DNA of 64,000 bases from Eubacteriales bacterium (lineage in GTDB: Bacteria; Bacillota; Clostridia; Christensenellales; Aristaeellaceae). The stretch is taken from the NCBI GenBank assembly GCA_034104265.1, contig JAXEEE010000058.1, positions 1,729-65,728 of the forward strand, written 5' to 3'. The notes beneath the pieces were generated by a model, which saw only the letters and a program-made list of their open reading frames with translations, ran no database searches and was not told the DNA's origin. Positions 1 to 64,000 of the stretch are shown here, one piece after another; position 1 is the stretch's first letter; every line of letters starts with the position of its first letter. The translations under genes were made by a program, and so were the position numbers.

Positions 1-210
1 GTTATCTACCCGAACCTGATGAAGCTGGACTACGACAACGCCCGCACCCGGGCCTCGGCGGACTTCTCATCAGGTGCGCCGGAGGATCGACGCTCGCCCG
101 CCGAGCTGTTCGGGGACTTCTATGCCCTGCAGAACGGACAGCCCATGTCCGAGGTGCAGCGGGCCTATGTGCTCCGCCTGTTGGAGCGACTGACGGAGGA
201 AGAACGATGA
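1..210 (+). CDS. sbcD: Exonuclease SbcCD nuclease subunit SbcD, C-terminal fragment; the 5' end lies outside the window
   Basis: Frame 1 is open from base 1. The stop overlaps the sbcC start (ATGA at 207-210). Position directly upstream of sbcC fits the sbcDC operon. Identity rests mostly on synteny. Confidence 0.6.
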   Translation, partial: VIYPNLMKLDYDNARTRASADFSSGAPEDRRSPAELFGDFYALQNGQPMSEVQRAYVLRLLERLTEEER

Positions 211-2975
211 AGCCGCTTGTGCTGACCATGTCCGCCTTCGGCCCCTATGCAGGGCTGGAAAGGCTTGAAATGTCCCGCCTGGGTGATGAGGGACTGTACC
301 TTATCTGCGGCGATACAGGCGCGGGCAAGACCACCATCTTTGACGCGATCACCTATGCCCTGTACGGCAGACCCAGCGGCAGCGTCCGCAGCGAGAGCAT
401 GCTGCGCAGCCAGTACGCCGCGCCGGATACACCGACCTATGTGGAGCTGACCTTCTCCTCCGGTGACAGGGTGTATGTCATCCGCCGGAATCCCGAGTAC
501 GAGCGGCCAGCCCGGCGGGGCGGCGGCACCGCCACGGAAAAGGCCTCCGTCACGCTGGACATGGGGGATGGACGCATCATCACCCGCCGGGATGAAGCCA
601 ATGCTGCCATCGAGGCCATCCTTGGGCTGACAAGGGAGCAGTTCTCCCAGGTGGCCATGATTGCCCAGGGCGATTTTCTGCGCCTGCTGCTGGCAGGCAC
701 CCAGGAGCGCATGGCCATCTTTCGGAAGATCTTCTCCACGGAGCTGTTCGAGCGCATGCAGCAATCCCTGCGCAGCGACGCCAACGCGCTGATCCGCCAG
801 TACGAGGCTCTCCAGGCGGGGCTGCGGCAGTCCATTGCCGGCTTCTCCTGCCCGGACGACGCGCCCCAGGCTGAAGCGCTCCGGCTGGCCCGGGAGGGCC
901 GCATGCCCGAGGAGGAAGCGCTGCAGGCGGCAGACGCGCTGATCCTCTCGGACGAGGCGCAGCTGAAGGATACAGCACAGACCCTTCAGCAGACGGAGCA
1001 GGATATCCACGATGCCACCATCCGGCTGACCGTGGCCCAGGAGCAGGCGCGCCGGGAGCAGGCCCTTGCACAGGCACGGAAGGATCTGTCCGGGACGTCC
1101 GACGAAATGACGCGCGCGATGCGTGACCTCGATCAGGCGAAGACCAGCATTCCTCAGGCGGAAGCCATGGAGCAGCAGGCCGCCGGGATCCGCGCGACGC
1201 TCCCCCAGTATGATCAGCTGGAGGACTGCCGCCGCCGTGCAACAGACGCTGCGGGAGAAGCAGCCAGGCTGGCGGAGGAGCAGCAGCGGCTGCAAAGGGA
1301 CGCGGATCAGCTGCTGCAGGCGCTGACGGAAAACAAGGACCAGGCTGCAGAGCTGTCAGGCGCGGCAGCGGAGGCGGAGCATGCTTCGGCAGAGGTTCGC
1401 GCTGCGGAGGAAACCATGCTGCGCTTCAACGAGTTCGCCGCGCTGTGGAAGCAGGTTCATACCCTGCAGGAAGAATTTGCCGGAGCCAATGCGCGCTACC
1501 GGCAGCTGAGCGAGGAGGCAACGGCGCTTCACCGGCAGTACGCTGCGATGAACAGCGCCTTCCTGGCGGAGCAGGCGGGGATCCTGGCTGCGCAGCTGGA
1601 GGATGGGATGCCTTGCCCTGTGTGCGGGTCGCTGCACCATCCCGCCCGGGCATCGCTTACGGCGCAGGCTCCCTCGGAGCGGGATGTGGAAGCTGCCCGC
1701 CTGAAGGACGAAGCTGCCAGGAAGCAGGAGGATCAGGCAGGCCGGGCGGCCCAGGAGATCAACGGCAAGCTGCTGGCCAGCCGGGAACAGCTTGTTCAGC
1801 AGGCAAAGCTGCTGCTGGATACCGGCGATATGGACGCCATGCCCGCTGCCTACAAGGAACGCAAGGCTGCGCTGAATGCCCGTCGTGACGCTGCCCTGGA
1901 TGCGCGGAAGAAGGCCGCCGGCCGTGCTGATACGGCACGTCGGCTGAGCCAGCAGATCCCCCAGCAGGAGAAGCAGTATGCCGGATTGACGGCACGCATG
2001 AGCGCGGCTGCCTCCGCCATGGCGGAAAAGCAATCCGCTGCCGCACAGCTGGATCGGCAAATCCGCACCCTGCAGGCTGGTTTGCCCCATGCGGGCCGTC
2101 AGAAGGCCGAAGCAGAGGCGGACAGGCTGGCAGGTCAGGCGGCGGCTCTGCGCAATGCCCTTCAGCAGGCAGAGGTACAGTGTCAGACCATGCAGACCCG
2201 CAAGGCTGCGCTGGAGGGGCACATCCGCGCCCTGGAGGCGCAGCAGCAGACCGGGGCTCCCTGTGACGAGCAGGCGGAGCGCACCGTGCTGGAGTCCCTC
2301 ACCCTGCGCAAGCAGCAGCTGCAGGCACAGCAGCAGCGTCTGGCCTCCCGGCTGGAGGTCAACCGCCGGATGCTGCACAGCGCCCGGGCGCAGGCGGAGG
2401 AATGGCAGCGCTGCGGAGAACGGCGGGTATGGCTGGAGGCGCTGGCGGATACGGCCAACGGGCGGCTCACCGGGAAGGAGCGGGTCATGCTGGAAACCTA
2501 TGTGCAGATGGCCTGCTTTGACCGGGTGCTGCGCTACGCCAATACGCGCCTGATGGTGATGACCGGCGGTCAGTACGAGCTTCTCCGCCGCAAGGAGGCC
2601 GCGAACCGCCAAAGCTACAGCGGCCTAGAGCTTGATGTGCTGGATCATTACAACGGCACCACCCGCAGCGTAGCGAGCCTGTCCGGCGGCGAATCCTTCA
2701 AGGCGTCCCTGTCTCTGGCGCTAGGCATGTCCGACGCCATTCAGGCCTCCGCCGGCGGCGTGCGGCTGGACACCATGTTTGTGGACGAAGGCTTTGGCTC
2801 CCTGGATGAGGAATCCCTTGAAAAGGCGCTGCAGGCGCTGAGCAGCCTGAGCCAGGGGCATCGGCTTGTGGGGCTTATTTCCCATGTGGGCGCACTGAAG
2901 GATCGCATTGACAAGCGCATTGTTGTGGTGAAGCAGCGCAGCGGCGGAAGCCACGCGTCCATCGTGGCGGAATGA
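207..2975 (+). CDS. sbcC: Exonuclease SbcCD ATPase subunit SbcC (Rad50/SMC-like)
   Basis: N-terminal Walker A (GDTGAGKTT). Long Ala/Gln/Glu-rich coiled coil with a central zinc hook (CPVCGS). C-terminal signature and Walker B (LSGGE...FVDEGFGSLD). Confidence 0.9.
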   Translation: MKPLVLTMSAFGPYAGLERLEMSRLGDEGLYLICGDTGAGKTTIFDAITYALYGRPSGSVRSESMLRSQYAAPDTPTYVELTFSSGDRVYVIRRNPEYERPARRGGGTATEKASVTLDMGDGRIITRRDEANAAIEAILGLTREQFSQVAMIAQGDFLRLLLAGTQERMAIFRKIFSTELFERMQQSLRSDANALIRQYEALQAGLRQSIAGFSCPDDAPQAEALRLAREGRMPEEEALQAADALILSDEAQLKDTAQTLQQTEQDIHDATIRLTVAQEQARREQALAQARKDLSGTSDEMTRAMRDLDQAKTSIPQAEAMEQQAAGIRATLPQYDQLEDCRRRATDAAGEAARLAEEQQRLQRDADQLLQALTENKDQAAELSGAAAEAEHASAEVRAAEETMLRFNEFAALWKQVHTLQEEFAGANARYRQLSEEATALHRQYAAMNSAFLAEQAGILAAQLEDGMPCPVCGSLHHPARASLTAQAPSERDVEAARLKDEAARKQEDQAGRAAQEINGKLLASREQLVQQAKLLLDTGDMDAMPAAYKERKAALNARRDAALDARKKAAGRADTARRLSQQIPQQEKQYAGLTARMSAAASAMAEKQSAAAQLDRQIRTLQAGLPHAGRQKAEAEADRLAGQAAALRNALQQAEVQCQTMQTRKAALEGHIRALEAQQQTGAPCDEQAERTVLESLTLRKQQLQAQQQRLASRLEVNRRMLHSARAQAEEWQRCGERRVWLEALADTANGRLTGKERVMLETYVQMACFDRVLRYANTRLMVMTGGQYELLRRKEAANRQSYSGLELDVLDHYNGTTRSVASLSGGESFKASLSLALGMSDAIQASAGGVRLDTMFVDEGFGSLDEESLEKALQALSSLSQGHRLVGLISHVGALKDRIDKRIVVVKQRSGGSHASIVAE

Positions 2976-2986
2976 GCGCGCTTTCC

Positions 2987-3015
2987 TTGACGTCAGTTGG
3001 CATTCGTGATACAAT
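2987..3015 (+). promoter_or_regulatory. Putative sigma-A promoter for wecB-rfbD
   Basis: TTGACG (2987-2992), 17-nt spacer, TACAAT (3010-3015), preceded by TGA as an extended -10 (TGn). Confidence 0.5.
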
Positions 3016-3050
3016 AAGTAATAAATAAGCATGATTTGAGGGAATGGCTG

Positions 3051-4184
3051 ATGAAAAAGGTCATGAGCGTTTTCGGCACGCGTCCGGAGGCCATCAAGAT
3101 GGCGCCGCTGGTCAAGCAGCTTGAGCGTACGGAAGGCATCCAGAGCATAGTCTGTGTGACGGCTCAGCACAGGCAGATGCTGGATCAAGTGCTGCGCCAG
3201 TTCCAGATCACGCCCGACTATGACCTGAACCTGATGAAGGCCGGGCAGACGCTGACCTCCATCACCACGGGTGTGCTGGAGGGCCTTGGCGAGGTGCTTC
3301 AGCAGGCCAGGCCGGACATGGTGCTTGTCCATGGCGACACCACCACCTCCATGGCGGCGGCACTGGCGGCGTTCTATCAGCAGATTCCCGTGGGACACGT
3401 GGAGGCAGGCCTGCGCTCCTTTGACGCCTATTCCCCCTACCCGGAGGAGATGAACCGCTGCATCACCGGCTGCATCGCCACCCTGCATTTCGCCCCCACG
3501 AACCGCAACCGCAAAAATCTGAACCGCGAGGGCATTACCCGCAACATCCACGTGGTGGGCAATACGGTCATTGACGCGCTGCATCAGATGGTGCATGACG
3601 ATTACGTCTTTGACAGCGAGGAGGTTCGCCGTCTGCCCCTGTCGGAGGGCCGGTGGGTGGTGCTGACCGCGCACCGCCGGGAAAACCTGGGCGAGCCCCT
3701 CCGGCACATCTGCCAGGCTGTGCTTCGTCTGACGGAGGCTGTACCGGATCTGCATGTGATCTACCCCTTGCACATGAATCCCGCCGTACGGGAAACGGTA
3801 CGCAGTATCCTGGGCCATGCGGATCGGGTGCACCTGATTGAACCGCTGGAGGTTGAGGACATGCACAACCTGATGAAGCGGTCCTACATGGTGATGACGG
3901 ATTCCGGCGGCCTGCAGGAGGAAGCCCCTGCCCTGGGCAAGCCGGTGATTGTCCTGCGTACGGAGACGGAGCGCCCCGAGGTGGTGGAAGCCGGCAAGGC
4001 CATTCTTGCGGGCGTGGAGGAGGATTCCATCTTCCAGGCGGGCTATTCACTGCTGACGGACAAGCGGCGCTATCATAAAATGACAAAGGCCCTCAACCCC
4101 TATGGCGACGGACATACGTCGGAAAAGATCGCAGCCATTATCCAGGCATATTTTGCCCATCAGGCGGCAAATGAAGGAGACTGA
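3051..4184 (+). CDS. wecB: UDP-N-acetylglucosamine 2-epimerase (non-hydrolysing)
   Basis: MKKVMSVFGTRPEAIKMAPL N-terminus and family-typical motifs (HGDTTT, HVEAGLRS, DSGGLQEE). The ATG at 3051 follows GAGGGA; the TTG at 3036 in the ORF track is less likely. Confidence 0.9.
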   Translation: MKKVMSVFGTRPEAIKMAPLVKQLERTEGIQSIVCVTAQHRQMLDQVLRQFQITPDYDLNLMKAGQTLTSITTGVLEGLGEVLQQARPDMVLVHGDTTTSMAAALAAFYQQIPVGHVEAGLRSFDAYSPYPEEMNRCITGCIATLHFAPTNRNRKNLNREGITRNIHVVGNTVIDALHQMVHDDYVFDSEEVRRLPLSEGRWVVLTAHRRENLGEPLRHICQAVLRLTEAVPDLHVIYPLHMNPAVRETVRSILGHADRVHLIEPLEVEDMHNLMKRSYMVMTDSGGLQEEAPALGKPVIVLRTETERPEVVEAGKAILAGVEEDSIFQAGYSLLTDKRRYHKMTKALNPYGDGHTSEKIAAIIQAYFAHQAANEGD

Positions 4185-4187
4185 AGC

Positions 4188-5102
4188 ATGAAAATCTTTG
4201 TGACCGGCGTGGCCGGACAACTGGGCCATGATGTGATGAACGAGCTGGCCCGGCGCGGGCATCAGGGGGTGGGCAGCGACCTGGCTCCGGCATACAGCGG
4301 CATTGACGATGGTTCCTATGTGACGGGCGCACCGTATGTGTCCATGGACATTACCGATGAACAGGCTGTCGCGCAGACGCTGCAGGCTGTGAGGCCGGAT
4401 GCGGTCATTCACTGCGCCGCCTGGACGGCCGTTGACGCTGCCGAGGACGACGACAAGCGGGACAAGGTATACGCCATCAACGTGTCCGGTACGGAGCATG
4501 TGGCCCGTGCCTGCAAGGCGCTGGACTGTAAAATGATGTACATCAGCACGGATTATGTCTTCAACGGGCAAGGCGACACGCCCTGGGAGCCCGACTGCCA
4601 GGACTACGCGCCCCTGTCCGTCTATGGGCAGACCAAGCTGGAGGGCGAGCTGGCGGTCAGCGGGCTGCTGCGGAAATTCTTCATTGTGCGGATTGCCTGG
4701 GTTTTTGGACTGAACGGCAAAAACTTTGTGAAAACCATGCTGAACCTCAGCCAGCGTTTCAGCAGCCTGCGGGTGGTCAGCGACCAGATTGGCACCCCCA
4801 CCTACACCCTTGACCTGGCGCGGCTGCTGGTGGACATGATCGAAACCGACCGCTACGGCTACTACCACGCCACCAACGAGGGCGGGTACATCTCCTGGTA
4901 CGACTTTGCCTGCGAGATTTTCCGCCAGGCGGGCAGGCAGGTGCAGGTGACGCCAGTTACCACGGCGGAGTACGGCCTGTCGAAGGCAGTCCGGCCCTTC
5001 AACAGCCGCCTGGACAAGCGCAAGCTGGCGGAGAACGGCTTCACCCCCCTGCCCCCCTGGCAGGACGCCCTGGCCCGGTACCTGAAGGAAATCGGCGAAT
5101 AA
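4188..5102 (+). CDS. rfbD: dTDP-4-dehydrorhamnose reductase
   Basis: MKIFVTGVAGQLG Rossmann N-terminus, a YGQTK catalytic motif, and RmlD-like length (304 aa). Confidence 0.9.
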   Translation: MKIFVTGVAGQLGHDVMNELARRGHQGVGSDLAPAYSGIDDGSYVTGAPYVSMDITDEQAVAQTLQAVRPDAVIHCAAWTAVDAAEDDDKRDKVYAINVSGTEHVARACKALDCKMMYISTDYVFNGQGDTPWEPDCQDYAPLSVYGQTKLEGELAVSGLLRKFFIVRIAWVFGLNGKNFVKTMLNLSQRFSSLRVVSDQIGTPTYTLDLARLLVDMIETDRYGYYHATNEGGYISWYDFACEIFRQAGRQVQVTPVTTAEYGLSKAVRPFNSRLDKRKLAENGFTPLPPWQDALARYLKEIGE

Positions 5103-5114
5103 AGTGTCCATATG

Positions 5115-5149
5115 AAAAATCGTCCGCTGACATGCAGCGGACGATTTTT
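5115..5149. terminator. Bidirectional rho-independent terminator between convergent rfbD and gtrA
   Basis: Perfect 15-bp inverted repeat AAAAATCGTCCGCTG / CAGCGGACGATTTTT with a 5-nt loop. An A-tract on one side and a T-tract on the other. Confidence 0.8.
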
Positions 5150-5160
5150 CATGCCTGGAT

Positions 5161-5670
5161 TCACTTCTTGCCTGCGAAGGCCCAGAATTTGTTCATGAGG
5201 AAGTTCAGCGGGATGGTGATGATCAGCGTGGACAGGCTGGCGATCCAGAACGGTACGCCCACGCCCACCAGCCATACCTTGGCCGCCGGGGCCAGGATCA
5301 GGCCCGTCAGCGCATAGCAGGCGGCAGTCTTCAGGTAGGCGCGGGCATGTTCCCCGGCTGTCTTTTTCCCCTGCCCGAAGACGTAGCGGTTGTTCCAATA
5401 ATAGGCGTTGGTCACGCTGATGACGAAGGAAAGCGCCGTCACCACGATTACCCGGAGCTGCTCGCCTGTGACCGTCAGGCCCATGCCCGCCAGCAGCGAT
5501 ACCGTCCCCGGGAATGTGCTTGAGCTGAACAGCACATAGTAGCCCAGCATCTCCACCGCATAGGAGATCAGCGTGTTGGATACGCCCACCAGCCCGAACT
5601 TGATGAACTGGATCAGCGGAGCAAGGCTGCTTGCCTCCAGCCGCGCCATCAGCTGCCTGAGTTTCTGCAT
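5161..5670 (-). CDS. GtrA-family membrane protein (polyprenyl-linked sugar handling)
   Basis: FIKFGLVGVSNTLISY motif and four predicted TM segments. The ATG at 5670 follows GGAAGGAAGGA. The alternative start at 5697 would overlap the upstream GT2 gene. Confidence 0.8.
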   Translation of the reverse strand: MQKLRQLMARLEASSLAPLIQFIKFGLVGVSNTLISYAVEMLGYYVLFSSSTFPGTVSLLAGMGLTVTGEQLRVIVVTALSFVISVTNAYYWNNRYVFGQGKKTAGEHARAYLKTAACYALTGLILAPAAKVWLVGVGVPFWIASLSTLIITIPLNFLMNKFWAFAGKK

Positions 5671-5689
5671 GGGAATCCTTCCTTCCGGC

Positions 5690-6652
5690 TCAGTCATCCG
5701 TCGTGTTCAACACCTGCTCAATGATGAAGCGCGGCCGGGCCTTGGTTTCGCTGTATATTTTGCCCACATACTCCCCGATCACGCCCAGGCTCAGAAGCTG
5801 AATGCCGCCGATAAGCCAGATGGAGCCCATCAGGGACGTCCAGCCTGCCACGGAGCTGCCCGTCACACGGGCAATCAGCGCCCAAAGAAGCATCAGCAGG
5901 CTGATGACAAACACCACCGCGCCCAGGTTCAGGATCATGCGCATGGGCTTGACGCTGAAGGAGGTGATGCCGTCGAAGGCGAAGGCCAGCATCTTCTTCA
6001 GCGGATACTTGCTCTCCCCCGCGAAGCGCTCATGACGCTCATACTCCACCGTCGTCCAGGGATAGCCGATCTGCGGCACGATGCCCCGCAGGAACAGGTT
6101 GACCTCCTTGAACTCCGACAGCCCCTGCAGCGCCCGCTTGCTCATCAGGCGGTAATCCGCGTGGTTGAACACAATGTCCACGCCCAGCAGCTTCATCAGC
6201 TTGTAAAAGCTCTCGGCGGTGAAGCGCTTGAAGAAGGTGTCGGTCTTGCGGGAGGAGCGCACGCCGTAGACGATGTCGTAGCCGTTGTGATAGGCGTCCA
6301 CCATGGCATCCATGGCCTTGATATCATCCTGCAGGTCGGCGTCCATGGAGATCACCATATCCGCGAAATTCATGGCGGTCATCAGCCCGGCCAGCAGCGC
6401 GTTTTGATGGCCACGGTTCCGCGACAGGTTCACGCCGGAGAACAGCCTGTCCTCCTGATGCAGCCGGGCGATAATCTCCCAGGTGCGATCCTTGGAGCCG
6501 TCGTTGACAAACATCACCCGGCTGTCCGGGGCGATGCGGCCCTGCTCCACCAGCGCGGCCATCTTGCTTTTCAGCCGCCGGGCGGTTTCCGGCAGAACCT
6601 CCTCCTCCTTGTAGCAGGGAATCACCACATAAAGCGTCTTGGCATCCTTCAT
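5690..6652 (-). CDS. Family 2 glycosyltransferase, GtrB-like polyprenyl-phosphate glycosyltransferase
   Basis: N-terminal VVIPCYKEEE and DGSKD/DADLQD motifs. Two C-terminal TM helices are typical of GtrB/DPM1-like enzymes. Lies adjacent to gtrA. Confidence 0.85.
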   Translation of the reverse strand: MKDAKTLYVVIPCYKEEEVLPETARRLKSKMAALVEQGRIAPDSRVMFVNDGSKDRTWEIIARLHQEDRLFSGVNLSRNRGHQNALLAGLMTAMNFADMVISMDADLQDDIKAMDAMVDAYHNGYDIVYGVRSSRKTDTFFKRFTAESFYKLMKLLGVDIVFNHADYRLMSKRALQGLSEFKEVNLFLRGIVPQIGYPWTTVEYERHERFAGESKYPLKKMLAFAFDGITSFSVKPMRMILNLGAVVFVISLLMLLWALIARVTGSSVAGWTSLMGSIWLIGGIQLLSLGVIGEYVGKIYSETKARPRFIIEQVLNTTDD

Positions 6653-6769
6653 GAAAAGAATTACCTCCTTGTACCAGGCCTTCGCTCATTCAACGCGGTA
6701 TCGGACGGAATTCATGCTTTCGGGTAGATACAGAAAGCGTACTACGACCTTCTCTCCTTGTCAAGCCAC

Positions 6770-6800
6770 GAAAAAGGAGCATGACCCGCGCCATGCTCCT
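6770..6800 (-). terminator. Rho-independent terminator after the LbH gene
   Basis: On the minus strand: AGGAGCATG, 8-nt loop, CATGCTCCT, followed by TTTTT. Confidence 0.6.
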
Positions 6801-6814
6801 GTCCCGACAGCTGC

Positions 6815-7483
6815 TTACGCCTGATCGCGCTTGTGAACCACCACGCCGCCGGTCTTCCAGATGGACCTCTCCGGCACAACGCCGCGCACGCAGCTCAGGG
6901 GATAGATATTGCTGTTGCGGCCGATCACCGTGCCGGGATTCAGCACGCTGTTGCAGCCCACCTCCACGTGATCACCCAGCATTGCGCCCATCTTCTTCAG
7001 CCCGGTGGGCACGTCCTCGCCTTGACCGTGGACAACCACGGGGGTCTTGTCGCTTTTCACGTTGGAGGTAATGGAGCCAGCGCCCATGTGGCTGTAATAA
7101 CCAAGGATGCTGTCGCCCACGTAGTTGTAATGGGGCGTCTGCACATGGTCGAATAGGATTACGTTCTTCAGTTCCACCGAGTTGCCCACCACGCAGTTCT
7201 CACCCACCAGCGCCGCGCCGCGAATGAACGCGCAGTGCCGCACCTCCGTGTTTGCGCCGATGATGCAGGGTGCGCCCAGATAGGCTGTGGGGGCCACGGC
7301 AGCGGTTTTGTGCACCCACACCTGGGGCGATACCTGCGTGTATTCCGCCGGATCCAGCGTTTCGCCCAGGCGGACGATCATTTCCTTGATGCCGGAAAGC
7401 GCCTCCCAGGGCCAGGTGAACTGCGCCAGGTATTCCCCAGCCAGGGTGTGGTCAAGATCATACAGCTCGCGAATGGTGAGCAT
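6815..7483 (-). CDS. Left-handed beta-helix (hexapeptide repeat) transferase, GlmU/nucleotidyl- or acyl-transferase-like
   Basis: Hexapeptide-repeat periodicity (IGANTEVRHCAFIRGAALVGENCVVGNSVELKNVIL...). The true start MLTIREL at 7483 follows GGAGGAAC. The 393-aa ORF in the track is an artefactual upstream extension. Confidence 0.75.
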   Translation of the reverse strand: MLTIRELYDLDHTLAGEYLAQFTWPWEALSGIKEMIVRLGETLDPAEYTQVSPQVWVHKTAAVAPTAYLGAPCIIGANTEVRHCAFIRGAALVGENCVVGNSVELKNVILFDHVQTPHYNYVGDSILGYYSHMGAGSITSNVKSDKTPVVVHGQGEDVPTGLKKMGAMLGDHVEVGCNSVLNPGTVIGRNSNIYPLSCVRGVVPERSIWKTGGVVVHKRDQA

Positions 7484-7965
7484 TACGGTTCCTCCTTCGA
7501 ATGATGGAATGCAGCGCGGAGCCTGCCGGCAAGCCATGCAGCTGCGACACCCAGCAGCGCACCGGAAGCGTCCACCAGCACATCGGTGAACTGCGCGCTT
7601 CGTGCGCTGACCAGGGATTGGTGAAGCTCGTCCGTGGCGGCATAGGCCACGGCCAGCATCCAGCCAAGGACGCCTGCGTGGCGGCAGCCGTAGCTGGCAG
7701 CCAGCATGCGGATCAGCAGGGCCAGCAGGGCGTACTCCCCCACATGAGCAGCCTTGCGTACTATCAGCTGCAGCGTCCAGTACAGCGTGTCCGCCTCCTT
7801 GGCGGAGAGGGCGCGCACTCGCCGGATCAGCCGGAGCAGGGGCAGCACGATGCTGTCGCTGCTGGCGGTGGACACATCGCCCGTCTGGGCGGACAGGAGG
7901 AAGATCACGACCGCCATGCCGATCACGCCAAGCCACAGCGCCATGCGCAGGATACGTTGCTTCAC
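7483..7965 (-). CDS. VanZ-family membrane protein
   Basis: Small four-TM protein with a VanZ-like motif (RKAAHVGEYALLALL ... ATDELHQ). GTG start after GAGGT. TAATG overlap with the downstream LbH gene. Confidence 0.8.
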   Translation of the reverse strand: MKQRILRMALWLGVIGMAVVIFLLSAQTGDVSTASSDSIVLPLLRLIRRVRALSAKEADTLYWTLQLIVRKAAHVGEYALLALLIRMLAASYGCRHAGVLGWMLAVAYAATDELHQSLVSARSAQFTDVLVDASGALLGVAAAWLAGRLRAAFHHSKEEP

Positions 7966-8030
7966 CCCTGGTTACCTCGCTCGATATAGATTCCATGCCA
8001 TCCGCCGGTATTCCTGCCTGCCCGGAATCT

Positions 8031-9707
8031 TTACCCCTCGGATACCGCGTAGCTGCGCACGCCGATCCGCTTCAGCAGCAGATACCCCAGCGATGCCTCC
8101 GCAGCCAGGACGGCCAGCACAGCAACCAGACGCAGCAGGGGCTGACCCGGCGCCAGATACCACACTCCGCCCCAGGCTGCGCAGGGCAGCAGAAGCAGGA
8201 TCAGCACGGCCAGCATGCTCCACATGACATTCATGCTCTGCTTGATGGCCTGGGTTTCGTTGATCCAGTCGTAGTTGGGATGAATGGCGTCGATGGTCAG
8301 GGACAAGGCGCAGCAGGCATAGTTCATGGCCAGCGTCAGCAGGAGGCCCGGCAGCAGCCAAAGGGCGTAGCGGCCCAGCAGCACTGAGCAGATGCCGCCC
8401 GTGACCAGTGCGGCCAGCTGGTTGATGGACATACCCATCAGCAGCTTGGCGTTCAGCTGGGTTGCGGGGGTGACGGGCATCATGCGGTACAGGTCGTGAT
8501 GCTTGCCCTCCCGTGTGACGGCGGTGGAGACGGCCGGATTGATCCAGCAACCGATGGACATCAGCAGCGCGCCCAGCAGAAGAAGATCCGTGCCGGGGAT
8601 CATGCCCAGCAGCCCGCGCACCTCCTGCATTACGACGCTCAGCGCGTCCGTGGAAGAGATGCTGACGAGCATGACGATCATCATCAGCGGCATGAAGATC
8701 ACGCTGCCCAGGCTGTTGAAGGCATAGGTGGGCGTGCGGAGAACCTCCATGCACTCCCGACGGTACAGGCTGACCAGCTGGCTGTGCTGCCGTTCCGCCG
8801 TCCGTTCTGCACGGTGGCTCCGCCTGCGGGCAGCCTGCTCACTCTGGCGGATGCAGTCGTTCAGATAGCGGCCGCCCATCAGGGCGACGACGGCGCCCAG
8901 GCTTCCCACAGACACCAGCACGAACAATCCAAAGCCTGCCCAATCACCGGCAAGACCATTCACGGCCCAGCGCAGCGGCGGCATGGCGGAGGTGATGGTA
9001 TCCACCAGACCGGTTCGGCTCAAAAGAATCGTCACGAAGAACATCACGCCCGCGTTCTCCGGGATCCGGGGCAGCACGGACAGCTCCACGCTCAGCACCA
9101 CCAGCATCAGCACGATGGAGCCGACCATGATCAGCACTTCCTTGTGCCGGGCAATGCCGGTGAAGCGCGTGAGCAGTGCGGAGAGCAGCGTCGTGACCGC
9201 CACGGGCAGCGCGACGCTCAGCATCAGCGTCACCACGGCCCGGAACCAGTAGTCCACGCCGCCGCCCAGGTGCAGGCCCAGCAGCACCAGCGAGGGCAGC
9301 ATCAGCATCAGATTGATGCCCATCTCCCCCAGGCATACCTCCGTCAGCCGGGCGGACATCACTGTGCGGGAGGTGACGGGCAGGCTGGCCAGCCATGCCG
9401 TGTCCCTGTTGAAGTACAGCTTGGCCAGTGCATGGAAGGCGCTGAACACCAGCGTGCAGAGCATGCACAGCATCATCACCAGCGTGGGCAGCAGCAGCGG
9501 CTGCCCCATGCGCACCAAAGCCTTGAACAGGTAGTTCTCGAATACGGCCAGGGCAATCGCCAGGCCAAGCAGACCCGCACCGCCCAGGATGGCCAGCAGC
9601 ACATAGCCGATGCTGATTTTGCCGGTTTTCCGGCTGGTCACGCCGGTGCGGAAGGACGCCAGGGTGTTCTTCAGGGACAGGCGCAGGAGAATGCCATAGC
9701 TCCTCAT
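8031..9707 (-). CDS. Multi-pass permease of a putative ABC exporter
   Basis: 558 aa with about 12 hydrophobic segments. ATGA-type overlap with the upstream ABC ATPase gene. No substrate can be inferred. Confidence 0.7.
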   Translation of the reverse strand: MRSYGILLRLSLKNTLASFRTGVTSRKTGKISIGYVLLAILGGAGLLGLAIALAVFENYLFKALVRMGQPLLLPTLVMMLCMLCTLVFSAFHALAKLYFNRDTAWLASLPVTSRTVMSARLTEVCLGEMGINLMLMLPSLVLLGLHLGGGVDYWFRAVVTLMLSVALPVAVTTLLSALLTRFTGIARHKEVLIMVGSIVLMLVVLSVELSVLPRIPENAGVMFFVTILLSRTGLVDTITSAMPPLRWAVNGLAGDWAGFGLFVLVSVGSLGAVVALMGGRYLNDCIRQSEQAARRRSHRAERTAERQHSQLVSLYRRECMEVLRTPTYAFNSLGSVIFMPLMMIVMLVSISSTDALSVVMQEVRGLLGMIPGTDLLLLGALLMSIGCWINPAVSTAVTREGKHHDLYRMMPVTPATQLNAKLLMGMSINQLAALVTGGICSVLLGRYALWLLPGLLLTLAMNYACCALSLTIDAIHPNYDWINETQAIKQSMNVMWSMLAVLILLLLPCAAWGGVWYLAPGQPLLRLVAVLAVLAAEASLGYLLLKRIGVRSYAVSEG

Positions 9708-10441
9708 TCCGCCTGCACCTCCGTCTCGGTCAGCTCCAGGAAGAGCTGCTCCAGGGACGCGCTCCTTTCGCCCGAGCGCAATTCGTCCATGGTACCCTGG
9801 GCCACCAGGCGGCCCTTGTCGATGATGGCGATCTCGTCGCAGAGCTTCTCCGCCACCTCCAGCACATGGGTGGAGAAGAACACGGTGTTGCCTGCGTCGC
9901 AGTGGCGGCGCATCTCCTGCTTGAGGATGTGGGCCGCCCGGGGATCCAGGCCCACCATGGGCTCATCCAGCACCCAAACGGGGGGATTGTGGATCAGCGC
10001 GCCGATGACGGTCAGCTTCTGCTTCATGCCCCGGGAGTAGCTGCGGATGGGATCCCCTGCCGCATCCTCCAGCTCGAACAGCGCCAGATACTTCTCGATA
10101 TGCTCCTGACGGCGTTTGGCGTCCACGCCATAGATATCCGCCAGAAAGCGCAGATATTCCAGACCCGTCAGCCGCTCGTACAGCTCGTGCCCGTCCGGCA
10201 CAAAGCCGATGCACTGCTTGGCTGCCACAGGCTCCTTCGCCATGTCCCTGCCGTCGATCAGCACCCGGCCCGACGTGGGCGACAGGATGCCGGTCATCAG
10301 GCGGATGCTTGTGGTTTTCCCAGCCCCATTTGGGCCTATAAAGCCGTAAACCTTGCCCCGGCCCACGTGCAGGCTCAGGTCGTCCACCGCCTTCACGCCG
10401 CCCTTGCCGTACTGCTTGGTCACATGCTCAAACGTAATCAT
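9704..10441 (-). CDS. ABC transporter ATP-binding protein
   Basis: Walker A (GPNGAGKTT), signature (YSRGMKQKL), Walker B (VWVLDEP). Confidence 0.9.
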   Translation of the reverse strand: MITFEHVTKQYGKGGVKAVDDLSLHVGRGKVYGFIGPNGAGKTTSIRLMTGILSPTSGRVLIDGRDMAKEPVAAKQCIGFVPDGHELYERLTGLEYLRFLADIYGVDAKRRQEHIEKYLALFELEDAAGDPIRSYSRGMKQKLTVIGALIHNPPVWVLDEPMVGLDPRAAHILKQEMRRHCDAGNTVFFSTHVLEVAEKLCDEIAIIDKGRLVAQGTMDELRSGERSASLEQLFLELTETEVQAE

Positions 10442-10538
10442 GATCCCTCAACCTCCTTGTGCAAGAGCATAGCACAAGGGGAACTGTCTGTCCATGCATG
10501 CAGTCGGAAAAGCGCGTTTTCCCGCTCCAAAACATCAC

Positions 10539-10868
10539 TTATATGCCCAATAGACGGATGAGGATCATATAGACCGCCGTACCTCCCGCGATGGAGAGGA
10601 TCATCTGCCGCTTCCACACATGCAGCGCCGCCGTCACCGCCACGGCGATCAGCGCAGGCGCACCGTAGGGGGCGGTCGTCAGGCTGACGTCCTTGAAGCA
10701 ATAGACCAGCAGCATCATCATGACCGCCCGGGGCAGCTGATTCCCAAGCCAAGTGATGAAGGCCGGGGACTGCTTCCCCGAGGGGAACAGCAGGAAGGGT
10801 GCAGTGCGGAGCAGGATGGTCACCCCCGCCGCGATGAGCACCGTGATCAGAACCTGCATGGCTGTCAT
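10539..10868 (-). CDS. azlD: Branched-chain amino acid exporter small subunit AzlD
   Basis: 109-aa hydrophobic protein overlapping azlC by 4 nt. AzlD-like sequence (LRTAPFLLF...). Confidence 0.8.
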   Translation of the reverse strand: MTAMQVLITVLIAAGVTILLRTAPFLLFPSGKQSPAFITWLGNQLPRAVMMMLLVYCFKDVSLTTAPYGAPALIAVAVTAALHVWKRQMILSIAGGTAVYMILIRLLGI

Positions 10869-11590
10869 GCACGCACGCCTCCCTTCACAGCCTGGTACCT
10901 AAGGAAGAAGCACCCCAGCATCAGCGTCATGGCCATCAGCAGGAAGCTGTCCTTCCCCACGATCATCAGACTGCCCAGGGTGGCAACCAGCCCCAGCAGC
11001 GCAGGAAAGGCCGCGTCGGCAAGCCACATCTCCCCTGCACGGTACGCCTTCACCGCAACCATGGTCTGCTCCGTGACAATCACGGAGAAAAGCGCCGTCA
11101 TGGCGAAATCGATGCCCGTCAGGTCAAAGGGAAGAGCCTGGCCCAGGGCTATGCCGATCACCGAACCCGCCACCCAGTATACCTGATCCAGCAGGGACAC
11201 CGCCGCGTACCAGCCGGGCTTGTCCTCCGCGTCTTCCGGCGCGCCGTTGCACACCAGAGAGTAGGTTTCGTCCGTCAGGGCGAAAACCAGGTAGGGCTTG
11301 TACCTGCCCGTATCCGCATACTTGTCCAGCATGCTCAGCCCGTAAAAGATATGCCGGGCGTTGACCAGCAGCGTCATCAGCGCCATGGTCACCGGCGCAA
11401 AGGGCTGGGTCATCGCGCCCAGCATGGCGAACTGCATGGAGCCAGCGTATACCGTCGTGCTGATGAGCAGCGCCCATTCCATGCCGAAGCCCTTCTCCCG
11501 CAGCGCCACGCCATAGGCAATCCCCAGGAACAGATAGCCTGCCATCACCGGCAGCGTCCTGGGGAACGCCTTTTTCATCATTCGGAACAT
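10865..11590 (-). CDS. azlC: Branched-chain amino acid exporter AzlC
   Basis: AzlC-like sequence (PVMAGYLFLGIAYGV..., GSMQF, ALTDETY) and AzlC-like length of 241 aa. Confidence 0.85.
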   Translation of the reverse strand: MFRMMKKAFPRTLPVMAGYLFLGIAYGVALREKGFGMEWALLISTTVYAGSMQFAMLGAMTQPFAPVTMALMTLLVNARHIFYGLSMLDKYADTGRYKPYLVFALTDETYSLVCNGAPEDAEDKPGWYAAVSLLDQVYWVAGSVIGIALGQALPFDLTGIDFAMTALFSVIVTEQTMVAVKAYRAGEMWLADAAFPALLGLVATLGSLMIVGKDSFLLMAMTLMLGCFFLRYQAVKGGVRA

Positions 11591-11628
11591 TCCTGTCTGA
11601 CCTTCCTTTATCCAGAAAAATCCTTCCC

Positions 11629-11658
11629 ATTATAATTCCGGCTGCGGTGGCCTGTCAA
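11629..11658 (-). promoter_or_regulatory. Putative sigma-A promoter for azlCD
   Basis: On the minus strand: consensus TTGACA, 18-nt spacer, TATAAT, about 35 nt upstream of the azlC start. Confidence 0.55.
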
Positions 11659-11699
11659 CGGGAGGGCCTGGCTTTGTTCTGTTTTTATCGGATGGACGC

Positions 11700-11728
11700 T
11701 TGACATGCCTGCCTGTCTGTGCTACGCT
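11700..11728 (+). promoter_or_regulatory. Putative sigma-A promoter for the MATE transporter gene
   Basis: TTGACA (11700-11705), 17 nt, TACGCT (11723-11728). Confidence 0.4.
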
Positions 11729-11790
11729 TGATTCGTTTGCGCCGCGATGCGGCGATTCCAATGCGAATGAAGCGAGGCGTTATTCCGTCC

Positions 11791-13152
11791 ATGAGCAGCC
11801 ATGCACGCCGTATGACGGAGGGCCCTATCTGGAAGCACATTGTCGTGTTTGCCCTCCCGGTTTTCCTTGGCAGCCTGTTCCAGCAGATGTACAACGTGGT
11901 GGACAGCCTGGTGGTGGGCAACTTCCTGGGCAGCGAGGCCCTGGCGGCGGTGGGCTCCTCCTCCAGCCTGATTTTCCTGCTGACCGGCCTGTTCCAGGGC
12001 ATCTTCATCGGCGCGGGTGTGGTGGTCAGCCGCTACTGGGGGGCGCAGGATGATTCAAATGTGTCCCTGGCGGTGCATACGTCGGTGTCCTTCGGCATCC
12101 TGGCGGGGCTGATCCTGACGGTGCTGGGCGTGACATGCGCGCCGGTGATCCTCCGCTGGATGGGTACTCCGGCGGAGGTGCTGCCCCTGTCGCTGACCTA
12201 CTTCCGGGTGTACTTCGGGGGCGTGCTGTCGGTGGTCATGTACAACACCGCCAACGGCATCTTCAACGCCCTGGGCGACAGCCGCCATCCGCTGTATTAT
12301 CTGATCGTTTCCTCCATCCTGAACGTGGCGCTGGACCTTTTGTTCGTAGGCTGGCTGGGCTTCGGGGTGGCGGGCGCGGCAGTGGCCACGGTCATTTCCC
12401 AGTCCGTAAGCGCGTTGCTGGGGCTCTACCGGCTCAGCCAAACCACGGAAGCCTATCGCATCCGCCCCTCCCGGATCAGGCTGAACCTGGGCATGACCCG
12501 GCAGATTCTGCGCATGGGCATACCCTCCGGCGTGCAGAATTCCATCATTTCCCTGGCCAACCTGGTGGTGCAGAGCCACATCAACGCCTTCGGTGCGCTG
12601 GCCATGGCGGGCTGCGGCGCGTATACCAAGATCGAGGGCTTCGGCTTCCTGCCCATCACCAGCTTTGCCATCGCCATGACAACCTTCATCGGCCAGAACC
12701 TTGGCGCGAAGCAGTATGACCGTGCCAAGAAGGGCGCTGCCTTTGGCATCGTTTCCTGCATGCTGCTGGCGGAACTGGTGGGCGTGGGCATCAATGTGTT
12801 CGCACCGCGGCTGATCGGCCTGTTCGACCAGAATCCTGACGTGATCGCCTTTGGCGTAACCCAGGCCCGGACGGTGACGCTGTTCTACTTCCTGCTGGCC
12901 TGCTCCCACGGCATCGCGGGTGTGCTGCGTGGCGCGGGGCGGGCGATTGTCCCCATGCTGGTGATGCTGGTGTGCTGGTGCCTGATCCGCGTCAGCTACA
13001 TTACCATCGTCACACCCATTGTAGGGAACATCCAGTCCATCTTCTGGGCCTATCCGCTGACCTGGACGCTCAGCAGCATCTGCTTCCTGATCTACCTGTT
13101 CAAGGCGGACTGGGTTCATGCCTACGCCAGGGCGCATCCGGAAAACGCCTGA
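11791..13152 (+). CDS. MATE-family efflux transporter
   Basis: Typical N-terminus (GPIWKHIVVFALPVFLGSLFQQMYNVVDSLVVG) and 12 TM segments. The start is uncertain; in-frame alternatives are 11719, 11761 and 11812. Confidence 0.85.
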   Translation: MSSHARRMTEGPIWKHIVVFALPVFLGSLFQQMYNVVDSLVVGNFLGSEALAAVGSSSSLIFLLTGLFQGIFIGAGVVVSRYWGAQDDSNVSLAVHTSVSFGILAGLILTVLGVTCAPVILRWMGTPAEVLPLSLTYFRVYFGGVLSVVMYNTANGIFNALGDSRHPLYYLIVSSILNVALDLLFVGWLGFGVAGAAVATVISQSVSALLGLYRLSQTTEAYRIRPSRIRLNLGMTRQILRMGIPSGVQNSIISLANLVVQSHINAFGALAMAGCGAYTKIEGFGFLPITSFAIAMTTFIGQNLGAKQYDRAKKGAAFGIVSCMLLAELVGVGINVFAPRLIGLFDQNPDVIAFGVTQARTVTLFYFLLACSHGIAGVLRGAGRAIVPMLVMLVCWCLIRVSYITIVTPIVGNIQSIFWAYPLTWTLSSICFLIYLFKADWVHAYARAHPENA

Positions 13153-13162
13153 CCTACACAAC

Positions 13163-13201
13163 AAATGCCGCAGGGAACGCTTCATGCTCCCTGCGGCATT
13201 T
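13163..13201. terminator. Bidirectional terminator between the MATE gene and tex
   Basis: 14-bp inverted repeat AAATGCCGCAGGGA / TCCCTGCGGCATTT with an 11-nt loop. Confidence 0.8.
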
Positions 13202-13202
13202 C

Positions 13203-15371
13203 TTATTTCGGCTGATTGCCCTGGGCGGGCCTGCGCATGGTCAGGCTGATGCGGCCCTTCTGCTTGTCCACCTGCAAAACCCACACTGTCACTACATCAC
13301 CCACCCGGGCGGCCTCGCTGGGATGGCGGATGCGCCGGTCGGCCATCTGGCTCACATGCACCAGACCGTCATGATGCACGCCGATGTCCACGAACGCGCC
13401 GAAGTCCGTCACGTTGCGCACCGTGCCCTTCAGCTCCATCCCGGGCACCAGGTCGTCCATGTCCATCACGTCCGTGCGGAGAACAGGTGGCGGCAGCTCG
13501 TCGCGGGGGTCGCGGCCCGGCTTGGACAGCTCAGTTACAATGTCCCGCAGCGTAGGCTCGCCGCAGTCCAGCTCCCTGGCCAGCGTCGGCAGCCCCACGG
13601 CTTCCGCCTGCTCCCGCAGCGCGCCTGTGGCAGCCTGGGCGGGCGTCAGGCCGAAGCGCTTCAGCAGCGCCTTGGCCACAGCGTAGCTTTCCGGATGCAC
13701 GCCGGTGTTCTCCATCAGGTCCTTCCCGCCCGGGATGCGCAGGAAGCCTGCGCACTGCTCGAAGGCTTTGGGCCCCAGCTTGGGCACCTTCTTTAGCTGC
13801 GCTCGGGATGCGAAGGGGCCGTTCTCCTCGCGATAGGCGACGATGTTCTTCGCTACCGTGGCGTTGATACCCGCCACGTGGCTGAGCAGCGATGGGCTGG
13901 CGGTGTTCACGTCCACGCCCACGCTGTTCACGCAATCCTCCACCACGCCGTCCAGGGCCGCGTCTAGCTCGCTCTCCTTCAGGTCGTGCTGGTACTGGCC
14001 CACACCGATGGCCTTGGGGTCGATCTTCACCAGCTCCGCCAGAGGATCCTGCAGACGCCTGGCGATGGACACCGCGCTGCGCAGGCTCACATCGAACTGG
14101 GGGAATTCCTCCGCAGCCAGCTTGCTGGCGGAATACACCGACGCCCCCGCCTCGCTGACCACCATGTAGGACAGCTTCACCTCGCCCTGCATTTCATGCA
14201 CCACCTGGGCGAAAAACTGCTCCGTCTCTCGCCCGGCAGTGCCGTTGCCGATGGCCGCGATGGTTACGCCGTGCTTGCGGATCAGCTGCTTCACCGTGGC
14301 TTTGGCCTGCTCAACCCGGCCATGGGCGGGCAGCGGGAAAATCACGCCGGTGTCCAGCACCCGGCCCGTAGCGTCCACCACGGCTACCTTGCACCCCGTG
14401 CGGATGCCGGGATCCAGCCCGATGGCCACCTTCCCGCGCACCGGGGGCTGCATCAGCAGGGGCTTCAGGTTCAGCGCAAAAACGCGGATGGCTGCCGCCG
14501 ACGCCCGATCCGTCAGATCACCCCGCAGCTCCGTCTCGATGGAAGGGGCGATCAGCCGGGTGTAGGCGTCCTCGCAGGCACGCTGGACGTACTGCGTGGC
14601 CAGGCTCCCGGTGTGGGCCACGTAATCCGCCTGAATGATGCCCTGAGCCGCGGTCTCGCTGACCTCCAGCTTCACCTTCAGGAAGCCCTCCTTTTCGCCC
14701 CGGTTCATGGCAAGCACCCGGTGGGAAGGCATCAGCTTCCAGGGCTCGGAGCGGTCGTAGTACATGCGGTAGACGCTGTCCTCCTCGCCGGCAGGGCGGG
14801 TGGCCATCACGCCATCCCGGCGGCAGAGGGCCTTCAGCTTGGTACGCACAGCTGGATCATCGCTGATCTTCTCGGCAATGATGTCCATGGCGCCCTGCAG
14901 CGCGTCCTCTGCCGTGGCTACGCCCTTTTCCGGATCAACATAGCCTGCAGCCAGCTCTTCTGCCGTGCTTGCCTTGGACAGCTGCAGCAGCAGCATGTCC
15001 GCCAGGGGCGCCAGCCCCTTCTCCCGGGCGATCATGGCCCGGGTGCGGCGCTTGGGCCGGTAGGGGCGGTAGATGTCCTCCAGCTGCCCCATGGTGGCTG
15101 CCTGATCCAGCGCAGCCTGCAGCTCCTCTGTCCAGACCTCCAGCTTCTTCAGTGACTCGGCAATTTCGTTCCGGCGACTCTCCAGGTTTCGCAGGGCGGT
15201 CAGCCGGTCAGCAATGTCGCGCAGCTTCTGATCGTCCAGCTCGCCGTGCTGCTCCTTGCGGTAGCGGGCGATGAAGGGCAGCGTGCAGCCCTCGTCCAGC
15301 AGGCGGATCACCGCCTCGGCCTGCCAGGGGGCAATATGAAATTCAGCGCATAAGGTTTCGACAATCGTCAT
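13203..15371 (-). CDS. tex: Tex-like transcription accessory protein with a C-terminal S1 RNA-binding domain
   Basis: N-terminal Tex signature (LDEGCTLPFIARYRKE), a YqgF/HhH middle region, and a C-terminal S1 domain (GTVRNVTDFGAFVDIGVHHDGLVHVS). Confidence 0.9.
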   Translation of the reverse strand: MTIVETLCAEFHIAPWQAEAVIRLLDEGCTLPFIARYRKEQHGELDDQKLRDIADRLTALRNLESRRNEIAESLKKLEVWTEELQAALDQAATMGQLEDIYRPYRPKRRTRAMIAREKGLAPLADMLLLQLSKASTAEELAAGYVDPEKGVATAEDALQGAMDIIAEKISDDPAVRTKLKALCRRDGVMATRPAGEEDSVYRMYYDRSEPWKLMPSHRVLAMNRGEKEGFLKVKLEVSETAAQGIIQADYVAHTGSLATQYVQRACEDAYTRLIAPSIETELRGDLTDRASAAAIRVFALNLKPLLMQPPVRGKVAIGLDPGIRTGCKVAVVDATGRVLDTGVIFPLPAHGRVEQAKATVKQLIRKHGVTIAAIGNGTAGRETEQFFAQVVHEMQGEVKLSYMVVSEAGASVYSASKLAAEEFPQFDVSLRSAVSIARRLQDPLAELVKIDPKAIGVGQYQHDLKESELDAALDGVVEDCVNSVGVDVNTASPSLLSHVAGINATVAKNIVAYREENGPFASRAQLKKVPKLGPKAFEQCAGFLRIPGGKDLMENTGVHPESYAVAKALLKRFGLTPAQAATGALREQAEAVGLPTLARELDCGEPTLRDIVTELSKPGRDPRDELPPPVLRTDVMDMDDLVPGMELKGTVRNVTDFGAFVDIGVHHDGLVHVSQMADRRIRHPSEAARVGDVVTVWVLQVDKQKGRISLTMRRPAQGNQPK

Positions 15372-15389
15372 GGCTCTTCTCCTGTTCTA

Positions 15390-16595
15390 TCATGATCGGC
15401 CGTTTCGTCCTGCCAGGATGCCGCTGCCGAAGGCGAACATCAGGTTGAAGCCGCCGCAGTCGCCGTCCACGTCCAGCACCTCGCCTGCTGCGTGAAGCCC
15501 CGGTACCAGCCGGGATGCCATGGTGGCGGGGTCGAACTCGCGGCAGTCAGCGCCGCCCCGGGTTACCTGCGCCGCGTCAAAGCCCTTCACACCCCGGATT
15601 TCCAGTGGCCAATCCGTCAGAAGGTTCGCCAGCATGGCGGCCTCGCTTCGCTTCAGACTGCCGATGAGACGATTCTTCCACTGGATTCCGGCAGCTGTGC
15701 ACAGGGCAGAGGCCAATCTCGGTACGCACAGGCCCGTCATCAGCCGCTCCATGGGCTGATCATGCCAATGCTCCCGGCGGCGCATCAGCTCCTGCAGCGC
15801 GTCATCCCGGTCAGCAAAGCCCATACCCTCCATAAAGGACAACGACAGTACTCTGCCCTGACGGGCGCAGCGGGCGCACTGCATCACGCACACGCCGCTC
15901 ATGCCGTAGTCGGTGAACAGTGCCTCGCCGCTTTCCTCATGGAGTACCCGGCTTGCATCCTGCACACGGACGCGGCATTTCACCCGAATGCCGGACAGCC
16001 CGCGAATGGGCGCGGGATCCGTGATGATCTGCGTCAGGCAGGGCTCCGGGCGAATGATATGATGCCCCAGGGCCGCCAGCAGATCGTAGCAGCTGCCGTC
16101 GCTGCCCAGCTTGGGCTGAGCGCAGCCGCCGCCGGTGATAATCACCCGCGCTGCGCGCCAGCGGTTCTCCCCAGCTGAGACAGTAAAGCCCCGCTTTCCG
16201 GGCATCACGGCATCCACATGAACCCCTGTGATGATGTCCACATGCAGCGCGTCCATGGCCAGCCGGAGGGTATCCAGCACCGTGGAGGCCTGTCCGCTGA
16301 CAGGATACACCCTGCCGCCCTCCTCCGTGCGCAGGCGAAGGCCCAGCCTTGCCCAGAACTGCCGCTGCTCCGCTGCCCCGCACCCGGACAGGATTTCCGC
16401 AGCGAAGGCGCCTCCGCCGGGATAGCGGGGAGCGCCGTCGTTCATCAGGTTGCAGCGGCCGTTTCCGGTGGCCAGCAGCTTTTTGCCCACGCGATCCATG
16501 CGTTCCAGCAGAAGCACGCTGTCCCCCAGCGACGCGGCTTCAATGGCTGCGGCCATGCCTGCCGCGCCCCCGCCAATGATGATAACCTCCGCCAT
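15390..16595 (-). CDS. NAD(P)/FAD-dependent oxidoreductase, HI0933/BaiN-like flavoprotein
   Basis: GGGAAGMAAA dinucleotide-binding motif, and GNGRCN and HI0933-family C-terminal motifs (VTRGG, AGEVLDVDGDCGGFNL). The ATG at 16595 follows GGAGG. Confidence 0.85.
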   Translation of the reverse strand: MAEVIIIGGGAAGMAAAIEAASLGDSVLLLERMDRVGKKLLATGNGRCNLMNDGAPRYPGGGAFAAEILSGCGAAEQRQFWARLGLRLRTEEGGRVYPVSGQASTVLDTLRLAMDALHVDIITGVHVDAVMPGKRGFTVSAGENRWRAARVIITGGGCAQPKLGSDGSCYDLLAALGHHIIRPEPCLTQIITDPAPIRGLSGIRVKCRVRVQDASRVLHEESGEALFTDYGMSGVCVMQCARCARQGRVLSLSFMEGMGFADRDDALQELMRRREHWHDQPMERLMTGLCVPRLASALCTAAGIQWKNRLIGSLKRSEAAMLANLLTDWPLEIRGVKGFDAAQVTRGGADCREFDPATMASRLVPGLHAAGEVLDVDGDCGGFNLMFAFGSGILAGRNGRS

Positions 16596-16708
16596 GGCTG
16601 CGCACCTCCTGTTGTTCCTCACAGATGACCATTATAGCTGATTTTTTCCGCCTGCGCAACTGCATAAGCCTGCGCCGCATGCCGTACACTGAAGCGGAGG
16701 TGATTTTC

Positions 16709-17197
16709 TTGACCACGCAGCCTGATGCGCCGCGGCCCGGATGGCGTTCCCTGACCGCGCTTCTGCTGATCACCCTGGGCGGAGGCGGCCTGGTTGCATT
16801 TCTCATCCGCGATCACATGGCTTTCTATGATGCGCTGAGCAAGCCGGTTTTCGCCCCGCCGGGGTGGGTGTTTCCTGTGGTGTGGACGCTGCTGTACATC
16901 GCCATGGCCACGGCTGTCTGGCTGGGGCTGCGCAGCGGATCCCCTGCCCGACTGAAGGCGCTGGCGCTCTACATTGCCCAGCTGGCGGTCAACCTGCTCT
17001 GGCCGGTGATCTTCTTCCTGCAACAGGCGCTGGGGCTGGCTTTCGTATGGCTGGTGCTTTTGTGGGCGCTGGCAGCCATCCTGACGGCCTGGCTGTTTCA
17101 GCTGAGCAGGCCTGCCGGGTGGCTGATGTTTCCCTACCTGGCATGGATCACCTTCGCTGGCGTGCTGAATTTCTGCATCGCCCGGATGAACCGGTAA
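16709..17197 (+). CDS. tspO: TspO/MBR-family tryptophan-rich sensory protein
   Basis: PPGWVFPVVWTLLY and WPVIFF motifs and five TM helices. A TTG start at 16709 follows GGAGG; an alternative ATG lies at 16679. Confidence 0.8.
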   Translation: MTTQPDAPRPGWRSLTALLLITLGGGGLVAFLIRDHMAFYDALSKPVFAPPGWVFPVVWTLLYIAMATAVWLGLRSGSPARLKALALYIAQLAVNLLWPVIFFLQQALGLAFVWLVLLWALAAILTAWLFQLSRPAGWLMFPYLAWITFAGVLNFCIARMNR

Positions 17198-17201
17198 ACA
17201 G

Positions 17202-17230
17202 AAGCAGGCAGCAACGGATGCTGCCTGCTT
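17202..17230. terminator. Bidirectional terminator between tspO and the tRNA methyltransferase gene
   Basis: AAGCAGGCAGC, 7-nt loop, GCTGCCTGCTT. Confidence 0.75.
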
Positions 17231-17233
17231 TGC

Positions 17234-17965
17234 TTATGCCAGATGATAGATGGACTTCAGTTCGGCGGTCATTTCGCCGTCCTCCCGGTAGACGATCAGC
17301 GGCGGTTCGGGATGCAGCATGGGCTTGGCGTCCTTCATGGCCTCGATAAGCACCAGATTGGCAGGCTTGTCCATGCGAGGATAGACCAGCCGGAACCGCT
17401 TGGGGGCCAGATGCGCCTGCTGCAGCCCTTCCATGGCCTCCAGCATCCTGGGCGCAGGATAGACCATGCTGAACCTTCCCTTGCCCCGGAGCAGCCGGTA
17501 CGCCATGCGGTACCATGCCGTCAAGCCGCCCTCCTCCTGATGTCGGGCCAGACGAAGGGTATCCGATGGATTGTGCAGCGTTGCGCCGGGCAGGCCGTAG
17601 GGCGGGTTGCAGACGATAGCGTCCAGGCTCAGGGGCGCGATGACCTGATCGGCGTCTTCCACGGACAGCGCATGAACGGTAATCCGCTCCTCCAGGCCGT
17701 TGAGGCGCACCGTGCGACGGGCCATGTCCGCCATGTCTGCCTGGATCTCCAGCGCGTCGAATTGTGCACCCTTCCCGCGTCCGTACAGGAGCAGGGGCAG
17801 TATACCCGTTCCTGTGCCGAAATCCGCCACATGATCCCCGGGGGCAATCCGCGCAAAATCCGCCAGCAGCACAGCGTCCATGCCAAAGCGGAAGCCGCGC
17901 TCCTTCTGCAGGATGCGCAGCCCTGCCAGCTGCAGGCTGTCCAGCCGTTCGCCGGGGAGGATCAT
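17234..17965 (-). CDS. tRNA (adenine37-N6)-methyltransferase, TrmN6/YfiC-like
   Basis: SAM-binding motif DFGTGTGILPL and NPPY catalytic motif. Start MILPGERL at 17965 overlaps (ATGA) the stop of the upstream SpoIID-SH3 gene. Confidence 0.75.
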   Translation of the reverse strand: MILPGERLDSLQLAGLRILQKERGFRFGMDAVLLADFARIAPGDHVADFGTGTGILPLLLYGRGKGAQFDALEIQADMADMARRTVRLNGLEERITVHALSVEDADQVIAPLSLDAIVCNPPYGLPGATLHNPSDTLRLARHQEEGGLTAWYRMAYRLLRGKGRFSMVYPAPRMLEAMEGLQQAHLAPKRFRLVYPRMDKPANLVLIEAMKDAKPMLHPEPPLIVYREDGEMTAELKSIYHLA

Positions 17966-20900
17966 TCCATCTCCCGCAGCGTCAGGAATTCCGTCATGCA
18001 ATAGCCTTCCACCTCCCCGCAGACCACATGGCACCAGGTGTCGCCGAACTTCAGCAGACGCACGATTTCTCCCTTCGGGATGGCCATGCGCACCGGCGCG
18101 GTGGTGGCGCACCAGGCCCGGAGGTTCACATTCCCTTCATTGGGCGAGACAATGGCTTCCCACCCAGTCAGGGCGTAGAGTGTTTCATCATAGACTGGGT
18201 GCTGATTTCCGGATTCTGGCGTGGGCGTGACAGTCACGCCCGTGGGCCATTGGCTCAGATACTGGCTTGCCACATAGCCCGTCCATTCGCCGTAGCGAAC
18301 CTGGCTCCATGTATCATCCGCAGTCTGCAGCAGCGTCACCTGCGCGCCATGGGGAATCGCCAGAAGCACATTGGCTGTGGCGGAAGGGCCGCTTCGCAGG
18401 TTCAGTCCGCTGGCAGGCGCGTTGACGTAGCGGGTTTCCTCATTCTGCGCTGGACGGGTGTAGGTGATGTAGCGGCTCATCACATAGCCGGTATGGTCGC
18501 CGGCCTTCACCACGCTCCAGCTTTCACCGTCCAGGGTGACGGTGACTTCTGTGCCGGGGGCCAGCACCGCCAGCACTTGCCCGGAGGTGTCCGGCATATA
18601 GCGCAGGTTCACACCGCCGGTCACATCGGGGACAATCCATCCGGTCTTTGCGCCGGGAGCAGCCGTCTGCCCGAAGGACAGGTACCGGGTCATCACATAG
18701 CCTTCCTGTGCCTGGTACCTCACGCGGCACCAGGTATCGCCCTTCTCCAGCACGGTAATGCCTGTGCCATTGGGAATCACCAGCAGCACCTGTGCAGCGG
18801 AGGAAGCTGTTGACCGCAGATTCAGCCCACCGCCGTCCGAGGTGGACACGGTGGCGGTAGTCTCCTGTAACTGCGTGCTGCCGCCGGAGGCTGCGCCTTC
18901 CTTCAGGAACCTGGTCATCACATAGCCCGTGTGGCTGCCGTAGCGCACCTTCGTCCACGCTGAGCCCGCGATGAGCCGCTCCAGCTGCGTGCCGTCGGGG
19001 ATCACGGTCAGCACCCGGGCATTGGCGTCGGGCGATTCCCGCAGGTTCAGGCTGCCGTTGCCGGTGTGCACGGTGACAGTATCGGCAGATTCAACCGGGG
19101 TTTCCGGCGTGCTGCCGCCAATGGTCAGAAACCGGGTCATCACATAGCCGGTATAGCCGCCATGGGTGATCTTGCTCCACTCGCTGCCTTGGGTGAGGAT
19201 GCTGACTTCCGTCCCCGGCGCGATAGCCGTCAGCACCCGGGCGGTGGTGGACGGGGTTTCCCGCAGATTCAGCGTGCCGCTGGGGGTGGTGACAATGCCC
19301 GTCAGGGTGGCCTCCGGCGCATCGCTGCCTTCCATGGCCAGATAGGAGGTCATCACATAGCCGTTGATTCCTGCATAGCTGACCTTGCACCAGCTGTCCA
19401 GCCGCTGGAGGATGCCTACCCGCTGGCCCTTGGGAATCTGCATGATCACCGTGCTGCCCAGGGAGGGCTGACGGCGCAGATTCAGTGTGCCGGAACGGGT
19501 GGCCACCGTGGCATAGACGATGGGCGTTTCGCCGGAGGTTTCCTCATCCGCAGGGAAGCGGAGGTAGGTGGTCATCACATAACCGCTGACGCTGCCGTAG
19601 CGCACGGCGGACCACTCCCCGCCCCGGCTGGTCACCACAATGGACTCGCCCCTGGGCAGCGAGGCCAGGATAGCGGATTGCGTGGTGGGCTGGGCGCGGA
19701 GGTTCAGCGATGTTGAAGCGGTATGGACGATGGCCTCTGCTTCCCCTTGTCCCAGGTCAGGCGAAGGATCCGGCGCGGGAGCCTCCGGCTCAGCAGGATT
19801 CGTGCCGCCGCCGTAGGAAATGAAGGTGGCCATGATATACCCCTTGTCCCCGCCGGAGGTGGTCACGCTGCACCAGCTGCCGTCGCTTGCATGGACGGTC
19901 ACCTGCGTGCCGTTGGACAGCGTGGCGATCACCCTGGCGGAGGTGGATGCCGTCTCCCGCAGGTTCACGGTGCCGCTGCCCGAGGGAATGCTCACCACCG
20001 CAGCGCCGCTGAGCTGCTCCGTCACCTGACCGGGATAGACGCTGCTCATCTGCAAAAAGTCGGTGGATGCCCAGCCCGTGGACGCGCCGTACTGCACCTG
20101 CGCCCAGCTGCCCTGCACGCTGTACACGCACAGAATCGACCCGCTGGGAATCGCCGCCAGCACCGATGCGCTCATGCTGCCCTCGCTGCGCAGATTCAGG
20201 GTACCGTTGCACTGCACCGTGGCCCACTGGCTGATCTGCGTGGGGGTCTGGTCGGTGGCGGTGGGCGGGTCGCCGTTGAATTTCAGCGCGCTGGTGGGTA
20301 CATACCCCACCAGGCTGCCCAGGCGAATCATGGTCCAGTCATCCATGCGGGCCACCACGTTCACCAGGCCGCCGTTGACCACGCTGGTCAGGATGGCTCC
20401 GGTATTGCTGGCGGCAGCGCGCACTGCCAGTTTGTCCGATACACCCACCAGCTTTACGATGGCCGTCACGCCACTGGAGGGGGTGATTTCCGCAGGGGCT
20501 TCCGTGGTGGTGATGGTATCGCTGCCGCCGCTGTCCAGGGAGGACAGGATGGTGTGGGTGAAGGTATACTGCACCCGTCTGCAGCCCTCGTAGTAGAAGC
20601 CAAGGATCTGGTCATAGGTGTAGCCCAGGGAGCCCATCTGCATGGCGCCCCGCTGGCTCATGCCCACGCCGTGACCGTACCGCCGGGCGTACAGCACGAA
20701 GCTTGCACCGGTCTGCGCCACCGACCAAAGCTCGTTCTTGCTGGCATTGATGCTCATACCCAGGGCGGTTTCCAGCTCGCTGAAGATGTCGAAGGTCAGC
20801 GTCATTTCTCTGCTGCCGCTGCCTGTCGCAACCGTTACGTTGAAGTCCAGCTTGGTATACAGGCGGCTGGGGGAAGCGAATTTCGGCGTATGGGGCATAA

Positions 20901-21903
20901 CGCCGTTGATCCGCGTCACACTCACGCTGGAGGTGGAATAGCCCTGACTGCGCAGCGCGGCTTCCGCCTTGGCCTGCAGCAGCTTCTTCAGCGCGGCGTT
21001 CTGGCTGGGGTTGGCGTTGTCGGCGTAGACCGTCACCTTCCGGTACACGGAGGCGGCGTTCATCCGGTCGAAGGGGTCGTCCTTGATGGTCAGATAATCG
21101 TACCCGGAGGCTCCCCACACATTGGCGGCGGATTCCGTTTGTCCGCCATTGGAGGCTGTGTAGAAGGTCTCCGTCAGGCTGCCGCTGTTCATCAGCACAA
21201 TGCCCTTGGTAGCGCTGACGGCCTCGGTGCAGCGGGCGGTGGAATCGCTGTTGCCGTAGTAGACCTGGTCGTTGGTGGTGTCCACCACATCGTAAAGGGA
21301 GGACGCGCGGATGTTCATCTTGTTCAGCGTGTAGGTTCGCGCCGCCACCGCCTGGGCCTTCAGCGCCTCCAGTGGCGCGGAATTGCCCATTTCGTAGGGT
21401 ACCACGCCATTGAGGTAATACTCGATGTACACGTGCAGAACGGGATACAGCCTGTACGCCCCGCTGTAGGGCTGAGCCTTCAGCTGCAGGTCGCCGGGAT
21501 ACAGATTGCCGGAGATCCTGGACTGGTCGATGCTCAGCCCGCTCATACCGCTTGTCTGATGCCGCCGCAGATGCATCTCCGATCCCATGTCGTAGGTGAC
21601 GCCGCCCACGGTCATGGTCATCTGCCCGGTAGCCTTGCTGAAGCTGACATGCACCCTGTCACCGCTGCGGAGGGTGACCTTCGCCGCGCCCTCGGCGGTA
21701 TAGCTGCCCGTGACCGTCATGTCCAGTGATGTGGGGTTACCCATGGAGGAAAGATACACCCGCACCATGCCGTTACGGGCGGATGAGGCCACCGTCAGCG
21801 GCGCGGAGTCCACCTGTGTGGCGGACGCATCAAGCATCGGCAGCAGCGAAAACACCAGCACAGCAGCCAGCAGTATGGCGCCCATTCGCCTGCAAAGACG
21901 CAT
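17962..21903 (-). CDS. Secreted SpoIID/LytB-domain protein followed by about 11 bacterial SH3 domains
   Basis: Signal peptide (MRLCRRMGAILLAAVLVFSLLPMLDASA). SpoIID/LytB motifs (AVAARTY, YYGNSD, SNGGQTES, GHGVGMSQRGA). Then repeated roughly 70-aa SH3b modules (..LNLR....VL..IP.G..V.V....W..V.Y....GYVM..YL). The ATG at 21903 follows GGAGGAAGG. Confidence 0.85.
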   Translation of the reverse strand: MRLCRRMGAILLAAVLVFSLLPMLDASATQVDSAPLTVASSARNGMVRVYLSSMGNPTSLDMTVTGSYTAEGAAKVTLRSGDRVHVSFSKATGQMTMTVGGVTYDMGSEMHLRRHQTSGMSGLSIDQSRISGNLYPGDLQLKAQPYSGAYRLYPVLHVYIEYYLNGVVPYEMGNSAPLEALKAQAVAARTYTLNKMNIRASSLYDVVDTTNDQVYYGNSDSTARCTEAVSATKGIVLMNSGSLTETFYTASNGGQTESAANVWGASGYDYLTIKDDPFDRMNAASVYRKVTVYADNANPSQNAALKKLLQAKAEAALRSQGYSTSSVSVTRINGVMPHTPKFASPSRLYTKLDFNVTVATGSGSREMTLTFDIFSELETALGMSINASKNELWSVAQTGASFVLYARRYGHGVGMSQRGAMQMGSLGYTYDQILGFYYEGCRRVQYTFTHTILSSLDSGGSDTITTTEAPAEITPSSGVTAIVKLVGVSDKLAVRAAASNTGAILTSVVNGGLVNVVARMDDWTMIRLGSLVGYVPTSALKFNGDPPTATDQTPTQISQWATVQCNGTLNLRSEGSMSASVLAAIPSGSILCVYSVQGSWAQVQYGASTGWASTDFLQMSSVYPGQVTEQLSGAAVVSIPSGSGTVNLRETASTSARVIATLSNGTQVTVHASDGSWCSVTTSGGDKGYIMATFISYGGGTNPAEPEAPAPDPSPDLGQGEAEAIVHTASTSLNLRAQPTTQSAILASLPRGESIVVTSRGGEWSAVRYGSVSGYVMTTYLRFPADEETSGETPIVYATVATRSGTLNLRRQPSLGSTVIMQIPKGQRVGILQRLDSWCKVSYAGINGYVMTSYLAMEGSDAPEATLTGIVTTPSGTLNLRETPSTTARVLTAIAPGTEVSILTQGSEWSKITHGGYTGYVMTRFLTIGGSTPETPVESADTVTVHTGNGSLNLRESPDANARVLTVIPDGTQLERLIAGSAWTKVRYGSHTGYVMTRFLKEGAASGGSTQLQETTATVSTSDGGGLNLRSTASSAAQVLLVIPNGTGITVLEKGDTWCRVRYQAQEGYVMTRYLSFGQTAAPGAKTGWIVPDVTGGVNLRYMPDTSGQVLAVLAPGTEVTVTLDGESWSVVKAGDHTGYVMSRYITYTRPAQNEETRYVNAPASGLNLRSGPSATANVLLAIPHGAQVTLLQTADDTWSQVRYGEWTGYVASQYLSQWPTGVTVTPTPESGNQHPVYDETLYALTGWEAIVSPNEGNVNLRAWCATTAPVRMAIPKGEIVRLLKFGDTWCHVVCGEVEGYCMTEFLTLREME

Positions 21904-22023
21904 GTACCCTTCCTCCTTTCCACACAATTCGTCAGAATAGCCCATGAAGGCATTGTATCACATCCAACGTGTACGCGCCAGCCCTCCCTGCAACAAAGCC
22001 GCTGGGAATTACCGCCATCATGG

Positions 22024-22056
22024 CAAAAGAAAGAACCGCCGGCACATTACCGGCGG
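22024..22056 (-). terminator. Rho-independent terminator after glgA
   Basis: On the minus strand: CCGCCGG, 7-nt loop, CCGGCGG, then TTCTTTCTTTT. Confidence 0.6.
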
Positions 22057-22072
22057 CTCGGATGGGGTGGGA

Positions 22073-24022
22073 TTACTCAGCCTTGGGGGCCTCGGCCTTC
22101 TTGGCGCGGGGCTTCCGAGCGGGTTTTGCGGGGGCCTCGGCGGTTGCAGCGGGAGCCTCGGTCACCTCAGCCTTTTTGGCGCGGGGCTTCCGGGTGGGCT
22201 TCGCGGGGGCCTCGGCGGTTGCAGCAGGAACCTCGGTCACCTCGGCCTTCTTGGCGCGGGGCTTCCGGGCAGGCTTCGCAGGGGCCTCGGCGGTTGCAGC
22301 AGGAGCCTCGGTCACCTCGGCTTTCTTGGCGCGGGGCTTCCGGGCAGGCTTCGCAGGGGCCTCGGCAGGAGCCTCAACAGGCTCAGCAGGGGTAGCCACG
22401 GGCTCGGCAGGAACCGCAACGGGCTCGGCAGGTGCTTCCGCCACGGGCTGGGCGGGAACCTCCTCCACGGGGGCAGGTTCAGTCACAGGTTCCGCAGGGG
22501 TTTCAGCAGGCGTTTCAGCCTTTGTTGGGTTAGCCTCCGCGTCGCCGTCGGAGGAATCCCCTTCAGCAGAAGCGGAGTTGTCGTTGCCCAGCAACGCCCG
22601 GTACAGCTCCAGGTACTTGCCGGCAGAATTGGTCCAGCTGTAGTCGCCGGTCATGCCGCGCTTCATCAGCTTGTGCCAGATTTCCTTCTCGTTGTGATAG
22701 AAGCGGATGGCACGGTTGATGGTGTTGAGCATGTCATGGGCGTTGTAGTTGAAGAAGGAGAAGCCGTTGCCATCGCCGGTGTACTCATTGTAGGACAGCA
22801 CCGTGTCGCGCAGGCCGCCGGTCTCGCGGACGATCGGCACTGTGCCGTAGCGCAGGGAGATCAGCTGGCTCAGGCCGCAGGGCTCGAACTGGCTGGGCAT
22901 GAGGAACATGTCCGCGCCAGCGTAGATCTGATGGGCCAGGGCATGATCCATGGCGAAGCGGGCAGCCACCTTGCCGGGATACGCGCTCTCCGCCCAGGAG
23001 AACAGGTTCACATAGCGGCTCTCGCCCATGCCCAGGACAACCAGTTGCACCTTCTGGTTCAGCAGATCGCCGATGATGCAGTCCACCAGGTCGAGGCCCT
23101 TCTGGTTGGACAGGCGGCCCACCATGCCGATGATCGGGATGTCGGGGTTGACCTCCAGACCCAGCTTCTCCTGCAGGGCGCGCTTGCACGCCGCCTTGCC
23201 GGACATATCATCAGGAGAATAGGTGGCGGCGATGCGGTCGTCATGGGAGGGATCGTAGTCCACCATGTCGATGCCGTTGAGCACGCCGAAAAGATCGGCC
23301 TTGCGGGTACGGAGCAGGCCGTCCAGACGCTCGCCGTAGTAGGCGGTCTGAATTTCCTCGGAGTAGCTGGGGCTGACGGTGGTGATCACGTCGCTGTACA
23401 CCAGGCCGGCCTTGAGGAAGTTGGCGCAGCCGAAGCACTCCAGCTTGTCGCCGGTCCACAGGCTGTCGCCCAGACCCAGCACGTCCTGCACCTCACGGAT
23501 GCCGAACACGCCCTGGTACTGCAGGTTGTGGATGGTGAATACAGTCTTCATCCGGGCGAAGAAGGGCAGGTGCGCGTACTGGATCTTCAGCAGCGCGGGC
23601 ACCATGCCGCTCTGCCAGTCGTGGGCATGGACGATATCAGGCTGCCAGTCCAGCAGGGGCAGAGCGTTGAGAATGCCGCGGCAGAAGAAGCCGAAGCGCT
23701 CGTACTCGTCGCCGCCCAGGCCGTAGATGTAGGGACGGCCGAAGTAATACTTGTTGTCCATGAAGTACCAGGTGACGCCGTCCTGCTTGAGCATCTCAAT
23801 GCCGCAGTACTGCTTGCGCCAGCCCAGCTGCACCTCAAAGTCCAGCACGTGGGTCATCTGGCTGGTGTACTTTTCCGGAATCGCGCCGTACAGGGGCAGA
23901 ATGACACGCACGTCGTTGCCCTGCTTGGCCAGCACCGGCGCAAGCGCACCAACCACGTCCGCCAGGCCGCCCGTCTTGACAAAAGGCACGCATTCGCTGG
24001 CAGTAAACAGAATTTTCATCAA
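22073..24022 (-). CDS. glgA: Glycogen synthase GlgA with a C-terminal extension of about 165 aa (Pro/Ala/Glu-rich, then Lys/Arg-rich repeats)
   Basis: N-terminal MKILFTASECVPFVKTGGLADVVG and a GT5 core. The tail holds four copies of [25 protein letters not shown]. Confidence 0.9.
   Translation of the reverse strand: MMKILFTASECVPFVKTGGLADVVGALAPVLAKQGNDVRVILPLYGAIPEKYTSQMTHVLDFEVQLGWRKQYCGIEMLKQDGVTWYFMDNKYYFGRPYIYGLGGDEYERFGFFCRGILNALPLLDWQPDIVHAHDWQSGMVPALLKIQYAHLPFFARMKTVFTIHNLQYQGVFGIREVQDVLGLGDSLWTGDKLECFGCANFLKAGLVYSDVITTVSPSYSEEIQTAYYGERLDGLLRTRKADLFGVLNGIDMVDYDPSHDDRIAATYSPDDMSGKAACKRALQEKLGLEVNPDIPIIGMVGRLSNQKGLDLVDCIIGDLLNQKVQLVVLGMGESRYVNLFSWAESAYPGKVAARFAMDHALAHQIYAGADMFLMPSQFEPCGLSQLISLRYGTVPIVRETGGLRDTVLSYNEYTGDGNGFSFFNYNAHDMLNTINRAIRFYHNEKEIWHKLMKRGMTGDYSWTNSAGKYLELYRALLGNDNSASAEGDSSDGDAEANPTKAETPAETPAEPVTEPAPVEEVPAQPVAEAPAEPVAVPAEPVATPAEPVEAPAEAPAKPARKPRAKKAEVTEAPAATAEAPAKPARKPRAKKAEVTEVPAATAEAPAKPTRKPRAKKAEVTEAPAATAEAPAKPARKPRAKKAEAPKAE
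22085..22385 (-). repeat. Tandem 75-bp in-frame coding repeat, four copies, in the glgA 3' end
   Basis: The string TTGGCGCGGGGCTTCCG recurs at 22101, 22176, 22251 and 22326, a period of exactly 75 bp. Confidence 0.9.
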
Positions 24023-24106
24023 TGATTTACCTCCATGAAAAGTTTTCGGTTATCGAAGATACGCCGCGCCGGCAGCCTGAAAATGCCAGCGCGACGTACT
24101 ATTGTA

Positions 24107-25231
24107 TCAGATAACCACATTTTTGGCAATAACAATGGGATAAGCTGCCGGGCCGATCAGCTTCGCGTTGCGCTTGATTACCGCCTGCTTGTCCAGGATG
24201 CAGTTCTCAATGTACGCGCCGGAATGAATCTGACCATCCTGCATCACAATGCAGTTCTTCACATGAGCGCCAGGCGCCACGCGCACGCCGCGGGCCAGGA
24301 TGGAATTCTCCACCGTGCCCTCGATGATGCAGCCGTCGGCCACCAGGGAGTTCACCACGTTGACGTTCTCGCCGTAGCGGGCGGGCATCTCGTCGCGAAC
24401 CTTGGTGTACACGGGATAGGCGAACAGCTTGCTGCGGGTCTCGCTGTCCAGCACATCCATGTTGAAGCGGTAGAAGCTCTGCACGGAGTCCATCCGCCAG
24501 CAGGGACCGGTGTACTCGTAGCCGTTGATGCGGCCATTGCCCTCCTGCACCATGTGCAGCAGCACGTCGCGGTTCATGTCATGCAGGCCATGGGCCACGC
24601 CCTTGTCCACCAGGGAGCGCAGCAGCTCGCGCTTGAGCACCATCACGTCCATGAAGGAATTCTCCAGCGTGGGATGGGTGGGCTCGACCTCCAGATCGGT
24701 GACCTTGCCGTCCGCATCCACCGCCATGTAGGTGCCGTACTCGTCGCGCAGCATGGTGGGATCCTTGGTGTACATCAGGGTGATGTCCGCGCCGGAATCC
24801 ACATGATAGCGAACGAGGGCGTCGATGTCAGCGTTGTAGATGATGTTGGAGTTGGACAGCACCACGTACTCCTGCTTGGAGCGGCTGAGGAAGTCCGTGT
24901 TGGAGCGCAGGGCGTCCAGCAGGCCCGTGTACACACCCACGTTCTCGCGGGTCAGGAAGGGGGGCAGCACGCGCAGGCCGTTGTTCTTGCCGTGCAGATC
25001 CCACTCCTTGCCGGAGCCCAGGTGATCCATCAGGCTGTGATAGTTCTTCTGCATGATGATGCCGACGTTCTTCAGCCCGCCATTGACCATGGAGGACAGC
25101 AGGAAGTCGATCACGCGGTAGCGGCCGGCCACAGGCAGCGCGGCGATGGCACGGAACATGGTCAACTCACGGAGACGGGCATCGCTTTCTCCGGTATAGA
25201 TGATACCCATTACATCTTTCATTGTATTCAA
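24107..25231 (-). CDS. glgD: Glucose-1-phosphate adenylyltransferase regulatory subunit GlgD
   Basis: GlgD-like N-terminus (MGIIYTGESDARLRELT..RAIAALPVAGRYRVIDF) plus a C-terminal LbH domain. Position between glgC and glgA. Confidence 0.85.
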   Translation of the reverse strand: MNTMKDVMGIIYTGESDARLRELTMFRAIAALPVAGRYRVIDFLLSSMVNGGLKNVGIIMQKNYHSLMDHLGSGKEWDLHGKNNGLRVLPPFLTRENVGVYTGLLDALRSNTDFLSRSKQEYVVLSNSNIIYNADIDALVRYHVDSGADITLMYTKDPTMLRDEYGTYMAVDADGKVTDLEVEPTHPTLENSFMDVMVLKRELLRSLVDKGVAHGLHDMNRDVLLHMVQEGNGRINGYEYTGPCWRMDSVQSFYRFNMDVLDSETRSKLFAYPVYTKVRDEMPARYGENVNVVNSLVADGCIIEGTVENSILARGVRVAPGAHVKNCIVMQDGQIHSGAYIENCILDKQAVIKRNAKLIGPAAYPIVIAKNVVI

Positions 25232-25264
25232 TCCTTTCCCATGCTAAATGCTGCGTTGGATGCG

Positions 25265-26449
25265 TCAAAAGGTAGTGGCTTCGTCCACCTGGACGCCGGC
25301 CGTAACGCTCACGCCGGCAGGCAGGGTCACGTTGGGGCCGACCACGGCGATGTTGCCGGTCTCCTCGCCCACCAGGCTGCCCGCGCCGATCACGGCGTTC
25401 TCAGCCACGATGGCACGGCGGACGACCGCGCCGCGCTTGATGACCGCGCCGGGCATCACCACAGCGTCCTGCACATTGGCGCCTTCCTCAACCGTTACGC
25501 CCGCAGACAGCACGGAGTGGGACACCTTGCCGTAGATCATGCAGCCCTCGGTGATCAGGCTGTCCTGCACATCCGCGCCCTTGGCGATGAAGTGGGGCGC
25601 CAGGCCGGGGTTCTTGGCGTAGATGCGCCACTTCTTGTCATGCAGATCGATGGGCATGGGGGTGGACAGCAGATCCATGTTCGCTTCCCACAGGGACTCG
25701 ATGGTGCCCACGTCCTTCCAGTAGCCCTCGAAGTTGTAGGCCACCATGACCTGCTTGTCGTTCAGCATGGCGGGGATGATGTTCTTGCCGAAGTCGTTGG
25801 AGGAGGTCTTGTCGGCCTCGTCGGCGGTCAGGTAGGCGCGCAGCTTCTCCCAGGTGAAGATGTAGATGCCCATGGAAGCCTTGTTGGACTTGGGATTCTT
25901 GGGCTTCTCTTCAAACTCGATGATGTTCTCCTCGGCGTCGGTGTTCATGATGCCGAAGCGGCTGGCTTCCTCCCACGGCACAGGACGGACAGCGATGGTG
26001 GCGTCCGCGCCCTTGCGGATATGGTAGCTCAGCATCGCGTTGTAGTCCATCTTATAGATGTGGTCGCCGGAAAGCACCAGCACATAATCCGGATTGTACT
26101 GCTCAATGAAGGCCATGTTCTGGTAGATGGCGTTGGCCGTGCCGCGATACCAGTCGCCGGTCTTGCCGGTCTGATAGGGGGGCAGGACGAACACGCCGCC
26201 GTTGGAAAGGTCAAGATCCCAAGGCGCGCCGGAGCCGATGTAGGCGTTCAGCTCCAGAGGCATGTACTGGGTCAGCACACCCACCGTGTCGATGCCGCTG
26301 TTGGTGCAGTTGGACAGCGGGAAGTCAATGATGCGATACTTGCCGCCATAGGGCACGGCAGGCTTGGCTACCTTCTTGGTCAGAACGCCCAGACGGCTGC
26401 CCTGTCCACCGGCCAGCAGCATGGCAACACAGGTCTTCTTTCTCAGCAT
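25265..26449 (-). CDS. glgC: Glucose-1-phosphate adenylyltransferase GlgC
   Basis: [39 protein letters not shown] motif. The true start MLRKKTC is at 26449. The longer ORF in the track reads into the glgB tail in another frame. Confidence 0.9.
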
Positions 26450-26555
26450 GGGGAAACACGCTCCTTCAAATGTATCCTTTTGATTGGTACCTTGCACGGC
26501 GCGCTTGCGCCCGCCGCATGTATGCAGAAAGGTCGCAGGGACCTTGGTGCCGGAG

Positions 26556-28823
26556 TTATTCGGCCTTCTCAGCCGTCTCGACCTTTTCCGCCTTCTTGGC
26601 CCTGGGCTTGCGGGGCTTCTTTTCCGCGGCAGGCGCCTCCGCAGCTTCCGCCTTCTTGGCCCTGGGCTTGCGGGGTTTTTTCTCCGCAGGCGCGGCATCA
26701 GCAGCAGCGGGAGCGGCAACAGGCGCCTTCTTCTCCGCAGCGTCAGCGGGGGCCGCCTTCCTGCGGCGGGACGCAGACTTGGTGGCCTCCTCGGCCTTTT
26801 CCGCTGCATCGGCAGGGGCTTCCGCACCGTGGCCGGACTGGACGATCCGCTTCACGCCGGGCTTCTTTTCCGGCTTGGGCGGAATGATCTTGTCGTACTC
26901 GTAGTATACGGTGGACAGCGGCGGCACGCAAACCTCGGCGAAGAACTCAAACTCGCCAAACTTGCCCGCCTGCGCCAGGTTGGGCAGGGAATTGTGCTGA
27001 TCGGACCCGCCGAATTCCTTCCTGTCGGTGTTGAAGAACTCTGTCAGCTTGCCGGCATAGGGCAGGCCGATGCGGTAATTCTGCCGGAACACGGGCGTCC
27101 AGTTGGTCACGCACAGGATGGTCTTGCCCTGCCTGTCCGTGCGCATGAAGGACGTGATGCTGTTGTCCGAATCGTTGGCGTTGTTCCACTGGAAGCCGTC
27201 CCAGCTGTCGTCAATCTGGTACAGCGCGGGGGTTTCCTTGTAAAGGCGGTTCAGCGTGCGGACACACTTCTGCAACTGCGGATGGTTTTCGTACAGCAGC
27301 AGGAACCAGTCCAGCTGATCGTCATACTTCCACTCGATGAAGTGGCCGAACTCCCCGCCCATGAACAGCAGCTTTTTGCCGGGGTGCGCCATGGTGTAGC
27401 CGTACAGCGCGCGCAGGCCTGCAAACTTCCGCCAGATGTCGCCGGGCTGCTTGTCCAGCATGGAGTGCTTGCCGTGCACCACCTCGTCGTGGGAGAAGGG
27501 CAGGATGTAGTTTTCCGAGAAGGCGTACATCAGCGAGAAGGTCAGCTTGTTGTGGTGATACTTGCGGTACACAGGATCCTTCTCCACATAGGAAAGGATG
27601 TCGTTCATCCAACCCATGTTCCACTTGAATCCGAAGCCCAAACCGCCCATGTAGGCGGGCTTGGTCACCATGGGGAAGGCGCTGGATTCCTCGGCGATCA
27701 TCATCACGCCAGGGAAGTCGCGGTAGACCACCTCGTTCAGCTTGCGCAGGAAGCTGATGGCGTCCAGGTTCTCATGGCCGCCGTACTGGTTGGGCAGCCA
27801 CTGGCCCTGGTCGCGGCAGAAGTCATAGTACAGCATGGAGGACACCGCGTCCACGCGGATGCCGTCGGCATGGTACCAGTCCAGCCAGAAGCAGGCATTG
27901 GACAGCAGGAAGCTGCGCACCTCGCCCCGGGCGAAGTCGAACAGGTGGGTGCCCCACTGGGGCATATCGCCGCGGCGGGGATCGGGATGCTCATAGCAGG
28001 CGGTGCCGTCAAAGCGCCGCAGGCAGAAGCTGTCCCGGGGGAAGTGGGCCGGCACCCAGTCCAGAATCACGCCGATGCCCGCCTGATGGCAACGGTCGAT
28101 GAGGGCCATCAGATCCTTGGGCTTGCCGAAGCGGGCCGTGGCTGCGTAGTAGCCGGATACCTGGTATCCCCAGGACATATCGAGGGGATGCTCCATCACC
28201 GGCAGCAGCTCGATGTGGGTGTAGCCCATCTCCAATACATAGGGGATCAGCTGATCGGCAATCTCCCCGTAGGTGAGCATGGTTCCGTCCTCATGCCGCC
28301 GCCAGGAACCCAGGTGCAATTCATAGATGTTGACCGGGCTGTGGTAGGGATCCCAGGCTGCACGCTTCTTCAGCCAGGCCTCGTCCTTCCAGGCGTACCC
28401 CTCCATGTCATACACGAAGGAGGCGGTGCCGGGACGGTTCTGCATGGCGAAGCCATAGGGGTCAGCCTTTTCCACCATGCTGCCGTCCGCACCATGAACC
28501 ACGTACTTGTACGCCTTGATCATTTCCGGCGCGTCGGGATAATTGTACCGCTCCGGGTCGGAAGCCACGTCGAAGGTCTCGGCGGGGAGGCGCAGCTCCC
28601 ACGTGCCGTCGAACTGCTTTTTCATGGGATACGCGGTCTTGTCCCAGCGGCAGAATTCGCCGGTCAGGTAAACCTGCCGGGCATTCGGAGCCCAGACGGC
28701 GAAATGCCATACCAGCTTACCGTCCTGCTCCACGGGGTGCGCGCCCAGCATCTCATAAGCGCGCCTGTTGGTTCCCTGATGGAAGCTTTCGCGCACCTCA
28801 GCAGTGGGAGCTACATAACGCAT
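26556..28823 (-). CDS. glgB: 1,4-alpha-glucan branching enzyme GlgB with a basic C-terminal extension of about 110 aa
   Basis: GH13 core motifs (DWVPAHF, GIRVDAV, AEES, SHDEV). The tail carries two copies of [13 protein letters not shown]. The start at 28823 (MRYVAPT) follows GAAAGAAGGGG. Confidence 0.9.
26580..26700 (-). repeat. Tandem 60-bp in-frame coding repeat, two copies, in the glgB 3' end
   Basis: CTTCTTGGCCCTGGGCTTGCGGGG occurs at 26592 and 26652. Confidence 0.85.
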
Positions 28824-29077
28824 AATAGGCCCCTTCTTTCTTTGCAATCATAGACCCTGGAAGATGGATATGGACATAATCTCTTTGTTTTACAGTACCT
28901 ATTGTAAACACATTTCGGGGGTCGCGTCAAGCATTAAACGGAATTTTGTCACAAATTTTTCGAAAGGTGACCAATTTTACCACTTCCGGCACAATTATCA
29001 TGCCTGACGCTTCTTTCGCCCGCATGCATACAGGCGGAATGTACGGCATATATCCCACCTGAAGCGAGGTGATTGCC

Positions 29078-30196
29078 GTGAGAAGGCGCTATCCATCCCT
29101 GAAACTGTGCAGGCTGATGCTGCTTCTGGCCTGCCTGTGGACGCTGTGCGGTGCGCCGCTGACCAGGGCCCAGTGGGAGGGCGTTCCCATGCAGCTGCGC
29201 AGAACCGTGCTGCAGCTGCCGGGGCGGATGCGGCAGATTCTCCTGCTCTGGCACACACCGGCGGAAAGCGTTATCAGCCAAGCCGAGGCGGAAACGAGAC
29301 AAGTGGAGCTGACCCTGAATGTCTGGGACGCCAAGGCGCAGGCTGTCCGGCGTCTAAGCCTGGAGGACTATGTGCAGGGCGTTGTCGCTGCGGAGATGCC
29401 CGCCGCATATGCCCCGGAGGCCCTCAAGTGCCAGGCGGTCGCCGCGAGAACCCGGGCAGTCTGGAGCTGCAGGAGCCTGGGCGGCAACGGCTGCGCCACC
29501 CGGCCTGACTGCGATATCTGTACGGATTCCGCCTGCTGCCAGGGATATTTGTCCGCGGCGGAGCAGCAGGCGAAGTGGGCCGGCGAATACGCGGCCTGCC
29601 GCAGCCGGACGGAGAGCGCTGTCCGGGCCACGGCTGGGCAGATTATTACCTATGAAGGGCTGCCCATCCAGGTGCTGTACCACGCCAGCTCCGGCGGCAT
29701 GACTGAGGACGCGCAGGCGGTTTTCTCCGAGGCGCTGCCCTATCTGACGCATGTGGAAAGCCCCGGTGAGGAGCATGCTTCCTGCTTCTCCGCGGACACG
29801 ACCTATTCCCTTGAGGATGCCGCCGCCCTGCTGGAGAAGGCCTTTCCCGGCTGCGGCGTGACGGCGGAGGGCCTGCCTGGTCAGCTGCGGCTGCAGAACA
29901 GCACGGCCTCCGGGCGGATTGCCACCATCCTTGTGGGCACGCAGACTGTGACGGGACAGGCCTTCCGCCAGGCGCTGAACCTGCGCAGTACGCTGGTCAC
30001 CTGGGATGCGGAGGACGATACCATCACCTTCCACACCCTGGGCTACGGCCACGGCGTGGGCATGAGCCAGGCGGGCGCCCAGGCCATGGCGGGCTCCGGC
30101 AGCAGATACCCGGAGATTCTTGCACACTACTATCCCGGCACGCAGCTTTCCCTGCTGCCAGTGCTGCATGAGGAGGACGCTTCCGGGTCACACTGA
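29078..30196 (+). CDS. spoIID: Stage II sporulation protein D (SpoIID lytic transglycosylase)
   Basis: Signal/TM N-terminus and SpoIID motifs (AVAARTRAV, YHASSGGMTEDA, GYGHGVGMSQAGA). A GTG start at 29078 lies 6 nt after GAGGTG; an alternative GTG is at 29069. Confidence 0.85.
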   Translation: MRRRYPSLKLCRLMLLLACLWTLCGAPLTRAQWEGVPMQLRRTVLQLPGRMRQILLLWHTPAESVISQAEAETRQVELTLNVWDAKAQAVRRLSLEDYVQGVVAAEMPAAYAPEALKCQAVAARTRAVWSCRSLGGNGCATRPDCDICTDSACCQGYLSAAEQQAKWAGEYAACRSRTESAVRATAGQIITYEGLPIQVLYHASSGGMTEDAQAVFSEALPYLTHVESPGEEHASCFSADTTYSLEDAAALLEKAFPGCGVTAEGLPGQLRLQNSTASGRIATILVGTQTVTGQAFRQALNLRSTLVTWDAEDDTITFHTLGYGHGVGMSQAGAQAMAGSGSRYPEILAHYYPGTQLSLLPVLHEEDASGSH

Positions 30197-30216
30197 CCTG
30201 ACAGGGAGGTGTCTGC

Positions 30217-30876
30217 ATGAGTGTCAGGCAACGCTGGAAGCAGTTCGCGCAGGGGTATCAGCGGTTCGTGGAGAAGCAGGGCTTTCCGATCATCATGACG
30301 GTGTGCATCGCGGTGATCGTCTTTTCTGCCGTGTGGTCAGGGCGGATGGAAACGACCATGCCCTCGCCCACCCCGCCGGTGGATCAGGCGCAATCCGCTG
30401 CGCAGCTGCAGCAGCAGTCCCTCGCAGATGCGCTCACGCCCTCGCCCACGCCCACCGCAACGCCGGTGGTCTGGCGCGCGCCGCTGGAGAAGATCACCGT
30501 GCTGCGCAGCTTCAATGCGTCGCGTTTGCAGCGGTCCGCCGTCACGGGCGTATGGCAGCTGCATGACGCGGTTGATCTGGCCGCGGATACCGGCGCGCTT
30601 GTCTGTGCCATGGGGGACGGCGTGGTGCTTGCGTGCGGCGAGGAAGGCGTGAAGGGTGCGTGGGCGGTGATCGGCCATAGCGGCGGCGTGACGGCCGAAT
30701 ACGCGGGCATGTCGCTGCTGTCTGCGCTGCGGGAGGGCGATCCTGTTCAGGCCGGACAGACCATCGGCTTTGCAGGCAGCGGCATGCTGGATGAAACGGA
30801 TCTGCAATCCCACCTGCACCTGCGTGTCACCCGGGACGGACAGGTTGTCGATCCCCTGCTGCTGTTCATGCCGTAA
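30217..30876 (+). CDS. Membrane-anchored M23/LytM peptidase, SpoIIQ-like by position
   Basis: N-terminal TM segment (FPIIMTVCIAVIVFSAVW). LytM domain with HxxxD (HDAVD) and HxH (HLHLRV). Located directly downstream of spoIID. Confidence 0.7.
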   Translation: MSVRQRWKQFAQGYQRFVEKQGFPIIMTVCIAVIVFSAVWSGRMETTMPSPTPPVDQAQSAAQLQQQSLADALTPSPTPTATPVVWRAPLEKITVLRSFNASRLQRSAVTGVWQLHDAVDLAADTGALVCAMGDGVVLACGEEGVKGAWAVIGHSGGVTAEYAGMSLLSALREGDPVQAGQTIGFAGSGMLDETDLQSHLHLRVTRDGQVVDPLLLFMP

Positions 30877-30891
30877 ATTGACCTCAGGGGA

Positions 30892-30919
30892 TTGATTTTT
30901 TTCCACCGACGTGTATAAT
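30892..30919 (+). promoter_or_regulatory. Putative sigma-A promoter for glmS
   Basis: TTGATT (30892-30897), 16 nt, TATAAT (30914-30919). AGGAGG RBS at 30941-30946. Confidence 0.5.
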
Positions 30920-30955
30920 ACGTTATGATACGTATTATTCAGGAGGTTATTCGAT

Positions 30956-32791
30956 ATGTGCGGCATTGTAGGTTATATCGGCAGTCAGCAGGTGCAGCCC
31001 TTTTTGCTGGAGGGGCTGTCCCGCCTGGAATATCGCGGTTATGACAGCGCAGGTGTGGCGGTGATGGATCAGGGCGTGATTCATCTGATGAAGGCCAAGG
31101 GTCGCCTGAGCAATCTGCAGGACAAGCTGGAAAGCGCGCCTCTGCCGGGTACCGTCGGCATCGGCCACACCCGCTGGGCCACTCACGGCGAGCCCTCCGA
31201 CCTGAACGCCCACCCCCATACGGACATGAAGGGTGATATCGCCATTGTGCACAACGGCATTATCGAGAATCATGACCGTCTTCGGGTGTCCCTGCAGGCC
31301 CAGGGCTGCGTCTTTGTTTCCCAGACGGATACGGAGGTCATCGCGCACCTGCTGCAGACCCTCTATGACGGCGACATGCTCTCCGCCCTGCGCAAGGCGC
31401 AGAACATGCTGGAGGGAAGCTATGCCCTGGGGGTCATCTGCACCCGGGAGCCCGACGTGCTTTACTGCACCCGCAAGGATAGCCCGCTGGTGGTGGGCCT
31501 TGGCGAGGACGCGCAGTACATCGCCAGCGACATTCCCGCCCTCATCGCCCACACCCGTGAGGTGGAGCTGATGGAGGACAAGGAAATTGCCGTCCTCCGC
31601 CGGGACAGCGTGACGGTGTACGATCCCTACGGCCGGGCCCGGGCGCTGCATCCCATCCACGTGGACTGGGACGTGGAGGCTGCGGAGAAGGGCGGCTACC
31701 CCCACTTTATGCTCAAGGAGATTCACGAGGAGCCCGCCGCGCTGAGCAAGACCTTCACCGCCCATGTGGATACGAAGACCATGACCCTGCGGGAGGACGC
31801 GTTCCCCTTCTCCCGTGAGGAAGCCGCTTCGCTGAGCTGCCTGACCATTGTGGCCTGCGGCACAGCATACCATGCGGGCGTCATCGGCAAGTATGTGATT
31901 GAGCGGCTTGCCCGTCTGCCCGTGGTGGTGGACGTGGCCAGCGAGTTCCGCTACCGGGAGCCGATCCTGGGCCAGGGCGACCTGTTCCTGGCCATCTCCC
32001 AGAGCGGCGAGACCGCGGACACCCTGGCCGCCATGCGGGAGGCGGCCCGCCTGGGTGCGAAAACCATGGCGCTGACCAACGTGGTGGGCTCCTCCATCGC
32101 CCGTGAGGCCGGGAAGAATGTCATGTACACCTATGCCGGGCCGGAGATCGCCGTGGCCAGCACGAAGGCCTACATCACCCAGGTGGAGATGATGGCCCTG
32201 CTGGCCATCGACCTGGCGCAGAAACGGGGTGTGCTCTCCCCTGCCGATGCTTCCGATCTGCTGCGGGAGCTGGCGTCCATCCCGGACAAGGCGGAAGCCC
32301 TGCTTGCCTGCGAGGCGGATGTCAAGCGCTTCGCCAGCAGATATTATGACAAAAAGCACGTGTTCTATATCGGGCGTGGCATCGACTACGCCCTGGCGCT
32401 GGAGGCCAGCCTGAAGCTGAAGGAAGTCAGCTACATCATGAGCGAGGCCTACGCTGCGGGTGAGCTGAAGCACGGCACCATTGCCCTCATCGAGCAGGGG
32501 ACGCTGGTCTGCACACTGATGACCCAGCCCCGCCTGGCGGACAAGACCCTCTCCAACATCCGCGAAACCCGCAGCCGCGGCGCGCGCACGCTGGTGGTCT
32601 GCACGGAGAGCCTGCGGGACAAGGCTGCCCCCGAGGCCGACGAGCTGTGGGTCATCCCGGACACGGCCCCGGCCTTCGCGCCGCTGCTGGCTATCATTCC
32701 CGTGCAGCTGCTGGCCTATTCCATGGCTGTCAGCCGCGGCTGCGACGTGGACAAACCCCGGAATCTGGCCAAGTCCGTCACGGTGGAATAA
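30956..32791 (+). CDS. glmS: Glutamine--fructose-6-phosphate aminotransferase
   Basis: MCGIVGYIG N-terminal nucleophile, two SIS domains, and a C-terminal KSVTVE. Confidence 0.95.
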   Translation: MCGIVGYIGSQQVQPFLLEGLSRLEYRGYDSAGVAVMDQGVIHLMKAKGRLSNLQDKLESAPLPGTVGIGHTRWATHGEPSDLNAHPHTDMKGDIAIVHNGIIENHDRLRVSLQAQGCVFVSQTDTEVIAHLLQTLYDGDMLSALRKAQNMLEGSYALGVICTREPDVLYCTRKDSPLVVGLGEDAQYIASDIPALIAHTREVELMEDKEIAVLRRDSVTVYDPYGRARALHPIHVDWDVEAAEKGGYPHFMLKEIHEEPAALSKTFTAHVDTKTMTLREDAFPFSREEAASLSCLTIVACGTAYHAGVIGKYVIERLARLPVVVDVASEFRYREPILGQGDLFLAISQSGETADTLAAMREAARLGAKTMALTNVVGSSIAREAGKNVMYTYAGPEIAVASTKAYITQVEMMALLAIDLAQKRGVLSPADASDLLRELASIPDKAEALLACEADVKRFASRYYDKKHVFYIGRGIDYALALEASLKLKEVSYIMSEAYAAGELKHGTIALIEQGTLVCTLMTQPRLADKTLSNIRETRSRGARTLVVCTESLRDKAAPEADELWVIPDTAPAFAPLLAIIPVQLLAYSMAVSRGCDVDKPRNLAKSVTVE

Positions 32792-32830
32792 TGCCAGCGC
32801 ATCCTGGAAAATCCATACAGTCCGACACTG

Positions 32831-32855
32831 AAAAGCGGCTTTGGCCGCTTTTTTT
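32831..32855 (+). terminator. Rho-independent terminator after glmS
   Basis: AAAAGCGGC, TTTG loop, GCCGCTTTTTTT. Confidence 0.8.
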
Positions 32856-32917
32856 GCGTCAACCATGCCATCAGGATGGGAGATACGGTTTTTAATTTGT
32901 ATTGTTTGCCGCATGCT

Positions 32918-32946
32918 TTGACTTTTTCCCACCGCGGATGTAGAAT
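32918..32946 (+). promoter_or_regulatory. Putative promoter for the second MATE gene
   Basis: TTGACT, 17 nt, TAGAAT. Confidence 0.4.
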
Positions 32947-32990
32947 ATGGTTTGGCCCTTGGGAACACAAGAAAAGGATGTGACCCTTTC

Positions 32991-34319
32991 GTGAAAGACC
33001 TGACCGTAGGCCGTCCCAGCCGTGTGCTGGCTGCCTACACCCTGCCCCTGTTCGGCAGTATTATCTTCCAGCAGCTCTACAACATTGCCGACAGCCTGGT
33101 GGCCGGACGCTATATTGGTACCGAGGCCCTGGCCGCCGTGGGAAACTCCTATGAAATCACGCTGATCTATATCGCCCTGGCAGTGGGCTGCAACATCGGC
33201 GCGTCGGTGATCACCGCCCGCTTCTTCGGTGAGAAGCGCTGGCGCGAGGTGCGCAGCGCCATCACTACTTCGCTGATCTTCTCGGCTGCGCTGGGGCTGG
33301 TGCTGACCGTGGCGGGCTTCTTCCTGTGCGACTGGCTGCTCCGCCTCATCAATACGCCCCAAGAGGTCTTTGCGGATTCCGCCGCCTACCTGGACATCTA
33401 CCTGATGGGCTATGTGTTCCTGATCCTCTACCAGGTAGCCACGGGCATCTTTTCCGCCATGGGCGATTCCCGCACACCCTTCTGGTTCCTGGCGGTGTCC
33501 TCGGTCAGCAACATCTTCGTGGATATTCTCTTTGTCCGGCAGTTCGGCATGGGCGTGGAGGGCGTTGCCTGGGCCACGTTCCTGTGCCAGTCCATCAGCG
33601 GCATGGCGGCGGTGGCGGCAGTGCTCCTGAAGCTGCGGCGGATGGAGGGACGGGGTGCGACGCTGTTCTCCTTCCCCATCCTGAAGAAGATCCTGACCAT
33701 CGCCGCGCCCAGCGCCGTACAGCAGAGCTTCATCTCTGTGGGCAATATCCTGATCCAGAGCGTCATCAACGGCTTCGGTACGGCGGCCATCGGAGGCTAC
33801 GCAGCGGCGGTGAAGCTGAACAACATGACCATCACCTCCATCACCGCCCTGGGCAACGGTATCAGCAACTACACCTCCCAGAACCTGGGCGCGAAGAAGC
33901 ATGAGCGCATCCGGCAGGGCTTCCGAAGCGGCGCGGTGCTGGGCGGCGGCGTAGCGCTACTGTTCGCCGCAGCGTATTTGATTTTCGGCCCGCAGCTGGT
34001 GGGCGTGTTCATCACTGACGGCAACCTGGAGGCCCATCAGGTGGGCGTACGTTTCCTGCAAATCGTGTCGCCCTTCTATGTGGTGATCGCCATGAAGCTC
34101 ATCAGCGACGGTGTGCTGCGCGGCGCCTCCCGGATGAAGGACTTCATGGCTTCCACCATGACGGATCTGGTGCTGCGGGTGGTGCTGGCCTTTGTGTTCT
34201 CCGCCATGCTGGGCGTGACAGGCGTGTGGCTCAGCTGGCCTGTGGGCTGGGTGCTGGGCACGGCGCTGTCCTGCTGGTTCTATGCACGGTGGATACGCCG
34301 GCTGCTCCGCGACGAGTGA
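32991..34319 (+). CDS. MATE-family efflux transporter (second copy)
   Basis: N-terminus (VKDLTVGRPSRVLAAYTLPLFGSIIFQQLYNIADSLVAG) and 12 TM segments. GTG start assumed; the ORF track gives TTG at 32952. Confidence 0.85.
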   Translation: MKDLTVGRPSRVLAAYTLPLFGSIIFQQLYNIADSLVAGRYIGTEALAAVGNSYEITLIYIALAVGCNIGASVITARFFGEKRWREVRSAITTSLIFSAALGLVLTVAGFFLCDWLLRLINTPQEVFADSAAYLDIYLMGYVFLILYQVATGIFSAMGDSRTPFWFLAVSSVSNIFVDILFVRQFGMGVEGVAWATFLCQSISGMAAVAAVLLKLRRMEGRGATLFSFPILKKILTIAAPSAVQQSFISVGNILIQSVINGFGTAAIGGYAAAVKLNNMTITSITALGNGISNYTSQNLGAKKHERIRQGFRSGAVLGGGVALLFAAAYLIFGPQLVGVFITDGNLEAHQVGVRFLQIVSPFYVVIAMKLISDGVLRGASRMKDFMASTMTDLVLRVVLAFVFSAMLGVTGVWLSWPVGWVLGTALSCWFYARWIRRLLRDE

Positions 34320-34329
34320 GCATGCAGCA

Positions 34330-34361
34330 AAAAAGACCTGTCCTGCAGGACAGGTCTTTTT
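34330..34361. terminator. Bidirectional terminator between the MATE gene and the anti-sigma gene
   Basis: Perfect 32-nt palindrome AAAAAGACCTGTCCTG / CAGGACAGGTCTTTTT. Confidence 0.8.
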
Positions 34362-34374
34362 CATTTGCGGATGA

Positions 34375-35313
34375 TTACTGCATTGCAGCCTCGAAGGCCT
34401 CGAAGAATTCCGGGCAGCTCCAGGTACCGCAGGCGGACAGGTTGTCGTCCCGGACGGCCAGCTGAACCGTCAGGCCGTTGTCCAGACCAATCAGCAGGGA
34501 CTGCCTGCCGCTGACCGTTCCGCTGGATTCATAGGTGGCGCAGTCCAGCAGCGTGGACATGAGCCCCTCGCAGGTCGCCGCATCCGTGATGACGCCCACG
34601 TCGCTCAGCTCCATGCTGGCGATATGCCCGCTGATCTGCAGCGTATCGTCCAGGGCCTCACTGCCTCGCAGGGCGTTGCCGTTGAAGCTGACCCGCTGGA
34701 ACAGCCGCATGCTGCCGTTCACCTCCGCCGCCACCAGGGTGCCGCCCATGCCACTGATTTCGTACACCTCTGTGCCGAAGGCAGCTGCGTTGGACAGCAG
34801 CACATCACCGCCGGACAGGGAGGGCTCCGTGGTGAACTCCGCCACCGTGCCCAAACTGGTGCCCAGCAGGCTGTCGCTGACAGAGCCGGGGGTGGTCAGC
34901 ATCCGGTAGTACCGGCCCTGCGCACCGATGAGCGGGAAGGTGCCGCTGCCCTCCTCCCAAATGCTGCGGTAGGCGGGTGCAGCGCCATTCTGCCCGATGG
35001 ACACGCTGTCCTCGGACATGTTCAGCAGGGCGCGCTCACTGCCTGCGACGCCGTTGCCCGCCGCCTGGGATGTGATGAGGCTGTTCTGCCGCGGCTGGCG
35101 AAGCATCGGCACAGTGACGGCGACGCACACCACCAGCGCCATGGCACAGGCCAGCGCAGGAGCCCAGACCTTCCGCTTCCTGGGCTGAGGCGGCTGTGCG
35201 GCGGCGCGCTCAATGCGCAGCATCAGGTGGCGGTCGGCCTCCAGACCGGACAGGCTCCTGTCCGCCGTTTGGGACAGCTGCTCCAGCTGATGAAGCACCT
35301 CCTGACTTTTCAT
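34375..35313 (-). CDS. Putative anti-sigma factor: short cytoplasmic N-terminus, one TM segment, extracytoplasmic domain of about 230 aa of unknown type
   Basis: The ATG at 35313 overlaps (ATGA) the ECF sigma stop. Single TM segment (VWAPALACAMALVVCVAVTVPML). No recognisable domain in the C-terminal part. Confidence 0.6.
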   Translation of the reverse strand: MKSQEVLHQLEQLSQTADRSLSGLEADRHLMLRIERAAAQPPQPRKRKVWAPALACAMALVVCVAVTVPMLRQPRQNSLITSQAAGNGVAGSERALLNMSEDSVSIGQNGAAPAYRSIWEEGSGTFPLIGAQGRYYRMLTTPGSVSDSLLGTSLGTVAEFTTEPSLSGGDVLLSNAAAFGTEVYEISGMGGTLVAAEVNGSMRLFQRVSFNGNALRGSEALDDTLQISGHIASMELSDVGVITDAATCEGLMSTLLDCATYESSGTVSGRQSLLIGLDNGLTVQLAVRDDNLSACGTWSCPEFFEAFEAAMQ

Positions 35314-35864
35314 TCCGCCTCGCCTCCCTTCAGAATCTGTTCGAGCTTTTTCCGGCCTCTGCTCAGCCGGGATGAAATGGTTCCCTCGGGCAATTCCATC
35401 ATCTCTGCAATCTCCGTGATGCCATAGCCTTGATAATAGTGCAGCAGGATAACCTCCTTGAAGGAGGCCGGCAGCTGATTGATGGCGCTCATCAGCTCCT
35501 GCTGATCCGTCAGCTTGCCGATCTCGTCCGGCGCAGGCACAAGCTCGAATTTCGGGCTGCCCAGGACAACCCGCTTCACCCATGCGCCCCGCCACAGATC
35601 CCGGCAGCGGTTCAGCGCGACCTTCAAAAGCCACGCTTTCTCCCGGCCCTCCTGCAGCACAGGGGCATTGGTGATCAGACGGACGAACACGTCCTGGCAC
35701 ACGTCCTCCGCCTTCTGCCTGTCGCCCAGATAGAAGTAGCTTACGCGCAGCACATCGGTAGCATACTTTTCGTACAGCTCCTCGAAGTACGCGGTATCAT
35801 CCCGGACCTGCGCCGCCTGCACGAGCTCTTCCTCCCCGCCGTTTCTTTCGGACCGTTCAACCAT
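35310..35864 (-). CDS. ECF-type RNA polymerase sigma-70 family factor
   Basis: Region 2 (DVCQDVFVRLI, KAWLLKVALNRCRDLWR) and region 4 HTH (YQGYGITEIAEMMELPEGTISSRLSRGRKKL). Confidence 0.85.
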   Translation of the reverse strand: MVERSERNGGEEELVQAAQVRDDTAYFEELYEKYATDVLRVSYFYLGDRQKAEDVCQDVFVRLITNAPVLQEGREKAWLLKVALNRCRDLWRGAWVKRVVLGSPKFELVPAPDEIGKLTDQQELMSAINQLPASFKEVILLHYYQGYGITEIAEMMELPEGTISSRLSRGRKKLEQILKGGEAE

Positions 35865-36005
35865 ATAAACGCATAACCCTCCCGGCTTTATTCCAACGTA
35901 ATTGTAACATTTTCAAGAAATTTGAAAACAAAAGTATGACATTCCCGGCGGAGCCGGTGAACAAAGCCATTATACCATAACAGCGTGAAGCGCGTAAAGG
36001 GTCAG

Positions 36006-36043
36006 AAAAAGGCAGCCTGTGCGCATTGCTGACGCTGGCTGCC
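36006..36043 (-). terminator. Probable terminator after the DAHP synthase gene
   Basis: On the minus strand: GGCAGCC ... GGCTGCC hairpin with an imperfect long loop, followed by TTTTT. Confidence 0.5.
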
Positions 36044-36069
36044 GTATGATCCTGTTTGCCGGCCGGGCG

Positions 36070-37071
36070 TCAGATGGCCGCGCGTACCGCCATCACCCGG
36101 CGGGCCACGTCGGCAAATTCATCCGGCGTCAGGGACTGCGCACCGTCGCACAGGGCGTGCTTGGGATCGTTATGCACCTCGATCATCAGGCCATCCGCGC
36201 CGCAGGCGGCGGCTGCCAGCGCCATAGGCTTCACCAGACGGCTCACGCCCGTGGCATGGCTGGGATCCACAACCACTGGCAGATGCGTCTTTTCGTGCAG
36301 CACGGGGATGGCGGACAGGTCGAGGGTGTTGCGGGTGGCTGTCTCATAGGTGCGGATACCCCGCTCGCACAGGATGACCTGCTCGTTGCCGCCGGCCATG
36401 ATGTATTCCGCGCTCATCAGCAGCTCCTGGATGGTGTTGGCCAGGCCGCGCTTGAGCAGGATCGGCTTGCGCAGCTTCCCCAGCTCCTTGAGCAGCTCGA
36501 AGTTCTGCATGTTCCGCGCACCCACCTGGATCACGTCCACGTCCTCGAACAGGGGCAGATGCGCCGCGTCCATGATTTCCGTGACGATGGGCAGACCTGT
36601 TTCCGCTTTGGCCAGCTTCAGCAGCCGCAGGCCCTCGCCGTGCAGGCCCTGAAAGGCGTAAGGCGAGGTGCGGGGCTTGAAGGCACCGCCGCGCAGCAGC
36701 GTTGCGCCCGCCGCCTTGACCGCCCGGGCCACGGTGATGATCTGCTCCTCCGTCTCCACAGAGCAGGGACCGGCGATGATCTGGAACATGCCTCCGCCGA
36801 TCTTTACCCCTGCGCCGCAGTCCACTACGGTGTCCGCAGGATGGAACTTGCGGTTGGCGTTCTTGTAGGGCTCCTGGATCCGCCGCACGTCTTCCACCGC
36901 GTCCAGGGTGGCGATCAGGTCGGGATCCACCCGGGTGGTGTCGCCGATCAGGCCCATGATGGTGGAGTTTTCGCCCTGGGAGAAGTGGATCCGCAGGCCC
37001 ATGCTGCCAAGGAATTCCTTGAGCTTGTCCACCTGATCCTGGGGAGCGTTCTGCTTGAGAATGACGATCAT
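36070..37071 (-). CDS. aroF: 3-deoxy-7-phosphoheptulonate (DAHP) synthase, type I-beta, with an N-terminal ferredoxin-like regulatory domain
   Basis: Catalytic core ([30 protein letters not shown]). The N-terminal roughly 65 aa ([21 protein letters not shown]...) resemble the regulatory domain of Thermotoga-type DAHPS. The ATG at 37071 lies 9 nt after GGAGG. Confidence 0.9.
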
Positions 37072-37122
37072 GCTACCATACCTCCGTACTGCATTTTTCT
37101 TGGGAACCGTTCTGCCGTGCTT

Positions 37123-37158
37123 CAAAGAAAACGCCCTGCGGCGTCATGCCACAGGGCG
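37123..37158 (-). terminator. Attenuator terminator in the DAHP synthase leader
   Basis: On the minus strand: CGCCCTGTGGC, ATGAC loop, GCCGCAGGGCG (11 bp, one G.U pair), followed by TTTTCTTTG. Located 52 nt upstream of the aroF start. Confidence 0.7.
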
Positions 37159-37188
37159 GATGGATGTCCATGCCAAAATCACGCCCTG

Positions 37189-37236
37189 TCACTGGAACAG
37201 CACGTAATAATAATAACCGAAATAACGGCGCAGCAT
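37189..37236 (-). CDS. Candidate 15-aa leader peptide MLRRYFGYYYYVLFQ (5 Tyr and 2 Phe codons)
   Basis: The ATG lies 7 nt after AGGGAGG. Four consecutive Tyr codons (TAT TAT TAT TAC). The TGA stop abuts the sequence CAGGGCG, which can pair with the 5' arm of the downstream terminator. Confidence 0.55.
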   Translation of the reverse strand: MLRRYFGYYYYVLFQ

Positions 37237-37309
37237 GAGGCATCCTCCCTTTCTTTGCGACTATCATACCCTACTTTTGCCCTTTTGGCAAGAGAAAAAC
37301 CGAAAAAAG

Positions 37310-38053
37310 TCAATGATTCCGTCCGGTTTCCTCCAGGTACTTCTCCAGCTTGCGCTTCACGCGCTGGAGCGCGTTATCGATGGATTTGACGTGACGGCCC
37401 AGGTTGTCGGCGATCTCCTGATAGCTTTTCCCGTCCAGGTAGGCCCGCAGCACCTCCTGCTCCAGACCGGAGAGCACCTCGTCAATCTTGTGGTTGATGC
37501 TGGACAGATCCTCCTGCCCGATGATCAATTCCTCCGGGTTAGTGGCCCGCCCCTCGATGATCACGTCCAGGAGCGTCCGGTCGCTTTCCTCGTCATAGAG
37601 GGGCTTGTTGAGGGAAACGTAGCTGTTCAGGGGGATGTGCTTCTGGCGGGTGGCAGTCTTGATGGCGGTGATGATCTGCCGGGTGATGCACAATTCCGCA
37701 AAGGCGCGGAAGGAGGACAGCTTGTCCGGACGGAAGTCGCGGATGGCCTTGTACAGGCCGATCATGCCCTCCTGCACAATGTCCTCGTGATCCGCGCCGA
37801 TGAGGAAGTAGCTGCGGGCCTTGGAGCGGACGAAGTTCTTGTACTTGTTCAGCAGGTATTCCTCCGCCACATTGTCACCATTCCGGCACAGGGCCACAAT
37901 ATCCTCGTCGCTCATGGACGAATAGTCGGAGGGAAAGGAAGCCTCGTCCTCCGTCTCCAGGCCGTCAGGCTGCCCCTCCTGCTGCATGGCAAGGGCCTCC
38001 AGCTCTTCGTCGGTCAGGTCCATGTCACGTTCATCCATTGCATTCACATCCAT
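37310..38053 (-). CDS. sigH: Sporulation/stationary-phase sigma factor SigH with an acidic N-terminal extension
   Basis: Near-identical blocks to Bacillus SigH (KARSYFLIGADHEDIVQEGMIGLYKAIRDF, FAELCITRQIITAIKTATRQKHIPLNSY). Synteny with yacP and rlmB. Confidence 0.85.
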   Translation of the reverse strand: MDVNAMDERDMDLTDEELEALAMQQEGQPDGLETEDEASFPSDYSSMSDEDIVALCRNGDNVAEEYLLNKYKNFVRSKARSYFLIGADHEDIVQEGMIGLYKAIRDFRPDKLSSFRAFAELCITRQIITAIKTATRQKHIPLNSYVSLNKPLYDEESDRTLLDVIIEGRATNPEELIIGQEDLSSINHKIDEVLSGLEQEVLRAYLDGKSYQEIADNLGRHVKSIDNALQRVKRKLEKYLEETGRNH

Positions 38054-38065
38054 TCATCGCATTGC

Positions 38066-38575
38066 TTATTTTCCGCGGCGCATAGCCTCCAGGGCGTTCA
38101 GGGTATCCTGGGGCAGGCGCGAAGCCAGGGAGGCCTTGGGTGCGGTGCTGACCGTGCGGTGCTGCTCCATACCCCGCTGACGCAGATGCCTTAGCTCCCG
38201 CAATAGCTCCCGGGAGGTCAGGCGGATCGCCCCTGTGGACAGCACCTGGCTCTGCTCCAGGCCGTCGGAGGTGGCCACGCGGACGGCACGGTACTTGGGC
38301 GTCTGGGCCACCAGGCGCTCAATGTAGCTGTCGGCGGTTTCGCCATGGCGGGTGTACACCAGCGTCAGATTGCCGAACTGCTCCTCGGTGCGGATTTTCC
38401 TGTCGGACTGGTACCCGTCGAAGACCAGCACCACGTCCTCCCCGGAATAGCCGCTGTAATCCTCCAGCAGGCGCAGCAGACGGTCGCGGCACTCGTCGAT
38501 GGACCAGCGCTCCTTCTCCGCCTCCCGCCACGCGCCGATGACGTTATACCCATCGACGATCAGCAGCGGTCTCAT
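38066..38575 (-). CDS. yacP: NYN-domain ribonuclease YacP/Rae1-like
   Basis: MRPLLIVDGYNVIGAW... and VVLVFDG motifs. Conserved position between rlmB and sigH. Confidence 0.85.
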   Translation of the reverse strand: MRPLLIVDGYNVIGAWREAEKERWSIDECRDRLLRLLEDYSGYSGEDVVLVFDGYQSDRKIRTEEQFGNLTLVYTRHGETADSYIERLVAQTPKYRAVRVATSDGLEQSQVLSTGAIRLTSRELLRELRHLRQRGMEQHRTVSTAPKASLASRLPQDTLNALEAMRRGK

Positions 38576-39720
38576 GCCCGCCGGGTGGACAGCACGCGGT
38601 ACATCATGATGCCTGCCGCCACCGAGGCGTTCAGGCTGTCAATATGCCCTGCCATGGGCAGGGAAACACGCTGGTCGCAGGATTCGAGGGTCAGACGGCT
38701 GATGCCCTCGCCCTCAGCGCCGATCACCAGCGCCACGCCGCCCTTGAAATTCACCTGCTCGTAGTCCTGGCCGTCCATGGTCACGGCGTAGGTCCATACG
38801 CCCTGCTTCTTCAGTTCGTCAATGGTGCGGTTCAGGTTGACCACACGGGCCACCTTCATGTGCTCCACCGCACCGGCGGAGGCCTTCACCGCCGCGGGGG
38901 TCAGCCCCACGCTGCGCCGCTCGGGCACAATCACCCCATGGGCGCCCGCGCACTCCGCGCTGCGGATGATCGCGCCCAGGTTGTGGGGATCGGTCACGCC
39001 GTCCAGCAGAATCAGGAATGGTTCCTCGCCCCGCTCGCGGGCGATCTCCAGCATGGCGTCCACCGTGCTGTACTGGTAGGCGGAGGCGAAAGCCAGCATG
39101 CCCTGATGATGGGGCGCGATCTCGTCCAGGCGGGACTTGTCCACCTCCTGCACGGGCACCCGGGCCTCCCTGGCCATCTGCACGATCTCCCGGGCGGAGC
39201 CGGACAGCTCGCCACGCTGCACCAGCAGCTTCTCCAGGTCGCGGCCGCTCTTCAGCGCCTCGCGGATGGGGTTGCGGCCGGCCAGCACGTTTTCCATGCG
39301 GTCGATCTGCTCCTCCATAGGAACGGGGACAGCCACGGGCGCGCGATGCTCGAAGTCCCGGTAGCTGACCTCCCTGCGGGGCGCGGCCTCCACAGGACGG
39401 CGCTCCTCCCGGGGATGGCGGTCGGCGGGCCGGGCATTGTCCCGGCGATCGCCGTAGGGCTTGCGGTCACCCTCCCGGCGATGCTCGCCATAGGGGCGGT
39501 GGTCGCCTTCCCTGCGGCGATCCCCATAGGGACGGCGGTCGCCCTCAGGCCTGCGGCTGCCCCCGCGCACGGTGCGGCTTTCGCCCTCGCCCTCCTCAGC
39601 ATTGGGGCCGAAGCGGCGGTTGGCCGGGCGGTAGTGGGTGCCCTCGTCATCCCAGGAGCCCTGGTTGGCGTAGTTCTTTTTCCGGGGGTGACGATCGGGT
39701 ACATCCTTGTAAAATGCCAT
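38572..39720 (-). CDS. rlmB: 23S rRNA (guanosine-2'-O)-methyltransferase RlmB/YacO with an Arg-rich N-terminal extension of about 130 aa
   Basis: SpoU/TrmH core (GRNPIREAL, LDGVTDPHNLGAIIRSAE, ALVIGAEGEGIS, SLNASVAAGI). The extension contains three copies of a 12-aa repeat EGD(R/H)(R/K)PYG(D/E)(R/H)R(R/D). Confidence 0.85.
   Translation of the reverse strand: MAFYKDVPDRHPRKKNYANQGSWDDEGTHYRPANRRFGPNAEEGEGESRTVRGGSRRPEGDRRPYGDRRREGDHRPYGEHRREGDRKPYGDRRDNARPADRHPREERRPVEAAPRREVSYRDFEHRAPVAVPVPMEEQIDRMENVLAGRNPIREALKSGRDLEKLLVQRGELSGSAREIVQMAREARVPVQEVDKSRLDEIAPHHQGMLAFASAYQYSTVDAMLEIARERGEEPFLILLDGVTDPHNLGAIIRSAECAGAHGVIVPERRSVGLTPAAVKASAGAVEHMKVARVVNLNRTIDELKKQGVWTYAVTMDGQDYEQVNFKGGVALVIGAEGEGISRLTLESCDQRVSLPMAGHIDSLNASVAAGIMMYRVLSTRRA
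39439..39546 (-). repeat. Tandem 36-bp in-frame coding repeat, three copies, in the rlmB 5' region
   Basis: Encodes EGDRRPYGDRRR / EGDHRPYGEHRR / EGDRKPYGDRRD. Confidence 0.8.
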
Positions 39721-39783
39721 GATGCTGATTCTCCTTCATTCAATCAATGGTCGTGGACAGCGGCGATTTGCCGCCGGAAACGG

Positions 39784-40530
39784 TTATTCCTTCGCAGTCA
39801 GCGCGTCCAGCATGTCCCTGCGGGCCTTGCGGATTTCCGCCGCCCTGCCGCAGGATTTCGCGCCCTCCGGGCATGCGCCCCGAAGGCAGCCCGGCCCCGC
39901 ATCAGCGAACAGCGCAGGCGCGACCTCCATGCACAGGCGGTGCATATGAGTAGCCAGGGCGCGGATCTCCCACTGGGCACGGCTGCACATCCGCAGGCTG
40001 AAGAAGTGCCGCAGCTCCCGCACATTCATGGTCATCATCAGCCGGGTTTCGCAGGCGCCGGGAAGCACGAAGCGCGCGTCCTCGTTGCTGCTCTCCCCTG
40101 CCGCACCCAGCCGCTCCTGCCACTGGCAGTACCACTGGTGCATCTGATTCATCTGGCGGGCGTACTCATCGGCAGCGTCCTGGCCCAAAGCGGCGATCTT
40201 CGGCGGAACAATGTAGCCGAAGCCCTGCTCGTAGCTGACGTACCGCTGGCTCTGCACGGAGAAGCTGGCCAGGCGGTGGCGGGTCAGCTGGGCCAGCAGC
40301 ACCCGGCTCACGCCCTCCACGCCGAAGGTGAAGGACGCATGCTCCAGCACGGAATCATGCCCCATGCCCATGATCTTCTGCACAAAGTCCGACTGATCCC
40401 TGGCGCTGACGCGCTCCTTCAGGTCGTCGATGGTGGCCCGGGAGTAGCACAGCCGCGCACCCAGGGCGACGATTTCCTCCGGGGACAGGGTGTGGCGGAT
40501 CAGCGCCACATGGAGCTTCACTTCGGGCAT
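39784..40530 (-). CDS. thyX: FAD-dependent thymidylate synthase ThyX
   Basis: ThyX signature RHRLASFSVQSQRY and a length of 248 aa. Overlaps the mrnC 3' end by 13 nt. Confidence 0.9.
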   Translation of the reverse strand: MPEVKLHVALIRHTLSPEEIVALGARLCYSRATIDDLKERVSARDQSDFVQKIMGMGHDSVLEHASFTFGVEGVSRVLLAQLTRHRLASFSVQSQRYVSYEQGFGYIVPPKIAALGQDAADEYARQMNQMHQWYCQWQERLGAAGESSNEDARFVLPGACETRLMMTMNVRELRHFFSLRMCSRAQWEIRALATHMHRLCMEVAPALFADAGPGCLRGACPEGAKSCGRAAEIRKARRDMLDALTAKE

Positions 40531-40937
40531 GGTTCATCCTCCGTCTGGCTGGCGGCGAACAGTTGCTTGATTCTGTCCTCCTGGCCGGTTAAGTACAGGT
40601 AGCCCATCAGGGCCTCCAGGGCGGTGGCGGCCTGATAATCCGCCAGCTCCTGATGTCTGGGGGCGGCATGGTGCGGATGGGCGTTGCGGCCCCGGCGGAC
40701 AATTTCCGCCTCCGCCTCGCTCAGCAGGCTGGTCATGCGCTGGAGCGCCTCCGCCTGAGCCCTGGCGTTCACGCTGGCCACGGCTTCCCGATGCATGTGG
40801 CGCACGTTGTAGCCCTGGTCGATCAGCCTGCTCCCCACCATCAGCTCCCACACAGAATCGCCCAAGTAAGCCAGCTTCAGCGGATTGAGAAGCCGGGCCT
40901 CGGCTTCCGTCATGGGCGGCGTTTGACGCAGGCTCAC
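40518..40937 (-). CDS. mrnC: Mini-ribonuclease III (MrnC/YazC)
   Basis: LAYLGDSVWELMV catalytic motif. A GTG at 40937 lies 6 nt after AGGGAGGGG. The ATG at 40961 in the ORF track would sit at or upstream of the predicted transcription start. Confidence 0.8.
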   Translation of the reverse strand: MSLRQTPPMTEAEARLLNPLKLAYLGDSVWELMVGSRLIDQGYNVRHMHREAVASVNARAQAEALQRMTSLLSEAEAEIVRRGRNAHPHHAAPRHQELADYQAATALEALMGYLYLTGQEDRIKQLFAASQTEDEPCPK

Positions 40938-40970
40938 ATGCTTCCCCTCCCTTATGTGCATACGAATTGA

Positions 40971-40979
40971 ATTATATCA
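40971..40979 (-). promoter_or_regulatory. Extended -10 element (TGATATAAT) upstream of mrnC
   Basis: On the minus strand: TGA-TATAAT. No good -35 element. Confidence 0.35.
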
Positions 40980-41042
40980 TATCGCCGCCCGTTTGGATAC
41001 CCCTATCTTCCCCCAAAAGCGGAAAAAATCCGCCGGCGCAGG

Positions 41043-41070
41043 AAAAAGCGAGTATCCTTCGATACTCGCT
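41043..41070 (-). terminator. Rho-independent terminator after the tRNA-Lys pair
   Basis: On the minus strand: AGCGAGTATC, GAAG loop, GATACTCGCT, followed by TTTTT. Confidence 0.8.
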
Positions 41071-41074
41071 CAAG

Positions 41075-41147
41075 TACACCATTAGGGACTCGAACCCTAG
41101 ACACCCTGATTAAGAGTCAGGTGCTCTACCAACTGAGCTAATGGTGC
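41075..41147 (-). tRNA. tRNA-Lys (anticodon CTT), no encoded CCA
   Basis: Cloverleaf readable by eye: acceptor GCACCAT/ATGGTGT, D-arm AGCTCAGTTGGTAGAGC, anticodon arm CCTGA-CTCTTAA-TCAGG, T-arm GGGTTCGAGTCCC. Confidence 0.9.
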
Positions 41148-41182
41148 TTATGAACCCTGCACCCTTGCAGATGCAGGGATTG

Positions 41183-41258
41183 TGGTACACCATTAGGGAC
41201 TCGAACCCTAGACACCCTGATTAAGAGTCAGGTGCTCTACCAACTGAGCTAATGGTGC
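41183..41258 (-). tRNA. tRNA-Lys (anticodon CTT), CCA encoded
   Basis: Identical 73-nt body to the downstream copy, followed by CCA. Confidence 0.9.
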
Positions 41259-41290
41259 ATGTTTTCCGCATCTCGCGGTCAACGGTGATT

Positions 41291-41318
41291 ATTATACACC
41301 GATTCAGAAAAATGTCAA
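41291..41318 (-). promoter_or_regulatory. Consensus sigma-A promoter for the tRNA-Lys pair
   Basis: On the minus strand: TTGACA, 16 nt, TATAAT, about 30 nt upstream of the first tRNA. Confidence 0.65.
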
Positions 41319-41341
41319 GGGGTTTCACAAAATAATTTTGC

Positions 41342-41379
41342 AAAAAAAATCCTCCGGCTTCATACCGAAGCCGGAGGAT
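41342..41379 (-). terminator. Rho-independent terminator after the ferredoxin gene
   Basis: On the minus strand: ATCCTCCGGCTTC, 5-nt loop, GAAGCCGGAGGAT, followed by TTTTTTTT. Confidence 0.85.
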
Positions 41380-41395
41380 TGTCCGTCAGAGCCGA

Positions 41396-41566
41396 TCAGC
41401 CCTGAACAGGTGCGCCGACGGGGCAGGTGGCAGCGCAGGCGCCGCACTCGATGCAGACGTCGGGATTGATTTCATACTTGCCATCACCTTCGGCAATGGC
41501 CTCCACGGGGCACTCCGCAGCGCAGGCGCCGCAGCTGATGCAATCCTCGGTAATCTTGTATGCCAT
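41396..41566 (-). CDS. fdx: 2x[4Fe-4S] ferredoxin (56 aa)
   Basis: Two CxxCxxCxxxCP motifs (CISCGACAAECP, CIECGACAATCP). The ATG at 41566 follows GGAGGTGAAAC. Confidence 0.9.
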   Translation of the reverse strand: MAYKITEDCISCGACAAECPVEAIAEGDGKYEINPDVCIECGACAATCPVGAPVQG

Positions 41567-41678
41567 AGCGGTTTCACCTCCTTGAAACACACTTGCTTGC
41601 GTGTTCATGCATGTATGATACCACGCCATGCGTGGAAAAGCAAGTCCCTCCCGCCGGAAATCCCTTCATGGACGGGGA

Positions 41679-43031
41679 TCAGATGGTATCGTCCTCCGCA
41701 TCGTCCAGGGGCATGATGGCGGCAAATTCCTCGCTGTCGTCGTGATCGGCAGATGCAGCGGGCTTCTTTTCAACGGCGGGCTCGGCGATCTGCTCGTCAG
41801 CTTCATCGCCCTGGGCGGCGCGCAGGGCGCGCTCCACAGCCATCTTCCAGGGGCTGGCGCTGTCCGCGGCAGGCTGTGCCGGACGGTTCTGCTGCCGCCT
41901 GGCTGCGTTCTCACCCTTGCCGGAACGGCGTTCGGGCTTGGCCTCACCTTCCTCACGGGGTTTCCTGTCGGGGTTCTCCCGCTGCACGGGCTTGCCCAGC
42001 TTGTCGCTGTCCCCGCGGGCGGGCTTTTCGCGGCGCTCACGAGGCTCCTTGGGCTGACGGGGCTGATCCCCACGCTGACGCTGGGGCCGGGGCTGACGGG
42101 GCTGCTGCTGGGGCTGATGAACCGGCACTTCCGCGTCCTGATGATCGACAGGCTGCACAGCAGGCGCTTCCTCGGGGGCGGGCTGTTCGGCAGGTGCAGT
42201 CTCCTCACGGACAGGAGCGGGCTGGCCGGGACGCTGCACGTCCGCCACGGGATAATCCTTCAGTTCGCTGGAGTCCCCCTTCTGAATCCTGACGCGCACG
42301 GTTTCCTTGATGATGTTCAGATCCCACACCACACCGGGGCCGTCGGGGGTGATGACCTCCTTGCCCACCTTGGGCATGCGCTTGCGGGTCTGCTCGTAGT
42401 TCTCCTGCTCGTACTTCAGGCAGCACATGAGCCTGCCGCACACGCCGCTGATCTTCGTGGGATTCAGGGACAGGTTCTGTTCCTTGGCCATCTTGATGGA
42501 CACGGGCTGGAAGTCCCCCAGGAACGCGCCGCAGCAGATAGGCCTGCCGCAGGGCCCCAGGCCGCCCAGCATCTTCGCCTCGTCGCGGACGCCGATCTGC
42601 CTCAGCTCGATGCGGGTCTTGAATACCGCCGCCAGATCCTTCACCAGGCTGCGGAAGTCCACGCGGCCGTTGGCGGTGAAATAGAAAAGAATCTTGCTGT
42701 TGTCGAAGGTATACTCCACGCTGACCAGCTTCATGTCCAGCTTGTGCTCGGCAATCTTCTTCTGGCAGATGGCGTAGGCTTCCTTCTCCCCGGCCTTGTT
42801 GGCCTGTGCGTGCTGGATATCCTCCGCCGTCGCCACGCGGACGACCTTCTTCAGCGGCTGCTGCAGCACCTCGTCGTTGATTTCACGTACGGAGGTGACC
42901 ACTTCGCCGAATTCGATCCCCCGGGCCGTTTCCACCACGACAAAGTCGCCGGGCGTGGGCCAGTAGGGGCCGGGATCAAAAAAATAGAGCTTGCCGGCGT
43001 TCTGAAAGCGAACGCCAATCACGTTGACCAT
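41679..43031 (-). CDS. ricT: PSP1-domain protein RicT/YaaT with a charged C-terminal extension of about 175 aa
   Basis: Strong similarity to Bacillus YaaT (VIGVRF..AGK.YFFDP, GRVDFR.LVKDLA..F.TRIELRQIGVRDEAKMLGG.GPCGR..CC, LSLNPTKISG.CGRLMCCLKYE). The tail is Pro/Gln/Arg/Glu-rich. Confidence 0.85.
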   Translation of the reverse strand: MVNVIGVRFQNAGKLYFFDPGPYWPTPGDFVVVETARGIEFGEVVTSVREINDEVLQQPLKKVVRVATAEDIQHAQANKAGEKEAYAICQKKIAEHKLDMKLVSVEYTFDNSKILFYFTANGRVDFRSLVKDLAAVFKTRIELRQIGVRDEAKMLGGLGPCGRPICCGAFLGDFQPVSIKMAKEQNLSLNPTKISGVCGRLMCCLKYEQENYEQTRKRMPKVGKEVITPDGPGVVWDLNIIKETVRVRIQKGDSSELKDYPVADVQRPGQPAPVREETAPAEQPAPEEAPAVQPVDHQDAEVPVHQPQQQPRQPRPQRQRGDQPRQPKEPRERREKPARGDSDKLGKPVQRENPDRKPREEGEAKPERRSGKGENAARRQQNRPAQPAADSASPWKMAVERALRAAQGDEADEQIAEPAVEKKPAASADHDDSEEFAAIMPLDDAEDDTI

Positions 43032-44056
43032 TTGCTTTTTTCCTCCATCAGGCGAAGCAGCAGCCTTTCGACCACCGCCTGCCAGGTTACCTGATTTGCC
43101 CGCAGCCGCCGCGCCTGGGATACGGCATCCAGCAGTGCGGAGAAGGCTGCCACATCGCCCTCGCGGGCCAAGCGCTGCCAGGCTTCGGGATAGGGCGATA
43201 CCAGCGACGGATCCCGCTGCCCAAGCCGCACCAGCACAAGCAGGCGCAGCATGTCCTCCACATCGTCCAGCAGCTCGGCCGCGGCCTCCTTGCGATCCTT
43301 CCAGGCGTTGGACACCCGGAGAATATCGCTGCGGCCTTCCAGGGCGAAGAAGTCCCGCATAACCTCCTGCCGTCGCTGCCAGTAACCCTCGTCGGCCGCC
43401 ACTGCAATGGCCTGGCCGATGGAACCGCCGGATACGTGCAGCGCTTCCCGGGCGCGGGCGTCGTCCACGCCGTGCTCCCTGAGCACCCGCAGGATCACGT
43501 CATCCGGCCAGGGATGCAGCTTCAGCGCGCGGCACCGGCTGACAATGGTGGTCAGCAGCAGCTCCGGCGCATCGCTGAGCAGCAGGAACACCGTGCCGTC
43601 CAGGGGCTCCTCCAGGGTCTTGAGCAGGGCGTTCTGGGCTTGCGGGGTCATCTTGTCGGCGCGCTGGATGATCACCACCCGCTGTCCGCCCACAAAGGTG
43701 TGCTGCCCAACCAGCTCGTTGACCATGCGGATTTCGCCCACGGGAATGCTTTTCAACCCCTTGTCCACCTCAGGATTGATGGGCACGCCCGGCTGCACCA
43801 CAATGATGTCCGGGTGATTGCCCGCCATAGCCTGCGTGCAGGCAGGGCACACACCGCAGGGCTTGTCCTCCCCCGTACACACCAGGAACTGGGCGATCCT
43901 GGCGGCCAGGGTACGCTTGCCCATGCCGGAAGCCCCGCTGATCAGGTACGCATGGACAAAGCTGCCCGACCGCAGGGTGCGTATCAGTCCATCATAAACA
44001 GCGCCCTGCCGCGCGAAATCCGTCAGGGCGGGCGCTGCGCATGTCTCCTGCGCCAA
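43019..44056 (-). CDS. holB: DNA polymerase III delta' subunit
   Basis: AAA+ motif (HAYLISGASGMGKRTLA) and a Cys cluster (CGVCPAC). Synteny between darA and ricT. Confidence 0.85.
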   Translation of the reverse strand: MAQETCAAPALTDFARQGAVYDGLIRTLRSGSFVHAYLISGASGMGKRTLAARIAQFLVCTGEDKPCGVCPACTQAMAGNHPDIIVVQPGVPINPEVDKGLKSIPVGEIRMVNELVGQHTFVGGQRVVIIQRADKMTPQAQNALLKTLEEPLDGTVFLLLSDAPELLLTTIVSRCRALKLHPWPDDVILRVLREHGVDDARAREALHVSGGSIGQAIAVAADEGYWQRRQEVMRDFFALEGRSDILRVSNAWKDRKEAAAELLDDVEDMLRLLVLVRLGQRDPSLVSPYPEAWQRLAREGDVAAFSALLDAVSQARRLRANQVTWQAVVERLLLRLMEEKSKWST

Positions 44057-44069
44057 TGGGACGATCTCC

Positions 44070-44399
44070 TTACAGCTTGATAAACTGATCCACCGTCAGC
44101 ACGAACACCGTCGCGCCGCCCACGGTGACCTCAATGGGATAGGGCGAATACACGCCGGACACACCGGCCATGGAGGCAGGCTGGGTCGCAATCTGCTTGC
44201 GGGACTTGCACACCCGCTCGATTACCGCCATGGCTGCGTCAAACTTGTCGTCGTCCACGCCGACCAGCAGCGTGGTGTTGCCCGCGCGCAGGAATCCGCC
44301 GGTAGTGGCCAGCTTCGTCACACCAAAGCCATCGTTCATCAGTTGGGATACCAGCCGGGAGGCGTCCTCATCCTGGACGATCGCGATAATCAACTTCAT
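44070..44399 (-). CDS. darA: Cyclic-di-AMP receptor DarA/PstA (YaaQ)
   Basis: 109 aa, closely resembling Bacillus YaaQ (MKLI.A.VQD.D...L...L....F.VTKLATTGGFL..GNTT...GV, VGGATVFVL). Confidence 0.85.
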   Translation of the reverse strand: MKLIIAIVQDEDASRLVSQLMNDGFGVTKLATTGGFLRAGNTTLLVGVDDDKFDAAMAVIERVCKSRKQIATQPASMAGVSGVYSPYPIEVTVGGATVFVLTVDQFIKL

Positions 44400-44457
44400 G
44401 CAAAGAACCTCCTTCATAACCGGCAGCGCCGTGAAAGCATCTGCCTCTCCATAAAAC

Positions 44458-44486
44458 AGTATACAGCATAACGGTGGAAAATGCAA
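44458..44486 (-). promoter_or_regulatory. Putative sigma-A promoter for darA-holB-ricT
   Basis: On the minus strand: TTGCAT, 17 nt, TATACT. Confidence 0.5.
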
Positions 44487-44529
44487 GGTTGGCGCACAAA
44501 GCAGATTTTACAAGACAAAAAAGCAAACT

Positions 44530-44570
44530 AAGCCCGCAGCCTTGCCCCGGTTCAGGGAGGCTGCGGGCTT
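44530..44570 (-). terminator. Probable terminator after the esterase gene
   Basis: On the minus strand: AAGCCCGCAGCC, 17-nt loop, GGCTGCGGGCTT, with a T-rich tract a few nt downstream. Confidence 0.55.
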
Positions 44571-44573
44571 GGG

Positions 44574-45371
44574 TTATTGCATACTTTGTTTCAGGAAGGT
44601 CAATATCCTCTGCCGCCAGGGCTCTGTATACACCTGAGGCGAACCGTGACCGGCGCCCTCGATCAGAATCAACTCTGCCTTGCTTCCGCAGGCCAGAAGC
44701 CTGTCCCGCAGCCTGATGCTGTGCTCAGGCGGCACACGCTGGTCATCCGTACCGTGCAGGATCAGGAAATCCGCTGTTTTCCCATGGATGCCCGACAGGA
44801 TGTCCGCGGACATCCTTTGCCCTTCCGGAAGATCCGAAAGGAAATCCCGTATGGAAGTGTGACCATGCGTTTTCTCAAAGGCAAGCATCTTCTCCAGGTC
44901 GCTGACGCCATAAAGGTTGACAGCGGCCTGCACGGGCGACATACCATCAGGCCTCCTCATGCCGATGCCCAGGGCGCTGGCAATATACCCGCCTGCAGAC
45001 TCCCCCATCACCGCCATGCGGGCCGGATCCATGCCGAAGGCTAATGCGTTGTCGCGCAGATATCGGATGGCGGCCCATGCGTCATCAACCGGCGCGGGCC
45101 AGCGCCCGTTCACGCCCACCCGGTATTCCACGGACGCCAAAGTGAAGCCCCGCTGCGCGTACCAGACCAGATCCGGCAGCCACAGATGATGATCCATCTG
45201 TTGAAATGCACCGCCGCAGAACCAGACAAGCGCAGGCTGCATTGGCTGCGCATCCCTGTGACGGATTACGTCCAGATGAAGCGGCCGGCGCGTGCTGCCA
45301 TACCAGTAGGGCGTCTCTGTGTAGGTCAGGTCGCACATAAGCGCCAGCTGCCGATCCAATGCTTCTGACAT
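44574..45371 (-). CDS. Alpha/beta hydrolase (esterase/lipase-like)
   Basis: GESAGG nucleophile elbow and a HGTDD/GH pattern. The ATG at 45371 follows AAAGGAGGAATAAGG. Confidence 0.8.
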   Translation of the reverse strand: MSEALDRQLALMCDLTYTETPYWYGSTRRPLHLDVIRHRDAQPMQPALVWFCGGAFQQMDHHLWLPDLVWYAQRGFTLASVEYRVGVNGRWPAPVDDAWAAIRYLRDNALAFGMDPARMAVMGESAGGYIASALGIGMRRPDGMSPVQAAVNLYGVSDLEKMLAFEKTHGHTSIRDFLSDLPEGQRMSADILSGIHGKTADFLILHGTDDQRVPPEHSIRLRDRLLACGSKAELILIEGAGHGSPQVYTEPWRQRILTFLKQSMQ

Positions 45372-45432
45372 CCTTATTCCTCCTTTGTTATCCCTTGAGT
45401 CCGCTGGTGGCAATGCCCTCCACCAGGTATTT

Positions 45433-46869
45433 CTACAGGAAGATGAAGATCAGTATGACGGGAAGAATGGACAATACGGACATGGCGAACATTGCGCCAT
45501 AGTCTGATGATGTGGTCGGGTCACAGAAGAGCTTCAGTGCCAGACTCACAGGATACATCTCCGTCTTGTCCACATACAGCAGGGCGGAAAGAAAATCATC
45601 CCAGAGCCAGATGAAGGGAAAAATGCCCGAGGTGATCAGCGCGGGAACCATCAGGGGAAGAATCACCCGGGTGAAAATGCCGTAGTAGGAACAGCCGTCG
45701 ATTTTGGCGGCCTCGTCCAATTCCCTGGGGATGCCGCAGATAAAATTCTGCATCAGATAAACGAAGAAACCCTGTGTCGCGAAGAAGAACGGGACGATCA
45801 GGGGCATATAGGTACCCACCCACCCCAGCTTCTGATACCACAGATACTGGGGGATCATCAGCACCTGCGCCGGAAGCATCATGGTTGCCAGCATGGCTGC
45901 GAACAGCGGCTTCCTGCACAGGAAGCGAAGGCGGGCAAAGCCATAGGCCACGACGGACGAGGAAATCAGCGCACCCACGGTTGCAGCAACCGATATCCAC
46001 GCAGAATTCAGGAAGAAGCGGCCGAAATGCACTTTGCCAAAGCCCTTCCAGCCGGTGACGTAATTGTCCAGGGTCCATTCACGGGGCCATAATTCACCGG
46101 CGGTGGTAAAAATGGTGTTGGTCGGCTTGAAGGAGGAAAAAATCATCCAGAGCAGTGGGTAGATCATGACAATGCCCAGCGCACACACCGCAGCGTGAAA
46201 GATCAGCTGCGAGGCAGTCTTCTTCAGCCGCGCGCATCTGAGTGTTCGGGCATGTTCTGCCGGCAGCTTGCGCGCTATCATGTCCCTCATACGCCAGAAG
46301 TCAGTAAGCGGCCGGTGAGACCATAGCAGCTGTCGGTATCTCATTTCATCCAGCTCTGCAATGCGGACTCCGTCCTTGTCGGGATGAGCCTTCTTCGCCA
46401 CGATGTCCATGGCGACCTTGGCGAGATACAGGTTTGTGCCGATGCCCGCCGTTGCCGTAATGCCTGTATTGTACAGCACATCGCGGATCATGATCATCGT
46501 CAGATCATGGGCCGTCATTCCATAGGTGTGCAGGTAATCGGTCACGTCAATAAAGACCTTGTCGATGGAATAGACAAGAATGTCATCCGGGGCTACATAT
46601 GGGCAGTTACGTGTCAAATCAGAGATGCAACCGTCAGACAATGCTATATGAACAAGATTAACTTCAGGCCCAGCAACGTCAGCTTCGATTTTCGTCTCAT
46701 CCTGCCGAAGATCTCCGACAACCTTTTTTCTGCAGTGATCGGCGCCCCGGGACAGAATAATCTCGGCAACCAGGGTTTCCCACTGTTCGATGGGATGCAT
46801 CGTTTCAGGCTTTATGCCTGATCCTTCCCAAGCCACTATATGATGCAATGGCTCATGATGAAAAAGCAA
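45433..46869 (-). CDS. Chimeric ORF: unknown N-terminus plus a Y-family DNA polymerase fragment, fused in frame to a carbohydrate ABC transporter permease (MalG-type)
   Basis: Residues about 90-215 match Y-family polymerase palm/thumb motifs (VYSIDKVFIDVT, GITATAGIGTNLYLAKVAMDIVAKK, PLTDFWR). From about residue 216 the sequence is a permease (IYPLLWMIFSSFKP, EAA loop IPRELDEAAKIDG). Possible internal starts lie at 46290 and 46281. Confidence 0.6.
   Translation of the reverse strand: MLFHHEPLHHIVAWEGSGIKPETMHPIEQWETLVAEIILSRGADHCRKKVVGDLRQDETKIEADVAGPEVNLVHIALSDGCISDLTRNCPYVAPDDILVYSIDKVFIDVTDYLHTYGMTAHDLTMIMIRDVLYNTGITATAGIGTNLYLAKVAMDIVAKKAHPDKDGVRIAELDEMRYRQLLWSHRPLTDFWRMRDMIARKLPAEHARTLRCARLKKTASQLIFHAAVCALGIVMIYPLLWMIFSSFKPTNTIFTTAGELWPREWTLDNYVTGWKGFGKVHFGRFFLNSAWISVAATVGALISSSVVAYGFARLRFLCRKPLFAAMLATMMLPAQVLMIPQYLWYQKLGWVGTYMPLIVPFFFATQGFFVYLMQNFICGIPRELDEAAKIDGCSYYGIFTRVILPLMVPALITSGIFPFIWLWDDFLSALLYVDKTEMYPVSLALKLFCDPTTSSDYGAMFAMSVLSILPVILIFIFL
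46197..46600 (-). pseudogene. Y-family (UmuC/DinB-like) DNA polymerase fragment lacking the N-terminal catalytic motifs and the little-finger domain
   Basis: Only the motif III and helix-hairpin-helix region are present. No D-x-D-x-F-[FY]-A-S-V-E block appears in any frame upstream. Confidence 0.6.
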
Positions 46870-47143
46870 TGTGAATGATGTTAAGTATACCGATTATTCC
46901 GTCATCCGTCCATCAATACCCCTCCTATATATGAGAAAACATCTGCATAGCGAAGAGGGGCTTCATGGAACCCCAGAAGTCGATGTTCGCGCAGGTTATG
47001 GGTACATATATTATGCCGCTTTCTGCGGTCCCACGCAACCTCCAGCTGGAGGTAATCGTGAAATTCTCTTCCCTCGGCCTTACTGCCCGGCTCCTGACGC
47101 CATGCCGCCGTTTCTTTTGTGCAATTTGTACATATACTTCAGG

Positions 47144-47263
47144 AGGGTGCACCCTCGTCTCCGAAAATGCACCCTGGATAGAAGCCGAAAATACGAAAAA
47201 TGCACCCTGAAATCGGCTTAGGGTGCATTTAGGGTGCATCTGGGGTGCAGGGAGGGTGCATTT
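47144..47263. repeat. Cluster of seven AGGGTGCA(T) motifs: four direct copies at an exact 11-bp period, plus inverted copies
   Basis: Forward AGGGTGCA (one copy GGGGTGCA) at 47220, 47231, 47242 and 47253. Reverse TGCACCCT at 47168 and 47201. Palindrome AGGGTGCACCCT at 47144-47155. The pair AAATGCACCCT-11 nt-AGGGTGCATTT forms an 11-bp inverted repeat. Confidence 0.85.
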
Positions 47264-47852
47264 GTATCATGGTCGGTGGGCACATTTCAGCCAAGACAAC
47301 CAGGCCGCTGTCGGCTTCATCCGCCATGGCGCACAGCTTTCGCCGCGTATCGGGAGACTCGCTGCTGAAATGCTTGTCGTTGGTCGAACAGGAGAAACCG
47401 CCGCATTGCACGCTGATATAGCGGATCTGCAATTCCTGGTACTGCTCCACATAATGCTGCAGTTCACCGGAAATGCTGCTGCGGATATTCAGGTTCGCAG
47501 CGCCGTTGGCGTCGTTGAGCATGGACAGCTGGGACTGGATGACGCTGTCTGAGTAGAGCATGTTGGACAGCGTTTCCGCTTCCTTCAGCTTACGTCCAAG
47601 GGAATCCGCACTGTAGGAAAGAAAGTTGCCCAATTCCTTTTTGAGTAGCCGCTCATTGGGCAGAAACATGGTATGGTATACCAGCACGCAGCTGAATACA
47701 GCCATCAGAAGGAAAATCGCTACATTGATCAGCAGGATTTTCCACCTGATCGGCTTGTTGTTCAGTGGCCTGCGCAGCATGTTCCAGCCGGCGGCGAAGG
47801 GACAGCCGGTTTGACGGCAACGCTTATCTTTCATGGGGATCTTCTCCTTCAC
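47229..47852 (-). pseudogene. N-terminal fragment of a YesM-type sensor histidine kinase (TM segment plus part of the extracytoplasmic sensor); HAMP, HisKA and ATPase domains missing
   Basis: MLRRPLNNKPIRWKILLINVAIFLLMAVFSCVLVY... resembles the N-termini of sugar-locus two-component kinases. The reading frame runs into the repeat cluster and stops at 47229. Confidence 0.55.
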
Positions 47853-48105
47853 ATGGTTCGTGCGGCTTTTGTGTTTTGCGATCAGGGATTCATGCCCGCT
47901 GCATGCGCCGGAGCGGGTACGGCATATTCCTTTGGGGCGGCATAACCATATTCATCAGCATTTTCCAGTGTACCAGCCTGTTTGCGCCTGTGCAAACCAT
48001 TGGTATAAATTGCATATTATCCATTCATCCGGGACACGCCATGGATATTTTTCTTTACTTTTCCCAGCGGATACCGTATGATAGGCTGGTAAAGGAGTGA
48101 GCAGC

Positions 48106-49227
48106 TTGACACAAGACAGTATCACGCTGTTCGCCACGGCGGCCTTCGGCATGGAAGGCATCGTCGCGGCGGAACTGAAGCGGTTGAATATGAAAAATGT
48201 GACGGCGGAGATGGGCGGCGCGCGCTTCACGGGCACCATGGCGGATGCCTTTTTGTGCAACCTTCGTCTGCGCTGCGCCGACCGTGTGCTGATGATTCTG
48301 GCAGAGAAGTCCTGTCGTACCTTTGAGGAGTTGTTCCAGCTGGTGAAATCCGTCCCCTGGGAAGAGCTGCTGCCCGGGGACGCGCGGATCAACATTTCCG
48401 GCAAGTGCGCCCGGAGCCAGCTGATGAGCGTACGGGACTGCCAGGCCATTGCCAAGAAGGCCGTGATCGAGCGGCTGCGCCAGCGCACCCGGCGGGATGT
48501 GTTCCCTGAAACGGGCGTGGCCTTCCCCATTGGCGTGGCGCTGCACGGGGACGTGGCCCGCATTACCCTCGATTTGTCCGGCGAGGCCCTCAACCGCCGG
48601 GGCTACCGCACCTGGAACGGCGAGGCGCCTCTGCGGGAAACCCTGGCCGCCGCCCTGGTGGAGCTGTCCCCCTGGAGACCCGGTATGCGCCTGCACGACC
48701 CCTGCTGCGGCACCGGCACGCTGCTGATCGAGGCTGCCTTCCGGCAGGGGCATCGGGCGCCCGGTCTGACCCGCCGCTTCGCCATGGAGGATTTCCCCTT
48801 CTTCTCCCGGGAGGAGGGCGAGGCCATCCGCCGTCAGGCCCGCTTTGACTATGAGCCGGAGCGCATCAGCGGCATAACCGGCAGCGATATCGACCCCGCC
48901 GCCCTCGACCTGGCGGGGCGTCACATCCGGCAGGCGGGCCTGGAGGGAAAAATCACGGTCACGCAGCAACCGCTGGAAACCCTCCAATTGCCCGACGAGC
49001 AGGGCGTATTCCTGTGCAATCCGCCCTACGGCGAGCGGCTCAGCGACCGAAAAAGCTGCGAGAAGCTCTACCGGGAAATGCACCGGCTGAAGGATCGCCA
49101 CCCCGGCTGGAGCCTGTGCGCCATTTCTTCCGATCCTGCCTTTGAGCGGGCCTACGGCAAGCGCGCGGACAAGAAGCGCCGCCTATACAACGGGCGGCTG
49201 GAGTGCGAATTCCTGATTTTCCGGTAA
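48106..49227 (+). CDS. THUMP-domain class I SAM-dependent RNA methyltransferase (RlmL/YpsC-like)
   Basis: N-terminal THUMP-like region, SAM motif (DPCCGTGTLLIEAA) and NPPYGERL. A TTG at 48106 lies 8 nt after AAGGAG; the ORF track gives GTG at 48097. Confidence 0.85.
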   Translation: MTQDSITLFATAAFGMEGIVAAELKRLNMKNVTAEMGGARFTGTMADAFLCNLRLRCADRVLMILAEKSCRTFEELFQLVKSVPWEELLPGDARINISGKCARSQLMSVRDCQAIAKKAVIERLRQRTRRDVFPETGVAFPIGVALHGDVARITLDLSGEALNRRGYRTWNGEAPLRETLAAALVELSPWRPGMRLHDPCCGTGTLLIEAAFRQGHRAPGLTRRFAMEDFPFFSREEGEAIRRQARFDYEPERISGITGSDIDPAALDLAGRHIRQAGLEGKITVTQQPLETLQLPDEQGVFLCNPPYGERLSDRKSCEKLYREMHRLKDRHPGWSLCAISSDPAFERAYGKRADKKRRLYNGRLECEFLIFR

Positions 49228-49260
49228 GATGCCATTTTGATGAAAGAGGGAGCGATTTCT

Positions 49261-49695
49261 ATGGCTGAGAAGCTGCCCCAGGCTGCACTGGACGTGATGA
49301 AGGAGCGGTTCGGCAAGGATTCCCTGATTGCCCTGGCCACCCTGGACGGCACGCGGCCCAGCGTGCGCACGGTGGACGCGCTCTATGTGGACGGCGCGTT
49401 CTACGTCATAACCCACGCGCTGTCCAGCAAGATGAAACAGATTGCGGCCAATCCCGCTGTGGCCGTCAGCGGCGAGTGGTTCACGGGGCACGGCGTGGGC
49501 GAGAACATCGGGCATGTGCGCGCGGAAAAAAATCAGGCCATCGCTGGGAAGCTGCGCGCCGCCTTCGCCGCCTGGTATGATAATGGCCACACCAACGAGG
49601 CTGACCCCAACACCTGCATCCTCCGCATCCGCCTGACCGACGGCGTGCTGTTCTCCCACGGCACGCGGTATGATCTCGATTTTACAGCAGGCTGA
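49261..49695 (+). CDS. Pyridoxamine 5'-phosphate oxidase-like FMN-binding family protein
   Basis: PNPOx split-barrel-like sequence (LATLDGTRPSVRTVD..YVDGAFYVITH). The ATG at 49261 follows AGAGGGA. Confidence 0.7.
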   Translation: MAEKLPQAALDVMKERFGKDSLIALATLDGTRPSVRTVDALYVDGAFYVITHALSSKMKQIAANPAVAVSGEWFTGHGVGENIGHVRAEKNQAIAGKLRAAFAAWYDNGHTNEADPNTCILRIRLTDGVLFSHGTRYDLDFTAG

Positions 49696-49713
49696 TCCAT
49701 AGACAGGCAAAGG

Positions 49714-49750
49714 AAAAGCATCCGCGGGATTGATCCTGCGGATGCTTTTT
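49714..49750. terminator. Bidirectional terminator between the PNPOx-like gene and the LDT-CapA gene
   Basis: AAAAGCATCCGC, 12-nt loop, GCGGATGCTTTTT. Confidence 0.8.
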
Positions 49751-49768
49751 GTCTGCCGGAAACGGAGA

Positions 49769-52198
49769 TCACTGCGCCGCCGGAAAATACATGCTCTCCT
49801 TCAGCGTGATGCCGCTGTCGGCCTGAATCTTGTCCAGAATGCGTTGCCTGTCCTCGCCCTCGGCCACCACCGGGCGGAAGTCGTTCAGCCCGATGTCCGC
49901 CGAGGTGCTGGTCAGTATGGGGATGAATTCCAGCGCGCAGCCGGTGTAAACGTCCCCGTCGAAGCGGAGGCGCAGCTGTGCCAGCGTTGCGTCGAAGGTG
50001 GTCATGTCGTGGGTGCCGCCGAACATCAGATTGCCCAGGCTCCATACGATCAGCGTACCGTCCACCGTATCCACGCCCTGCACCACGTGGGGGTGTGCGC
50101 CGACAACGATGTTCACGTCCGCTGCCGCAGCGGCCTCGGCCATTTCCACCTGCAGGGCGTTATGGCCGGGGCTGTACTCCGTGCCCCAGTGGCAGGTGTA
50201 GATGATCACGTCACAGCCCTGCGCCTTCAGCGCGGCCACATCCTGGGCGATGATCTGCTTGTTCTGCCGGTAGGTGGTTTCCCGGCATCCGCCGAAGCCG
50301 ATGCGATGGCCGTCCTTCTCCCACACCCAGGTGTAGCCGTAGCCGCTGTAGGGAACGCCAGCTTCCTCCAGGGCGGCCCGGGTGGCGTCCCTGCCCGCAG
50401 TGCCGTAGTCGATATAGTGGTTGTTGGCAATGTTCACCAGCTCGATGGAGCCCTCGGTCAGCACACTGGTGTATTCCGGCAGACCACGGAAGCGGTAGAG
50501 CTTGTCCGTGTCCTCGCCCTTGCGGGTGTCCTTGAGCACGCACTCCAGATTGATCATGGTCAGGTCGTCGTTGGCGAAGATCTTCTGCAGCCCGCTGAAG
50601 GGGTAATCCATGCCGTTGCGGTTCAGGTAGGCCGGGAAGGCTTCCACCTTGTCCCACCAGGCTTCCCGGGTGCCGATCACCGCGTCCCCGCCGAAGGTCA
50701 GCACCAGCTCCGTCTCCTCCTCGCCAAGCGGCACAGGCTCCACGGCATCGGTGCGATCCATGGCCTTCAGCGGATCCCGTCCGCCCGCAACCGCCGCTGC
50801 CTCCGCATGTCGCTGCGCCGGGTCATCCAGGATGATCAGCCGGGTATAGTAGGGCAGATGCGTCCACAGCCAGTAGGCGTTGATGCCGCTCTCGCCCTTG
50901 TGCCGGGGCAGGCGCACGCAGCCGTGGGAGGCCTTCTGCCCCAGTGTAGGCGTATAGGGCGCGAAGTCCTTGTAGCCGGAGGTGCGCCGGTAGGGCAGCT
51001 GATGCAACAGGTTGCCCCCGTCGTAGCGGATGACATAGTCGTATTTCTTGCCGTCCATGCTGAAGGGCTCCAGGTGCTCCACCGTCAGGAAGGATCCCGC
51101 CGCCGTCTCCTGAAACAGCTTGTTCTTCGCGATCAGGCCCGTGGACACGTCGATCTCCGCAATGCGCTCCCCTCGATAAAACACCGCCATCTTCTGCTGC
51201 GCCTTGTCCAGCAGAAGACCGTATTCGCAGTTGGGCTGAACCATCTTCAGCCTGCTTTGAGGAACGTAGCCCTCCACGTATTCTCCTGCCTCATGGTTCC
51301 ACGCGCCGATGTACACCCAGCCGTCCTCGCGGATTTCCTTCACGTCCACCGCCTGGGACTGACCGTGCAGCTGCCCCAGGGATTTGCTGGACTTATCCGG
51401 CTGCGAATACACCTCTTGGTGCGCCACGAAGCGGATATCCACCACGGCGGAGGGCTTCTGCATCAGCTGCCAGATGACTTCGTCGCTGTCATCATAGGCA
51501 GGAAGATAGTCCCCCGTCACCTGCAGGGGGATTTCCGGCGCGCTGCCGTCCTTCAGCGTCACGTGGGTTTCCCTGACCCACGCCGGGTTGTCGCTGACAT
51601 AATAGCGCAGCACATAGTCCCCGGCGGGGAGCGCGGCCTTCCCTGCCTTGCCGTCCCAGGTCAGCTTTTTCGGATCCGTGGTGGAGACGGTGTACTTTCT
51701 GGTGTACAGCACATTGCCGGGATTCTCTGCCGAGCTGACCTCCATCACCACCGTGCCTGAGCGCACCAGGCACACCTCCACGAACCAGCCGCTGTCAGCC
51801 AGGTACAGCGTGTCGGCTCCGGGCAGGGCGAAGATCACTGCATTTTTGCACCGGGCGAAGGTCATCTTCCGGGAAATGGAGGTTTTGCTGCCCTCCCGGA
51901 CAAGGGTGGCCGTCAGTGTCCAGGTGCCGTCGGGAATCCGTTCGTCGTTGTCGCCCAGGCCGTTCCAGGCAACGCGGTTCTCCCCTGCCGAAACATCCAT
52001 GGTCCAGTTCAGCCAGTCGTTGTGGCCGTCGTTCACCACCAGGGTCAGACGGCCCGCGTGAGCCGTAGTGACCGTCAGCTCACAGGCCTGATAGCCCTGA
52101 ATATCACCCGACCAGCTTACGTCCAGCAGCGTATCCTCCGCCAGGGCGCACAGGGGAAGCAGCAGGCACGCGGCCAGCAGCATCAGCCATCTTTTCAT
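49769..52198 (-). CDS. Secreted multidomain protein: 2x FlgD-Ig-like, SH3-like, L,D-transpeptidase (YkuD) and CapA/PGA_cap metallophosphatase-like domains
   Basis: Signal peptide (MKRWLMLLAACLLLPLCALA). YkuD motif (HQLPY...ASHGCVRLP). CapA-like region (LTFGGDAV...NLECVL...VNIANNH...CHWGTEY...GAHPHVVQG). An alternative start at 52231 would overlap the DUF368 stop (TGATG). Confidence 0.8.
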   Translation of the reverse strand: MKRWLMLLAACLLLPLCALAEDTLLDVSWSGDIQGYQACELTVTTAHAGRLTLVVNDGHNDWLNWTMDVSAGENRVAWNGLGDNDERIPDGTWTLTATLVREGSKTSISRKMTFARCKNAVIFALPGADTLYLADSGWFVEVCLVRSGTVVMEVSSAENPGNVLYTRKYTVSTTDPKKLTWDGKAGKAALPAGDYVLRYYVSDNPAWVRETHVTLKDGSAPEIPLQVTGDYLPAYDDSDEVIWQLMQKPSAVVDIRFVAHQEVYSQPDKSSKSLGQLHGQSQAVDVKEIREDGWVYIGAWNHEAGEYVEGYVPQSRLKMVQPNCEYGLLLDKAQQKMAVFYRGERIAEIDVSTGLIAKNKLFQETAAGSFLTVEHLEPFSMDGKKYDYVIRYDGGNLLHQLPYRRTSGYKDFAPYTPTLGQKASHGCVRLPRHKGESGINAYWLWTHLPYYTRLIILDDPAQRHAEAAAVAGGRDPLKAMDRTDAVEPVPLGEEETELVLTFGGDAVIGTREAWWDKVEAFPAYLNRNGMDYPFSGLQKIFANDDLTMINLECVLKDTRKGEDTDKLYRFRGLPEYTSVLTEGSIELVNIANNHYIDYGTAGRDATRAALEEAGVPYSGYGYTWVWEKDGHRIGFGGCRETTYRQNKQIIAQDVAALKAQGCDVIIYTCHWGTEYSPGHNALQVEMAEAAAAADVNIVVGAHPHVVQGVDTVDGTLIVWSLGNLMFGGTHDMTTFDATLAQLRLRFDGDVYTGCALEFIPILTSTSADIGLNDFRPVVAEGEDRQRILDKIQADSGITLKESMYFPAAQ

Positions 52199-52230
52199 CG
52201 GCAGGGTCAGCCTCCTTGGTATTGCTTGCA

Positions 52231-53067
52231 TCATTCGGGCTTGGGAACGCCGGCATTGAACCGGTTCAGCATTTGGGCCGCCGCAATGCCCAGGCACAGG
52301 CAGCCCAGGTTGATCAGGCATGTGCTGATACTGGCGGCAAAGCTGCCAAAGGGAATAATGACCACCGTCGCAGCCGTCACAATGCCAATAATCCCATGGA
52401 ACATGGGTGCATAGTGGGTTTCCATCAGCCGGGTGATGGCCCGGGCCAGCAGGATGACTGTGGCCAGCGCGCCCAGGCCCGCGGGGACAAGAACCGCCGG
52501 ATCCAGCCTGCCCAACCCTGCCACGAAGGGTGTGTACAGCCCCAGAGGCATCAGCAGCGTGGAGAAGCTCATCCCCGGTGCGATCACGGATAGCGCAAGA
52601 CAGAAGCCACAGAAGAGGTACCACCCGAAGCCGGGCTCAATGCGCACCTGCACCACCCGCAGCCCCGTCAGCAGCGCCAGCGTCACCGCGAAGGCAATGC
52701 CCAGGGCGATCCAGGAGGATTTGCCTCTCCCGCGCTCTCCCGCCTCCCGCAGGAGCGATGGCAGCATGCCGCCGATCAGCCCCACAAACAGGCATACCGA
52801 CGGATCCGGGTAGGCCTCCAGCAGAAAGCCCAGGAGCCTTGCAATGCCCAGGAAGCCCAGTGCCACGCCCGCCAGTACCGGCAGAAGCAGCCGCATGTTC
52901 TCCCGGAAGGCGCGAACAGGGTGGGCCAGCAGGGCCATCACTGGCTGATACACACCGAACACCACCATCAGCACGCCCCCGGAAACCCCGGGCAGTACCG
53001 CCCCCGTGCCGATCACCGCGCCCCGCAGCAGCCGCATCATCGGGCCGGCCTGCCGTTTTTCTGACAT
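52231..53067 (-). CDS. DUF368-family membrane protein (family linked to polyprenyl-phosphate transport, PopT-type)
   Basis: LLRGAVIGTGAVLPGVSGGVLMVVFGVY motif repeated in the second half (SVIAPGMSFSTLLMPLGLY). About 8 TM segments. The ATG at 53067 lies 7 nt after GGGAGGG. Confidence 0.8.
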   Translation of the reverse strand: MSEKRQAGPMMRLLRGAVIGTGAVLPGVSGGVLMVVFGVYQPVMALLAHPVRAFRENMRLLLPVLAGVALGFLGIARLLGFLLEAYPDPSVCLFVGLIGGMLPSLLREAGERGRGKSSWIALGIAFAVTLALLTGLRVVQVRIEPGFGWYLFCGFCLALSVIAPGMSFSTLLMPLGLYTPFVAGLGRLDPAVLVPAGLGALATVILLARAITRLMETHYAPMFHGIIGIVTAATVVIIPFGSFAASISTCLINLGCLCLGIAAAQMLNRFNAGVPKPE

Positions 53068-53258
53068 TCGCTGTCCCTCCCGCATGCGTCGGATTTTCGT
53101 CACTGCTTTCCCATCATAGCAGGTTGACGGCATCCCGTCAATTCTGCTGAATCAACATTTTACATGTTGCCCGCGTTTCAGCCGTTCCATCATACAGGAC
53201 GCTGCGCACCTGCTGCAGGTTCACTGCGGGCAAAATTTTGTGCGTATGTCCGGCATAC

Positions 53259-53292
53259 AAAAAAGGATATGCAGGATCGTGCCTGCATATCC
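53259..53292 (-). terminator. Rho-independent terminator after the LRR protein gene
   Basis: On the minus strand: GGATATGCAGG, 6-nt loop, CCTGCATATCC, followed by TTTTTT. Confidence 0.8.
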
Positions 53293-53334
53293 CATGCGCC
53301 GCCCGCCGGTATCACGCCGGTGGGCTGACGCGTC

Positions 53335-56300
53335 TTATTCCGCCACAAAATGCATCAGCATGGAGTCGAAATAATTCAGATCGCACCCCTCCTCGGTCAG
53401 GATTACGTTCAGCGGCGTGCCGTAATAGTCAATGATGAAGGCGTCCGCCTCGCCATCCTCCGTAGTGACGCGCTGCTGCGTCCAGGTCAGCCCCGAAACC
53501 ATCGCGCCGGACAGGACGAAATCTGCCGTACCGTTCTCATGGAAGGTGAGCGAATACTCCATGCCGCCCAGCATGGAAGCGCTCATGGTGTAGCCCTGTA
53601 CGTCTGCGGTCTCCAGGACGTACTTGACCTCCAGCCGGTCGGAGAAATCATTGGCGCCTCCGGCGGCGGGATGCTCGGTCTCGGCAGGGGCAACAGGCGC
53701 AGAAGCTTCACCGTCCCTGGTGAAGACAATCTTCACGCCGTCCTCTTCCATGCAGAGGGTGCCGTTTCCCTGGAGAACAGCCTGCGTGCCGTCAATCAGG
53801 GCCACGCCGCCGCTGACCGTCCAGGTGCCGGTGTCCTCCTCTTCACCGTCGAACAGGGTCATCGTGCCGTCCTCGTTGAAGGTCAGCTGCATGACCAGGC
53901 CGAAGTCCGCCAGGCTGAAGGCGGAGCCTTCCATTTCCATGGTCTGGCCGTACCAGGTGCCAAAGAAGGCTGCACCTCCATCGCCCACAGGGGCGGCAGG
54001 CGCAGGCGTGGACACCGGCGCGGAGGCTTCATCCTCGCGGGTGAAGATTACCTTCGTGCCGTCCTCTTCCATACAGAGGGTGCCGTCCGCCTGGAGAACA
54101 GCCTGCGAGCCGTCAATCAGGGCCACACCCCCGCTGACCGTCCAGGCTCCGGTGTCCTCCTCTTCGCCGTCGAACAGGGTCATCGTGCCGTCCTCGTTGA
54201 AGGTCAGCTGCATGACGATGCCGAAGTCCGCCAGACTGAAGGCGGAGCCTTCCATTTCCATGGTCTGGCCGTACCAGGTGCCAAGGAAGGCTGAACCTTC
54301 ATAGCCCACGGGTACGGCAGGGGCGGGCGTGGACACCGGTGCGGAGCCTTCGCCCTCACGGGTGAAGATGACCTTCGTGCCGTCGACTTCCAGGGACAGG
54401 GAGCCGTCGTCAAGCAGCACGCCCTGCATGGTATCGACTGTGATCACACCGCCGCTGACCGTCCAGGTGGATGCTTCTTCCTCTTCGCCGTCAAACATGA
54501 GCAGCGTGCCGTCCTCGTTAAGGGTCAGCTGCATGACAATGCCGAAGTCCGCCAGACTGAACGCGGAGCCTTCCATTTCCATGGTCAGGCCGATCCACAA
54601 GCCCAGGTAGGGTTCACCCTCCGGGCCGACGGGCACGGCAGGCGCAGGCGTAGCGGTAGGTTCAGGGGTGGGCATGGGCTCGCTCTTCACAGCCGAAAGC
54701 AACGCATCCACATTGGGCATCCGGGAAGCGTCGGTGATGCACTTCTCCAGGGAGAAAGCTTCCGTCTGATCCATGTTCAGGAATGCGTATTCGCTGACAT
54801 TCTCCACATACCCGCCCAGATACACCGTCTCCAGGCTTGCGCAGCTGTCAAATACATACCGGTCGATATTCCGCACGCCGTTGACGAACACGACCTCCCG
54901 CAGGCTGATGCAACCGGAGAACAGGCCCTCGGGCAGATTCTCGATAGGCGCGTAGCAGATCACGGTTTCCAGCGTATCGCAGTTCTGGAAGGCATACATG
55001 GGAATGTCCGTGTAGGTTTCCGGGATCACCAGGGACACGACGGGCAGCTCCACGTCGAAATTGTCGCCCCAGCAGGCGCGGCTCATCATGTTGCCGCCGA
55101 TCATGGTCAGCTGCACGCCGTCGATCTCCCGGGGCAGGTACAGGTTCAGCTCATAACCCTGGTACGCATCCAGACGGGCATATTCCTCGTCATACCAGAA
55201 ATCGTCGCCGGGCAGGGCTGCATAGGGCATGGCAACAACCTGCGCAGGTTCCTCGCCCAGGCGCGGCACGGGGTTGTACCAGGCCCGTCCTGCCAGTGCG
55301 GACAGGGTGCGCACCTGCTCTTTCGTGGCGTCGGGGGCAGCGTAAAGTTCCGCCACACCGGCCAGCATATCCGCCATGTCCTGGGGCAGCAGTGCGGGAT
55401 CACACAGCACAGTCAGCTTCTCCAGCCCTGTGCAGCCATCCAGCGCGCCGGAACCGATGCTGGTCAGGGACGCGGGCAGGGTCAGCTCCGTGATGCCGGT
55501 GCAGCCCCTGAACGCGCCCGCGCCGATGGACGTCAGCGATTCGGGCAGCGTCATTTCCGTGATGTTCACGCAGTTGCGGAAGGCCTCATCACCAATGGTG
55601 GTGATGGACGGGAACATTTCCACATAGGCCACGCTGCTGTCGGCAAAGGCTTCCGCGCCGATGGTGGTGAACCAGCCGCAGTGGTGGGGATAGAAGGAAC
55701 GAATGGTCTGATTGCCCTTGAACAGGCAGTCTCCCAGGGCAGTGATATCGATGTCGCCATCGGCAGCCCAGACGGTCAGATCGGGCTGATCTCCATGATA
55801 GGCCGTCCACATGCCGTTCTCGATGGTGGTCACGTCCACGCTATCGACAGGATAGGAGGCCACGCCGCCGCTGATGGGATTGTTGATCCACACGGTGCAG
55901 TCCGGGCACTGCTCCGCCAGCATGGCTGCGTAAGCATCGCGGTTCCCGAGGCTGCTGTCCCAGGGCAGATCCAGATCGGCCACCTGCGTATCGGCAAAGG
56001 CATCGGCGGCAATGTCGATGGGCTGATACAGGTCGAAGGCCATGTAGTTCAGGAAGGTGCCCGCAAAGGCCCGGGAGCCGATGCGCTCCACGTTAGCGCC
56101 CAGGTACAGCTCCTCGCACCAGGCGCTCTCAAAGGCATTATCGCCGATGACGCGAACCGTGGAGGGCAGGCTGAGGATCGATGCCTGCGCGTAACGGAAG
56201 GCCCCCGCGCCAATCTCCTCCAGACCCTCGCTCCAGTCGATCCGGCTGGGCTGGGCATTCATGAAGCCGTTGTCGCCGATCACCCGCAGGGTTGTGGGAA

Positions 56301-57153
56301 GGCTGAGGTAATCCATGTTGCTGGCCTGCTGGAAGGCAGCTTCCTCAATGCGCTCCAGCCCCTCGGGCAGGATCAGTGCGTAGACGGAATAATCGCCGCG
56401 GAAGGCATCCTGGCCGATGGCCTTCACCGCCACGCCGCCGATGCTGGCGGGAATCTCCAGCCAGGCATGGAACTCGGTGTAGCTGTTAATCGTCCCGGTG
56501 GACGCGTCGAAGTCGAACCAGTCCTCATTGCCCTCCGCAGGGCGGGCTACGGCGTTCTTCCCGCTGGGCTGCAGACGGTCGGCGGCGTCGTTGGCATCGG
56601 CCAGGGCGGCAGCATAGGCCTCCAGCTGATCGTCGGGGACATAGATCACGCAGTCCTCCGGCAGCAGGTTGAAGCACCAGTCCTCCGTCAGAAAGAGGGG
56701 GCATTCGCCTTCGAAGCAGATCTCCCGCAGATTGTCGCAGGCGCGGAAGGCGGCGTTTACCGCGCGGACGCTGGAGGGCACGGTAACGCTGGTCAGCGCC
56801 GGGCAGTAGCTAAAGTTGCCGTAGCCGATGTACTCCAGCCCGTCATTGAGGCGCACCTCCGTCAGACCGCTCATGTAGCTGACGGCAGAATCCTGCAGCG
56901 CGCGCAGGGTGTCCGGCATGGTCAGAGAGGTCACGTCGTTCCTGCTGTCAAAGGCTCTGCTGCGGATGGCGGTTACCTCGCAGCCGTCCACCTCAGCAGG
57001 GATGACCACGTCACCGGCAAGATCGCCGCTGACATTGAGGCACAGGTTGTACGCGTCATAGGCCCAGACGGCCTCCTCCGCCAGGGCGGGCGCGCCAAAG
57101 GCAAGCAACGTCAGGGCCAGTAGCATCCAGAGAACCCGCTGCATCTGTTTCAT
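53335..57153 (-). CDS. Giant secreted BspA-type leucine-rich-repeat protein with four C-terminal lipocalin-like modules
   Basis: Signal peptide (MKQMQRVLWMLLALTLLAFGAPALA). Many LRR units of the pattern I..IG..AF..C..L..V.LP. The C-terminus has three near-identical modules of about 107 aa (GSAFSLADFG.VMQLTFNEDGTMTLFDGEEED.G.WTVSGG...) plus one divergent module. Confidence 0.8.
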   Translation of the reverse strand: MKQMQRVLWMLLALTLLAFGAPALAEEAVWAYDAYNLCLNVSGDLAGDVVIPAEVDGCEVTAIRSRAFDSRNDVTSLTMPDTLRALQDSAVSYMSGLTEVRLNDGLEYIGYGNFSYCPALTSVTVPSSVRAVNAAFRACDNLREICFEGECPLFLTEDWCFNLLPEDCVIYVPDDQLEAYAAALADANDAADRLQPSGKNAVARPAEGNEDWFDFDASTGTINSYTEFHAWLEIPASIGGVAVKAIGQDAFRGDYSVYALILPEGLERIEEAAFQQASNMDYLSLPTTLRVIGDNGFMNAQPSRIDWSEGLEEIGAGAFRYAQASILSLPSTVRVIGDNAFESAWCEELYLGANVERIGSRAFAGTFLNYMAFDLYQPIDIAADAFADTQVADLDLPWDSSLGNRDAYAAMLAEQCPDCTVWINNPISGGVASYPVDSVDVTTIENGMWTAYHGDQPDLTVWAADGDIDITALGDCLFKGNQTIRSFYPHHCGWFTTIGAEAFADSSVAYVEMFPSITTIGDEAFRNCVNITEMTLPESLTSIGAGAFRGCTGITELTLPASLTSIGSGALDGCTGLEKLTVLCDPALLPQDMADMLAGVAELYAAPDATKEQVRTLSALAGRAWYNPVPRLGEEPAQVVAMPYAALPGDDFWYDEEYARLDAYQGYELNLYLPREIDGVQLTMIGGNMMSRACWGDNFDVELPVVSLVIPETYTDIPMYAFQNCDTLETVICYAPIENLPEGLFSGCISLREVVFVNGVRNIDRYVFDSCASLETVYLGGYVENVSEYAFLNMDQTEAFSLEKCITDASRMPNVDALLSAVKSEPMPTPEPTATPAPAVPVGPEGEPYLGLWIGLTMEMEGSAFSLADFGIVMQLTLNEDGTLLMFDGEEEEASTWTVSGGVITVDTMQGVLLDDGSLSLEVDGTKVIFTREGEGSAPVSTPAPAVPVGYEGSAFLGTWYGQTMEMEGSAFSLADFGIVMQLTFNEDGTMTLFDGEEEDTGAWTVSGGVALIDGSQAVLQADGTLCMEEDGTKVIFTREDEASAPVSTPAPAAPVGDGGAAFFGTWYGQTMEMEGSAFSLADFGLVMQLTFNEDGTMTLFDGEEEDTGTWTVSGGVALIDGTQAVLQGNGTLCMEEDGVKIVFTRDGEASAPVAPAETEHPAAGGANDFSDRLEVKYVLETADVQGYTMSASMLGGMEYSLTFHENGTADFVLSGAMVSGLTWTQQRVTTEDGEADAFIIDYYGTPLNVILTEEGCDLNYFDSMLMHFVAE
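53700..54660 (-). repeat. Tandem 321-bp in-frame coding repeat, three copies, in the LRR protein gene
   Basis: CCATTTCC(A)TGGTC recurs at 53931, 54252 and 54573, a period of exactly 321 bp. Copies 2 and 3 are nearly identical. Confidence 0.85.
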
Positions 57154-57205
57154 GTTCTTCCATCCTTTCCGTTCAATCAATCGTGTACAATGCTGCAATG
57201 CGTTG

Positions 57206-57748
57206 TCACTCCTTTTCCAGAAGCGACAGGCAGTCTTCAAACGCATCATAGGGGTTCGCTCCCTCGCTGCACACGGATGCAATGCCCCCGCCAAAGACGT
57301 CCATATAATTCACGGGCATATACACAAGCGTCAGCACCTCATCCTCCGAGGGCAGCACCGATTCAATGACATTGCTTGCATCGCAGGACAAAACACCGGA
57401 ATTCCTGTTCAGCGTGAAGTGGCCGTAGAAGATCTGCGAGTTGGCCAGCGTGGTGAAAACAGCCATGCTCTCAAAGGATTCATCCATGACCCGCAGCGGA
57501 GAATAAGCCGATACACAAAGCATGTCATCGTACAGGAAAATGGTCACCTCGGTGCTTCCCAGTTCGCTGTTCAGGTCAAAGCTCATGTCGAAGCATTGCA
57601 TCACAGCACGGTATTCGTAATCAATCGATGCGCTGTCAAGCGCGCTGCGGACGACCTGCTCCAGCATACCCACCGTGTCCTCCGCAGACGCGCAGCCCAT
57701 GGCTGTCAGCATGCACAGTGCCGTCAGCATCGCCAGGAATTTCTTCAT
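57206..57748 (-). CDS. Hypothetical lipoprotein
   Basis: The ATG at 57748 follows GGAGGAGGAG. Signal peptide with a lipobox-like LTAMGC. No domain recognised with confidence. Confidence 0.6.
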   Translation of the reverse strand: MKKFLAMLTALCMLTAMGCASAEDTVGMLEQVVRSALDSASIDYEYRAVMQCFDMSFDLNSELGSTEVTIFLYDDMLCVSAYSPLRVMDESFESMAVFTTLANSQIFYGHFTLNRNSGVLSCDASNVIESVLPSEDEVLTLVYMPVNYMDVFGGGIASVCSEGANPYDAFEDCLSLLEKE

Positions 57749-57941
57749 CGTTCTCCTCCTCCAAAGCATCATGATTCAGATATGTCCCGTGCAGACGCAT
57801 ATGCCATCCGCGCCCGCATAAAAACCCAGAATGATTATATCAGTGATTTCCGCTTTCCCGCATCGGCCAGATGGCCAGAATCATCCGCCCTTGCCAAAAA
57901 AGCGGCGCTCCTTCATCCGAAAGAGCGCGTGGAAGCCCGCG

Positions 57942-58586
57942 TTACAGCTGTGTATCGTGTTCCTCCAGGATAACCAGACCGCTTTCCCGGGCGCGGACAG
58001 CCAGCTCCGTCCGGTTGCGCAAGCCGGTTTTGCCCAGCATGCTGAGAATATGTGCCTTCACGCTGCCCACGGAGATGTGCAGCCGCTCGCCGATCTCCGT
58101 GTTGGTGTAGCCACCGGTCATCTCGCGCAGCACCTCCAGCTCCCGGCCGGTCAGGTCATAGCTGCTGACACGGCCCAGCATCAGCTCAGGGGCCGCGTCC
58201 GGATAGACTGACTCCCCTGCCACGGTGCGCCGCATGACATCCAGGATTGACGCGTCCTCCGCCTCCTTGTACCAGAAGCTCTCCACTCCGGCGGCACGGG
58301 CACGATCCATGAAGGAGCACTCAGGCATGGAGGTGACAATGACGATTCTGACCCCTGGCGTCTGACGCTTGATGCGTTCGGCCGCCGCCAGGCCGGTGCA
58401 GCCGCCGCGGGTCATTACGTCCATCAGCACCAGATCCACGTCGCTGCGCAGGCAGTACACGTCCGCCAGCTCCGCGCTGTCGATGGCTGCCGCCAGCTCG
58501 AAATCCTCCGAGGCAGCGATCAGCATGGCAAACAGCTGCCGGGGCATGGTTTGATCCTCCACCACCAGCACACGGCTTCTGCTCAT
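57942..58586 (-). CDS. LuxR/NarL-family response regulator
   Basis: Receiver domain (VLVVEDQ...DLVLMDV) and a C-terminal HTH (LTGRELEVLREMTGGYTNTEIGERLHISVGSVKAHILSMLGK). The ATG at 58586 overlaps the kinase stop (ATGA) and lies 6 nt after GGAGG. Confidence 0.85.
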   Translation of the reverse strand: MSRSRVLVVEDQTMPRQLFAMLIAASEDFELAAAIDSAELADVYCLRSDVDLVLMDVMTRGGCTGLAAAERIKRQTPGVRIVIVTSMPECSFMDRARAAGVESFWYKEAEDASILDVMRRTVAGESVYPDAAPELMLGRVSSYDLTGRELEVLREMTGGYTNTEIGERLHISVGSVKAHILSMLGKTGLRNRTELAVRARESGLVILEEHDTQL

Positions 58587-59866
58587 GTCCATCCTCCCCT
58601 CTTCACAGGGATTTCCACCCTCAGGGCAAATTCCGGCGCACTCTGCACATGCATGCGTCCGCCTGCGTCCTCTACCAGTGTGCGCAGGGCAGACAGGCCT
58701 CCGCCCTCCCGGATCTCCCCCTCCGGCGGCCTGCCGTCGTTGGTCAGGACGGCGCAGACCCATCCGTCACGTTGGGTCATGCGGATACGCAGCTCCGTGC
58801 CTCCGGCATGGCGGACGGTGTTGGTCAGGCATTCATGGGCAGCGCTGCAGATCAGCGGCATCCACGCCGCGTCAGGCGGAATCGCGTCCCCCTCCACCGC
58901 AATGTGCACGCCGATGGCCTTTGCCGCAGCAATCAGCCCATCCAGGCTGTTCTGCGCGCTGCCTGTCCCATCCGCGCCTTCCATCAGGGCCAGGCTTTTC
59001 CGCCAAAGCCGCAGCACCTCCGTCCGCTGCGCGGTACCCGAGGGCATCGCCGTCAGGCGGCGGGCCGCCAGAAGCGCCTGTCCGAAGACATCATGAATGC
59101 GCACCTTGGCTTCAAGGGCTTCCTTCTCCCGGGTTAAGCGGCGGATCTGTCCGCTGTAGCAGCGGAGACGGCGGTTCATATCCGCAAGGCGCAGATTCTC
59201 CTCCTGCAGACGGAGGTTCATCTCATGCTCCTGTGTCACGTCCGAGGCGATGATCTGTACCGCGGCTTCCCCATCCACATGGATGCTCCGGCGCTCAAAG
59301 CGCCACACCCGCCTGTCCGGCGTTCTGACCAGAGGCGCGCCGCCGGTGGACATGACCTCCGCGTCCGGCAGCACATCCCCCGTCTCCAGCCTGTGCCAGA
59401 ATTCCTCGCCGTTCATCAGCGGAGAGCCTGTCAGCGACAGGCACAGGTTCTGCATCCGTTCGTTCACCAGCCGGGTCAGGCCGTCCCGCACATAAAAGCA
59501 CAGCCCCGCAGGCAGCTGGTCAAGGCCTTCCTTGACGGAGGTCTGGGACAGATGCCGCCTGTGCCACCGCAACAGCAGGGCCAGCATCCCTGCGCACCAC
59601 ACGGCCAGCAGCAGCGCAGCGACCAGCCAAAGCCACAGCGGCGTCTGCCAGAGACCATGCGTGGTCACGCCCCGCTGCATGTCGTCCAGCATCCCGTACA
59701 GCAGAATGAAGCAGGCAAGCGCGGGCGATGCGCAGCCCACCGTATACCGTGCGGGCGTGCGCCACAGTACCGCCATCATGGACGCGCACAGCCCCGCGCA
59801 AAGGATGATCAGCAGGGCCGTACAGCACAGTCCCCGCCCTGTACCGGACAGATGCATAAGCGTCAT
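58583..59866 (-). CDS. Sensor histidine kinase, HisKA_3/NarX-type
   Basis: Two or three N-terminal TM segments, an H-box (RIHDVFGQALLAA), an N-box (AHECLTNTVRHAG) and a G-box (NDG...GGGLSAL). Confidence 0.8.
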   Translation of the reverse strand: MTLMHLSGTGRGLCCTALLIILCAGLCASMMAVLWRTPARYTVGCASPALACFILLYGMLDDMQRGVTTHGLWQTPLWLWLVAALLLAVWCAGMLALLLRWHRRHLSQTSVKEGLDQLPAGLCFYVRDGLTRLVNERMQNLCLSLTGSPLMNGEEFWHRLETGDVLPDAEVMSTGGAPLVRTPDRRVWRFERRSIHVDGEAAVQIIASDVTQEHEMNLRLQEENLRLADMNRRLRCYSGQIRRLTREKEALEAKVRIHDVFGQALLAARRLTAMPSGTAQRTEVLRLWRKSLALMEGADGTGSAQNSLDGLIAAAKAIGVHIAVEGDAIPPDAAWMPLICSAAHECLTNTVRHAGGTELRIRMTQRDGWVCAVLTNDGRPPEGEIREGGGLSALRTLVEDAGGRMHVQSAPEFALRVEIPVKRGGWT

Positions 59867-61500
59867 GATGCGTCACCTGCCTTTGCCATGCGCAGGGTGA
59901 GAAAGAGCGTCCCGTCCTGCGACTCCTGCTCCATCCGGGCGCAATGCGCCTCAAGCCGCTTCTCCTCCCAGTCTGCGGGAAGAGAGGCTTTTGCGTCCTC
60001 CATGATCAGCCGCAGGGTTATTTCCTGCGCATCGGCGCGAAGGTTCACCATCAGCGCAGTTAGCTCCGGCAGCGCAGCCTCCACCGCTGCCTGACAAAAG
60101 TCATAGGCAAGGATGACAGCGGAGGGCGGAAGCTGCGCATCCCCCTGCTGCCGGAAACTCTCCGACACCCCCAGGGCCGACAGGTATCCAAGGGACTCGC
60201 GGATGCACAACGCCAGCTCCCGCAGCTCCATGGATGGCCCGGCCTCCTGCATCAGCGTCAGGTTGCACCGCCGCTTGACGTACGCGCCATAAACGCAGAC
60301 CAGCGCCATGCGGCGGTCAAAATCCGGCGAATCCGGGGTAGTGTCGGCCAGCAGATGGTCGATGGCATGCAGCTGCGGACGCACGGCAGGAAGCATACTG
60401 TCGTACAGGCGGTTTTGCTCCTCCAGCCGTGCCTGCTGCTGCCGAACCTCGTTCTCCGCCCGGACTAGCTCGTTTTCCTCGGCAAGCGTGCTCGCGGCGT
60501 CCTCCAGCATGCGGCGGATACGGTTGAGCTCCGCGACACTGTCCGTCCAGTAGATGCGGCCGCCGTGAATGCGATGGCTGTGCAGCCGCGTATCCTGATC
60601 CAGCGCCGCAGCGCCGTCGTGGGCGGTGGGCATCTGTGCCCTGGTCAGCGGTTGCGCGCCGGCGGAGCGAAACACAGCTTCATCCTGCTCATCGGCGATC
60701 TGCGCGGAAATGGTGGACGCGGCGAAGAATCCGCCGTAGTTCATGTTGGAAGGCACAAGGCCGATCTGAATGCAGCATTCCCACGTCACCATGAAGGTGG
60801 CGCAGAACATCTCCGGAATCTTGTATGCGGTGATGACGTTCAAAAAGCTCAGCAAGCTCAGCGCGAAGCCCGCCGCGAACAGCGTCCCCGGCAGCCAGAT
60901 GAACCGCCTGCCGCTGCGCACACGGCTTGCCCGGAACAGAACCACCGCGCTGAGCACCGTCATGCCCAGCATCCACGCGATGGCCAGGAAGTACACAGGG
61001 CCATGGGTGTAATCGTCGTTGCCTCCATCAGGCGAAAACCGGAAGGCCTGCTGATGCAGATCGTTGGTCATCACACCCAGAAACAGCAGCGCTGCTGGTA
61101 TCAGCAGCAGGTACCACGCCCGGGGTAGCGGCTGATCCTCCCTGCGGCCCAGGTGCAGCGCAGCCAGAAACGCCAGTGTGGGCGCAACCAGCTGCGGCAG
61201 ATAGTACAGATACCACAAATACCGCTGAATGGATTCAGAATCAAAGAAGCGATACTTGCATGTGCGAAGGAAGATCCACAGGGCTGCCATGCCCACCGCG
61301 GCCATCATCAGCCTGCGTACAGCCGTCTGCATGATCCTCTGCTGAATGGAGACGGCATAGCCCATGGCCAGGGTCATATAGATCACGCTGGTGAGCAGGA
61401 ACGTCAGCGCATGCCACCGGTCCGGCAGCACAGCGTCCGTCTCATGCAGCAGACCCGCCAGAAGGAACAGTCCTCCCGCCAGGAACAATGTCCCGCGCAT
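59863..61500 (-). CDS. 7TM membrane protein with a C-terminal coiled coil and a degenerate GHKL-like domain (candidate accessory sensor or pseudokinase)
   Basis: Seven hydrophobic segments in the first 300 aa or so. The C-terminus resembles SpoOB/AgrC-type kinase cores, but the N-box Asn position reads QAAVEA. The stop overlaps the kinase start (ATGA). Start is uncertain: 61500 follows AAAGGGAG, and 61554 is an alternative. The 61647 start in the track lies upstream of a terminator. Confidence 0.65.
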   Translation of the reverse strand: MRGTLFLAGGLFLLAGLLHETDAVLPDRWHALTFLLTSVIYMTLAMGYAVSIQQRIMQTAVRRLMMAAVGMAALWIFLRTCKYRFFDSESIQRYLWYLYYLPQLVAPTLAFLAALHLGRREDQPLPRAWYLLLIPAALLFLGVMTNDLHQQAFRFSPDGGNDDYTHGPVYFLAIAWMLGMTVLSAVVLFRASRVRSGRRFIWLPGTLFAAGFALSLLSFLNVITAYKIPEMFCATFMVTWECCIQIGLVPSNMNYGGFFAASTISAQIADEQDEAVFRSAGAQPLTRAQMPTAHDGAAALDQDTRLHSHRIHGGRIYWTDSVAELNRIRRMLEDAASTLAEENELVRAENEVRQQQARLEEQNRLYDSMLPAVRPQLHAIDHLLADTTPDSPDFDRRMALVCVYGAYVKRRCNLTLMQEAGPSMELRELALCIRESLGYLSALGVSESFRQQGDAQLPPSAVILAYDFCQAAVEAALPELTALMVNLRADAQEITLRLIMEDAKASLPADWEEKRLEAHCARMEQESQDGTLFLTLRMAKAGDAS

Positions 61501-61625
61501 ACAGCTCCCTTTCTGCGGCATAGCATCACCCTGTCTGTCAGCATTCTCCTTCATTATACATGCTGCCTGCAGGGATTGCAAGGCGGACAGGCGCAGGCCC
61601 TGACAGTAGCGCCGCCACCTCCAAC

Positions 61626-61661
61626 AAAAACGGGACAGAAACGGCATGCGTTTCTGTCCCG
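61626..61661 (-). terminator. Rho-independent terminator after the solute-binding protein gene
   Basis: On the minus strand: CGGGACAGAAACG, 5-nt loop, CGTTTCTGTCCCG, followed by TTTTT. Confidence 0.8.
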
Positions 61662-61675
61662 GCCCGGTATACGGC

Positions 61676-63211
61676 TTACTTCATGTAGGTGTCATAGATC
61701 GCCTGCGCCTCTTCCATGACTTCGCGGCCGCCGGCGTTCATCCACTCCTCCACCATCTTATCGAAATCATCGATAGGACGCTCGCCCTTGATGAGCTCCA
61801 TCACGTATTCATTGGTGATTTCATTCAGCGCGGTGGAATAGTTGTCCCACTTCTCACGAGCCACGGGGAAGCTGAGGGTGTAGAAGCCCTGCGCCGTGGC
61901 GAAGCCTTCCTTGTCACCCTCGCGGGCCAGCTCGGTGGCATACTTGTAGAGACGGTCGTTTTCGGGCTCCTGGAAGAAGGGAGAGATCTCGTTGGCTACC
62001 ATGTGGGCGGCAGGCGCAACGGATGCGCCTTCCTCAATGCGCACAGGCAGGCCGTTGCCGTCGATGGTGTAGCCGACGTTCTCCTCGCCGAAGTTGGCGG
62101 CCAGCAGCCACTGGGCGTCAAAGGAAACGGTATCGAAGATCTGCATGTACTTGGCAACCAGCTCGTCGGACACGTCGTAACCGAACATCATGCCGGCAAA
62201 GGGCGTGGCGGAGAACTGCTGGCAGCCGCGGCTGCCGTCCTCGCCCATCACACCGGCGGAAATGGCGAAGGAAGCGTTGGGGGTAATCTGCAGAAGGTCA
62301 GGCAGCATCCAGCTGTCGCCGTCGGGCAGGAAGTTCATGTAGAACTGCACGCCCATGCCGGCCCTGGAATTGTACAGGTCGCTGCGGAAGGCCTCCCAGT
62401 CCTGCTCCAGGAAGCCGGGCACGATGTAGCCGGCCTTGTACCAGCGGCTCAGCAGCTCGATGGCCTTCTTGGCATTGGGATCGGTATAGCCGTAGCAGAC
62501 CTGGCCGTCGCGCTCGTACCATTCGCCAAGCAGCACGTCGTAAGCCATGGTGACGCCGCTGGCTGCGAAGGAAACCCAGTTCACGCCCGTCAGGCCGTAG
62601 GTGTCATCCTTGCCGTTGCCGTCGGGGTCATCCTCGGTGAAGGCGCGCATGACCTCTTCGAACTCCTCGATGGTTTCCGGAACATCCAGGCCCAGGTTGT
62701 CCAGCCAGTCCTGACGGATGCCCAGCACATTCCGGTGCTGATCGCTGACGCGGGCGGTGGGGATGCAGTACAGCTTGCCGTCCTTCTCATACTTGGCAAT
62801 CAGGTCGCCGCCGAAGTCGGCAGCATACTTCTCGGCCCAGGCCGTGTAGTTGGGCATGTTTTGCTCGATCATGTCGCGGCTGATTTCACGAACCAGCCCC
62901 GCCTCGATGTAGCGGTCATAGTCGGACAGCATCAGGCCGCCGGACATATACACGTCGAAGCGGTTGCCTGCGGCGATCTCCTGGTCATACCAGGCACGCT
63001 GCTCGGCGCCGTTGCGGACAATGGGCTTGAGCGTAACGCCGAAGGTATCCTCCAGCTTGGTGCGGAACCAGTCGTCATCCGTCGGGGGATTGGTGTCGTC
63101 GAAGTACCACTCGATCTCCATGGGCGCGTCAGCCGCCAGCGCAACAGGCGTGAACGCCGCCGCGGTCAGCAGCATGGTCAGGGCAAGAACCAGACTCAGG
63201 ATTCGTTTCAT
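61676..63211 (-). CDS. Extracellular solute-binding protein of a carbohydrate ABC transporter (large family-1 type)
   Basis: Signal peptide (MKRILSLVLALTMLLTAAAFTPVALA). The 511-aa size and sequence are typical of oligosaccharide-binding proteins. Confidence 0.8.
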   Translation of the reverse strand: MKRILSLVLALTMLLTAAAFTPVALAADAPMEIEWYFDDTNPPTDDDWFRTKLEDTFGVTLKPIVRNGAEQRAWYDQEIAAGNRFDVYMSGGLMLSDYDRYIEAGLVREISRDMIEQNMPNYTAWAEKYAADFGGDLIAKYEKDGKLYCIPTARVSDQHRNVLGIRQDWLDNLGLDVPETIEEFEEVMRAFTEDDPDGNGKDDTYGLTGVNWVSFAASGVTMAYDVLLGEWYERDGQVCYGYTDPNAKKAIELLSRWYKAGYIVPGFLEQDWEAFRSDLYNSRAGMGVQFYMNFLPDGDSWMLPDLLQITPNASFAISAGVMGEDGSRGCQQFSATPFAGMMFGYDVSDELVAKYMQIFDTVSFDAQWLLAANFGEENVGYTIDGNGLPVRIEEGASVAPAAHMVANEISPFFQEPENDRLYKYATELAREGDKEGFATAQGFYTLSFPVAREKWDNYSTALNEITNEYVMELIKGERPIDDFDKMVEEWMNAGGREVMEEAQAIYDTYMK

Positions 63212-63279
63212 GGGAAAGCCTCCTTTTCAATTTATGTGAAGCCATCCGGCTCACACGACACAGTAAGGGTAACGGTTGG

Positions 63280-64000
63280 TCAGCTGTACAGGCTCGCATC
63301 CGCCGCGTCCTCAGGCATCCAGACTGTCATACGCTCCGTGCCGCGGTTGTTCCACACCGCGTAGGGAATCAGCATCACCCCCTGTTCATTCGTCAGTGTC
63401 ATCACGCCATCCAGCAGGTCAGGCCGGAATTGGCACAGGAAATGGCTGTCGCTCCGAATCCGCAGCGCATCCCAGTGCATGGGCTGATCCTGCGCCTCCG
63501 CACAGAATACAACGGGCCCGCGCATGACCGCCGCCTGGCCATGATCCTCCTGAACCCTCGCATGGGCATGCACCAGGCGTACGGGCATGTCCATCAGGGC
63601 CTCCACCGCATCGCCTGCGCACAGGCCGTGCAGGCACAGGTAGCCGTGACCGTCCGCTTCAGCAGCCACCGGCTGTCCATTCACGCGCAGGGTCATGCTC
63701 CTGCACCACTGCGGATAGCGGAAGCAAAGCGTGAACGGCTTCTCCGCCGCTTCCACCGTCACGGACACCTGACCGTTCCAGGGGTAATCCGTGCTGACCC
63801 GAAGGGCGACGTTACCTTCCGCCAGCTCCGCCGTGACCCGCGAGGAGCAGTACAGGTTGATGTAGAGTCGCTGCTCCTGCTGCGCGTACAGGTATCCGCC
63901 CACCGACGGGATGAACCGGGCCAGCTGCGTCGGACAGCAGGAGCAGTCGAACCAGGGCTGACGCGCCTTGCTGCCATCCGAAGAAAGCGGATTGTCGTAG
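63280..64000 (-). CDS. Glycoside hydrolase family 127 (beta-L-arabinofuranosidase-like), C-terminal part; the 5' end lies outside the window
   Basis: The frame stays open to base 64000. It contains WFDCSCCPTQLAR, which resembles the Cys-rich GH127 active-site region. Confidence 0.7.
   Translation of the reverse strand, partial: YDNPLSSDGSKARQPWFDCSCCPTQLARFIPSVGGYLYAQQEQRLYINLYCSSRVTAELAEGNVALRVSTDYPWNGQVSVTVEAAEKPFTLCFRYPQWCRSMTLRVNGQPVAAEADGHGYLCLHGLCAGDAVEALMDMPVRLVHAHARVQEDHGQAAVMRGPVVFCAEAQDQPMHWDALRIRSDSHFLCQFRPDLLDGVMTLTNEQGVMLIPYAVWNNRGTERMTVWMPEDAADASLYS

Follow-up and report, generated by a model that had tools for sequence, protein, structure and literature searches.

Organization of the aroF locus

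The window, by which we mean the whole 64,000-nucleotide stretch of DNA that was analysed, carries on its minus strand an aroF gene for a type I-beta DAHP synthase, which is preceded by a short leader region (Table 1). The aroF product contains the Pfam domain DAHP_synth_1 (PF00793) and, at its N-terminus, DAHP_snth_FXD (PF18152), which bears out the N-terminal domain claimed in the original prediction for this locus. The DAH7PS of Thermotoga maritima is known to be inhibited by Tyr. When the aroF product was compared with the structures of that enzyme (1RZM/3PG9), it matched them full-length with E = 4e-102. On the 3′ side of aroF a terminator-like hairpin is followed by a separate ECF sigma factor gene, while the gene upstream of the leader (38053..37310) encodes sigma-70 regions 2 and 4 and is itself preceded by SpoU-methylase and YacP genes. 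This order is presumably that of the sigH neighbourhood of Bacillus subtilis, and we refer to the upstream gene as sigH.

Table 1. Features of the leader region and of aroF in the window; (-) denotes the minus strand.
Feature	Coordinates	Remarks
Promoter of the leader transcript, sigma-70-type	37263..37291 (-)	-35 TTGCCA 37291..37286, 17-nt spacer, -10 TATGAT 37268..37263
Shine-Dalgarno (SD) AGGGAGG	37244..37250 (-)	7 nt upstream of the leader ATG; read directly
Leader ORF MLRRYFGYYYYVLFQ with UGA stop	37189..37236 (-)	15 codons: 5 Tyr, 2 Phe
Four successive Tyr codons UAU UAU UAU UAC	37204..37215 (-)	codons 8-11; proposed ribosome stall site
Segment 1 AUUACGUGCUGU	37197..37208 (-)	5′ arm of hairpin 1:2 (anti-antiterminator); overlaps the last Tyr codons; from the minimum-energy fold
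Segment 2 ACAGGGCGUGAU	37178..37189 (-)	3′ arm of hairpin 1:2; core ACAGGGCG 37189..37182 is the antiterminator 5′ strand
GGCAUG	37169..37174 (-)	3′ strand of the outer helix; pairs CAUGCU 37237..37232 at the leader start codon; from minimum-energy folds
Segment 3 CGCCCUGUGGC	37148..37158 (-)	terminator 5′ arm; first 8 nt are the antiterminator 3′ strand
Segment 4 GCCGCAGGGCG	37132..37142 (-)	terminator 3′ arm
U-tract UUUUCUUUG	37123..37131 (-)	intrinsic terminator; expected 3′ end of the attenuated transcript
aroF, type I-beta DAHP synthase with N-terminal ferredoxin-like regulatory domain	36070..37071 (-)	SD GGAGG 37085..37081; monocistronic

When we read the minus strand between sigH and the DAHP synthase gene, we recovered the SD site and the Tyr/Phe-rich ORF as they had been described, with the codons ATG CTG CGC CGT TAT TTC GGT TAT TAT TAT TAC GTG CTG TTC CAG TGA. 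On either strand of the 64-kb window, no other short ORF has an ATG start preceded by an SD together with 5 or more aromatics per 8 residues. The stop codon does abut ACAGGGCG, the first A of which is the last base of UGA. The leader promoter, which had been absent from the earlier description, was located in a consensus scan (10 of 12 consensus matches), and the TTGC.. and TATGAT boxes are also present in the four relatives of the window's clade (L001, L002, L003 and L081).

In the terminator, a stem of 11 bp, 9 of them G-C, closes a 5-nt loop (37158..37132), and TTTTCTTTG comes directly after it at 37131..37123. The stem has a folding energy of -23.0 kcal/mol, in agreement with the strong terminator originally proposed. 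The stem starts with CGCCCTGT (37158..37151), written CGCCCUGU where it serves as an antiterminator strand. Two distances had to be corrected by one nucleotide, as ACAGGGCG and CGCCCTGT are 23 nt rather than 24 nt apart, and the end of the U-tract lies 51 nt rather than 52 nt before the aroF ATG at 37071. The terminator and antiterminator of the original prediction stood, but the leader has four segments and not three, since hairpin 1:2 (AUUACGUGCUGU/ACAGGGCGUGAU), whose segment 1 is made of the last Tyr codons and GUGCUGU, had been missed.

Two other ORFs were considered and rejected. In an alternative frame, no ATG of a 64-codon ORF (37267..37073) has an SD that could serve it, and in relatives the non-aromatic frames are seldom open. 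Elsewhere, a Leu-rich short ORF (46700..46644) lies within a 478-codon ORF and was set aside as a chance product. The frame of the 37267..37073 ORF would turn the Tyr run into UUA (Leu) codons.

Predicted folds of the leader RNA

The free leader RNA was predicted to fold into hairpin 1:2 and the terminator, with an energy of -64.3 kcal/mol (z = -4.4) that none of 200 shuffles equalled in stability. In this fold segment 1 sequesters ACAGGGCG when no ribosome is stalled, which leads to termination by default. The alternative duplex between segments 2 and 3, ACAGGGCG:CGCCCUGU, had an energy of -18.7 kcal/mol (z = -3.4; 0/200 shuffles equal), and in silico this antiterminator and the terminator are mutually exclusive. 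Placing the ribosomal A site on either of Tyr codons 9 and 10 turned the antiterminator into the minimum-energy fold (-30.8), and its energy was -21.8 kcal/mol while the terminator 3′ arm was still unmade. When the A site was instead on the codon that opens or closes the Tyr run, the antiterminator formed before the terminator 3′ arm had been transcribed, but the terminator was the full-length optimum. The terminator was also the predicted fold when the ribosome stood at the stop codon or had stalled at the isolated Tyr5.

These predicted folds agree with the geometry put forward originally, in which ACAGGGCG is covered once the ribosome has reached the stop codon, allowing the terminator to form, and is left free when the ribosome is on the Tyr run. 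In the energy comparison suggested there, the terminator was the default and the antiterminator was the optimum for a ribosome on Tyr codons 9-10. When the full RNA of each of the five clade sequences was folded at equilibrium with a stalled ribosome, the window alone flipped, and the terminator was still the optimum in L001, L002, L003 and L081. Antitermination must therefore be kinetic.

Conservation of the leader in relatives

We searched for short ORFs with an ATG start and at least 5 Tyr, Phe or Trp per 8 residues, at most 300 nt upstream of the DAHP synthase orthologue. Such a Tyr/Phe-rich ORF was found in 64 of 81 species-level genomes, as against 0/81 for the reverse complement and 1.65/81 for shuffles. 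An independent metagenome set gave a similar picture, with the ORF on 53 of its 73 contigs and on none for the reverse complement. At nearly every leader-bearing locus of the genome set, a strong intrinsic terminator with a G+C-rich stem and a U-tract precedes the gene. Carriers of the element include cultured bacteria, namely Angelakisella massiliensis, Hominicoprocola fusiformis and a Pseudoflavonifractor. The conservation among relatives that had been proposed as a check on the leader is thus present, and it extends to the covariation of the hairpin described below.

In 59 of the 64 leader-bearing relatives an in-frame ATG follows an SD-like site. When the reading frames of these loci were compared, an SD-preceded in-frame ATG occurred at 60 loci in the Tyr/Phe frame and at only 1 and 2 in the other two frames, a comparison in which selection favours the Tyr/Phe frame, the loci having been chosen by their ORF in that frame. 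The aromatic runs comprise 217 Tyr, 186 Phe and 1 Trp residues. Within the leader peptides the aromatic run alone is conserved, while the length ranges from 14 to about 40 residues and the termini and flanks vary widely. The run always lies just 5′ of, or within, the hairpin arm in competition with the antiterminator strand. A sigH-like upstream gene was found in just the 3 closest relatives and the 61 other leader-bearing loci differ, indicating that the element travels with the DAHP synthase gene.

Covariation of the hairpins and the antiterminator

The hairpin helices were set by hand, and a covariance model was then used to refine them. It is the aromatic codons that make up the 5′ arm of this covarying hairpin in relatives. 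In the model-fitted alignment, 84.4% of the cells were paired, compared with 33-54% when the partners were slid. Both partners have changed in ten pairs, and the covariation score was reached by 0/500 shuffles; the unfitted alignment agrees. Native pairs of hairpin arms were 3.2 kcal/mol better than swapped ones (0/10,000 permutations). Tyr codons are freely exchanged for Phe codons and vice versa, with matching changes in the 3′ arm (UA 18 / AU 6 at one pair). The conservation of the aromatic codons could be partly structural rather than coding, the codons being one arm of the hairpin. On the 3′ side of this hairpin, low-GC relatives carry a conserved non-coding motif, UUUGYGCUGCAA, at the place occupied by GGCAUG in the window. 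The outer helix covaries in relatives, and in the window itself it is a prediction. A MAFFT alignment of 61 leaders analysed with RNAalifold recovered merely 5 terminator pairs, and RNAalifold predicted no structure on 20 hairpin regions.

Native antiterminator pairs were 1.3 kcal/mol better than pairs swapped between loci (0/10,000 permutations; p < 1e-4). Of 32 modelled loci, 26 had the leader hairpin's 3′ strand as the best partner for the terminator 5′ arm, where chance would give about 10. In many low-GC relatives the simple 2:3 duplex was individually non-significant (median z -0.76; 14/62 at p <= 0.05), though such per-locus shuffle tests, for 2:3 as for 1:2, have low power on short A/U-rich helices and the between-locus swap tests are more informative.

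The window's clade comprises five distinct sequences, in all of which TATTATTAC is unchanged. Segments 2 and 3 are mostly invariant in this clade, with a single covarying position in 2:3, and L003 and L081 show a compensatory A-U to G-C change in this pairing. The equivalent of hairpin 1:2 is kept through compensatory changes in L081 and L003, and the terminator stem shows such changes in L001, L002 and L003.

Relation to other clostridial leaders

Two covariance models, R1 and R2, represent the low-GC clostridial Tyr/Phe leaders, and the window's clade was left out of them to test homology. Their hairpin has an outer helix, UUUGCAGC/GCUGCAAA, and an inner helix in which the aromatic codons pair with AAAGUAAAAGUG. 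R1 detected 35 of 80 genome loci and R2 added intermediate-GC relatives, for example L107 at E = 2e-4. The window leader scored 1.4 bits (E about 10) against these models, and L001-L003, L081 and L083 were likewise undetected by them; these models therefore give no support for common descent of the window element with the large low-GC family. The window shares with that family its architecture and its orthologous position, without detectable homology in sequence or structure.

An Rfam scan of positions 36500..38000 of the window at E <= 10 gave no family and no T-box (RF00230), and at gathering thresholds there was neither upstream of DAHP synthase in 38 relatives. The relative L020 was also scanned at E <= 10, and in it the trpB motif (RF04312) scored 34.2 bits, against a gathering threshold of 59 bits; this motif had no match in the window. 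The sub-threshold Rfam matches upstream of DAHP synthase (trpB motif, L20 leader) reflect only a generic hairpin and terminator.

As in an attenuator, the 5′ leader of the window holds a short ORF equipped with a start codon and a ribosome-binding site, and end-product codons are clustered in this ORF (5 Tyr and 2 Phe of 15). An intrinsic terminator stands between the ORF and the structural gene; the antiterminator 2:3 is incompatible with this terminator in the predicted folds, and the 5′ strand of 1:2 overlaps the regulatory codons. The window element may be one of a large uncatalogued family of Tyr/Phe-codon attenuators on type I-beta DAHP synthase, spread over several families of Clostridia and using the regulatory codons as the anti-antiterminator arm, a proposal for which we see the chances as even. 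The loci of this proposed family are labelled Oscillospiraceae, Lachnospiraceae, Christensenellaceae, Acutalibacteraceae, Anaerovoracaceae and Aristaeellaceae.

Proposed mechanism and alternative explanations

We hypothesized that the locus is a classical four-segment, ribosome-mediated attenuator that tunes aroF to charged tRNA-Tyr and secondarily to tRNA-Phe, and we consider this reading to be highly probable. From the sequence and its predicted folds we infer that the leader is translated, that ribosomes stall on it, that premature termination is regulated in this way, and that Tyr is the dominant amino acid. Transcription would start about 7 nt past the TATGAT box, and a ribosome would load at AGGGAGG and translate the leader MLRRYFGYYYYVLFQ. 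When Tyr-tRNA is plentiful, the ribosome would reach the UGA and shield segment 2 (ACAGGGCG) or, if it had already gone, segment 1 would hold segment 2 in hairpin 1:2. In either case segments 3 and 4 would form the terminator and the transcript, by then about 130 nt long, would end near 37123, before aroF. Under a shortage of Tyr-tRNA (or Phe-tRNA), the ribosome would stall on the UAU-UAU-UAU-UAC run and cover segment 1, leaving segment 2 free to pair with segment 3 (CGCCCUGU) once the latter is transcribed; this pairing would block the terminator, so that RNA polymerase would enter aroF. The scheme predicts that a change in ACAGGGCG would cause super-attenuation and that compensating changes in CGCCCUGU, with matching changes in GCAGGGCG, would restore regulation. 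Such transcriptional control would add to the presumed allosteric inhibition through the N-terminal domain of the enzyme. As a model of the locus, the earlier attenuator interpretation is supported.

Four other explanations were weighed against this attenuator. A protein or ligand could read the UAY/UUY repeats or the hairpin, as with TRAP, PyrR or riboswitches, and so choose between terminator and antiterminator, the ORF being incidental. Since a conserved hairpin with covariation has the aromatic codons as its 5′ arm, selection at the nucleotide level is real, and the conserved non-coding UUUGYGCUGCAA after the hairpin also fits this reading, as does the sub-threshold match of L020 to the trpB motif RF04312, an orphan riboswitch candidate (PMC11109978). 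However, an SD-preceded ATG stands in the Tyr/Phe frame at 60 of 64 loci, compared with 1 and 2 in the other frames, and Tyr and Phe are swapped with their aromatic identity kept while the 3′ arm compensates. Moreover, the ORF length and the remaining peptide are unconserved, and no Rfam family reached threshold in the window or the 38 relatives, the trpB match being to a generic hairpin and terminator. We regard a protein- or ligand-binding element as unlikely. A real switch that acts mainly on translation or mRNA stability, for instance through a long leader helix sequestering ribosome-binding sites, is distinctly unlikely, as the aroF SD lies 37 nt past the U-tract, outside every predicted leader structure, and a canonical G+C-rich stem with a U-tract is kept in nearly all relatives. 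In its favour, each of the five clade sequences, when folded as free RNA, has the SD region of the leader paired to a CU-rich stretch that immediately precedes the terminator.

The translated ORF might also act through its product, either as a TnaC-like, ligand-dependent arrest peptide or as a micropeptide in trans, and not through tRNA charging. The leader peptides are very hydrophobic and aromatic, and trans-acting leader peptides are known, such as peTrpL (PMC7298713). Conservation of the aromatic run only, with its variable peptide length, termini and flanks, speaks against a peptide effector, and so do the constant position of the run by or in the competing hairpin arm and the physiological senselessness of induction by free Tyr for a biosynthetic gene; we find an effector peptide very unlikely. 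Lastly, the hairpin and U-tract lie downstream of sigH on the same strand, with no other strong terminator between sigH and the leader promoter, and could be the terminator of the sigma-factor gene or a constitutive roadblock beside a coincidental Tyr-rich ORF. On the comparative sequence data this view is already contradicted: the 61 leader-bearing relatives that have no sigH-like upstream gene keep the ORF and nearly always the terminator, and the ORF count of 64/81 stands against 0 and about 2 of 81 in the controls. A promoter with 10/12 matches also separates sigH from the leader, and we hold such a coincidence to be extremely improbable.

Significance

In the Firmicutes, T-boxes are thought to do the sensing of amino-acid tRNAs, and work on Bacillus subtilis has led to transcription and translation being held largely uncoupled. 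If the window element does represent such a large family, translation-coupled sensing of tRNA charging would be routine for aromatic-pathway entry in gut and rumen anaerobes. The extent to which Firmicutes can use transcription-translation coupling for regulation is a question on which a widely conserved leader peptide of this kind in Clostridia has a bearing. How much carbon enters Phe, Tyr and Trp is set at DAHP synthase, and the attenuator would add at this enzyme a layer of tRNA charging over the allosteric layer of free amino acids. The same arrangement occurs in more than 100 uncultured Clostridia from gut, rumen and bioreactors (two sets), and as there is no Rfam model for it, annotation misses the regulator. 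The leader might also be put to use in anaerobes as a small biosensor or expression switch that responds to Tyr/Phe.

Comparison with known systems

The window leader follows the four-segment logic (1:2, 2:3, 3:4) of the Escherichia coli attenuators pheL-pheA, pheM-pheST and trpL-trpEDCBA, in which the regulatory codons also lie in or beside segment 1, the stop codon lies beside segment 2 and the terminator is stabler than the antiterminator. The pheL leader, with 15 codons of which 7 are Phe, is also of similar size. However, the E. coli systems belong to another phylum and control terminal-branch targets, whereas in the window Tyr would be dominant and the target is the DAHP synthase of the common pathway; the Rfam scan of the window gave no sequence similarity to E. 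coli leader attenuators. T-box leaders (RF00230) are the usual tRNA-sensing attenuators of Firmicutes. They resemble the proposed window attenuator in that tRNA charging is sensed and a choice is made between terminator and antiterminator ahead of amino-acid genes; they bind uncharged tRNA directly and need no translation.

The original prediction held leader-peptide attenuation to be unusual for Firmicutes, which is only partly right given predicted his attenuators (PMC9413887) and a predicted motif on Acholeplasma aroF (PMC8632094). The His-leader attenuators were predicted for his operons of Peptostreptococcaceae, the Bacillus cereus group and Erysipelotrichales (PMC9413887). Like the window leader, they combine a leader peptide with a terminator and antiterminator and were inferred by comparative reasoning, but they have His codons, serve his operons in narrow lineages and are unrelated in sequence (PMC9413887). 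Our literature search found no described clostridial aroF leader beyond the precedents cited here.

The closest of these in gene context are two aroF leaders. The predicted uORFC-13-1 motif is found exclusively upstream of aroF, in 24 sequences from Acholeplasma and unknown organisms, and has promoter boxes, a ribosome-binding site, a start codon, a Phe-coding U-run, an extra base-paired element and an adjacent intrinsic terminator (PMC8632094). Compared by verbal description only, its architecture is very close to that of the low-GC family, and it stresses Phe rather than Tyr (PMC8632094). The Rfam scans of the window and of its relatives gave no hit that corresponds to this motif. The aroR-aroF attenuator of Corynebacterium glutamicum was first predicted in PMC4046766 and was described by Neshat et al. 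2014, as cited in PMC11802643. As described there, an aromatic-codon leader ORF precedes DAHP synthase and stalling raises read-through (PMC11802643), as proposed for the window, a likeness in architecture and target that is compared by description. According to these accounts, aroR belongs to the Actinobacteria, has three aromatic codons (Phe-Tyr-Phe), is reported to respond to Phe and not Tyr limitation and heads an operon, whereas the window leader is clostridial, has a four-Tyr run among seven aromatic codons and precedes a monocistronic aroF. The mechanism class is already known, and the clostridial DAHP synthase element would be an added case.

Organization of the aroF leader

The original prediction placed a Tyr/Phe-coding leader ORF and two alternative hairpins between a sigH-like gene and the DAHP synthase gene (aroF). 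Its description of the sequence was accurate apart from two spacings, each off by one base: the octamer lies 23 and not 24 nt from the terminator, and the aroF ATG is found 51 and not 52 bases downstream of TTTTCTTTG. The leader ORF reads ATG CTG CGC CGT TAT TTC GGT TAT TAT TAT TAC GTG CTG TTC CAG TGA, and the terminator stem has 11 bp (9 of them G-C; -23.0 kcal/mol).

Features of the aroF leader region (window positions)
Feature	Position	Strand	Remarks
sigH-like gene	38053..37310	minus	
Intergenic interval, sigH-like gene to DAHP synthase gene		minus	238 nt
Promoter-like site TTGCCA-17-TATGAT	37291..37263	minus	10/12 matches
Shine-Dalgarno (SD) AGGGAGG	37250..37244	minus	7 bases 5′ of leader ATG
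Leader ORF, product MLRRYFGYYYYVLFQ	37236..37189	minus	
Octamer ACAGGGCG	37189..37182	minus	first A is also the stop codon's last base
Terminator stem CGCCCTGTGGC-ATGAC-GCCGCAGGGCG	37158..37132	minus	23 bases past octamer
Terminator 3′ tract TTTTCTTTG	37131..37123	minus	directly after stem
DAHP synthase gene (aroF)	37071..36070	minus	

The aroF protein carries the Pfam domains DAHP_synth_1 and, N-terminally, DAHP_snth_FXD, and aligns over its full length with the Thermotoga maritima enzyme 1RZM/3PG9 (E = 4e-102). The gene is monocistronic in the window, being followed by a terminator-like hairpin and then by a separate ECF sigma factor gene (35864..35310, minus strand), whose overlapping 3′ neighbour, a 441-codon ORF without Pfam match (region 34375..35864), may be its anti-sigma partner. 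Upstream, the order thyX (Thy1), SpoU-type rRNA methylase, YacP NYN-domain protein and sigma factor (37310..40530, minus) backs the sigH call, as it matches the yacO-yacP-sigH neighbourhood of Bacillus subtilis.

In the 64-kb window, both strands included, no short ORF with an ATG start and a preceding SD, apart from the leader ORF, has five or more aromatic residues in any eight. The leader RNA folds at -64.3 kcal/mol, compared with -46.2 +/- 4.1 in dinucleotide shuffles (z = -4.4; equalled by 0 of 200), and no Rfam family matched the region, even at E <= 10. Two other ORFs were rejected. A 64-codon ORF (37073..37267, minus) spans the leader in another frame, in which the Tyr run becomes four UUA (Leu) codons; it was judged unreal because it starts within the -10 box and has its second ATG directly next to the SD, and because non-aromatic frames are seldom open in relatives. 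The SD-preceded MRRKSKLTLLGLKLILFI (46644..46700, minus), which resembled a Leu-rich leader, is a chance out-of-frame ORF since it lies inside a 478-codon ORF (45433..46869).

Folding of the leader RNA

The minimum-energy fold contains a hairpin between segments 1 and 2, AUUACGUGCUGU (37208..37197) being paired with ACAGGGCGUGAU (37189..37178). This anti-antiterminator (1:2) had been overlooked in the predicted scheme, which was correct for the terminator (3:4) and the antiterminator (2:3) but incomplete. Segment 1 reaches from within the penultimate Tyr codon, through the last one, to the Val, Leu and Phe codons after it; ACAGGGCG is therefore not free by default, and termination is the default outcome.

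When ribosome positions were mimicked by constrained folds shielding the ribosome footprint, hairpin 1:2 and the terminator both stayed with the A site on the isolated Tyr5 codon. With the A site moved to Tyr9 or Tyr10, the ribosome covers segment 1; ACAGGGCG with its flanking bases then pairs with CGCCCUGU, a fold that has -21.8 kcal/mol without the terminator 3′ arm and is the full-length optimum at -30.8. A ribosome at the stop codon shields segment 2, and the terminator alone forms (-27.9). The classical attenuation geometry that had been proposed is thus reproduced at the stop codon and at the Tyr run. The isolated 2:3 duplex has -18.7 kcal/mol (z = -3.4; 0/200 shuffles). At equilibrium with a stalled ribosome, the antiterminator is preferred in the window only, while the other four sequences of its clade (L001, L002, L003 and L081) retain the terminator; the decision must therefore be kinetic, as is that of the E. 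coli trp attenuator.

The free RNA is closed by an outer helix, in which the start-codon CAUGCU pairs with GGCAUG (37174..37169), and by a second helix that joins the SD flank to a CU-rich tract 5′ of the terminator. The latter (37244..37256 with 37159..37166, minus) is paired in the minimum-energy free-RNA folds of all five clade sequences, for example as GGAUG/CAUCC in the window, GGACGC/GCGUCC in L002 and GGGAG/CUCCC in L081, so that a complete or terminated leader would mask its own ribosome-binding site.

UAU is used in four of the five leader Tyr codons (37204..37225), against 34 UAC and 13 UAU in six neighbouring genes. By simple arithmetic such an excess has a chance of about 2% under the neighbours' usage; slow wobble decoding or weak segment 1 pairing may have been selected for, or the excess may be due to chance.

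Conservation of the leader ORF

A DAHP synthase protein search with one genome per species gave 80 loci of 65-96% identity. Of 81 sequences (these loci and the window), 64 have, at most 300 nt 5′ of the gene, an ORF that begins with ATG, is 8-45 codons long and has five or more Tyr, Phe or Trp in eight, compared with 0/81 in reverse complements and 1.65/81 in Markov shuffles of the same regions. An independent scan of metagenome contigs gave 53 of 73 loci with sufficient upstream sequence (reverse complement 0), so that the short Tyr/Phe ORF looked for before orthologous genes recurs in both sets. Typical peptides are MSILVFAAAYYYFYFMCTKSKSDFCCN, MKLNGFYFYGYYFFEPIS and MTIRSFTAAYYYYYYFTGKSN, and nearly every leader-bearing locus of the first set has a strong intrinsic terminator 20-110 nt 5′ of the gene. 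An in-frame ATG with an SD-like site before it occurs at 59 of these 64 loci. In a comparison of frames, an SD-preceded in-frame ATG was counted at 60 loci in the Tyr/Phe frame, a number favoured by locus selection, and at 1 and 2 in the other two frames. The runs hold 217 Tyr, 186 Phe and a single Trp, which points to sensing of Tyr and Phe rather than of Trp.

By record labels, carriers belong to Oscillospiraceae, Lachnospiraceae, Christensenellaceae, Acutalibacteraceae, Anaerovoracaceae and others; the closest relative (96% identity) bears the label of the clostridial family Aristaeellaceae. Two relatives of 82% identity, L081 and L082, have the leader MLNRFAVGYYYALHQESRA with hairpins as in the window; in both, about 200 nt are inserted between terminator and DAHP synthase start (L081 about 795..1000). 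At L058, the DAHP synthase gene is leaderless, and about 1.3 kb downstream of it there is a T-box leader (4759..5003; 93.6 bits).

Conservation of the hairpins

Within the window's clade, segments 2 and 3 are ACAGGGCG/CGCCCUGU in the window and L001 and GCAGGGCG/CGCCCUGC in L003 and L081, a compensatory replacement of A-U by G-C. The terminator and hairpin 1:2 also show compensatory changes, of the kind that had been asked about.

In low-GC relatives, two helices were recognized by eye: an outer one pairs UUUGCAGC (the Phe-Ala-Ala codons before the run) with GCUGCAAA, and an inner one the aromatic codons UACUUUUACUUU with AAAGUAAAAGUG. When 20 sequences are aligned by MAFFT alone, 81.7% of cells are paired, compared with 33-61% when partners are slid, and its covariation score was equalled by 3 of 500 shuffles. 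The covariance model built from it (R1) detects 35 of 80 loci; the model-fitted alignment has 84.4% of cells paired (slid controls 33-54%) and both-side changes in 10 of 20 pairs (30 cells), matched by 0/500 shuffles. At one pair a Phe UUU to Tyr UAU change is offset by a partner change from A to U (UA 18, AU 6). Swapping hairpin arms between loci costs a mean of 3.2 kcal/mol (0/10,000 permutations). One low-GC leader (L020, 2359..2483) is a sub-threshold match to the Rfam trpB motif RF04312 (34.2 bits, cut-off 59, E = 0.002), an orphan riboswitch candidate of Firmicutes with hairpin and terminator, for which its authors left a classic attenuator possible (PMC11109978).

Support for the antiterminator in relatives is weaker, yet consistent. 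Per-locus 2:3 duplex tests, which have low power, gave a median z of -0.76 and p <= 0.05 at 14 of 62 loci. With a stalled ribosome and the terminator 3′ arm absent, 76% of terminator 5′-arm bases pair upstream (shuffles 57%; z < -1.64 in 29/62 loci), and spacer and terminator arm pair better by 1.3 kcal/mol in their native than in swapped combinations (0/10,000 permutations). The 3′ strand of the outer leader helix is the best spacer partner of the terminator 5′ arm in 26 of 32 modelled loci (about 10 by chance); in these models the shared strand is the mutual exclusivity that attenuation would require.

The window's leader (1.4 bits) is missed by R1 and R2, covariance models of the low-GC family's codon-bearing hairpin from which the window's clade had been left out; R2 reaches relatives of intermediate GC content, and the window has 62% G+C compared with about 30% for most leaders. 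Homology to the low-GC family is nevertheless plausible, given the orthologous gene, the same architecture and the resemblance of GUGAUUUUGGCAUGGA to GUGAUUUKUGCUGCAA. The only window match of R1 with default filters (34321..34380, minus; 13.9 bits, E = 1.5) lies between two ORFs, where the hairpin GACCUGUCCU/AGGACAGGUC followed by UUUUUUGCUGC is most likely an ordinary terminator.

Mechanism and alternative explanations

Sequence, in silico folds and comparison together support the attenuator interpretation: the leader probably acts by classical ribosome-mediated attenuation, predicted to sense charging of tRNA-Tyr and, secondarily, of tRNA-Phe. A protein- or ligand-binding RNA in which the ORF is incidental is improbable in view of the reading frame, the SD and the codon exchanges. 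Control chiefly at translation or mRNA stability would be quite improbable, as the aroF SD lies outside the predicted leader structures, and conservation of the aromatic run alone makes a peptide-specific arrest, or a micropeptide acting in trans, very improbable. That the terminator belongs to sigH by coincidence is scarcely credible: a sigH-like upstream gene is restricted to the three closest relatives, and the leader element therefore belongs to DAHP synthase and not to its neighbour.

Comparison with known systems

The finding is real, and its mechanism is a textbook one with aroF precedents. Neither the searchable literature nor Rfam 15 yielded a description of such a Tyr/Phe leader in Clostridia. 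The leader is nonetheless a small discovery worth having, and easy to approach by experiment, since it is broadly and clearly conserved in Clostridia, has a codon run dominated by Tyr and is missing from RNA family databases.

Some Firmicutes have predicted leader-peptide attenuators before their his operons (PMC9413887). The predicted uORF attenuator uORFC-13-1, 5′ of aroF in Acholeplasma and unidentified environmental sequences (PMC8632094), fits the low-GC family as far as its description goes. The aroR leader of Corynebacterium glutamicum, which contains Phe-Tyr-Phe, reacts to a shortage of Phe (PMC11802643, PMC4046766) and places the same gene function under the same type of control. The mechanism proposed for the window's leader is that of E. 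coli trpL, pheL and pheM.
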